This document shows, in pieces, positions 1-33,167 of a DNA stretch of 33,167 nucleotides. Within the stretch, counting starts at the first letter, position 1; each line of letters begins with the position of its first letter. A model generated the notes under the pieces. It ran no database searches and was not told where the DNA came from. It saw only the letters and a list, made by a program, of their open reading frames with translations. The stretch is from sequence record SRR2962707_1034; one strand, written 5' to 3'. The position numbers and the translations under genes were made by a program.

Positions 1-34
1 TTTTGAACACCACTAATTTTAGGGGGGATTACCA
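1..34. mobile_element. Probable terminal inverted repeat of an IS3-family insertion sequence; the rest of the element lies outside the window
   Basis: The minus strand from 34 reads TGGTAATCCCCCCTAAAATTAGTGGTGTTCAAAA. It has a 5'-TG terminus as in IS3-family ends and resembles IS3-type ends I recall from Rhodobacteraceae. It is AT-rich and abruptly replaces coding-like sequence. No transposase or partner IR is visible. Confidence 0.6.
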
Positions 35-497
35 TCACCGGATCGACCGGCAACAGCATCGTGATCTCGACGCTTTCATCGACCGAGACATTGATACAGG
101 CGTGATCCACCGTCGGTTGCTCGGTTGCGTTGTCGACTGAATAGACGTTCCCGTCGTCGTCGAAGAAGCGATAGCCCAAACCGTCAAGCATTCTCAGAAA
201 GTCACCGTCGACCCGGTAGAGACCTGCATTCTTGCCGGTCCATTCCCAGATGCCGCCTGCCTCGTCCAAAGTGGCGGGGCAGAATGGCCCGATGTCGCGC
301 CCCTCGGGCAGGTAGCCAACCGTGATCTGATGGCATTGTGTTTCCGTCCCATCCGAGAGGGTGCAGTCCACGATTTCAGGTGCCTCAAGAAAGGCGGATT
401 GGACGAAAGCAGCGGTATCAGGATGCGCGAAGGCCGGGTTCGCGCCGACAAGGACCACAAGGAGGCTGAGCGGTCCTATGCATGTATTCCGGATCAT
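35..497 (-). pseudogene. 5' part of a secreted YHYH-domain-type protein, interrupted by the IS end (not in the ORF track because it has no stop codon in the window)
   Basis: Manual translation from ATG 497: MIRNTCIGPLSLLVVLVGANPAFA|HPDTAAF...IVDCTLSDGTETQCHQITVGYLPEGRDIGPFCPATLDEAGGIWEW...HACINVSVDESVEITMLLPVDPVM. It has a signal peptide with an AFA cleavage site and an ATGA overlap with the MarR stop. The Cys pattern is recalled from N-termini of YHYH proteins; the YHYH motif itself is not reached. Confidence 0.7.
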
Positions 498-970
498 AGA
501 GGTTCCTTTAAGGTATCTTTAGGTGCCGTCGTGCCTGCGCCGGGCACACGGCCACCAAGGCTGTCGCGCAGATCACGGGTTGTTCGTGCCAGCGTTTCGG
601 CATTTTCTGCCCCCAGTCGTTCGACGATCAGCGCGTCGATGTCGCGCCAAGCAGCGTGAATTTCCGACAAGAGCCCGCGCCCACGCGTCGTCAGGCGCAG
701 GACGTTGCTGCGCGCCTCGTCTGGATGCGGTTCGCGCGAAATAAAGCCCGCCTCTATCAGGCGGACGGTCATCGTGCTCATGCTGGCGGGCGTGATATCG
801 AATTCGCGTGCGAGGCTGACCTGCGAGGCGGGTTCTATCCGCGACAGCGCGTCGATGATGCGGGCCTGTCGGGGGCGGATGCCGATCTTGGTAAGGCGTT
901 CGCGCAACCGCTCTTCCAGAAGGGCGGCCGCGTGCAAAAGGAAGTGCAGGGAAAATGTGTCTGTTGTCAT
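494..970 (-). CDS. MarR-family winged-helix transcriptional regulator
   Basis: Motifs SQVSLAREFDITPASMSTMTVRLIEAGFISREPHPDEARSNVLRLTTRG. Start moved to ATG 970 (158 aa), because the longer ORF-track start overlaps the divergent gene. Confidence 0.93.
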   Translation of the reverse strand: MTTDTFSLHFLLHAAALLEERLRERLTKIGIRPRQARIIDALSRIEPASQVSLAREFDITPASMSTMTVRLIEAGFISREPHPDEARSNVLRLTTRGRGLLSEIHAAWRDIDALIVERLGAENAETLARTTRDLRDSLGGRVPGAGTTAPKDTLKEPL

Positions 971-977
971 GCGAACA

Positions 978-991
978 GTTAGTATGCTAAC
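978..991. promoter_or_regulatory. Palindromic operator candidate for the MarR regulator
   Basis: GTTAGTATGCTAAC (GTTAG-N4-CTAAC) lies 7 nt upstream of the marR ATG in a short divergent intergenic region. A second perfect IR, TGGCAACCGC-N8-GCGGTTGCCA, lies at 1002-1029. Confidence 0.65.
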
Positions 992-1046
992 ATATGCGCC
1001 ATGGCAACCGCCTTTCCATGCGGTTGCCAAAAGCAAGACGAACGAA

Positions 1047-1799
1047 ATGAACCCGATGATCAATTCCGTAAAAGAACCGGAAGCCTCAAATCGGGCGCGG
1101 TTCGTTGATGCCTTCCGCACCTTGCTGCCGACCGTCGCCTTCGTGGCCGTAATCTGGTCGGTATCAAGCTGGGGATACTACGCCCTTGTGAATGCCATCG
1201 CGCTGGATAGCGGCTATGATGATGCGCCGCTCTTGTTTGCCGGATACTATCTTATCTGGACAGTCATCGTTTTGCTGGCATTCCGGCCTGTCTTCAAAGG
1301 TCAGTTGTCGCGGCCGGCACTCTCTGGCCACGCCGTCGCGCTTACGCCTGTTCTGGTTGGCTACGGTCTCTTTGTCGCCGTGGCGCTTCCGCTCTTGCCG
1401 GATGTGTCAGTCTATCGGTCCCCGTCGGACCCGCCGGAATTTATGTTTGCAACGGCTTGGTATTACCTCCCTAAATCGGCCGACATCCTGTTTCAGCAGG
1501 TTCTCGTCGCGACCATGGTCTTGCGGGCGGACCGTGCACGCATGTCGCTTTGGGGGATCTCGATCATGATGGGCGTTCTTTTTGGCGGCTTTCACCTGAC
1601 GCTCTCCCTTGATGGGTTCTTGCTGCCCTACGTGGCAAGGTTCACCATCGCCGCCTCGATCTTCGGGCTCGTGATCCCATGGCTTTATTTGCGCACACGC
1701 CATGGATTTCGCTGGGCCTACGGTCTGCACTGGGGCTTTTACGCGCTGGACGCCGCGCTCACGCATATCCTTCTGGCCGTGCCAAAGTGGGCAATGTGA
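1047..1799 (+). CDS. Multi-pass membrane protein, possibly a divergent CPBP (CAAX protease/Abi) family member
   Basis: About 7 hydrophobic segments. DILFQQ...LFGGFH...GLHWGFY follows the order of CPBP motifs. Start is ATG 1047 or 1056; the ORF-track extension to 705 is antisense to marR. Confidence 0.75.
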   Translation: MNPMINSVKEPEASNRARFVDAFRTLLPTVAFVAVIWSVSSWGYYALVNAIALDSGYDDAPLLFAGYYLIWTVIVLLAFRPVFKGQLSRPALSGHAVALTPVLVGYGLFVAVALPLLPDVSVYRSPSDPPEFMFATAWYYLPKSADILFQQVLVATMVLRADRARMSLWGISIMMGVLFGGFHLTLSLDGFLLPYVARFTIAASIFGLVIPWLYLRTRHGFRWAYGLHWGFYALDAALTHILLAVPKWAM

Positions 1800-1869
1800 T
1801 GGAATTCCTGATGATTGACCCCGCAATTGAAGCGATCTGTAACCGTCAGCGCCCCGCCATTGGAACTGA

Positions 1870-1965
1870 GGCGGCAAACGTCTGCATTCCGCCATTTCTG
1901 CGCGATATGACCGTCAGCTATAGGCTCCGGACCGACGTTCGCTGGACTTGGCTGTAAGGGTTGCG
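1870..1965 (+). repeat. Degenerate dispersed repeat, copy A (AANGNCNGC-type units)
   Basis: Units AACGTCTGCA (1877), ACCGTCAGCT (1910) and AAGGGTTGCG (1956). Shares AAGGGTTGC with 13980-13988. Confidence 0.45.
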
Positions 1966-2112
1966 ACACCAACTTGGGTGAAACCTGCAATGGTATGCTT
2001 GATGTGAATGTTTGTTGGCGGTACTATGTGCGCAATACCCTACGCAGTATTAATCGATAGGGTGACATAGATACGCAAAAAAAGGCGTATCAATATTGGC
2101 AGGTGGCCGGAA

Positions 2113-3246
2113 ATGGCTGAGCGGACGATTTATGTATTCGCCAAGAGCGATGTCGCGATTACCCGTGACTCGGGCGGCGGGCAGCCGGTTGCGGGCGACT
2201 TGATCGGCGCGTCTCTGAATGGTGACGCTTTTAGCTGGCAAAGCCCAACCGATCTTAGCTTCACGTTTTCAGGGTCCATGACCGCAATCACATTCGAAGA
2301 TACCGACGGTATTCTACGTGACGATCCGTTCGCGGATTCGACTGTCACGGATCAATTCTTAACCGAGCCCGTCACGATCAATGGCACGACATATGAGCCA
2401 AGCACCGGAACAGTGAGATGGGACAACCCGCAACCCGTGAATGTCGAAAACGAATACGAAGTCACGCTGTTCGACGACAACGGTACGGTATATCACATGG
2501 TTGGTATCTCGATCACGCAGGGTTACTCGACTGAGGTCGTAGGTGTGGCTTTTAACGGGGCAACACCACCGCCTGGGACCACGCTCCACTACATCCAGAC
2601 CGTGTCGACCTATAGTGCAACAGGGCAAGCCCTGACCGTTCCCGAGGCGACCGTCTGCTTTCTGGCCGGAACCTTGATCGAGACACCTGCCGGGCCTCTC
2701 CCGATTGAAGGCTTAAAGGCAGGTATGGAGGTTTTGACCCTGAGCGGCACCGCAAGGCCGATCCGTTGGATCGGTCAAAGTTCGGTATGCGGTCTGGGTA
2801 AATTGGCACCGATTTGCATCAAGTCCGGTGTTCTGGGCAATACACGTGATCTTTACATGTCTCCCAACCACCGGGTCTTGGTGAGATCAAGCAAGGCCGA
2901 GCTAAGCTTTGGGCAATGCGATGTATTGGTGCCGGCCAAAGCCTTTGTCGATGGCGTGAATGTCGTGCGCGTGCCCATGCCCAAGGCCAGCTATCTGCAC
3001 ATATTGCTTGATGAACACGACATGGTTTTCTCGGAAGGTATCGCCACCGAAAGCCTGTTCAGTGGCTCGGTGACAGTGGGTGTTTTGGCCGCAGACGCCT
3101 TGGCCGAATTGGAAGAAATATTTCCGCATTTCCAACACTCACAACAACGGTCCAGCCACTTGGCTCTGACCATGTCAGAGGCGCGGTACCTAATAGATAG
3201 CGGCTCACATAGCGATGTACATTCGGTCGAACTGTGTGCGGCTTGA
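2113..3246 (+). CDS. Hint (Hedgehog/intein-like, Hint_2-type) domain protein with an N-terminal passenger region
   Basis: V|CFLAGTLIETPAG..IEGLKAG.EVLT, RPIRWIG, SPNHRVL and YLHILLDEHDMVFSEGIATES are typical Rhodobacteraceae Hint motifs. Confidence 0.92.
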   Translation: MAERTIYVFAKSDVAITRDSGGGQPVAGDLIGASLNGDAFSWQSPTDLSFTFSGSMTAITFEDTDGILRDDPFADSTVTDQFLTEPVTINGTTYEPSTGTVRWDNPQPVNVENEYEVTLFDDNGTVYHMVGISITQGYSTEVVGVAFNGATPPPGTTLHYIQTVSTYSATGQALTVPEATVCFLAGTLIETPAGPLPIEGLKAGMEVLTLSGTARPIRWIGQSSVCGLGKLAPICIKSGVLGNTRDLYMSPNHRVLVRSSKAELSFGQCDVLVPAKAFVDGVNVVRVPMPKASYLHILLDEHDMVFSEGIATESLFSGSVTVGVLAADALAELEEIFPHFQHSQQRSSHLALTMSEARYLIDSGSHSDVHSVELCAA

Positions 3247-3463
3247 TCTGAATGTCTAGCGGCGCGTTGACAATACAGGTGCACGCCGCACTCCAGCTGC
3301 CGTAGATACGTTTCTGCGTAATGGATACAACGGACAGGTCAAGGTCCGTCGCCTTACGTGAGCGCCGAAACTGAGAGCGCTTCATGCGTTCAAAATACAC
3401 CGCAAAACGATCAAATTGCATGTTGTGCGACAGGGCTATCTGTCGCCAGCCTAAGCATCCAAA

Positions 3464-4345
3464 CTAGCCGGGCACCTCGCCAATCAGCCAATGGCGAAAT
3501 GCTTTGATCTCATCGCGGCCCGCGGCTGTGTCACGCATCACGAGGTAGTAGGCCTCGCGGATCGGCAGGCGGTATTCGAAAATCGACATCAAATCCCCAC
3601 GGTCCACAAATGGCTGGGAAAAGCTTTCGTGGATCAGCGCGGTTCCGAACCCGGCCGCGATTGTCTGCAGTGCAATCAGCGAAGAATCTGCCGTGAGCCA
3701 AATTGGCGGTTCGGGAATTTCCAGATCGTAAAGCTCAGACAGCCGCCGCCATTCGACCTCGGAGCCGAGTACTGGCACGATCCCTGCTGCCAGCACTTTT
3801 TGAATGCGTGGCTCTGGACCGAAAGACCGCGCATGATCGGGGTGACAAACAACGGTGGCAACCTCTTCACCCAGTTTCCAGATTTCGGGCTCGTCCCAGT
3901 GGCCGGTTCCATAGCGGATGTCGATATCGATCGCTTCGTTTTCCATCCGGTCGGACCACACGGCCGTCGACAGGGAAATCTCGATATCGGGATGGAGATC
4001 GTGAAAGGCTTTTAGCCGAGGGGCGAGGACAAGTGTCGCATAGCTGATCGAGGCCCGTATCCGGACCTTTCGCTTGCGGCGTACCGTAAAAAGACCCTCG
4101 GTTGCGTCCTGCATCTCGGAGAAAGATTTCCGCACGGGCAATGCGTAAGCCTGCCCCATGTCGGTCAGTTCGACACCGCGCGGGAGGCGGCGAAACAACA
4201 GTGTATCCAAATGCTGTTCCAATAGGCGGATCTGCTGGCTGACGGCTGCCGGTGTCAGGTTCAGTTCGAATGCAGCATCGGAAAAACTGCTGTGGCGCGC
4301 TGCAGCCTCAAAGGCTCTCAGCCATGTTACATGGGGCAGTCGCAT
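3464..4345 (-). CDS. LysR-family transcriptional regulator (GcvA-like)
   Basis: MRLPHVTWLRAFEAAARHSSFSDAAFELNLTPAAVSQQIRLLE..L...LFRR HTH, plus DIDIRYG. Start at ATG 4345. Divergent from the GMC operon. Confidence 0.95.
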   Translation of the reverse strand: MRLPHVTWLRAFEAAARHSSFSDAAFELNLTPAAVSQQIRLLEQHLDTLLFRRLPRGVELTDMGQAYALPVRKSFSEMQDATEGLFTVRRKRKVRIRASISYATLVLAPRLKAFHDLHPDIEISLSTAVWSDRMENEAIDIDIRYGTGHWDEPEIWKLGEEVATVVCHPDHARSFGPEPRIQKVLAAGIVPVLGSEVEWRRLSELYDLEIPEPPIWLTADSSLIALQTIAAGFGTALIHESFSQPFVDRGDLMSIFEYRLPIREAYYLVMRDTAAGRDEIKAFRHWLIGEVPG

Positions 4346-4526
4346 AGGACACCTCTGGCTTGCGCGTGCCGAACATCGACACCCATTGTCTGACATATTC
4401 CAAAAGCAGCACAGAGGTGAAGCGCGAAACCGTCAAAATGAACGGACCCAATGACGCCAAAGCGATTGTTTGTCACCGCCGCCCGCCTGCGATCATATCC
4501 ACCACTCACGAGGAGGATAGCGCAAT

Positions 4527-6185
4527 ATGGTTGATGCTTCATATGATTACATTGTCGTAGGGGCCGGATCGGCTGGTTGCGCGCTTGTCGAGCGGTTGAC
4601 CCGGGACGGAAAAATGCGCGTGCTGCTGCTCGAGGCTGGTGGTTCTGACCGTCGGTTCTGGATCAAAGTGCCTATCGGTTATGGCGTCAACTTTACCAAC
4701 CCGCGCCTGAACTGGAGCTATCACGCCGAGCCGGATGCCGCGTTGGACGGGCGCAGCATGTATTGGCCGCGTGGCAAAGTCATCGGCGGATCAAGCTCGA
4801 TCAATGCGATGGCCTATATGCGTGGGCTGCCGCATGATTTTGATGATTGGGAAAGCGCCGGGGCAAAGGGTTGGTCGTGGGCCTCTGTTCTTCCGGCCTA
4901 TCAGCGGATGGAGCGGCATCTGGAACGCGGCCCTGACGGAAAACGCCAAGAGCGGGGCGACGGGTTGCTGAGTATCAGTGACCTGAGCGACCAGATGAAC
5001 CCCTTTTCGGCGCGTTTTTTGGCCGCCGCGCAGGATTGTGGCTGGGCCAGTTGCCAGGACCTTAGCGCGGTAACGGAGGAGGCTGTCGGGTATTACCGCA
5101 GCACGGTGCGCAACGGTTTGCGCTGTTCGGCGGCGGATGCATTTCTGGCACCTGCGCGCCGGCGCGACACGCTGCGGGTGGTGACAAATGCAGTGGTCGA
5201 AAAAGTGACGTTTGATGGTAAACGGGCGACGGGGCTGCGGTACCGTGTGGGTGATCAGAGTTTCGATGTCGCCGCCGGACGCGAGGTGATCCTGAGCGCA
5301 GGGGCGGTCAATTCGCCCAAGTTGCTGCAACTCTCTGGCGTGGCTTCCGCAGGCTTGTTGCGCGGGCTTGGCATTGCGGTCCATCACGATCTGCCTGAGG
5401 TCGGGCAGGGGCTTCAGGACCATCTGGCCATTTCCCATCTCTTTCGCGCGACGGCACCGACGTTGAATAATACCCTTGGGCGTTTCCTTCCACGGATGTT
5501 GGCGGGCTTACGCTATGTTGCGACGCGGCGGGGGCCGCTGGCTGTGCCTGTAAACCAAGTGGGGGGCTACGTCAGAAGCCGGCCTGAATACGCGCGGCCA
5601 GATATGCAAATCTATTGCAACCCTCTGTCCTATCAAAGCGGGGCAGATGGCAAACCGGTTCCGGACCACGCGCCGGGCTATTTGCTGAGCGCACAGCTGT
5701 GCCGGCCGGACAGTCGGGGCGAGATTATGATCAGATCGTCTGATCCGCGGGACGCGCCACTGATCCGCGCGAATTCTCTTGCGACCGAGCATGATCGCGA
5801 CGGTGCCCGCCGCGCCATTGAGGTCATAGACAGGTTGGCCGCGACACCCACACTTTCAACGCGCACCAGCAGGCGCTTGGTGCCCGATCCGGCGATAACG
5901 GATCGCGATGACCTGATGGATGATTTTCGTGCCCGCGCTTCTACCGTTTTTCATCCGACATCCACCTGTCGCATGGGGCGCACGGTGAAAGATTCTGTGC
6001 TGGACGGGCGGTTGCGCGTGCACGGCGTAACTGGTTTGCGCGTCGTCGACAGCTCGGCCTTTCCGGCGGTCACGTCGGGCAACACAAACGCGCCTACAAT
6101 GATGTTGGCCATACGCGCGGCGGAAATGATCCTTGAGGACGCCGTGACCAAGGATAATGAAAGGGTATTGTGCCATGCGAATTGA
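4527..6185 (+). CDS. GMC-family FAD oxidoreductase (choline dehydrogenase-like; substrate unknown)
   Basis: GAGSAG, PRGKVIGGSSSINAM, FHPTSTCRMG and GNTNAP (His/Asn pair). RBS GAGGAGG upstream. Confidence 0.95.
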   Translation: MVDASYDYIVVGAGSAGCALVERLTRDGKMRVLLLEAGGSDRRFWIKVPIGYGVNFTNPRLNWSYHAEPDAALDGRSMYWPRGKVIGGSSSINAMAYMRGLPHDFDDWESAGAKGWSWASVLPAYQRMERHLERGPDGKRQERGDGLLSISDLSDQMNPFSARFLAAAQDCGWASCQDLSAVTEEAVGYYRSTVRNGLRCSAADAFLAPARRRDTLRVVTNAVVEKVTFDGKRATGLRYRVGDQSFDVAAGREVILSAGAVNSPKLLQLSGVASAGLLRGLGIAVHHDLPEVGQGLQDHLAISHLFRATAPTLNNTLGRFLPRMLAGLRYVATRRGPLAVPVNQVGGYVRSRPEYARPDMQIYCNPLSYQSGADGKPVPDHAPGYLLSAQLCRPDSRGEIMIRSSDPRDAPLIRANSLATEHDRDGARRAIEVIDRLAATPTLSTRTSRRLVPDPAITDRDDLMDDFRARASTVFHPTSTCRMGRTVKDSVLDGRLRVHGVTGLRVVDSSAFPAVTSGNTNAPTMMLAIRAAEMILEDAVTKDNERVLCHAN

Positions 6186-7383
6186 AACCATCGAAACCTT
6201 TGTTTTCGGCAATCCCCCTCCACGCCATGGCGGCGGGTATTTTATCTTTGTCCGCCTCACGACGGCCTGCGGCATTACGGGCGTGGGCGAAATTTACAAC
6301 GCTACCTTTGGCCCCGATCTGGTCACCGCGATGGCCCAAGACATGTTTCAACGGCAGTTCGAGGGGGCGGACCCGCACCACATCGAACGTCTTTGGCGGC
6401 AAAGCTATGGCGCGGGCTTTACCCAGCGGCCGGACGTGACGGTGATGGGCGTGCTGAGCGGGCTGGAAATGGCGTGCTGGGACATCATCGGCAAGGCGGC
6501 GGATCAACCGGTCCATCAATTGCTTGGCGGCAAAGTGCACGACCGTCTGCGCAGCTATACCTATCTTTATCCGCCTGACGGCGACGTTTATCCTGAACCG
6601 GGTGCCCTCAGCGTATATGACGATCCCGATCTGGCCGCCGAGGTTGCTGTTCAGATGGTCGACAAGGGTTTCACAGCCGTGAAGTTCGACCCCGCCGGCC
6701 CGTTTTCGGTCTATGATGGTCACCAACCCCGGCTTGCGGATATCGCGCTCTCCGAAATGTTCTGCAAACGCATTCGCGAGGCTGTCGGCGACAGAGCGGA
6801 CCTGTTGTTCGGCACACACGGGCAATTTACCGTATCAGGTGCAAAGCGGCTGGCACGGCGGCTGGAGGCGTACGACCCCCTTTGGTTCGAGGAACCGACC
6901 ACGCCTGAAAATCCCGCAGACATGGCCGAGATCGCGCGCTTTACGTCGATCCCTGTCGCAGCGGGGGAACGGCTGTGCACCAAGCACGAATTTGCGCGCG
7001 TGTTGGAGGCAGGGGCCGCTTCGATCCTGCAACTGAACCTTGGTCGCGTCGGGGGGCTGCTGGAAGCCAAGAAGATTGCCGGGATGGCCGAAACCCGACA
7101 GGCGCAAATTGCACCGCATTTGTATTGCGGCCCCGTGGTCGCGGCTGCGAACATCCAGATCGCGGCCTGTAGCCCGAATTTCCTGATCCTCGAGAGTATC
7201 GGAACCTTTGATGGCCCGTATATGTCGTGCCTAAAGACCGACATCACATGGGACGATGGTTATGTCATTCCATCCACCGCGCCGGGCCTTGGCGTGGAAC
7301 TGGACGATGCAGCCATCGCCGCGTCACCCTATACTGGCACTGAGCTGCATCTGACGATGGCGCAACAACCCGTAAACCCCTGA
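6175..7383 (+). CDS. Mandelate racemase/muconate lactonizing enzyme (enolase superfamily) protein
   Basis: GITGVGE, SGLEMACWDIIGK..QPVHQLLGG, KFD, WFEEP, AAGER, APH, PGLGVE. Start MRIETIETF at 6175 overlaps the GMC stop. Confidence 0.94.
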   Translation: MRIETIETFVFGNPPPRHGGGYFIFVRLTTACGITGVGEIYNATFGPDLVTAMAQDMFQRQFEGADPHHIERLWRQSYGAGFTQRPDVTVMGVLSGLEMACWDIIGKAADQPVHQLLGGKVHDRLRSYTYLYPPDGDVYPEPGALSVYDDPDLAAEVAVQMVDKGFTAVKFDPAGPFSVYDGHQPRLADIALSEMFCKRIREAVGDRADLLFGTHGQFTVSGAKRLARRLEAYDPLWFEEPTTPENPADMAEIARFTSIPVAAGERLCTKHEFARVLEAGAASILQLNLGRVGGLLEAKKIAGMAETRQAQIAPHLYCGPVVAAANIQIAACSPNFLILESIGTFDGPYMSCLKTDITWDDGYVIPSTAPGLGVELDDAAIAASPYTGTELHLTMAQQPVNP

Positions 7384-7401
7384 CAAACATAGAGGACCAA
7401 C

Positions 7402-8832
7402 ATGCAAACGCTTGATACATTCTATATCGGCGGCGAATGGGTCGCCCCTGAAGGCACAGCGACCATGCCGATCAAGAACCCTGCCAACAACACCCAGATT
7501 GGCATCTTGACCCTTGGCAGTACGGTCGATGTGGACCGTGCCGTCGCCGCTGCAAAAACCGCTTTCGAAACATTCTGGCGCACGACCAAGGCAGAACGCC
7601 TTGCGCTGCTGCGCAAGCTGCTTGAGATAACCAAGCGCCGTCAAGGCGATCTGGCCCGGGCGATAACCGCCGAGATGGGCGCGCCCGCAAGCATGGCACA
7701 TGACGTACAGGCCGAAAGCGGGGTCGGGCATCTGGTGTCCTTCATCGAAGCACTTGAGGAAATGGTAGAGGAAGAGGAACTGCCCAACGGCGATATCCTG
7801 AACCGAGAACCTATCGGTGTGGTCGGAATGATCACGCCTTGGAACTGGCCGATCAACCAGATCGCGCTGAAGGTCATCCCTGCATTGGCCACGGGTGCCA
7901 CTTGCGTGCTCAAGCCGTCAGAACACACGCCGCTTTCGGCCAATATCTATGCCGAGATTGTACACGAGGCGGGGTATCCTGCGGGCGTGTTCAATCTTGT
8001 CCACGGTGACGGCCCGACCGTCGGTGCCGCGATATCGTCGCATCCCGATGTTGCGATGGTGTCCTTCACCGGATCGACCCGCGCGGGTGTCGAAGTGTCC
8101 CGCGCCGCCGCCCCGGGTATCAAGCGCGTGACGCTGGAACTGGGTGGCAAATCCCCCAACCTTGTCTTTGCCGATTGCGACCTTGAAAAGCGTATCGCGG
8201 AAAGCGTGGCAGAGTGTTTCGACAATACTGGCCAGTCCTGCAATGCGCCGACGCGGATGCTGGTTGAACGGTCCTGCTATGATCGCGCGCTGGAATTGGC
8301 CAAGGCTGCAGCGCAGGCGCAAAAGGTTGATGATCCGGGCAAACAGGGCGACCATATCGGGCCGCTCTTTGATGAAATCCAATATGATCGCGTCCAGACG
8401 ATGATCCAGACAGGGATCGACGAAGGGGCAACTTTGCTGGCAGGCGGCCTTGGCAAGCCCGAAGGCTTGGAACAGGGCTGGTATGTGCGTCCAACTGTCT
8501 TTGCCGACGTGAACAACAACATGGCAATCGCGCGGGAGGAAATCTTTGGCCCGGTTCTGGTGATGATCCCCTTTGATACCGAAGACGAGGCCATCGCCAT
8601 CGCGAATGATACTGAATACGGCCTAGCCGCCTTTGTGCAGACGGGCAGCGAGGAACGTGCAGACCGGGTGGCCCGCCGTTTGCGCGCGGGCGTTATAGCT
8701 GTGAACGGGCGCGCAACGGACTACGGATCGCCATTCGGGGGCTACAAGAAATCTGGCAACGGTCGCGAAGGCGGCGTTTTCGGTCTGGAAGATTACCAAG
8801 AGATCAAGGTGCGCACGCCCTTCGTGGTGTGA
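7402..8832 (+). CDS. NAD(P)-dependent aldehyde dehydrogenase
   Basis: ITPWNWP, LKPSE, SFTGST, LELGGKSP, GQSCNAP (catalytic Cys), EEIFGP. RBS AGAGGA. Confidence 0.96.
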   Translation: MQTLDTFYIGGEWVAPEGTATMPIKNPANNTQIGILTLGSTVDVDRAVAAAKTAFETFWRTTKAERLALLRKLLEITKRRQGDLARAITAEMGAPASMAHDVQAESGVGHLVSFIEALEEMVEEEELPNGDILNREPIGVVGMITPWNWPINQIALKVIPALATGATCVLKPSEHTPLSANIYAEIVHEAGYPAGVFNLVHGDGPTVGAAISSHPDVAMVSFTGSTRAGVEVSRAAAPGIKRVTLELGGKSPNLVFADCDLEKRIAESVAECFDNTGQSCNAPTRMLVERSCYDRALELAKAAAQAQKVDDPGKQGDHIGPLFDEIQYDRVQTMIQTGIDEGATLLAGGLGKPEGLEQGWYVRPTVFADVNNNMAIAREEIFGPVLVMIPFDTEDEAIAIANDTEYGLAAFVQTGSEERADRVARRLRAGVIAVNGRATDYGSPFGGYKKSGNGREGGVFGLEDYQEIKVRTPFVV

Positions 8833-8861
8833 GAACCGCACGCCTCGTGGCGCACATGTAA

Positions 8862-8892
8862 AAAGCCTGCACCAGAGCATGGTGCAGGCTTT
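8862..8892. terminator. Bidirectional intrinsic terminator between the convergent catabolic operons
   Basis: Perfect 13-bp IR AAAGCCTGCACCA-GAGCA-TGGTGCAGGCTTT. Confidence 0.85.
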
Positions 8893-8909
8893 ATCGTGGG
8901 TCAGCGCAG

Positions 8910-10067
8910 TTAGGCCGTTTGCAACATCGACGCGTCTGAGGTCAGGCCGGTATGGCCCTGTTTCGCCAAGACGCGATAGGTTGATCGCAATGCCCCGCGG
9001 TCCGAGTAACACCCGCGGAGGTGGCGTTTGCCACTGTCGGCGACGTACCCCTCTCGGCCATGCACGATGCGGTGATTATCGAAGATGATACAGTTTCCTG
9101 CCTCGGACCGGAAACGGACCACAAATCGATCCTCCTGCATCATCTTTAGAAATTTGATGAAAGCGGGGTAATAGCTGTCCAGCAGATCCTGCGGCAGGTC
9201 CATCGTATCCTGAAGGTGCTGCGAGATGGTCACGCCGGTCACGCGCCCCTCTGGATCGGTTTCGATCACGCGCTGGTGGGCGCGGTAGTCCCAGTTGTCA
9301 TGGCGATAAAAGAACGGGATCTTGTTGTCGGCCAGCAGTCGGAACGCTTCGGGGTCTTCTTCGCGCAAGGTCTCTGCCACTGAAGCGCCGTCAAGAAACA
9401 AAGAAAGGCCACCCTCTACGGTGTTCTCCATGCAGTGCAGGAATTGCACGCCGGGCGCGGTTTCTTCGCCGGGCAAATCGGTGTGCATCTCAAGCGGCCG
9501 GGCCGTGAAAGCAAGGTTCGTCGGCGCGATTTCTACGCGGACATCAAAGAACAGCCCTTCAGCTGAAGGGGTGATCGGGCCGATGGCATTGACCAGTCGC
9601 GGCAGGCTGTCTGGGTCGGCGGCCATGCCGGTGACAATTGCTATGCCGTCCTCGATCAGCGCACGGGTGAGCTGCGCACGGGATTCCGGGTCATCCAGCA
9701 CGGCCTGCTGCGGCACACGGGTAAATCGCAGCCCATGATCGGCATACCAAAGATTGCGTGGCAAATCAGCGGGGTCGTTGGCGCGCCCGTTGGCCGCAAA
9801 GCTTTCCAGTAGTGCAAGCGGGATATGGCTGATTTGGGTTTCAGCCTGCCATTCAATGACAAGATCGGCCCCCTCGATCCGCGCAGCTTTTGCGCGCGGC
9901 AGATCGGGCAGGGATGCGACATCGAAAATGCGTTCACGGGTTTGGCTGTCAATACAAGACGCGCAGGCATCGCGCAGCCAACAGTAGTTGAAATAGGTCG
10001 TTCCGGCGCACAGAGGTACATTCAGGCCGGTATCGGTCAGGACAATTTGGGTCATGTTTTTGCTCAT
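8910..10067 (-). CDS. Fe(II)/2-oxoglutarate dioxygenase, gamma-butyrobetaine hydroxylase/TmpA-like (TauD family)
   Basis: N-terminal WLRDACASC...QTRER (GBBH-like N domain), NLAFT, HTD, GVQFLHC, FDNHRIVHGR, RHLRGCY. Confidence 0.92.
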   Translation of the reverse strand: MSKNMTQIVLTDTGLNVPLCAGTTYFNYCWLRDACASCIDSQTRERIFDVASLPDLPRAKAARIEGADLVIEWQAETQISHIPLALLESFAANGRANDPADLPRNLWYADHGLRFTRVPQQAVLDDPESRAQLTRALIEDGIAIVTGMAADPDSLPRLVNAIGPITPSAEGLFFDVRVEIAPTNLAFTARPLEMHTDLPGEETAPGVQFLHCMENTVEGGLSLFLDGASVAETLREEDPEAFRLLADNKIPFFYRHDNWDYRAHQRVIETDPEGRVTGVTISQHLQDTMDLPQDLLDSYYPAFIKFLKMMQEDRFVVRFRSEAGNCIIFDNHRIVHGREGYVADSGKRHLRGCYSDRGALRSTYRVLAKQGHTGLTSDASMLQTA

Positions 10068-10077
10068 CTTTTAGTGA

Positions 10078-10830
10078 TCAAGTGGCGTAGTCTGAGTTTT
10101 CGTGGTCCAGGATGCCCCGGATGGCGCGCAGGTGGGCTTCGGCTTGTCCGGGGTAATCCTCGAGTTCCAACGCAGTCTTTTCTGCGATCTCATGCGGGAT
10201 AAGACGCAGCGGCTGTCCCGTCTGCAGCGCGCGGATATAGGTCTCGGCGGCGCGCTCAAAGTAATAAAACCTGTTAAAGGCATCAGCGACGCTATCGCCC
10301 AACACCAGAACACCGTGATTGCCCATAATCATGACCTTCTTGGACGGATCGGTCAGCATCGCGGCGCAACGCTCGCCTTCATCCTCGAACGCCAGCCCGC
10401 CGAAATGTTCGTCGATCACGACGCGGTCATAGAATGTAGCTGCGTTCTGGTCGATCGGGGGCAGGGTGCTGTCGGCAAGTGACGCAAGCACTGTCGAAAA
10501 GATCGAATGCGCATGCATGACGCACCGCGCATGCGGGCAGTTGCGGTGGATCGACCCATGCAAACCCCAAGCCGTTGGATCAGGCGCGTCAGGCCGGTCA
10601 AGCGCGTCCGGATCGTTTGCGTCAAGCAGCAACAACTCGGATGCGCGGATGCGCGAGAAATGCGCCTGATTGGGATTGATCAGGAACTCTGTGCCATCCG
10701 CGTTGACCGCCAAGCTGAAGTGGTTGGCAACGGCTTCGTGCATGTTCAGGCGTGCGGTCCAGCGAAAAGCCGCAGCAAGGTCAGCGCGTTCCTGCCAATA
10801 GCTCATGTTCGGTCCGGTATCGAGGCTCAC
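10078..10830 (-). CDS. Class II aldolase/adducin-family metalloprotein
   Basis: RADLAAAFR..NHFS, LHGSIHR..ARCVMHAHS, GNHG. GTG start at 10830, or ATG at 10806. Confidence 0.93.
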   Translation of the reverse strand: MSLDTGPNMSYWQERADLAAAFRWTARLNMHEAVANHFSLAVNADGTEFLINPNQAHFSRIRASELLLLDANDPDALDRPDAPDPTAWGLHGSIHRNCPHARCVMHAHSIFSTVLASLADSTLPPIDQNAATFYDRVVIDEHFGGLAFEDEGERCAAMLTDPSKKVMIMGNHGVLVLGDSVADAFNRFYYFERAAETYIRALQTGQPLRLIPHEIAEKTALELEDYPGQAEAHLRAIRGILDHENSDYAT

Positions 10831-10835
10831 CCCGC

Positions 10836-11804
10836 TTACTCCGCAGCCACGACGGGCGTGGCCACCGGAGGGAACACTTCATAGCCTTGCTCTTCGGGTT
10901 CGTCGTCAATCAATTCCGCAGGGAAGCCAGCAGCGAGGATCGACAGGCCTGTGGCCTCTTCAAGGCGGCGGATGATATCGTCGCTGTTCGCGCGTTCGCC
11001 ATACCGGCGTTGGCCGTCCTTCATGATATCAATGACCATTGGTGACAGTTCCAGCGGGACATTGTTGCGCTCTGCAATGGTTTGGAACAGACCGATATCC
11101 TTGAGGATCAGATCCATCGTAAAGTTCACATCGCGCGACCCGTTCAGGATCAGCTGGCTTTCGGTCTCGTGCACAAAACTGGTGCCCGAGGATATCTTTA
11201 TCGCCTCATACGTTGTAGCAAGGTCCATGCCGGCCGCCTTCATGGTGACCATCGCCTCGCAGCAGCTCAGCAGATTTATTGTGGCAAGGTAGTTGGTCAT
11301 CACCTTGAGCGTCGATGCTGTCCCCACATCGCCCGTATGCAACACACGGCGTCCAAGACGCGTCAGAAGCGGAAGAACCTTTTCGAATGTGGCGCGATTA
11401 CAGCCCGCGAAGATCGAGATATTGCCCGTATCCGCGCGGTGACAGCCGCCCGAAACGGGGCAATCGACGGCGGTGCCGCCCTTTTCCTCGACCAAGGCCG
11501 CCAGACGACGAATTTCGGCTTCATCCGTCGTAGACATCTCAAGCCAGATCTTTCCGGGGCCGACCTCTGGCAGCATCTCTTCCATAACCGCAGCAGACGC
11601 AGCAGGTGAGGGCAAGCAGGTGATAACCACATCACAGTCGCGCATCAGTTCGGCGGCATTGATTGCACTGCCTGCACCGCGCGCCGTAAAACCCGCCACC
11701 AGTTCGGGCTTTTGATCCAGAACGGTCAAGTCGATGCCATTGCGCAGCAGACTCCCCGCCAGTTTGCCGCCTACGTTCCCAAGGCCGATGAACCCAACTT
11801 TCAT
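10836..11804 (-). CDS. NAD(P)-dependent beta-hydroxyacid dehydrogenase (3-hydroxyisobutyrate dehydrogenase family)
   Basis: MKVGFIGLGNVGG, EMST, DCPVSGG, LKVMTN (catalytic Lys), KDIGL. RBS GGAG before ATG 11804. Confidence 0.94.
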   Translation of the reverse strand: MKVGFIGLGNVGGKLAGSLLRNGIDLTVLDQKPELVAGFTARGAGSAINAAELMRDCDVVITCLPSPAASAAVMEEMLPEVGPGKIWLEMSTTDEAEIRRLAALVEEKGGTAVDCPVSGGCHRADTGNISIFAGCNRATFEKVLPLLTRLGRRVLHTGDVGTASTLKVMTNYLATINLLSCCEAMVTMKAAGMDLATTYEAIKISSGTSFVHETESQLILNGSRDVNFTMDLILKDIGLFQTIAERNNVPLELSPMVIDIMKDGQRRYGERANSDDIIRRLEEATGLSILAAGFPAELIDDEPEEQGYEVFPPVATPVVAAE

Positions 11805-12223
11805 GCTTTTCTCCAATGCTTCGTTTGCTTTGTCCGAGAGAGTACCAAGATCATTCAAAGCTGAATAACGATGTGATTATGTGCTCAGGGCCAATTCACA
11901 TTGACCCAGCAGCAGACCAATCATCGCAAAAGCGCCTAAGACGCGCGCGGGACCAAAGCATGCGACGGCTCGCGCGGGGGGGCTAAGCTGGGGTTTTAGC
12001 GTGGGTAAGCGCCAGCATAGAAAGGATCAGAAGGGACATAGGTTCCCGTCAATGTTTGCGATCATGCCGCGCTGGGCGGTTCCACAAACAAAGTGAGGAT
12101 GGTCGCAGGACCATGATCTGTGCTCAAGACGGTCCGATGGCTAACTATTTCGATGGTCGGAATACGCGCAACCATGTGTGCCCTGACAAAAGCCTCGAAC
12201 ACGGTTCAGGAGTTAAGCAACAG

Positions 12224-12261
12224 GATGCTGCCAGCCGTTGAGACTAACGACCGGCAGCATC
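12224..12261 (-). terminator. Hairpin just downstream of the redoxin gene
   Basis: GATGCTGCC...CGTT-GAGACT-AACG...GGCAGCATC, 16 nt past the stop. The U tract is weak. Confidence 0.5.
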
Positions 12262-12277
12262 GTCCATGTGATCAACC

Positions 12278-12808
12278 TCAAGCGGCGTGTGTACCGCGCA
12301 CCGGATAGTTCTTTTGGCGAATGAACGTCAGACCGTCGAGCAAACCTTTCAAGGCAGGTCTCGCGAAGGGCGCATTCGACACATCCACGATCTGCAGTTT
12401 GCCGTCGTCACGGACCACGAAAGTCGCGGGCTCTGCAAAGGGGCGGTCCGTTTCCTCAGGACTGCGTGGATCAGAGATAAAGACGCCAAGCCGCGCCATT
12501 TGTTCGGGGCTGAGGTCATAGCCGATGACACCGTTATACCCGATGTCGTCAGCCGAGGCCTGTGCCTTTTCTTCCGGATCAGCCGACATCGCAAGAACGT
12601 CGACGTTTATTGCGGCAAAGTTGTCCAGCATCCCGTTCAACTCGGTCAGATAGGATTTGCAAATCGGGCAGTGCTTGCCGCGATAGACAACGATCAATTG
12701 CCAATCGCCGCGTTTTTCATTCGCTGCCCCGACAGTGACGTTACCATCTGTCAGAGTGGGTACGCTCATGTCTGGAAACGTCGTGTCGGGTATCAGTGTA
12801 TCGGGCAT
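12278..12808 (-). CDS. Peroxiredoxin-like/AhpC-TSA redoxin protein
   Basis: VVYRGKHCPICKSYL, VLAMSAD, FAEPATFVV..DG, PFARP. RBS AAGGAG. Confidence 0.92.
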   Translation of the reverse strand: MPDTLIPDTTFPDMSVPTLTDGNVTVGAANEKRGDWQLIVVYRGKHCPICKSYLTELNGMLDNFAAINVDVLAMSADPEEKAQASADDIGYNGVIGYDLSPEQMARLGVFISDPRSPEETDRPFAEPATFVVRDDGKLQIVDVSNAPFARPALKGLLDGLTFIRQKNYPVRGTHAA

Positions 12809-13029
12809 GTTGGAACTCCTTCAGTCTGGTTCGATGGCAAACCACTCGGCAAGCTGACTTGTTCCAATTTTGATTGTGTACACGGCAAGTTGCTCGATCC
12901 GGCTACTTCAGCCCGCAGGATCGTATAATCGCCACGTGTCTGGGATCACGTAAAACCGACCGGCCTGACAAGTTGGTTACCCAGCTCACATTTAGACGCG
13001 GCAAAGAGGCCCGTCATGCTTGGGCAGGC

Positions 13030-13084
13030 AATGGCCGGTTCGAGCCCAAAGCATCGATGCTGCAAGGCGCATGGATGGCCGCTT
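13030..13084 (+). repeat. Degenerate dispersed repeat, copy B
   Basis: AATGGCCGGTTCGAGCCCAAAGCATCGATGCTGCAAGGCGCATGGATGGCCGCTT. Direct repeats ATGGCCGGTT and ATGGCCGCTT lie 44 nt apart. It resembles a repeat I recall beside accessory genes in Rhodobacteraceae. Confidence 0.6.
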
Positions 13085-13156
13085 TTTCACGAAGAACAGC
13101 ACTAAAAATTGTTGGAATAGCTTACCTAGGACTGCCTCCAATTGACTCCACTTTCA

Positions 13157-13690
13157 CTACGAACCTTGCTCACAAAACCTCAGACGATTTCCAAACGGAT
13201 CATGAACTTGCATTTGCAACCCCCACGGAAGCTTTTCCAAAGCTGGATGATTGAAGGAATACTCTCGATCAGACAGCTCACGGTGTAAGGCACGCAGGTT
13301 CGTGGTAGGAATAAACGCATTAGAGCCGGGGCTGGCATCATTGTGATGTTCCGAGAGATGAAGCTGTAATCCGTCACGTTGTACGGCCATGTAAAGCGGT
13401 AAGTCAGCTGTGTGCCGATGCTCGAACGCAACTTTGAAACCAAGAAAATCACAGTAAAATTCTCGGGCTTTCGCCTCGTCGAAGAAACGTAAAATTGGGC
13501 TGCATCCTGTAAATTCAATGTTTTCAGGTGCCGCGTTGGTCAGAGTTGCCGTTGCAGTGTTCCAATCGGAAAAGCCGAGGCTTTTTGCGATAAGTTCAAG
13601 AGCTTTAGCATGCGGAATATCGCTACCTTCAGCGGCGAGTGCGTCGCGCAATTTTTTGGCCATAGATTTGGCCTGATCTGGACTGAACAT
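13157..13690 (-). CDS. Glyoxalase/bleomycin-resistance (VOC) protein with an N-terminal Glyoxalase_8-type helical domain
   Basis: N-terminus AKSMAKKLRDAL...HAKALELIAKSLGFSDWNT. VOC part PILRFFDEAKAREFYCDFLGF, LHLSEH and PWG..MQVHDPFGNRLRFCE. RBS GGAG. Confidence 0.92.
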   Translation of the reverse strand: MFSPDQAKSMAKKLRDALAAEGSDIPHAKALELIAKSLGFSDWNTATATLTNAAPENIEFTGCSPILRFFDEAKAREFYCDFLGFKVAFEHRHTADLPLYMAVQRDGLQLHLSEHHNDASPGSNAFIPTTNLRALHRELSDREYSFNHPALEKLPWGLQMQVHDPFGNRLRFCEQGS

Positions 13691-13830
13691 TTATGTCTCC
13701 ATACCAGCGAAACATCAGCGGCGTGCGCGTTACCGACCGAACGCTGGTCGGGAGTGTTAGATAATTCAAAGTGTCTTTCACCGTTCCATAAGGATGCGCA
13801 CGGCGGGTAGCACGAGACCTTGGTCCACAA
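13691..13830 (-). ncRNA. Candidate structured cis-regulatory 5' leader RNA
   Basis: About 135 nt between a TTGACG -35-like hexamer (13854-13849) and the ATG. It contains several complementary pairs, listed in the findings. Confidence 0.55.
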
Positions 13831-13932
13831 TCTGCAGTTTTAGGTATTCGTCAAGAAGGATTTGTCTAGGCCAGAGTATTTCGTCGATATCTGACTATCG
13901 TCTCTTAAGCAGACACATGAAGTAAATTGCCA

Positions 13933-13990
13933 AACGGCAGCAAAGTCCCGCACAGCAGCCATCTACCCGTTGCGCAGGGAAGGGTTGCTT
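13933..13990 (+). repeat. Degenerate dispersed repeat, copy C
   Basis: AACGGCAGCAAAGTCCCGCACAGCAGCCAT...GCGCAGGGAAGGGTTGCTT. Two AANGNNNGC units about 47 nt apart, in the same orientation as copies A and B. Confidence 0.55.
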
Positions 13991-14169
13991 CACACGACAC
14001 CCAAGTCGAATGCCTTTGTTGATGTGCTCGGGCACCGGATTCTTAGCTATCTGCCGACGGGCGTTGCGGTTTGGCGGCGTGGGTTCGCGTCAATCCAATG
14101 ATTGTGGCGCGACACGTGAAAGATGTTACCCGATCGTCTGCGACATATTGGTTATCGCATCCTTCCGAC

Positions 14170-14198
14170 TTGTACCCCCCATGGGAGCAATCTATCCT
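14170..14198 (+). promoter_or_regulatory. Sigma70-type promoter giving a probably leaderless transcript
   Basis: TTGTAC (14170-14175), 17-nt spacer, TATCCT (14193-14198). ATG 14206 lies 7 nt further on, with no SD sequence. Confidence 0.6.
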
Positions 14199-14205
14199 GC
14201 TTTGC

Positions 14206-14604
14206 ATGAATTCTCGTGGGTCTCCTACCTTGCGCGCGTTGCTGTTTCGCGGATTTCTTCTGTTGTCGCTCTTTTTGTCGGGAATTGTTCCCGCTGGAAT
14301 GATGCGGCAGGCGGACGACGGCGGTATGCGGCTTGTGCTTTGTACCGGCGAAGGCATCCAAGAGGTCTGGTTGACGCCAGACGGGGAAACCCGGCCAGTT
14401 AAACCTGCCGACACAAATGACGCCGCACACAAGCAACACTGCATTCAGGTAAACCTCGCTTTCGGCGAGGTTCAGCCGCAGAATGTGGCCGGGTTGTTGC
14501 AGGTCGCGCAGCCCGTCGAATTCACGACAAGCACACATCAAACTCTTAAACGCCTGAATGCGACGACGGCGGGCGAGCCGCGTGCGCCGCCAGTTCTGCT
14601 GTAA
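14206..14604 (+). CDS. DUF2946-like exported or membrane-anchored protein ending in a RAPP arrest-type motif
   Basis: Hydrophobic N-terminus, PAGMM...LVLCTGEG, HKQHC and C-terminal PRAPPVLL (132 aa from ATG 14206). Confidence 0.82.
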   Translation: MNSRGSPTLRALLFRGFLLLSLFLSGIVPAGMMRQADDGGMRLVLCTGEGIQEVWLTPDGETRPVKPADTNDAAHKQHCIQVNLAFGEVQPQNVAGLLQVAQPVEFTTSTHQTLKRLNATTAGEPRAPPVLL

Positions 14605-14635
14605 CCAAAGGGACGTCTGCGACGTCTGGAGAGCA

Positions 14636-14666
14636 AACGACCGTCGATGAGACGGTGTGTTTTGTT
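14636..14666 (+). terminator. Terminator/attenuator-like hairpin between the RAPP ORF and the ABC operon
   Basis: ACCGTC-GATGA-GACGGT followed by GTGTTTTGTT. Confidence 0.5.
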
Positions 14667-14851
14667 ACAGCTGCCAATCAAAAACCTACCAGCCACCTGA
14701 ACTGCGCCAAAACCCCCTGTTGGGGGCAGCGCGGGATGGGGTGTGCTGCACGGCATGGGCCATTTGTATCCAGACATCACGGCAGGCGTTCTGACGCCCT
14801 CAGGGCGCAGGATTGCGCCGCCTCTAACCTACAAAATCTGGAAAAATAGTA

Positions 14852-15952
14852 ATGTCTAATACACTTAAGTCGGTCATGGCCGCAGGCCTTTTGGCAACAA
14901 TCGGGTCTACAGCCGGTGCTGAAATCACCATCACAGATCTGCGTGACCGCACCGTAACACTTGAAGAACCGGCACAACGGGTCATGCTCGGTTTCTACTT
15001 TCAAGACTTCCTTGCCATCGCCGGAGAAGGCGCGATTGATCGCATTGTTGGCCTGTCGCGCGGCCCTTGGGCTGAATGGAGACCGGGGCAATGGGAAGTC
15101 TACACGCAAGCCTTCCCGCAGTTGGCAACACTCCCTGATGTGGGCGACACAGGAAGCTCGACCTTCTCTATCGAAGCTGCAATTGCCACCCAGCCTGATC
15201 TTATCGTTCTAGCCGCATGGCAGTATGATGCGCTTGGTGAAAGTGCCGAACAGTTCGCGGCGGCGGATATTCCTGTGCTGGTTCTTGATTACAATGCGCA
15301 GACGCTGGAAAAACACCTCGCTTCTACCCGTGCCCTTGGGGCGGCAATGGGCGCGGATAACCGTGCTGAACAAATCGCGACCTTCTATGAGGAAATGCTG
15401 GCCGACACCGCAAGCCGCGTCGCAGCCTCAACCGGCACGCCGAAAAAGGTTTATGTCGAACTTGCCCAGAAGGGCCCTGACGAAGTGGGCAATTCCTATT
15501 CCGGCGGTATGTGGGGCGGCATCATTGACGGTCTCGGTGGGCAAAATATCGCGAATGGCCAAGTCGAAAATTGGGGGCCGCTGGCACCGGAATATGTGTT
15601 GGCGCAACAACCCGAGGTCATCCTGCTCGCGGGGTCGGAATGGCTTGACCGTCCTGCTGCGGTCCCGCTGGGTTTTGCGCAGAATGCCGATCTGGCAAAG
15701 GAACGTATGCGTGCCTATCTTGGTCGCTCCGGTTGGTCGGAACTTCCTGCCGCGCAAGACGGTCAGCTTTACGGGATTTACCATGGCGGTACCCGTTCGG
15801 TGTCCGATTTCGCCTATTTCCGCTTTTTGGGCAAAGTACTGCACCCCGAAGCCTTCGCCGATGTTGAGCCGCAGGCCGAACTTGCAAAGTTCTACGCTGA
15901 CTGGCTGCCGGTCAAACTTGACGGCACATTCATGATCCAAGCGGATGAGTGA
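14852..15952 (+). CDS. ABC transporter substrate-binding protein, Fe-siderophore/cobalamin (class III, TroA-like) type
   Basis: Signal peptide (AGA|E), ITDLRDRTVTLEEPAQRV, FSIEAAIATQPDLIV, EYVLAQQPEVI, WSELPAAQDGQLY, KVLHPEAF. Confidence 0.92.
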   Translation: MSNTLKSVMAAGLLATIGSTAGAEITITDLRDRTVTLEEPAQRVMLGFYFQDFLAIAGEGAIDRIVGLSRGPWAEWRPGQWEVYTQAFPQLATLPDVGDTGSSTFSIEAAIATQPDLIVLAAWQYDALGESAEQFAAADIPVLVLDYNAQTLEKHLASTRALGAAMGADNRAEQIATFYEEMLADTASRVAASTGTPKKVYVELAQKGPDEVGNSYSGGMWGGIIDGLGGQNIANGQVENWGPLAPEYVLAQQPEVILLAGSEWLDRPAAVPLGFAQNADLAKERMRAYLGRSGWSELPAAQDGQLYGIYHGGTRSVSDFAYFRFLGKVLHPEAFADVEPQAELAKFYADWLPVKLDGTFMIQADE

Positions 15953-16991
15953 TGTCAGCCCAAGCCTTAGCGGTGTGCCACGCCGCTCTGGTTTGACACG
16001 AGCGGGGGCGGTTTTTGCCGCCCTCGCTGGGCTTGTTTGCCTCATGGTGGGGGACCTGATCACGGGCCCCGCTGGCCTGCCATTAAGCAAGGTTCTGACG
16101 GGGATCGCCGCGGGACCGTCTGGCGACGACAAAGGTCTGGCCACGATCCTGTGGCTGTTGCGGATGCCGCAAACGCTTACCGCGGTCCTGGTCGGGGCGT
16201 GTCTGGGGGTTGCGGGGCTGATGATGCAGACGATTTTGGCGAACCCGCTGGCCAGCCCGTACACGCTGGGGTTTTCCGCCGCTGCGGGGTTTGGTGCGGC
16301 CAGTGTCATTCTCTTTGGGTCGGCGCTTCCGGTGGCGATGTGGCTTGGCGTTCCGCTTGCGGCATTTGCTGGCACTTTGGTCGCCGCAGGTCTTGTCTAT
16401 GTGGTGGCGAAATATCGCGGTTCTTCGCCCGAGATACTTGTTCTTGCGGGTATTGCGGTGCTGTTTTTCTTTCAGTCGTTACAGTCGATGCTGCAATTCA
16501 TGGCCGCGCCCGAAGTTCTTCAACAAATTGTTTTCTGGCTGTTTGGCAGCCTTCTAAAGGCCACCTGGACAAGCGTTAAGGTTATATCTGTGCTGTTTGC
16601 CCTGTGCCTGCCGTTCCTGCTGCGTGATGCGTGGAACCTGACATCATTGCGCCTTGGTGACAGCAATGCCGCGAGCCTTGGGCTTGATGTCGATGCGCTG
16701 CGTCGTCGGACTCTTGTTATCGTCGCGGTGTTAACGGCAGCGGCAGTAAGCTTTACGGGGACCATTGGTTTTGTCGGCTTGATCGCCCCCCATGTAGCAC
16801 GCGCTTTGATCGGGGAAGACCATCGTTTCTCCCTTCCCATGTCGGCGATCATGGGAGCCATCGTTCTTGTGGCGGCTTCTGTGGTGGGGAAACTGATTTC
16901 TCCCGGGGCTGTGATCCCCGTAGGGATCATCACTGCCATTGCGGGAATTCCGATGCTTGTTGGCGTCATTATGATGAAAGGAACCCGCTGA
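15945..16991 (+). CDS. FecCD/BtuC-family ABC permease
   Basis: LRMPQ, MQTILANPLASPYTLG.SAAA, LGD..AASLG, GTIGFVGLIAPH.AR, IPVGIITA..GIP. Confidence 0.95.
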   Translation: MSDVSPSLSGVPRRSGLTRAGAVFAALAGLVCLMVGDLITGPAGLPLSKVLTGIAAGPSGDDKGLATILWLLRMPQTLTAVLVGACLGVAGLMMQTILANPLASPYTLGFSAAAGFGAASVILFGSALPVAMWLGVPLAAFAGTLVAAGLVYVVAKYRGSSPEILVLAGIAVLFFFQSLQSMLQFMAAPEVLQQIVFWLFGSLLKATWTSVKVISVLFALCLPFLLRDAWNLTSLRLGDSNAASLGLDVDALRRRTLVIVAVLTAAAVSFTGTIGFVGLIAPHVARALIGEDHRFSLPMSAIMGAIVLVAASVVGKLISPGAVIPVGIITAIAGIPMLVGVIMMKGTR

Positions 16992-17782
16992 TGGGCCGTT
17001 TCACCCTCAACCGCTTTGGCGTCCATGTGAAAAAGCGGAGCTTGCTCCAGATAGACAAGCTTGATCTGCCGTCCTGCGGGATTGTCGGGGTTATTGGTCC
17101 GAACGGGGCTGGCAAATCGACCTTCTTGCGCGCGCTTGCGGGCGTTGCGCGCCACACGGGGGAAAAGTCGCTGGACGGGGCATGGCCTTCGCCGGAACAC
17201 GTCGGGTTTCTGCCGCAGGATTTTACGGTGAATGCCGCCTTAAGCGTGTCTGAATGTGTCCTTTTAGGGCGGCGGGAGCAGCTGGGCTGGCGTGTCACCG
17301 ACAAGGATCGGCTAATCGTCGATGATGCGCTTGCGCGTTTTGGCCTGACCCATTTGGCCGACCGCCCCATGACGTCTCTGTCAGGGGGGCAGCAGCAACT
17401 TGTCCTTTTGGCACAGCGCCTGTCGCGCGCACCGCGTGTGCTGATCCTTGATGAACCAACCAGCGCACTCGATCTGCGCCATCAAATCAATGTGCTCAGC
17501 TACCTCAAGGATTTCCACAGTCACGACACCCTCATTATTGTCGCGTTGCACGACCTCACGCTTGCCGGGCGGTTTTCCAATGCGCTTTTGCTTATCGAAA
17601 ATGGCGGATTGCGCGCGCAAGGGCTACCAAGCGAGGTTCTGTGCCCGGAAATCCTTGATCCTGTTTACGGGATTTCGAGCGAGTGCTTACAAGATCGTTT
17701 GGGCGCTCAAGTGGTGGTGCCTCACATGGCCGGGCCATCTGCCGTTGGGTTTCGCGACGTCAAGACAAGTACCCACCCTTAG
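16991..17782 (+). CDS. ABC ATP-binding protein (FecE/BtuD type)
   Basis: GPNGAGKST, LSGGQQQ, ILDEPTSALD, ALHDL. TGATG overlap with the permease. Confidence 0.96.
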   Translation: MGRFTLNRFGVHVKKRSLLQIDKLDLPSCGIVGVIGPNGAGKSTFLRALAGVARHTGEKSLDGAWPSPEHVGFLPQDFTVNAALSVSECVLLGRREQLGWRVTDKDRLIVDDALARFGLTHLADRPMTSLSGGQQQLVLLAQRLSRAPRVLILDEPTSALDLRHQINVLSYLKDFHSHDTLIIVALHDLTLAGRFSNALLLIENGGLRAQGLPSEVLCPEILDPVYGISSECLQDRLGAQVVVPHMAGPSAVGFRDVKTSTHP

Positions 17783-17922
17783 ATCGGAGCTGGTTCGTAT
17801 TTCGGGCAGCTTGGCAGGGTGCCGCTCTGCACTAATTTCATTCAATTATTGCGCCATATGCCTTGGCCGTGTCTAATTGGCGAAAATAGTGGCCTTTGCG
17901 GGCATAGAAAATAGGCCGGGCC

Positions 17923-18618
17923 ATGAGCACAAGCACCAAGAATGACATTGTCGCGACCTATCACGGGGTTGAAGTGTTGAGCGCGCCGCATCTTGGTCCG
18001 ACCATGATCAATAATATGGTGTCAGGCAATTACGAGCGGCGCGAGGTCCTTTCGGCGCTCAAATTCATCGAAGAAGGTGATGTTGTGGTCGAGATGGGGG
18101 CAGGGGCCGGGGTTGTTGGCGCTGTGGCGGCTAAGAACTGCGCGCCTGCAAAAATTGTCTCGTTCGAGGCAAACCACAAGCTGATCTCGTCGATCAAGGC
18201 GCTGTATGAACATAACGGCATTGCGGATAAAATTGAGGTCCACAACCAGATTGTGCTGTCTGATCCGCAGCCACCGCAAGCCGTTGATTTCTATATTAGG
18301 GGCAATTTTCTGGGGTCTGGGATGACCATCACCAAGGGCATGGAACGCGCCGAACAAGTGTCGGTTCCAGTGGTCGAATGGGCCACAATTCAAGAGCAGT
18401 TGAAGCCTACGGTCTTGTTGATGGACATCGAAGGGGCCGAGCTAGAGTTTTTTCGCCACGCCGATCTAGGTGGCATTCGCGTGATTATCGCCGAGTTGCA
18501 CCGGCATATCTACCACCGCCCCGGGATGCGTGAGATCAGGGAAGGTATTGCCGCTAAAGGGTTTATTGAGGATAAGGAAGCGTCTGGTGGCGGCGTATTC
18601 GTGTTTACGGCAGTTTAA
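17923..18618 (+). CDS. FkbM-family SAM-dependent methyltransferase
   Basis: YERRE, VVEMGAGAGVV, SFEAN, LLMDIEGAE, IAELH. Confidence 0.9.
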   Translation: MSTSTKNDIVATYHGVEVLSAPHLGPTMINNMVSGNYERREVLSALKFIEEGDVVVEMGAGAGVVGAVAAKNCAPAKIVSFEANHKLISSIKALYEHNGIADKIEVHNQIVLSDPQPPQAVDFYIRGNFLGSGMTITKGMERAEQVSVPVVEWATIQEQLKPTVLLMDIEGAELEFFRHADLGGIRVIIAELHRHIYHRPGMREIREGIAAKGFIEDKEASGGGVFVFTAV

Positions 18619-18806
18619 CGTTATGCTGACTTGATGACCGTAACCCTGCTGGAGAAAACCTGCTGTGGTACAAAGCCCGCAGCGCGATTATGCATCATTC
18701 TCAAATGAATTTGCTCAACTTCAAGTGAAACGAGCATCTTGGCGTTGCTGATAGGCTTGGGCTATGGCATTGCATACACCTATATATGAACGAAAGAGTT
18801 TAGCTG

Positions 18807-19460
18807 ATGTCCGACTTTTCCGCCCGCCGCACGATGATGGTTGATACGCAGGTTCGCCCCTCTGATGTGACAAAATTCCCTATCATTGATGCGATGCTGA
18901 CTGTCGCCCGCGAGGATTACGTGCCCGCGGCACAACGCGAGGCGGCCTATCTGGGTGAGAATCTGAACTTGGGCGAGGGGCGCATTCTGCTTGAGCCACG
19001 GACGCTTGCGAAAATGCTGGACGCGCTGGCCATCGGTAACAACGATCTGGTTCTCGATATCGGTTGCGCCTACGGGTATTCGACCGCAGTGATCGCCCAT
19101 ATCGCCGAAGCCGTGGTTGCCGTCGAAGAAGACGAACAAATGGCCCACGAGGCGCAGGAAATGCTAACAACTTCGTCAGTGGACAACGCGATTGTGCACA
19201 CTGGCCCCCTGATCGAAGGGGCAGCCAAGCATGGCCCCTACGACGTTATCCTGATCCAGGGCGGTGTCGAGGTCGTGCCAGATGCAATCTTGGACCAGCT
19301 CAAGATCGGCGGCCGCATTGCCTGCATCTTTATGGCCGGTGTGTTGGGTGAAGTACGGATCGGTTACAAGAGTGATCACGGCGTCAGTTGGCGTGCAGAC
19401 TTTAATGCCGGCGCGCCGGTGCTGAAAGGTTTCGTTCGCGAAAAGGCCTTCCAACTTTAA
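18807..19460 (+). CDS. pcm: Protein-L-isoaspartate O-methyltransferase family protein
   Basis: RRTMMVDTQVRPSDVT, VAREDYVP, VLDIGCAYGYSTAV, GPYDVILIQG, QLKIGGR. Lies upstream of tolC as in other alphaproteobacteria. Confidence 0.92.
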   Translation: MSDFSARRTMMVDTQVRPSDVTKFPIIDAMLTVAREDYVPAAQREAAYLGENLNLGEGRILLEPRTLAKMLDALAIGNNDLVLDIGCAYGYSTAVIAHIAEAVVAVEEDEQMAHEAQEMLTTSSVDNAIVHTGPLIEGAAKHGPYDVILIQGGVEVVPDAILDQLKIGGRIACIFMAGVLGEVRIGYKSDHGVSWRADFNAGAPVLKGFVREKAFQL

Positions 19461-19516
19461 GAACGTAAATACACGGTCCCCTCGAATACTGGATCGAATT
19501 AAGAGAGTCTGATTTG

Positions 19517-20953
19517 ATGAAGCAGGAAAATAAAGCCCACGGTCTGCGCCGTACATTTGCGGCGGGTGTGATGGGCGTAGGTCTGTTGTTCCCAGTGGCG
19601 TCGTGGTCCGAGACATTGGCCGACGCCTTGGTCGGCGCGTATAACAACTCTGGTCTGCTGGATCAGAATCGTGCCGTACTGCGCGCCGCCGACGAAGACG
19701 TGGGTATTGCCAAATCAGCGCTAAAGCCGGTTGTACAATGGACCGCTAACGCCACCCAAAACGTCAACCGCTCCGTCAGTGCAGGATCGACCTTTGTCGC
19801 AGCTGGCACCCGGACAGATACCGATTCGCTGACGACAACTGCCAACTTGATCGCGTCGCTTTTGGTCTATGATTTCGGTGCGACGCGCTATGGGATCGAA
19901 GCTGCCAAAGAAACTGTTTTGGCGACACGCGAAAACCTGATCAGCGTTGAACAGCAAATCCTGCTACGGGCTGTTGACGCGTACATGAGCGTGATCCAGT
20001 CCCGGGAACTGGTATCGCTGCGCGAAAACAACGTGCGCTTGCTGACCCAAGAATTACGCGCCGCGCGTGACCGCTTTGAAGTGGGTGAAGTCACACGGAC
20101 CGATGTTGCTTTGGCTGAAGCACAGCTTGCGCAAGCGCGCAGCGGTCTTGCTGGTGCGCAAGGCGATCTGATTTCGGCAAAGGCCTATTTCAAGGTTGCC
20201 GTTGGCCGCGAGCCGGGAAATCTCACCGCGCCGCCCAGCTTGCCGAGCATTTCGGATATTCGCACAGCCAAAGCGTTGGCCGTGCGCAGCCACCCAGATA
20301 TTTTGGCCGTGCAACATCAGGTCGCCGCAGCTGAGCTTTTGATCCGCAGAAGCGTCGCCGCGATGGAACCTCAGGTTTCCGTTCAGGGGTCTTTGGGCGT
20401 GACCGAGACATTCGACTCGCAATCGTCAAGCCGCAGTGGTTCGGTTGGTCTGCAACTGAGCCAGACGATTTACCAAGGCGGTGCGTTGTCGGCGGGGGTT
20501 CGTAAGAACCGTGCGCAACGCGACGCACAACGTGGCAACCTGCATGTGGTTGTGAAAGACGTCGAACGTGCAGTCAGTGACGCTTATGCGGGTCTTGCCG
20601 CATCGCGTGCCCAGATCGAAGCATCGCAACGCCAAGTAAGCGCCGCAAGAATTGCGTTCCAGGGTGTACGTGAAGAGGCGGCCTTGGGCGCACGCACCAC
20701 ATTGGATGTGTTGGACGCCGAGCAATCCTTGCTGGATGCGCAATCCAGCAGCGTCACGGCACAGACCCAAATATATGTGACAGCCTATTCGGTTTTGCAG
20801 GCGACTGGCCAGTTGACGGCCCGCAATCTAAAGTTGCCTGTGCAGGTTTATGACCCTGCCGCCTATTATAATCTGGTCAAAGACAGCCCTGCAAAATTGT
20901 CTAAAGAAGGCAAGCAACTGGACCGCGTTCTACGTGCGCTGCAAAAGGACTGA
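19517..20953 (+). CDS. tolC: TolC-family outer membrane channel
   Basis: Signal peptide, ETLADALVGAYNN, RFEVGEVTRTDVA, GARTTLDVLDAEQ, YDPAAYYNLVKD. Confidence 0.94.
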   Translation: MKQENKAHGLRRTFAAGVMGVGLLFPVASWSETLADALVGAYNNSGLLDQNRAVLRAADEDVGIAKSALKPVVQWTANATQNVNRSVSAGSTFVAAGTRTDTDSLTTTANLIASLLVYDFGATRYGIEAAKETVLATRENLISVEQQILLRAVDAYMSVIQSRELVSLRENNVRLLTQELRAARDRFEVGEVTRTDVALAEAQLAQARSGLAGAQGDLISAKAYFKVAVGREPGNLTAPPSLPSISDIRTAKALAVRSHPDILAVQHQVAAAELLIRRSVAAMEPQVSVQGSLGVTETFDSQSSSRSGSVGLQLSQTIYQGGALSAGVRKNRAQRDAQRGNLHVVVKDVERAVSDAYAGLAASRAQIEASQRQVSAARIAFQGVREEAALGARTTLDVLDAEQSLLDAQSSSVTAQTQIYVTAYSVLQATGQLTARNLKLPVQVYDPAAYYNLVKDSPAKLSKEGKQLDRVLRALQKD

Positions 20954-21029
20954 CAATTTTTACGACGGTGTTGTGAGAATCTCCGCCATCGCCTAAGTTG
21001 TTTAGTTATGAATGAATGGTTGTTGAATT

Positions 21030-21872
21030 ATGTCTGATGCTGTTTCCAATGCAGAAGTAGAGGACGTGCTGTCTTCCATACGCCGACTGGTGTCTGAAAA
21101 CAGACGTCCGGTGGGTCAGGTTAAGGAAAGCACGCCTTCGGAGGAGAAGCTGGTGCTGACCCCTTCGTTGCGGGTTTCCAATGACGCCCCCATCGGGGAT
21201 GCCCATCGCAAGCCAGCATTCGTTGAAACCCCCGGTCGGGACAATGGCGCGAAAACCGTGGGCGATCAGGCGGCTGATGCTGATCCTGTGGACGCCGCGC
21301 CTGTCGAAGCTGTTGCTGTTGATGATGCGGGGCAGTTCGACACAGTGACCTCGTTCAAGCAGCGCTCTGGTATTTTGAACCTTGGCGCGTCGGAACTGGT
21401 GGATGACGAGGCCAAGCCCAGCGGATCTGATCGGTTGAGCGCCAAGATCGCGGCGCTTGAAACCGCCATTGGGCGTATTTCAGACGGATGGGACGCTGAA
21501 GAGCGTGAAGTAAGTGAATTCGTGTCCGCCGAACCGCTTGCTATGGCGTGGGAAGATGACGTCGAGCTGGACGCGACCGGTGCGCCGATCCCTGCATCAA
21601 AAAGCCAAGAGACGTCACAAGCGGCACCTGAGCCCGTTGAGAATATCGTTGAGGCGGCACCTTATGTTGAGGAAGACGATTCCGCCTCGCAGGACACTGC
21701 CAAGGGCTTTGGTGCTGACGAATATTTTGACGAGGACATGCTGCGCGACTTGGTCGAAGAGATTGTCCGCAAAGAGCTGCAAGGCGCGTTGGGTGAGCGT
21801 ATCACCCGCAACGTGCGCAAGCTGGTTCGCCGTGAAGTCCACCGCGCGTTAACGGCTCAAGATCTCGAATAA
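21030..21872 (+). CDS. PopZ-like (DUF2497-like) protein with an acidic disordered linker
   Basis: N-terminal EDVLSSIRRLVSE, a D/E/P/A-rich middle and C-terminal helices LRDLVEEIVRKEL...VRKLVRREVHRAL. Occupies the popZ position after pcm-tolC. Confidence 0.72.
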   Translation: MSDAVSNAEVEDVLSSIRRLVSENRRPVGQVKESTPSEEKLVLTPSLRVSNDAPIGDAHRKPAFVETPGRDNGAKTVGDQAADADPVDAAPVEAVAVDDAGQFDTVTSFKQRSGILNLGASELVDDEAKPSGSDRLSAKIAALETAIGRISDGWDAEEREVSEFVSAEPLAMAWEDDVELDATGAPIPASKSQETSQAAPEPVENIVEAAPYVEEDDSASQDTAKGFGADEYFDEDMLRDLVEEIVRKELQGALGERITRNVRKLVRREVHRALTAQDLE

Positions 21873-21897
21873 CGATTCCGCTGCTTAGGGGATTATG

Positions 21898-21930
21898 ACG
21901 GCATCTGCGCGGGCGGGTGCCGTTTTTGTT
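21898..21930 (+). terminator. Intrinsic terminator after pcm-tolC-popZ-like
   Basis: ACGGCATCTGC-GCGG-GCGGGTGCCGT followed by TTTTGTT. Confidence 0.75.
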
Positions 21931-21967
21931 TGGGCCAAGGTTTCGGGCTATCGTCCCTGCATGCAAT

Positions 21968-22001
21968 AAAAAAAGACGCGGCCCCGAGGCCGCGTCTTTT
22001 T
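21968..22001 (-). terminator. Intrinsic, potentially bidirectional terminator of the DUF6280-like gene
   Basis: AAAAAGACGCGGCC-CCGA-GGCCGCGTCTTTTT. Confidence 0.88.
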
Positions 22002-22023
22002 AGCACTGAAATCTTTAACTAGA

Positions 22024-22344
22024 TCAGGCTGCTTCGGCTTGTTGCGCCGCATGGCGACGTTCTGACTCTTCGCGAGACAGGGCAACAGATGTACGTACAC
22101 CTTTACCGACAAAATCCATCAGGCCGGACACAACACGTTCGTTCGGGTCGATACCGGCACAGCTCAACACTTCACGACCGTCGCGCGAACGCGCCCAGCG
22201 TGCAATCTGCTCAGGACCGTTGCCATATTTCTTGTCATCGGCAATTGCATCGTCCAATGCTGCCAGTACCACGGCAGCAAAAAGTTTGCGGGCACGGTTA
22301 CCTTGCTCATTGTTAAAGGCAGTGCCATCAACGAAATCTTTCAT
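22024..22344 (-). CDS. Conserved Rhodobacteraceae hypothetical protein (DUF6280-like)
   Basis: 106 aa, MKDFVDGTAFNNEQGNRARKLFAAVVLAALDDAIADDKKYGNG, recalled as a conserved family next to efp. RBS AAAGGA and its own terminator. Confidence 0.85.
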   Translation of the reverse strand: MKDFVDGTAFNNEQGNRARKLFAAVVLAALDDAIADDKKYGNGPEQIARWARSRDGREVLSCAGIDPNERVVSGLMDFVGKGVRTSVALSREESERRHAAQQAEAA

Positions 22345-22564
22345 CTCGTCGTCCTTTCTATTATTCTTGCTCTTGTCATTTAGGCGAGGCGTTCCTTATG
22401 ACTGAAAGAGCGCGATTCGGATACACATATTTTGCATATCACCTATGCATTCAGTACATGGCTCTTTGCGCTTTTGGCAGGCGCTTGGCTGCCTTGCGTG
22501 GCCAGTTCTTAGAAGATATAGGTCGCCTGAATTATTCTTCAACATTTTGCCATGGTGCCACCAA

Positions 22565-23128
22565 ATGCCTAAGATCAATGGAAACGAAATTCGTCCCGGA
22601 AACGTGCTTGAGCACAACGGTGGTCTTTGGGCTGCGGTTAAGGTTGATCACGTCAAGCCGGGCAAGGGCGGAGCCTTTGCACAAGTCGAGATGCGCAACC
22701 TGCGCAACGGGTCAAAACTGAACGAACGCTTTCGCAGCGCGGACAAGGTTGAAAAGGTCCGTCTTGTGCAAAAAGACCAACAATTCCTATACGAAGACGC
22801 AGGAATGCTGGTTTTGATGGACACGGAAACCTACGATCAAGTGCAGCTGTCGGCGGAACTTTTGGGCGAACGTCGCCCGTTTTTGCAAGACGGTATGATG
22901 GTCGTTGTCGAGTATCACGAGGACGAAGCGCTGAACGCTTCCTTGCCACAAAAAGTGACCTGCAAGATCGTCGAGACCGAGCCGGTCGTCAAAGGCCAGA
23001 CTGCTGCGAATTCTTTCAAGCCAGCGATCTTGGATAATGGTGTCAAAGTGATGGTGCCACCCTTCGTCGGCCAAGACGAAGACATCATCGTAAACACCGA
23101 AACGATGGAATATTCCGAGCGCGCCTAA
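22565..23128 (+). CDS. efp: Elongation factor P
   Basis: [37 protein letters not shown]...VPPFV, EYSERA. 187 aa from ATG 22565. Confidence 0.98.
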
Positions 23129-23168
23129 CGCTCGAAATTGACCTAACGTCAAGACCGCGCCGAATTGC

Positions 23169-23195
23169 AAAGCCCCGGATCAACCGGGGCTTTTT
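23169..23195 (+). terminator. Intrinsic terminator after efp
   Basis: AAAGCCCCGG-ATCAA-CCGGGGCTTTTT. Confidence 0.9.
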
Positions 23196-23435
23196 CCTGT
23201 CTGGGGGGCGGCGACAGGTCAGGATTACGGCACGCTGCGCGACGATAGTTGCCGTTTTGCAACACTCCTTTCCAGCCAGCGCGGCACCCCTAGCGCAACA
23301 TGGCACCGAAATTCCGACGGCTTTTAAGGGCACGGCAGATCTGTCGGTGCCCGCGCTTTGGTGCGTTGCTGGGCGGTAAAACTATTTTTCGCCTGAACCA
23401 AGCTGTTATAGCTGTTCGGGGAGATAGGGGGAATC

Positions 23436-25061
23436 ATGTCAGACATCGTTGTTTTTGCGGCCAAAAAGATCATCACAATGGACATCAACCGGATGGAAGC
23501 GACCCATGTCGCGGTCCGCGCCGGAGAGATACTGGCCGTGGGTGACGCCACCTGCGCTGACCAGTGGGGCGCTGTGACCCATGATGACAGCCTGAAAGAC
23601 GCGGTGCTGATGCCCGGTTTCATCGAAGGGCATGCGCATATGATGGCGGGCGCGATGTGGGAATATGCCTATGCGGGGTATCACGACCGGATCGACCCAG
23701 ATGGCAAGCTGTGGCGGGGTATGGCGGATAATGACGCGGTGATTGGCGGGCTTCGCGATTACGCAGAAACGCTGGATGATGACGCTCCGCTGGTCGGCTG
23801 GGGGTTTGATCCGATTTTCCTGACGTCAGAGCGGCTGAGCAAAAAACATCTGGATCAGATCAGCGCAACGCGTCCCATCGCCATCATTTACTCGAATTTC
23901 CACTTGATGTGTGTGAATTCGGCCGCGCTTGAGATGGCAGGGTTCGATCAGACCACCAACGCCGAAGGCGTGATCAAAGGGTCCGACGGCCAGCCCACGG
24001 GCGAGCTGCAGGAAATGGCGGCGATGTTCCCGGTCATGCGACGCTTGGGGATCGACTTTCGCGGTCTAAGCCAGAAAGAAGCCTCCATTCGTGCCTATGC
24101 TGATGTGTCGCGTCGGGCCGGTGTGACCACGGTTACCGATCTTTATTCCCAGATGGAGGAAGATGACCTGACCACCATGCTGCGCGTCACCGGGGCGGAT
24201 GATTTTCCGCTGCGCATCGTGCCAGCCTTGGGTGCGATGGAAGGGCCAAAAGCCATTGCAGACAAGGCGCAGGCGCTTGCCAAACGCAGCACCGACAAGC
24301 TGCGGCTGGGGGCGGTCAAATTGATGACAGATGGCGCGATCCAAGGTTGGACAGCGCGGGTCAAAAGCCCCGGCTATGTTGGCGGGCAGCCCAACGGCAT
24401 TTGGAACACTCCGCCCGAGACGATCTTTGCACTGGTCGAAGAGCTGAACAGCCGTGGCATCCAGATGCATATCCACGTGAACGGGGACGAGGCCGCCGAG
24501 GTGACGTTGAATGCGATCGAGGCTGCATTGCGCAAGAACCCTTGGGCAGGGCACCGTCATGTCCTTCAGCATTGCCAGTTGATGGGCCGTGATTTGTTTA
24601 CGCGGGCCGCTGATATGGGGGTGTGCTGCAACATCTTTGCCAACCACGTTCATTACTTTGGCGATCAGCACGTGGCACTGACCATCGGCAGCAACCGCGC
24701 TGAACGCATGGACGGATCGCGCAGCGCGATTGATGCAGGGGTTAACATTGCGATCCATTCAGATGCACCCGTCACCCCCATGGCACCACTATTCACCGCA
24801 TGGTGCGCCGTGAACCGGCAGACAATGTCGGGGCGTACTTTGGGGGCCGCACAGTGCATCGACGTAGAAGAAGCCCTGTTCGCCATCACCATGGGGGCCG
24901 CCTATACGTTGAAACTGGACAGCGAGATTGGCAGCATCGAGACAGGCAAACGCGCCGATTTCGTGGCTTTGGGCGATGATCCATTGGCCGTTGATCCGAT
25001 GGCGCTAAAGGATGTGCCGATACTGGGGACGGTCTTTGGGGGCCGTGTTCACCTGCTATGA
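23436..25061 (+). CDS. Metal-dependent amidohydrolase (Amidohydro_3, YtcJ/NfdA-like)
   Basis: MPGFIEGHAH, GQPTGELQE, AVKLMTDG, HIHVNGD, LQH, HSDAPVTP, GSIETGKRADFV. Confidence 0.93.
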   Translation: MSDIVVFAAKKIITMDINRMEATHVAVRAGEILAVGDATCADQWGAVTHDDSLKDAVLMPGFIEGHAHMMAGAMWEYAYAGYHDRIDPDGKLWRGMADNDAVIGGLRDYAETLDDDAPLVGWGFDPIFLTSERLSKKHLDQISATRPIAIIYSNFHLMCVNSAALEMAGFDQTTNAEGVIKGSDGQPTGELQEMAAMFPVMRRLGIDFRGLSQKEASIRAYADVSRRAGVTTVTDLYSQMEEDDLTTMLRVTGADDFPLRIVPALGAMEGPKAIADKAQALAKRSTDKLRLGAVKLMTDGAIQGWTARVKSPGYVGGQPNGIWNTPPETIFALVEELNSRGIQMHIHVNGDEAAEVTLNAIEAALRKNPWAGHRHVLQHCQLMGRDLFTRAADMGVCCNIFANHVHYFGDQHVALTIGSNRAERMDGSRSAIDAGVNIAIHSDAPVTPMAPLFTAWCAVNRQTMSGRTLGAAQCIDVEEALFAITMGAAYTLKLDSEIGSIETGKRADFVALGDDPLAVDPMALKDVPILGTVFGGRVHLL

Positions 25062-25933
25062 AGCCACGCCTGCCACTGACTGTGATCTCGGGCTATTTGG
25101 GCGCGGGCAAGACCACGTTGATCAACCGGTTGCTGGCCGAGGATCACGGCCTGAAGCTGACGGTGATGGTCAACGATTTCGGCGCGATCAATATCGACGC
25201 TGCCCTGATCGCAGAGGCCGGTGAAGACACGATGACCCTGACCAACGGCTGCGTGTGCTGCACGATGGGCAACGATCTGTTCATGGCCATCGGGGATGTT
25301 CTGGATCGCCCGCAGCGCCCCGACCATCTGGTGATCGAAGCGTCGGGCATTGCAGACCCCGCGCGCATTGCCCAAGTGGCGCAGGCCGAACCGGAATTGG
25401 CTTATGGTGGCATTGCGACTGTGGTGGACGGGCAAAGCTATGACGTTTTGGCGCGCGACAGCCAGATTGGCGCGCAGGTCGCCGGGCAGGTCAACGCCGC
25501 AGATATGGTGTTGATCAGCAAGCTGGCAGTCCCCGATCCGGGGTTGGCATTGCGGCTGGGGGTACAGTCACGGGCGTTGGTGGTGGACCTTGCGCAGGTG
25601 GGCAGTGTGGCCCCGATTGTTTTCGGGGTGGCTGAACGGGCAGTACCAAATATTTCCATGGCCCAGCACGCCGCCTATGTGGGGTGGAGTGATAGCAGTG
25701 AAGTGGCGCTGGAGTACCCAGCGTTGATGGAAAAGTTGCAGAACCGCCCGGAAGGCCTGTTTCGTTTCAAAGGGTTTGTTGCCCATGATCGTACAAGCAG
25801 TTGGGAAGTACACTGCGTTGGTGCCAGCGTGAATGTAAAGCCGGTCAAGGTCGCGCAGGCGACCCAAGTTGTGGGGATAGGTTTAAAGGAACAAACAAGT
25901 GCGGCAGAGATCTCAACATGGTGGCACAGCTAA
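25058..25933 (+). CDS. COG0523/CobW-family G3E metallochaperone GTPase
   Basis: SGYLGAGKTT, VNDFG.INID, NGCVCC, IEASGIADP, ISKL, and C-terminal FRFKG. ATGA overlap with the amidohydrolase. Confidence 0.93.
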   Translation: MKPRLPLTVISGYLGAGKTTLINRLLAEDHGLKLTVMVNDFGAINIDAALIAEAGEDTMTLTNGCVCCTMGNDLFMAIGDVLDRPQRPDHLVIEASGIADPARIAQVAQAEPELAYGGIATVVDGQSYDVLARDSQIGAQVAGQVNAADMVLISKLAVPDPGLALRLGVQSRALVVDLAQVGSVAPIVFGVAERAVPNISMAQHAAYVGWSDSSEVALEYPALMEKLQNRPEGLFRFKGFVAHDRTSSWEVHCVGASVNVKPVKVAQATQVVGIGLKEQTSAAEISTWWHS

Positions 25934-25941
25934 AGCGCAGA

Positions 25942-25986
25942 CGGAGTTTTTCAAAAACTCCGAGCCAAAATTTTTGAAAAATTATG
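25942..25986. repeat. REP-like double palindrome between convergent genes
   Basis: CGGAGTTTTT-C-AAAAACTCCG followed by CAAAATTTTT-G-AAAAATTATG. Confidence 0.7.
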
Positions 25987-25995
25987 ATCCCCGCC

Positions 25996-26739
25996 TCAGC
26001 TGTCTGTCACCATTGTGACGGTAGCGCCATCTGCCTGCATTGCCGCTGTTGCGCGGTCATAGCGCAGATAGGCCAGCGCTTCGGTTCCCGCCTGCGTGAA
26101 AACCGTGCCCGCCGGTTTGCCGTTTGCCGAAATCTCGGTGCCGGCATCTACGGGCGCGCTGATCTGGACCTTGGCCAGCCCTTTGCGCAGTTCTGTCTTA
26201 TGCTTCATCCGCGCGGTTACTTCCTGGCCCACATAGCAGCCTTTGCGGAAATCGACGCCGTTCAGCCGCTCAAAACCCATTTCCAGAATAAAGCTGTCTG
26301 GCGTTAGTTCGGCCCCGGTTTCGGGGATCATATGGGCCACGCGCAAAGCATCCCAATCGGTCGTGTCATCGGTCTGCGGGGCATCGCGGTAGGCGCGCCA
26401 ACCCATATTCGGGTCGCGCGGATCCGCATAGCCATCGGTGGGGGCGTTACCCAAGCCACGGTGCAGATGCAGGCCGCTGGCCTCGATCTTCACATCGGCG
26501 CGCAATTTGTACATGTTCAGCCGTTGCACCAGTGCATCGGCGCTGGCTTCGGTGACATCCAGCAGCACAGCATCGCCCTCTGCGGATAAAAAGAAATCAA
26601 CGATGAACTTGCCTTGTGGGCTCAAAAGCGCCGCGTAGATCGGGCCTTGGTCCAGCTTGTTTACGTCATTTGTGACAAGCCCCTGCAGAAAGCTGCGGGT
26701 ATCTGCACCGGATAGTTTCAGGATGCGGCGGTCGTTCAT
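25996..26739 (-). CDS. ygfZ: Folate-binding Fe-S cluster repair protein YgfZ (CAF17/Iba57-like)
   Basis: GADTRSFLQGLVTNDV, LLSPQGK, VDFRKGCYVGQEVTARM. Start ATG 26739 after AAGGA. Confidence 0.95.
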   Translation of the reverse strand: MNDRRILKLSGADTRSFLQGLVTNDVNKLDQGPIYAALLSPQGKFIVDFFLSAEGDAVLLDVTEASADALVQRLNMYKLRADVKIEASGLHLHRGLGNAPTDGYADPRDPNMGWRAYRDAPQTDDTTDWDALRVAHMIPETGAELTPDSFILEMGFERLNGVDFRKGCYVGQEVTARMKHKTELRKGLAKVQISAPVDAGTEISANGKPAGTVFTQAGTEALAYLRYDRATAAMQADGATVTMVTDS

Positions 26740-26805
26740 ATCGCTTTTCCTTGCGTTTGATGGCATGACATATATCAGGCCGACCAAAAGCCGAAAGGGG
26801 CAACC

Positions 26806-27480
26806 ATGCCTGCGCCAATAACCGTGATCATTCCGACGCTGAATGCGGAGCACAGCCTGACCGGCTGTTTGACTGCGTTGATGGAGGGGGTTGATGCCGG
26901 GCTGATCTGCGAACTGATTGTGTCAGATGGCGGATCGCAGGATGCAACGCGGGTTGTCGCGGATGCGTGGGGGGCTGAAATCATTGAAGGTGCGGCATCG
27001 CGCGGTGGGCAATTGCGCCGGGGCTGTGCCAAGGCCAAGGGCGAATGGCTGCTGATATTGCATGCTGACACGCAGCTGGATCAAGGCTGGACCGGCCCGG
27101 TGATCGCCCATCTGAAGGGGCGAAAGGCCGGGTGGTTTCGGCTGCGGTTCAACAGCACCGGGTTTGCCGCGCGGTTTGTCGCGGGATGGGCGCATCTGCG
27201 CAGCCTGATGGGGTTGCCATATGGCGATCAGGGGTTGTTGGTGCTGCGTGCGTTGTATCAGTCTGTGGGCGGATACTCCGATCAGCCGCTGATGGAGGAC
27301 GTGGCCATGGCGCGGCTGCTCAAGGGGCAGCTGGCGGGCATTGACTGTGCTGCGATCACATCGGCTGAGAAATATCACAAGGCTGGCTGGCTGCGTCGTG
27401 GCGGGCGTAATATCTGGACATTGCTCCGGTATTTTGCGGGGGTATCCCCGCAAAAGCTGGCCAAGGCCTACGCCAAATAG
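26806..27480 (+). CDS. Family 2 glycosyltransferase (TIGR04283-like)
   Basis: VIIPTLNAE, VSDGGSQD, SRGGQL, LHADT, LPYGDQG, PLMEDV. Confidence 0.9.
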   Translation: MPAPITVIIPTLNAEHSLTGCLTALMEGVDAGLICELIVSDGGSQDATRVVADAWGAEIIEGAASRGGQLRRGCAKAKGEWLLILHADTQLDQGWTGPVIAHLKGRKAGWFRLRFNSTGFAARFVAGWAHLRSLMGLPYGDQGLLVLRALYQSVGGYSDQPLMEDVAMARLLKGQLAGIDCAAITSAEKYHKAGWLRRGGRNIWTLLRYFAGVSPQKLAKAYAK

Positions 27481-27492
27481 CGCGCAGTTGTT

Positions 27493-29349
27493 CTAGCCGA
27501 ACAGGCGCTGTCCCAGACGTTGCAGCAGGTTCGGCTCGGCTGGCTTTAGACCCTTTTCTAACGCGCGCAAGGCCCGCGAATTGCGACCGTCCGAGATGAT
27601 TTTGCCATCCTCGAACTGCAGTCGGTACAGATCGGCATAGATGCCGCCACGGGCCAACAGTTCTTCGTGTTTGCCTTCGTCCATGATCTGGCCGCGGTCC
27701 ATCACCACGATCTTGTCGGCACCACGAATGGTGGACAGGCGGTGCGCAATAACGATTGTGGTGCGCCCTTGGGACAGACGGTCCAGTGCTTGTTGAACGA
27801 CTTTTTCCGACTGGGCGTCCAGCGCGCTTGTTGCCTCGTCCAGCAGCAGGATCGGCGTGTTGCGCAGCAGCGCGCGGGCGATCACAACCCGTTGACGTTG
27901 TCCGCCAGACAGGGCCGACCCGCGCGGGCCGACGCGGGTATCAAGGCCGTGTTCAAGCTTGGGCAGGAAATCAGCGACATGGGCGGCCTCAAGCACGGAT
28001 TGCAATTCGGCATCCGATACGTTTTCACGGCCCAAGACGATGTTTTCGCGCAAGGTTTCGTCAAACAGCAGGGCCTCTTGCGTCACCACAGAAAACAGGC
28101 CGCGCAGTTGGTTGATGTCCATATCTTTCAGCGGCACGCCGCCAATCGTGACAGTGCCCGATTGTGGATCAATCAGCCGCGTCAGCAGGTTAAAGATCGT
28201 CGATTTACCAGCGCCTGACGCCCCAACAAGGGCGGTCGTTTGCCCGGCTTTCGCGATGAGTGATAAATCATCCAGTACCTTTGCGTCGCCATAGGACAGG
28301 CTGACCCCGTTCAACACGATGTCCGACGACCCGTCCGGCACGGCGACCGGCGTTTTGGGGGATTTCAATGTAACCGGCGCATCCATCAATTCCTTGATCC
28401 GTTCAAGGGCGGCCGCAGCCGTTTGCCACAGCCCGCTGATGCCGCCCAAACGACGCAGCGGGTTAAAGGTAAAGCCCATCGCGGTGAAGAAGGTCATGAA
28501 CTGGCCGATGGTCTTGTCGCCCGATATGATCTCGGACCCGCCATACAGGATCACGGCCATAAACCCGACGCCCGACATGATGTCGATCATGCCCGGAATG
28601 GCCGAGTTGCCAAAGGCGGCGCGGACTTCGGTTTTGACGTATTTGCGGGTCAGATCGCGGTATTGGCGGGATTGATACCGTTCAAGCGCGTTCAGCTTGA
28701 TCTGCACAATGCCGTGGAACACTTCGTCCAGTCGGGTTGACAGGTGGGCACCCAGATCGCGTGCCTCGCGCGAACGTGCGCGCACAAACCGTTGCGCGAG
28801 GGCGGCTGGCATGACCATCAGCGGCACGCCGATACAGGCCAGCAGCGCCCAGATCGGATCAATGGAAATCGCGACCCCAAGCAACACAATCAAACCGATC
28901 AGATCGCGCCCGGTGCCCGTGATGATCGCGCGCCACACATCATTGACCGCGTTCACGTCAGACTGGACCCGTTGGATCAGGAACCCCGGTGGATGCGCTT
29001 GGTGAAATGCGCCGTCCTGCATCATCATGCGGTTCAGCATATCCATCCGCATATCTGCCGCAGATGTTTGCGCGATCCGCGTCAAAAGCACCTTTTGCGC
29101 AATGCTTGCCACCGCGCGCAGCACGAAAATACCCACCAGTACCAGACCGACCCAGATCAGGGCGGATTCGTTACCTGCGACGAAAACCTGATCGAACATG
29201 GGCTGCATCAACTTGGCCAGTGCCCCAAGGGTCGCCCCTTCGATGGCCATGAAAACAACGGCTAGCCCCAGCATCCAGATGTGCTTTTTCAGATAGTCTT
29301 GCCAAAGCCATTTTAGCAGCTCTTTGGAAGTATAGGTGACATCACTCAT
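27493..29349 (-). CDS. MsbA-like fused ABC exporter (transmembrane plus ATPase domains)
   Basis: N-terminal transmembrane domain, GASGAGKST, LSGGQRQR, LLDEATSALD, IAHRLSTI. Confidence 0.94.
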   Translation of the reverse strand: MSDVTYTSKELLKWLWQDYLKKHIWMLGLAVVFMAIEGATLGALAKLMQPMFDQVFVAGNESALIWVGLVLVGIFVLRAVASIAQKVLLTRIAQTSAADMRMDMLNRMMMQDGAFHQAHPPGFLIQRVQSDVNAVNDVWRAIITGTGRDLIGLIVLLGVAISIDPIWALLACIGVPLMVMPAALAQRFVRARSREARDLGAHLSTRLDEVFHGIVQIKLNALERYQSRQYRDLTRKYVKTEVRAAFGNSAIPGMIDIMSGVGFMAVILYGGSEIISGDKTIGQFMTFFTAMGFTFNPLRRLGGISGLWQTAAAALERIKELMDAPVTLKSPKTPVAVPDGSSDIVLNGVSLSYGDAKVLDDLSLIAKAGQTTALVGASGAGKSTIFNLLTRLIDPQSGTVTIGGVPLKDMDINQLRGLFSVVTQEALLFDETLRENIVLGRENVSDAELQSVLEAAHVADFLPKLEHGLDTRVGPRGSALSGGQRQRVVIARALLRNTPILLLDEATSALDAQSEKVVQQALDRLSQGRTTIVIAHRLSTIRGADKIVVMDRGQIMDEGKHEELLARGGIYADLYRLQFEDGKIISDGRNSRALRALEKGLKPAEPNLLQRLGQRLFG

Positions 29350-29511
29350 GAATGCGCCAGGGTCCTTTGGTCAAATATCTGTCTGGTTTACGCAGCCCGG
29401 AGGGGCAGGGCAAGCATGACGGCCTGCTTTGGGTTGCGGATTGTCCGATTGACGCCGCGCCGCACGGGGATAAGTTGGCCCCGAATACTGTTGTTGAAAG
29501 GCGTATCGTTC

Positions 29512-30720
29512 ATGTCATCCCGCACAAATTTATCGCATGGGCGCGGTTATCTCGCCATTCCCGGCCCTTCGGTTATGCCAGAGGCCGTGTTGAATGCGAT
29601 GCACCGCCCTGCACCGAACATCTATGCGGGCGAATTGGTCGATATGATGCCACCGCTGATGCGGGACTTGCGTGCGGTAGCAAAGACACAGCACCACGTT
29701 GCAATGTATATCGGCAACGGACATGCGGCATGGGAGGCGTCACTGTCCAACGTTATCCGCCCCGGTGACAAGGTGTTGGTGCCTGCGACGGGGCGCTTTG
29801 GCATCGGTTGGGGTGCCACGGCGACAGGCCTAGGTGCCGAAGTCGAGGTCATGGATTTCGGCAAGCAGTCCGCGATGGATCTGGCACGTATCGAAGAACG
29901 CTTAAAAGCCGATACCGCGCACGAGATCAAAGCGGTGCTGGCTGTGCATGTGGATACTTCGACATCGGTTGTGAATGACATTGCAGGAGTGCGTGCCGCA
30001 TTGGACAGCGCAGGGCATCCGGCGCTGTTGATGGCTGATTGCATCGCATCGCTGGCTTGTGACCGCTTCGAGATGGACGCCTGGGGCGTCGATGTGATGG
30101 TAACGGGCTGCCAAAAGGGGCTGATGGTGCCCCCCGGCGTTAGCTTTGTGTTCTTCAACGATCGTGCGGCAGAGGTGCGGGCATCGATGCCTCGTGTAAG
30201 CACTTTTTGGGATTGGGAGCCGCGTGCGAACGCGCAAGAGTTCTATCAATACCACTGCGGCACGGCCCCCACGCATCATATTTACGGCCTGCGGGCAGCA
30301 CTTGATATGATCCACGCCGAGACGATCGAGGCGGTATGGGACCGTCACACCATTCTGTCGCGCGCCGTCTGGGCAGCCTGTGATGCATGGGGCAGCGAAG
30401 GGGAGCTTGCCTTGAATATTGCCGACCCCGCCTTGCGCAGCCACGCTGTCACGTCGCTCAGGCTCAAGGCCCCGCAGGCCACGCAATTGCGCGAATGGGT
30501 GCAGGAAAACATCGGTCTGACCTTGGGCATTGGCCTTGGTATGGCCGCGCCGGGCACCCCGGAAAGCCACGGGTTTTTCCGGTTGGGCCACATGGGGCAT
30601 GTGAACGGTCAGATGATCATGGGGATGCTTGGCGGGATGGAAGCCGGGATGGCCTCGCTCGGGATCAAGCGCGGCTCGGGCGCGTTGGACGCCGCAGCCA
30701 AGGTGATCGGCGGGGTTTAA
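29512..30720 (+). CDS. Class V PLP aminotransferase (serine/alanine-glyoxylate transaminase-like)
   Basis: YLAIPGPS, GNGHAAWE, VHVDTSTSV, DCIASL, GCQKGLMVPPG (PLP Lys), FRLGHMG. Start ATG 29512. Confidence 0.93.
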   Translation: MSSRTNLSHGRGYLAIPGPSVMPEAVLNAMHRPAPNIYAGELVDMMPPLMRDLRAVAKTQHHVAMYIGNGHAAWEASLSNVIRPGDKVLVPATGRFGIGWGATATGLGAEVEVMDFGKQSAMDLARIEERLKADTAHEIKAVLAVHVDTSTSVVNDIAGVRAALDSAGHPALLMADCIASLACDRFEMDAWGVDVMVTGCQKGLMVPPGVSFVFFNDRAAEVRASMPRVSTFWDWEPRANAQEFYQYHCGTAPTHHIYGLRAALDMIHAETIEAVWDRHTILSRAVWAACDAWGSEGELALNIADPALRSHAVTSLRLKAPQATQLREWVQENIGLTLGIGLGMAAPGTPESHGFFRLGHMGHVNGQMIMGMLGGMEAGMASLGIKRGSGALDAAAKVIGGV

Positions 30721-30758
30721 CCCCGCCGCGCTTGGTCGATGTCTGGGGTGGCTGGGGC

Positions 30759-31862
30759 CTATGCTTTTGCGGCGTCAGCCAATGCAAGCGGCAGGGCCGC
30801 AGCCAAGGCATCCAGATCGGCGGGCGTGCCACAGCTGACCCGGATGCAACGGTTCTGCGGGGCGACAAAAGGCATGCGCACAAAGATGCCCCGCGCGACC
30901 AACCCATCAAGGACAGCTTTGGCAAAGACCCCATCGCGCCCGCAGTCAATCGCCACAAAGTTCGCAGCAGAGGGCAGCGCCGTAAGGCCGTTGTCGCGGG
31001 CAATCTCGGAAATCCGGTCGCGGGCGGTGGCGATTTGCGTTTTCACACGGGCCAGCCAATCGGTATCTTTCAGCGCCGCCAGCGCGCCCGCCTGTGCCGC
31101 GCGGTTCATGCCAAAGTGGTTGCGCACCTTACCAAAGGCGGTGACCAAATCAGGTGCCGCAATGGCATAGCCCACCCGCGCACCCGCCAGCCCATGCACC
31201 TTCGAGAATGTGCGCATCCGGATCACACGTGGATCATCTGCATCCAACGTGGGCGCGGTACCCTCAGGGGCACAGTCGACATAGGCCTCGTCCAGCACCA
31301 GCAGGCAACCCTCTGGTAGGGCTTCCATCGCCTTGACCAGATCCGCGCCGGAATGCCAACTGCCCATCGGATTGTCAGGGTTCGCCAGATAGACCAGTTT
31401 CGCGTCAACTTCGGCGGCCTTTGCAAACAGCGCGCTTGGGTCCTCGTGATCCCCACGATAGGGCACCTTGTGCAGCACACCGCCAAACCCGGCGACATGG
31501 TAATTAAACGTCGGGTATGCGCCATCTGAAGTGACGACCGCATCACCCGGTGCCACCATGAGCCGCACCAGATATCCCAATAAGCCATCAATGCCTTCGC
31601 CCACGATGATATGATCCGCGGTGATACCGTGATGCGCGGCCAAGGCCTGACGCAAATCGTAGCTTTCCGGATCGCCGTACATCCACTGCTGGGCGGCTGC
31701 CATCGCCTCAATCGCGCGGGGCGAGGGGCCGAATACGTTTTCATTGGCACCCAACCGCGCGACAAAAGCACTGCCACGGGCGCGTTCCTGGGTTTCAGGG
31801 CCCACAAACGGCACGGTCGAGGGCAGGGATTGGGCAAGCGGGGTAAGGCGTACATGTGTCAT
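30759..31862 (-). CDS. Class I/II PLP aminotransferase (HisC-like; exact substrate not assignable)
   Basis: LGANENVFGPSP, ANPDNPMG, LDEAY, RTFSKVHGLAGARVGY, CIRVSCG. Confidence 0.93.
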   Translation of the reverse strand: MTHVRLTPLAQSLPSTVPFVGPETQERARGSAFVARLGANENVFGPSPRAIEAMAAAQQWMYGDPESYDLRQALAAHHGITADHIIVGEGIDGLLGYLVRLMVAPGDAVVTSDGAYPTFNYHVAGFGGVLHKVPYRGDHEDPSALFAKAAEVDAKLVYLANPDNPMGSWHSGADLVKAMEALPEGCLLVLDEAYVDCAPEGTAPTLDADDPRVIRMRTFSKVHGLAGARVGYAIAAPDLVTAFGKVRNHFGMNRAAQAGALAALKDTDWLARVKTQIATARDRISEIARDNGLTALPSAANFVAIDCGRDGVFAKAVLDGLVARGIFVRMPFVAPQNRCIRVSCGTPADLDALAAALPLALADAAKA

Positions 31863-31927
31863 GCCACCCGATTACTGCATCCCTATCGCCTTGGGCAAGC
31901 ATTGAAAAAGCAGCCTTACGCCCCTAA

Positions 31928-31944
31928 GTAATAATCATTCGCAA
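31928..31944 (+). promoter_or_regulatory. Fur/Mur-like box upstream of the small twin-arginine ORF
   Basis: GTAATAATCATTCGCAA resembles GATAATCATT-type Fur-family sites and abuts the GGAGG RBS. Confidence 0.4.
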
Positions 31945-31958
31945 TTGGAGGCTGCATC

Positions 31959-32123
31959 ATGGCCAAACTCACCCGACGCGGCTTTGTCGCGACAGCACTG
32001 GCCGCCAGTGCGATCCGCACGGTCCCCCTTGCCGGGGCCAAACTGGGCGGGCGGCGTATTCTGACGCTGGTCTATGATAAATCGCTTGGCATGATGCGAG
32101 CGGTCGAACGCTGGGTGCCGTAG
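31959..32123 (+). CDS. 54-aa small protein with a twin-arginine signal-like N-terminus (below the ORF-track cutoff)
   Basis: MAKLTRRGFVATALAASAIRTVPLAGAKLGGRRILTLVYDKSLGMMRAVERWVP*, with a strong GGAGG RBS 7 nt upstream. Confidence 0.8.
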   Translation: MAKLTRRGFVATALAASAIRTVPLAGAKLGGRRILTLVYDKSLGMMRAVERWVP

Positions 32124-32183
32124 CGTTTTGCTTTGCACGGGCGTTGATATAGGTCCAGATGTTGCAAAGCACTGGAGGAACCT

Positions 32184-32975
32184 ATGACCCGCGTCACAAT
32201 CACCTATGAAAATCACATCGCCCATGTGCGCCTGACCCGCGCCGATAAAATGAATGCCGTAGATCAGGGTATGATCGATGCAATCATTGCAGCCGGTAAC
32301 GAAGTCGCCGCATCTGACGCACGGGTTGCCGTGATCTCGGGCGAGGGCAAAGCATTCTGCGCCGGCATCGACATCAGCGCCATGGGTGCGCTGGCGGGGG
32401 GCGATCCGGCCGACAAAATGATGCTGCGGACCCACGGGGATGGCACAACCAACCAGTGGCAAGAAGTTTCGATGGTTTGGACCCGCGTCGGCGTACCCGT
32501 CATCGCCGCATTACATGGCAAGGTTTACGGGGCAGGGATGCAACTGGCCCTTGGGGCGGACATCCGCATCGCTGCACCCGACGCTGAATTGGCGGTGATG
32601 GAAATGAAATGGGGCATCGTACCCGACATGGGCGGTATGGTTCTGTTACCCAAACTGGTGCGCGGTGATGTGCTGCGGCTGATGACCTATACCGCACAAC
32701 CGATCGACGCGACGCAGGCCGAACGCTGGGGGCTGGTCACACAGCTTGCCGATGATCCGCTGGCCGCCGCAATGGAACTTGCTGCGACCATCGCCGGCAA
32801 AAGCCCAAGCGCGATCAAAGCGGCAAAACGCCTGACAGCCTTTGCCGAGATAAACGGTGCCGACGAGGTCCTGCTAGAGGAATCCCGCGAGCAGGCAGAG
32901 CTGCTGGGCCGCCCTCACCAGATGGAAGTCATCGCTGCGGAATTCGGCAAGCGCCCGGCTGTTTTCAAAGACTAA
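32184..32975 (+). CDS. Crotonase/enoyl-CoA hydratase family protein
   Basis: LTRADKMNAV, GKAFCAGID, PVIAALHG..YGAGMQLALGADIR, EMKWGIVPDMGG. RBS GGAGG. Confidence 0.95.
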   Translation: MTRVTITYENHIAHVRLTRADKMNAVDQGMIDAIIAAGNEVAASDARVAVISGEGKAFCAGIDISAMGALAGGDPADKMMLRTHGDGTTNQWQEVSMVWTRVGVPVIAALHGKVYGAGMQLALGADIRIAAPDAELAVMEMKWGIVPDMGGMVLLPKLVRGDVLRLMTYTAQPIDATQAERWGLVTQLADDPLAAAMELAATIAGKSPSAIKAAKRLTAFAEINGADEVLLEESREQAELLGRPHQMEVIAAEFGKRPAVFKD

Positions 32976-32983
32976 AAACGGTC

Positions 32984-33013
32984 AGCCCCGCCTGAGCTGA
33001 CAGACGGGGCTTT
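32984..33013 (+). terminator. Terminator-like hairpin after the crotonase
   Basis: AGCCCCG-CCTG-AGCTGA-CAGA-CGGGGCT followed by TT. Confidence 0.65.
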
Positions 33014-33076
33014 CCAAATGGACGATCTTCGCTTCCCAGCTAGGACCGCAGATCAAAGATCACTGATCTTGGTTTC

Positions 33077-33167
33077 CAAATGGTAAAAAATCCTCGCCGA
33101 AAGCATAAATTCTCTTTTGGCGGTCCAGAAGAGAAGAATGCCTTCGGCGAGGATTTAAGTCCATTTG
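33077..33167. repeat. Long imperfect palindrome (REP/MITE-like), possibly extending beyond the window
   Basis: Nested arms CAAATGG/CCATTTG, AAATCCTCGCCGAA/TTCGGCGAGGATTT, GCAT/ATGC and TTCTCTTTTGG/CCAGAAGAGAA. Confidence 0.8.

Follow-up and report, generated by a model that had tools for sequence, protein, structure and literature searches.

We found that the gene for a 177-aa protein (minus strand, 13690-13157) is preceded by a leader that holds a structured cis-acting RNA, at positions 13692-13824 of the minus strand of the window, i.e., the whole stretch of 33,167 nucleotides analyzed here (sequence record SRR2962707_1034). This RNA is almost certainly real. It goes with the N-terminal part of about 55 residues of the PF20066 (Glyoxalase_8) domain and not with the glyoxalase domain of the downstream protein, and genome samples showed a near one-to-one link of the RNA with genes that start in the PF20066 N-domain.

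Fold of the leader RNA

Folded alone, the window leader gave nothing beyond chance. Its minimum free energy (MFE) was -50.4 kcal/mol compared with -46.26 ± 3.58 for 200 shuffled sequences (z = -1.16), and 29 of the 200 folded as well or better. As single-sequence folding was not significant, we used comparative analysis instead. An obvious conserved and compensating pattern emerged in the 130-nt regions that precede about 40 homologous genes of Rhodobacterales, sphingomonads, Pseudomonas, Methylobacterium, Rhizobiales, an actinomycete, and a metagenome-assembled Bdellovibrionaceae. When 38 leaders were aligned with MAFFT, pairing was found in 90.3% of cells compared with 29 to 40% with slid partners, and both sides changed in 22 of 27 pairs, which was matched by none of 500 shuffles. 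A covariance model named R1 was made of the nested helices only, with P2 left out. In an alignment of 54 leaders from four phyla made with R1, which favors the model, 94.2% of cells paired compared with 30 to 40% for slid partners; 23 of the 30 pairs changed on both sides, in 247 such cells. RNAalifold on the plain MAFFT alignment recovered P2 and P3. Antisense strands scored at most 19.4 bits with R1 in every locus, and many G-U pairs of the helices correspond to C-A mismatches on the opposite strand, which fixes the strand of the RNA. The E values obtained with R1 are rough because its calibration was shortened.

The leader is 133 nt long and has five helices, P1 to P5, with the following features.

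13692-13824, minus strand: whole leader RNA motif, covariance model R1 match of 90.8 bits, E about 1e-20, over model positions 1-137 of 137
13809-13813, minus strand: P1 5′ strand GUGCU, pairing with 13771-13776 as read from the sequence
13771-13776, minus strand: P1 3′ strand AGACAC, partner of GUGCU, with one bulged A
13802-13808, minus strand: conserved junction ACC-C-GCC (family consensus GCC.GCC), with C, C, G, and C invariant in 38 sequences
13796-13801, minus strand: 5′ strand GUGCGC of the pseudoknot helix P2, 99% of cells paired
13723-13728, minus strand: P2 3′ strand GCGCAC, in the P5 hairpin loop, from covariation and RNAalifold
13785-13795, minus strand: P3 hairpin (A)UCC-UUAU-GGA, 88.6% paired, with both-side changes in all 4 pairs
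13777-13782, minus strand: GGUGAA, invariant in 38 sequences at all bases but the fourth, which is G in at least 90%
13742-13748, minus strand: P4 5′ strand (A)CCAGCG, 96.0% paired, with both-side changes in all 6 pairs
13703-13709, minus strand: P4 3′ strand CGCUGG(U), partner of (A)CCAGCG
13717-13737, minus strand: P5 hairpin, 92.0% paired, with both-side changes in 3 of 5 pairs

Among the 54 leaders, P1 was paired in 90.7% of cells, and all six of its pairs changed on both sides. Both-side changes were found in four of the six pairs of P2, the third pair exchanging UA, GC, and CG; in the window, C13802 provides a seventh pair. The fold is a pseudoknot: with its 5′ strand inside the loop closed by P1 and its 3′ strand within the P5 hairpin loop, P2 crosses P1, P4, and P5. 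In the P5 stem of the window, CGG 13733-13735 pairs with CCG 13719-13721, and family members exchange CGG/CCG for CAG/CUG or UGG/CCA, for example; the P5 loop contains the conserved sequence CAAYGCGMGC. The ACC of the junction may also pair with GGU 13780-13782 (P1b). P1b was paired in 98.1% of cells in the 54 leaders and hardly varied, and it is therefore not provable by covariation. The 5′ domain is thus composed of P1, a GAA bulge, P1b, the P3 hairpin, and the words GCC.GCC and GGUGAA, and the 6-bp P2 helix joins it to the loop of a long 3′ hairpin, P4-P5. Fifteen columns are invariant in 38 leader sequences, and many of the nucleotides in them are unpaired and invariant across phyla.

The closest public record to the window comes from a Sulfitobacter isolate (L001); over the roughly 2,160 positions from 13030 to 15190, the two differ at 57. 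The coding sequence is free of differences, and the three found in the leader (13756, 13695, and 13693) are all outside the helices.

A preliminary description of the window had proposed several pairings in this region, and reading the sequence base by base confirmed that all the strings it quoted are located where it had placed them. Its long-range stem CGUGCGC/GCGCACG is P2, which was paired in 99.4% of cells even though it was not in the aligning model, and which RNAalifold found as well. One of its two small hairpins, UCC-UUAU-GGA, is P3; the other, GUG-AAAGA-CAC, was paired in 41.4% of cells and did not hold, its CAC pairing instead with GUG 13813-13811 as part of P1. ACCAGCG/CGCUGGU was correctly recognized as a pairing, since it is P4 and covaries, but it had been taken for an alternative structure and is the conserved helix itself. 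The proposed CCGACC/GGUCGG hairpin was paired in 69.2% of cells, mainly because CCG and CGG are conserved, and did not display the compensatory changes of P5; moreover, it clashes with P4 and P5, both of which covary. Similarly, the GUCUC/GAGAC pairing thought to cover the ribosome-binding site (RBS) was found in 47.8% of cells and gained no support. Pooled, the three unsupported pairings reached 55.5% of cells, compared with a mean of 54.5% in 500 shuffles, 61 of which did as well. The layout of a translational switch had been deduced from such alternatives, but neither the CCGACC/GGUCGG nor the GUCUC/GAGAC competitor covaries. Inspection of the alignment by eye did not reveal any alternative helix that is conserved. 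The P1-P4 linker is variable in both length and sequence, and a conserved switch helix was rejected: each clade has some possible competitor of P4, at non-homologous positions. The word GGTGAA, which had been described as common upstream of such genes, proved invariant except for its fourth base. P1, P5, the crossing of P2 that makes the pseudoknot, and a CUCC/GGAG pairing go beyond that description.

The following expression signals lie in or near the leader.

13697-13700, minus strand: Shine-Dalgarno (SD) sequence GGAG, 3 nt past P4
13751-13754, minus strand: anti-Shine-Dalgarno stretch CUCC, directly 5′ of P4, from the window MFE structure and the family duplex z values
13849-13854, minus strand: −35-like hexamer TTGACG of a presumed promoter, from an alignment of 32 loci

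In 53 of 54 leaders (the exception being L090), the 3′ end of P4 is located 11 to 28 nt ahead of the start codon, and control of translation initiation is therefore the most likely role of the RNA. A scan of the leader called no terminator-like site. In the MFE structure of the window, CUCC 13754-13751 pairs with GGAG 13697-13700. Pairing between the P4 flank and the SD region is also observed across the family, to a modest extent. Pairing of the SD region with the 24 nt on the 5′ side of P4 was stronger than with shuffled flanks, at a mean z of -1.12; z was below 0 in 45 of 53 leaders and below -1.64 in 18 of 53.

In the 32 aligned loci, the consensus GTTGACA is found at a fixed distance of ~33 to 36 nt upstream of P1, with T, T, and C present at ≥90%. 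This fixed distance suggests that transcription starts just before P1. A consensus scan called no sigma-70-like promoter upstream of the leader because the −10 sequence is weak. The expression data found consisted of metatranscriptome contigs only, all with small word shares; five contig pieces from relatives 85 to 95% alike covered parts of 13403-13909, in such a way that start, strand, and level are unreadable from them. One of the pieces extends past 13840 by 28 letters that do not resemble the window.

Association of the RNA with the PF20066 N-domain

The protein encoded downstream of the leader has two parts, and the second one includes the stop codon in the coordinates given.

13517-13690, minus strand: N-terminal domain, residues 1-58, corresponding to the N-part of PF20066 (Pfam)
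13157-13525, minus strand: C-terminal Glyoxalase_7 (bleomycin-binding-like) domain and stop codon (Pfam)

PF20066 matched the window protein with 57.6 bits, for a cut-off of 23.7 (E = 1.9e-15). Residues 5-58 aligned on profile positions 9-62 of 143, and only those positions were matched, so that the window protein possesses the N-part only. PF19581 (Glyoxalase_7) matched residues 56-175 (149.8 bits, E = 5.6e-44). The nearest solved relatives of the latter domain are zorbamycin- and bleomycin-binding proteins, with 5cj3_A matching residues 64-174 (E = 5.8e-8) and the set of PDB entries 5cj3_A, 4iag_A, and 1jie_A matching within residues 58-174 at E values of 5.8e-8 to 4.7e-6. By homology, the C-terminal domain is a bleomycin-binding-like VOC fold with putative drug-binding function. 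Neighboring genes in the window code for an AhpC/TSA peroxiredoxin, a DUF2946 protein, and a periplasmic binding protein.

We examined 75 loci that encode relatives of the whole 177-aa protein. R1 detected the RNA in 47 of them at E ≤ 1.6e-15 and, more weakly, in locus L067 (E = 1.6e-4). The protein match begins at residues 1 to 8 of the query in all of these 48 loci but L054. The 27 loci without the RNA comprise 25 whose glyoxalase genes have no N-part, one cut by a contig end (L036), and one with a degenerate N-part (L040). In three Haematobacter loci devoid of the RNA, the N-part is degenerate or frameshifted and the C-terminal domain is kept.

The preliminary description had proposed that the leader travels with the N-terminal domain, and three genome samples agree with this. 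In 151 alphaproteobacterial genomes, the RNA was found in 15 and the PF20066 N-part in 15, in identical places (15/15). One genome of this sample (G140) has the PF20066 C-part only, and no RNA. A weak RNA match in another one (G147; 27.4 bits, E = 8.8e-4), which is followed by an open reading frame (ORF) without the N-domain, was treated as chance and kept out of the counts. In 151 genomes of Actinomycetes, the three N-part places all have the RNA (3/3), and a fourth RNA precedes a 30-aa gene remnant. In 401 Pseudomonadota genomes, there are 51 PF20066 places, 49 of them with the N-part, and 42 of these 49 have the RNA directly upstream. The other seven are a 5′-truncated gene (L126), a gene with an intact N-domain (L130), two divergent members (L158 and L159), and three sub-threshold DUF2087 fusions (L160 to L162). 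In 101 Caulobacteraceae genomes, 12 of 13 RNA places precede an N-domain ORF. An intact RNA scoring 105 bits is found in Caulobacter before a gene that has lost the N-domain (L054/L164). Scans of about 800 genomes, done with the RNA model or with PF20066, placed no strong RNA match before an unrelated intact gene.

One genome (G710) harbors five leaders, each with its own N-domain ORF, and R1 found one place each in four other genomes. Four of the five leaders lie within 26 kb, in a region whose genes include those for a gamma-glutamyltranspeptidase, an IS30-like transposase, an MFS transporter, a helicase, and a beta-lactamase-family protein with DUF3471; we saw no functional theme in this region. 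In the 32 aligned loci, promoter, leader, and domain move as one block.

Pfam scans of 56 downstream proteins, which left out L113 because of an apparent frameshift, detected PF20066 in all 56 and nothing else common to all. The C-terminal domains included Glyoxalase_7 (14 proteins), LON_substr_bdg (6), zf-C4_ClpX (3), DUF3471 (2), Clp_N (1), and DUF6225 (1), as well as DUF402, and many of the proteins carry full-length PF20066 with both its N- and C-parts. These scans bear out the earlier claim that many unrelated C-terminal domains follow an N-terminal domain of ~50 aa. The controlled genes, in which at least 8 C-terminal domains were distinguished, revealed no common pathway, transporter, or enzyme. 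A profile search with the N-domain retrieved at least 3,172 proteins at E ≤ 0.001 among 8,000 candidates scored, adding KOW and SRPBCC fusions at the protein level only. The PF20066 family also includes stand-alone Lon-N, Clp_N, and ClpX zinc-finger proteins. PF20066 is present in 42 of 401 Pseudomonadota genomes and the RNA in 15 of 151 alphaproteobacterial genomes, i.e., roughly one in ten, and the RNA is also found in Actinomycetes and in a metagenome-assembled Bdellovibrionaceae genome.

Proposed control of translation and alternatives

We propose that the effector of the leader is the N-domain, acting as an autogenous repressor of its own translation, and we give this reading a probability of roughly 0.45. 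The folded leader RNA would hinder 30S binding, so that control would act on translation. Free N-domain protein would bind its own leader, stabilize the pseudoknotted fold, and thereby repress its own synthesis. We favor this reading because the RNA was never found before an unrelated intact gene, because each of the five leaders of G710 keeps its own N-domain ORF, and because in the RNA-less Haematobacter loci the N-part has decayed while the C-domain is intact. The C-terminal domains would mostly be binding modules (the bleomycin-binding-like domain, the substrate-recognition domains of Lon, ClpX, and Clp, and SRPBCC), and the cassette may therefore tune synthesis to demand, as target-engaged protein would stop repressing; this step is speculative. 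A broader proposal is that the promoter, the pseudoknotted leader, and the 55-aa domain form a portable autoregulatory cassette, which evolution has joined to eight or more binding domains that are unrelated (bleomycin-binding-like, Lon-N, ClpX zinc finger, Clp_N, SRPBCC, KOW, DUF3471, and DUF402), and that the nascent or free protein would repress its own mRNA unless its C-domain is occupied by a target. In this general form, the proposal is doubtful.

We also looked at the N-domain itself. K8, E32, W43, and N44 are invariant in 50 sequences, and acidic residues of the window N-domain are about as many as basic ones. An AlphaFold2 model predicted three helices (4-20, 27-37, and 43-52) with a mean pLDDT of 85.9. 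Foldseek gave no PDB hit for this model at E ≤ 0.001, no PDB sequence matching the N-domain was found, and a protein-atlas comparison returned PF20066 clusters only, with scores below 0.8. The best VIA-align result was a DUF1244 protein (3fyb_B; Z of 5.1, rmsd of 2.3, 50 residues aligned), a likeness that we rejected, as a Z of 5.1 is within noise for small helical bundles. With no significant structural relative of the modeled domain, the N-domain is not recognizably an RNA-binding fold, as far as the prediction goes, an observation that goes against autogenous control. Plain adjacency of the promoter, the leader, and the first ~170 coding bases would also survive domain shuffling, and the exceptions L054/L164, with the RNA and no N-domain, and L130, with the N-domain and no RNA, speak against autogenous control as well.

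A rival reading is that the leader is a riboswitch, in which a ligand or ion bound in a pocket made of GCC.GCC, GGUGAA, and P2 opens or closes the RBS, the N-domain being conserved for a protein-level reason and merely adjoining the leader. The covarying helices combined with invariant unpaired nucleotides across phyla (the 15 columns in 38 sequences) are aptamer-like, and the pseudoknot adjoins the SD sequence, as it does in riboswitches of the SAM-II and preQ1-II types. Some riboswitch classes are likewise tied strictly to a single protein family. The lack of a recognizable RNA-binding fold in the N-domain and the RNA kept at 105 bits before the Caulobacter gene without the N-domain fit a riboswitch as well, although the latter case represents one of the 13 RNA places in its family. 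However, no pathway, transporter, or enzyme is common to the controlled genes, whose only shared feature is the N-domain, combined with at least 8 different C-terminal domains; no strong RNA match precedes an unrelated intact gene in about 800 genomes; and the N-domain decays where the RNA is lost. We consider a riboswitch unlikely. It is improbable that the leader is read by temperature, a small RNA, or a shared RNA-binding protein or RNase. The SD sequence at the base of a helix and the origin of several C-terminal domains in heat-shock proteases (Lon-N, ClpX zinc finger, and Clp_N) would suit a thermometer or a host factor, and the presence of a single copy in most genomes is compatible with a host factor. 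Nevertheless, ROSE and fourU thermometers are simple hairpins with little sequence conservation, whereas the leader is a covarying five-helix pseudoknot with invariant loops; no Rfam family of thermometers or small-RNA targets matches it; and the link to the N-domain would be left unexplained.

The co-occurrence of the RNA and the N-domain would fit equally well a working ribonucleoprotein made of the two, in which the leader, perhaps cut off, serves as a scaffold, chaperone, or localization signal, and the movement of promoter, leader, and domain as one block is in line with this. Yet the leader abuts the start codon at a short fixed distance, which argues for initiation control and against a free RNA, and neither a terminator nor a processing signal lies between the leader and the gene, making a ribonucleoprotein distinctly improbable. 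Finally, the unremarkable single-sequence fold (z = -1.16) would be expected if the pairings were due to chance in a GC-rich spacer or belonged to a DNA-level operator. Such readings are contradicted by the covariation in 23 of 30 pairs of 54 leaders from four phyla, by the many G-U pairs, and by the match of R1 to one strand only. Covariation and strand preference rule out both computationally, and we hold them to be extremely improbable.

Relation to known systems and significance

The preliminary description had taken the leader to be undescribed. It matches no Rfam 15 family, and the structure upstream of homologs does covary. Rfam 15 gave no match in the whole window at gathering thresholds. 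At E ≤ 10, a search of 13400-15000 gave six chance-level rows, none of them inside 13692-13824, and 12 diverse homologous loci searched at E ≤ 1 gave one row, located off the leader. Full-text searches of the literature found no description of the leader RNA and no work on PF20066. In the main texts of large motif-discovery papers, glyoxalase, bleomycin, ClpX, and VOC are absent; matches to "lon" in those main texts belonged to unrelated words and were discarded.

Autogenous control through an mRNA leader has precedents. In Escherichia coli, rpsO, which codes for S15, has a pseudoknotted mRNA leader at its RBS and is controlled autogenously. The leader described here resembles it as a pseudoknotted 5′ leader at the RBS of the presumed binder's gene, with RNA and protein strictly linked, but we found no sequence or Rfam relation between the two, and the putative binder is a domain of ~55 aa with varied C-domains. 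Unlike for ribosomal-protein leaders, we found no mimicked cellular RNA: the loop word GGCAAYGCGRGC was no commoner than its reversed control in five genomes, and R1 gave a single place in each of four genomes. In phage T4, a pseudoknot in the gene 32 leader lets free gp32 repress its mRNA, until the protein is titrated by its real target. The same idea of autoregulation is proposed here, for another protein, RNA, and host, with titration as pure inference.

The SAM-II, preQ1-II, and guanidine-III riboswitches are compact pseudoknots that occlude the SD sequence and act on translation with no terminator. Our leader similarly has a compact, conserved pseudoknot by the SD sequence, presumed translational control, and no terminator. 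It differs from them in its size of about 135 nt, its five helices, its lack of an Rfam match, and its genes, which have a protein domain rather than a metabolic theme in common. The DUF3800 motifs, attributed to Weinberg et al. 2017, are reportedly orphan RNAs named after the adjacent protein domain, whose function is unknown. They similarly form an RNA class defined by a protein domain encoded alongside, whereas the link in our case is to the first ~55 residues only, in at least 8 architectures.

A recent preprint (bioRxiv 10.64898/2026.10.21.760802) mentions a covarying motif, cluster #630,527, located immediately upstream of glyoxalase genes and also upstream of flavin-dependent monooxygenase and NmrA-like genes, and reads it as a "common 5′ leader." By this description, the cluster may or may not be the same motif as our leader; monooxygenase and NmrA-like proteins are absent from the 56 proteins that we scanned. 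The leader is a cis-acting leader RNA of a widespread class outside Rfam 15, and what is special about it is that it travels with a protein domain.

It is unusual for an RNA to be linked to a protein domain and not to a pathway. The link provides a first functional handle on PF20066, a family with more than 3,000 detected members, and the stand-alone Lon-N, Clp_N, and ClpX zinc-finger proteins of this family may bear on the control of proteolysis. The notion of a small domain and its leader as a transferable feedback module can be tested with a 58-residue peptide and a 135-nt RNA. If the broader proposal of a portable cassette is true, each "sponge" or adaptor protein would be made in proportion to demand, and the cassette would represent a general modular RNA-protein feedback device of an undescribed kind.

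The window and its closest public record

The public record closest to the window is L001. Between positions 13030 and 15190 the two are ~97% identical and differ at 57 positions, none of them in the 534-nt coding sequence and just 3 in the 133-nt leader. Most are located in the upstream spacer, at 13860-14800.

Window 13860-14850: spacer of ~1 kb, between the presumed promoter of the leader and the divergent periplasmic-binding-protein gene
Window 14852-15952: periplasmic-binding-protein gene, divergent from the leader gene

The only recognised feature of the spacer was an ORF at 14071-14604 with a weak match to DUF2946 (E 5.3e-5). Upstream of the periplasmic-binding-protein gene, we found no Rfam match, such as a cobalamin riboswitch.

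Loci lacking the leader or the N-domain

L054 (= L164), 1350-1833: Caulobacter locus with leader, lacking the N-domain
L040, L043 and L049, ~1400-1560: Haematobacter glyoxalase genes

In the Caulobacter locus the leader is intact (105 bits), and the protein that follows begins with MPTI and continues directly into the Glyoxalase_7 domain. The N-domain looks to have been cleanly deleted. This is the sole case of N-domain loss behind an intact leader among 13 places with the RNA in 101 Caulobacteraceae genomes.

The leader RNA is absent from the three Haematobacter glyoxalase genes, each of which is immediately preceded by an mraY-like gene. In L040 the N-part is degenerate, with both K8 and the DWN motif missing. 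L043 and L049 have it in a different frame from the C-domain, which all three genes retain.

Many of the genes start with MRDFRDAK (L044-L046, L085, L094 and others), their first 24 coding bases being AUGCGCGAUUUUCGCGA. Inspection by eye revealed a candidate small hairpin, CGCGA-UUU-UCGCG, at their start codon.

Decayed and clustered copies

L111:1501-1740: decayed copy
L126:1170-1500: decayed copy
L134 + G470:C1:3306327-3306533: decayed copy in genome G470
G710:C5:843000-873000 (= L177-L178): leader cluster in genome G710

Three decayed copies were noted. In L111, the leader is followed by a 30-aa remnant, in which the first residues run straight into the glyoxalase domain's last ones. The L126 gene lacks both its 5′ end and the leader, and the stretch upstream of it reads like a putative integrase gene on the opposite strand. 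In G470, the PF20066 gene is in two pieces separated by 2.4 kb.

G710 harbors five leaders, four of them inside 22 kb and followed by Lon-N forms (two), a Clp_N form and a truncated form. Unrelated genes and an IS30-like transposase are also found in the cluster region. L174, the truncated N-domain ORF (30 aa), is located immediately upstream of a beta-lactamase-family ORF with DUF3471.

DUF2087 proteins with an N-domain-like start

L160:1-400: DUF2087 locus
L161:1166-1565, minus strand: DUF2087 locus
L162:1163-1562, minus strand: DUF2087 locus

The start of each of these three DUF2087 proteins distantly resembles the N-domain, with a PF20066 match below threshold (E ~3e-4). The motif described by R1, the covariance model of the leader, is absent at all three loci. 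Their upstream regions have other words in common, GCTAAACCTG and CGACAAGGGC, and GGGTCCGCAGTTCACCCAG is present in two of the three. They may represent another type of leader, one that belongs to a sister family.
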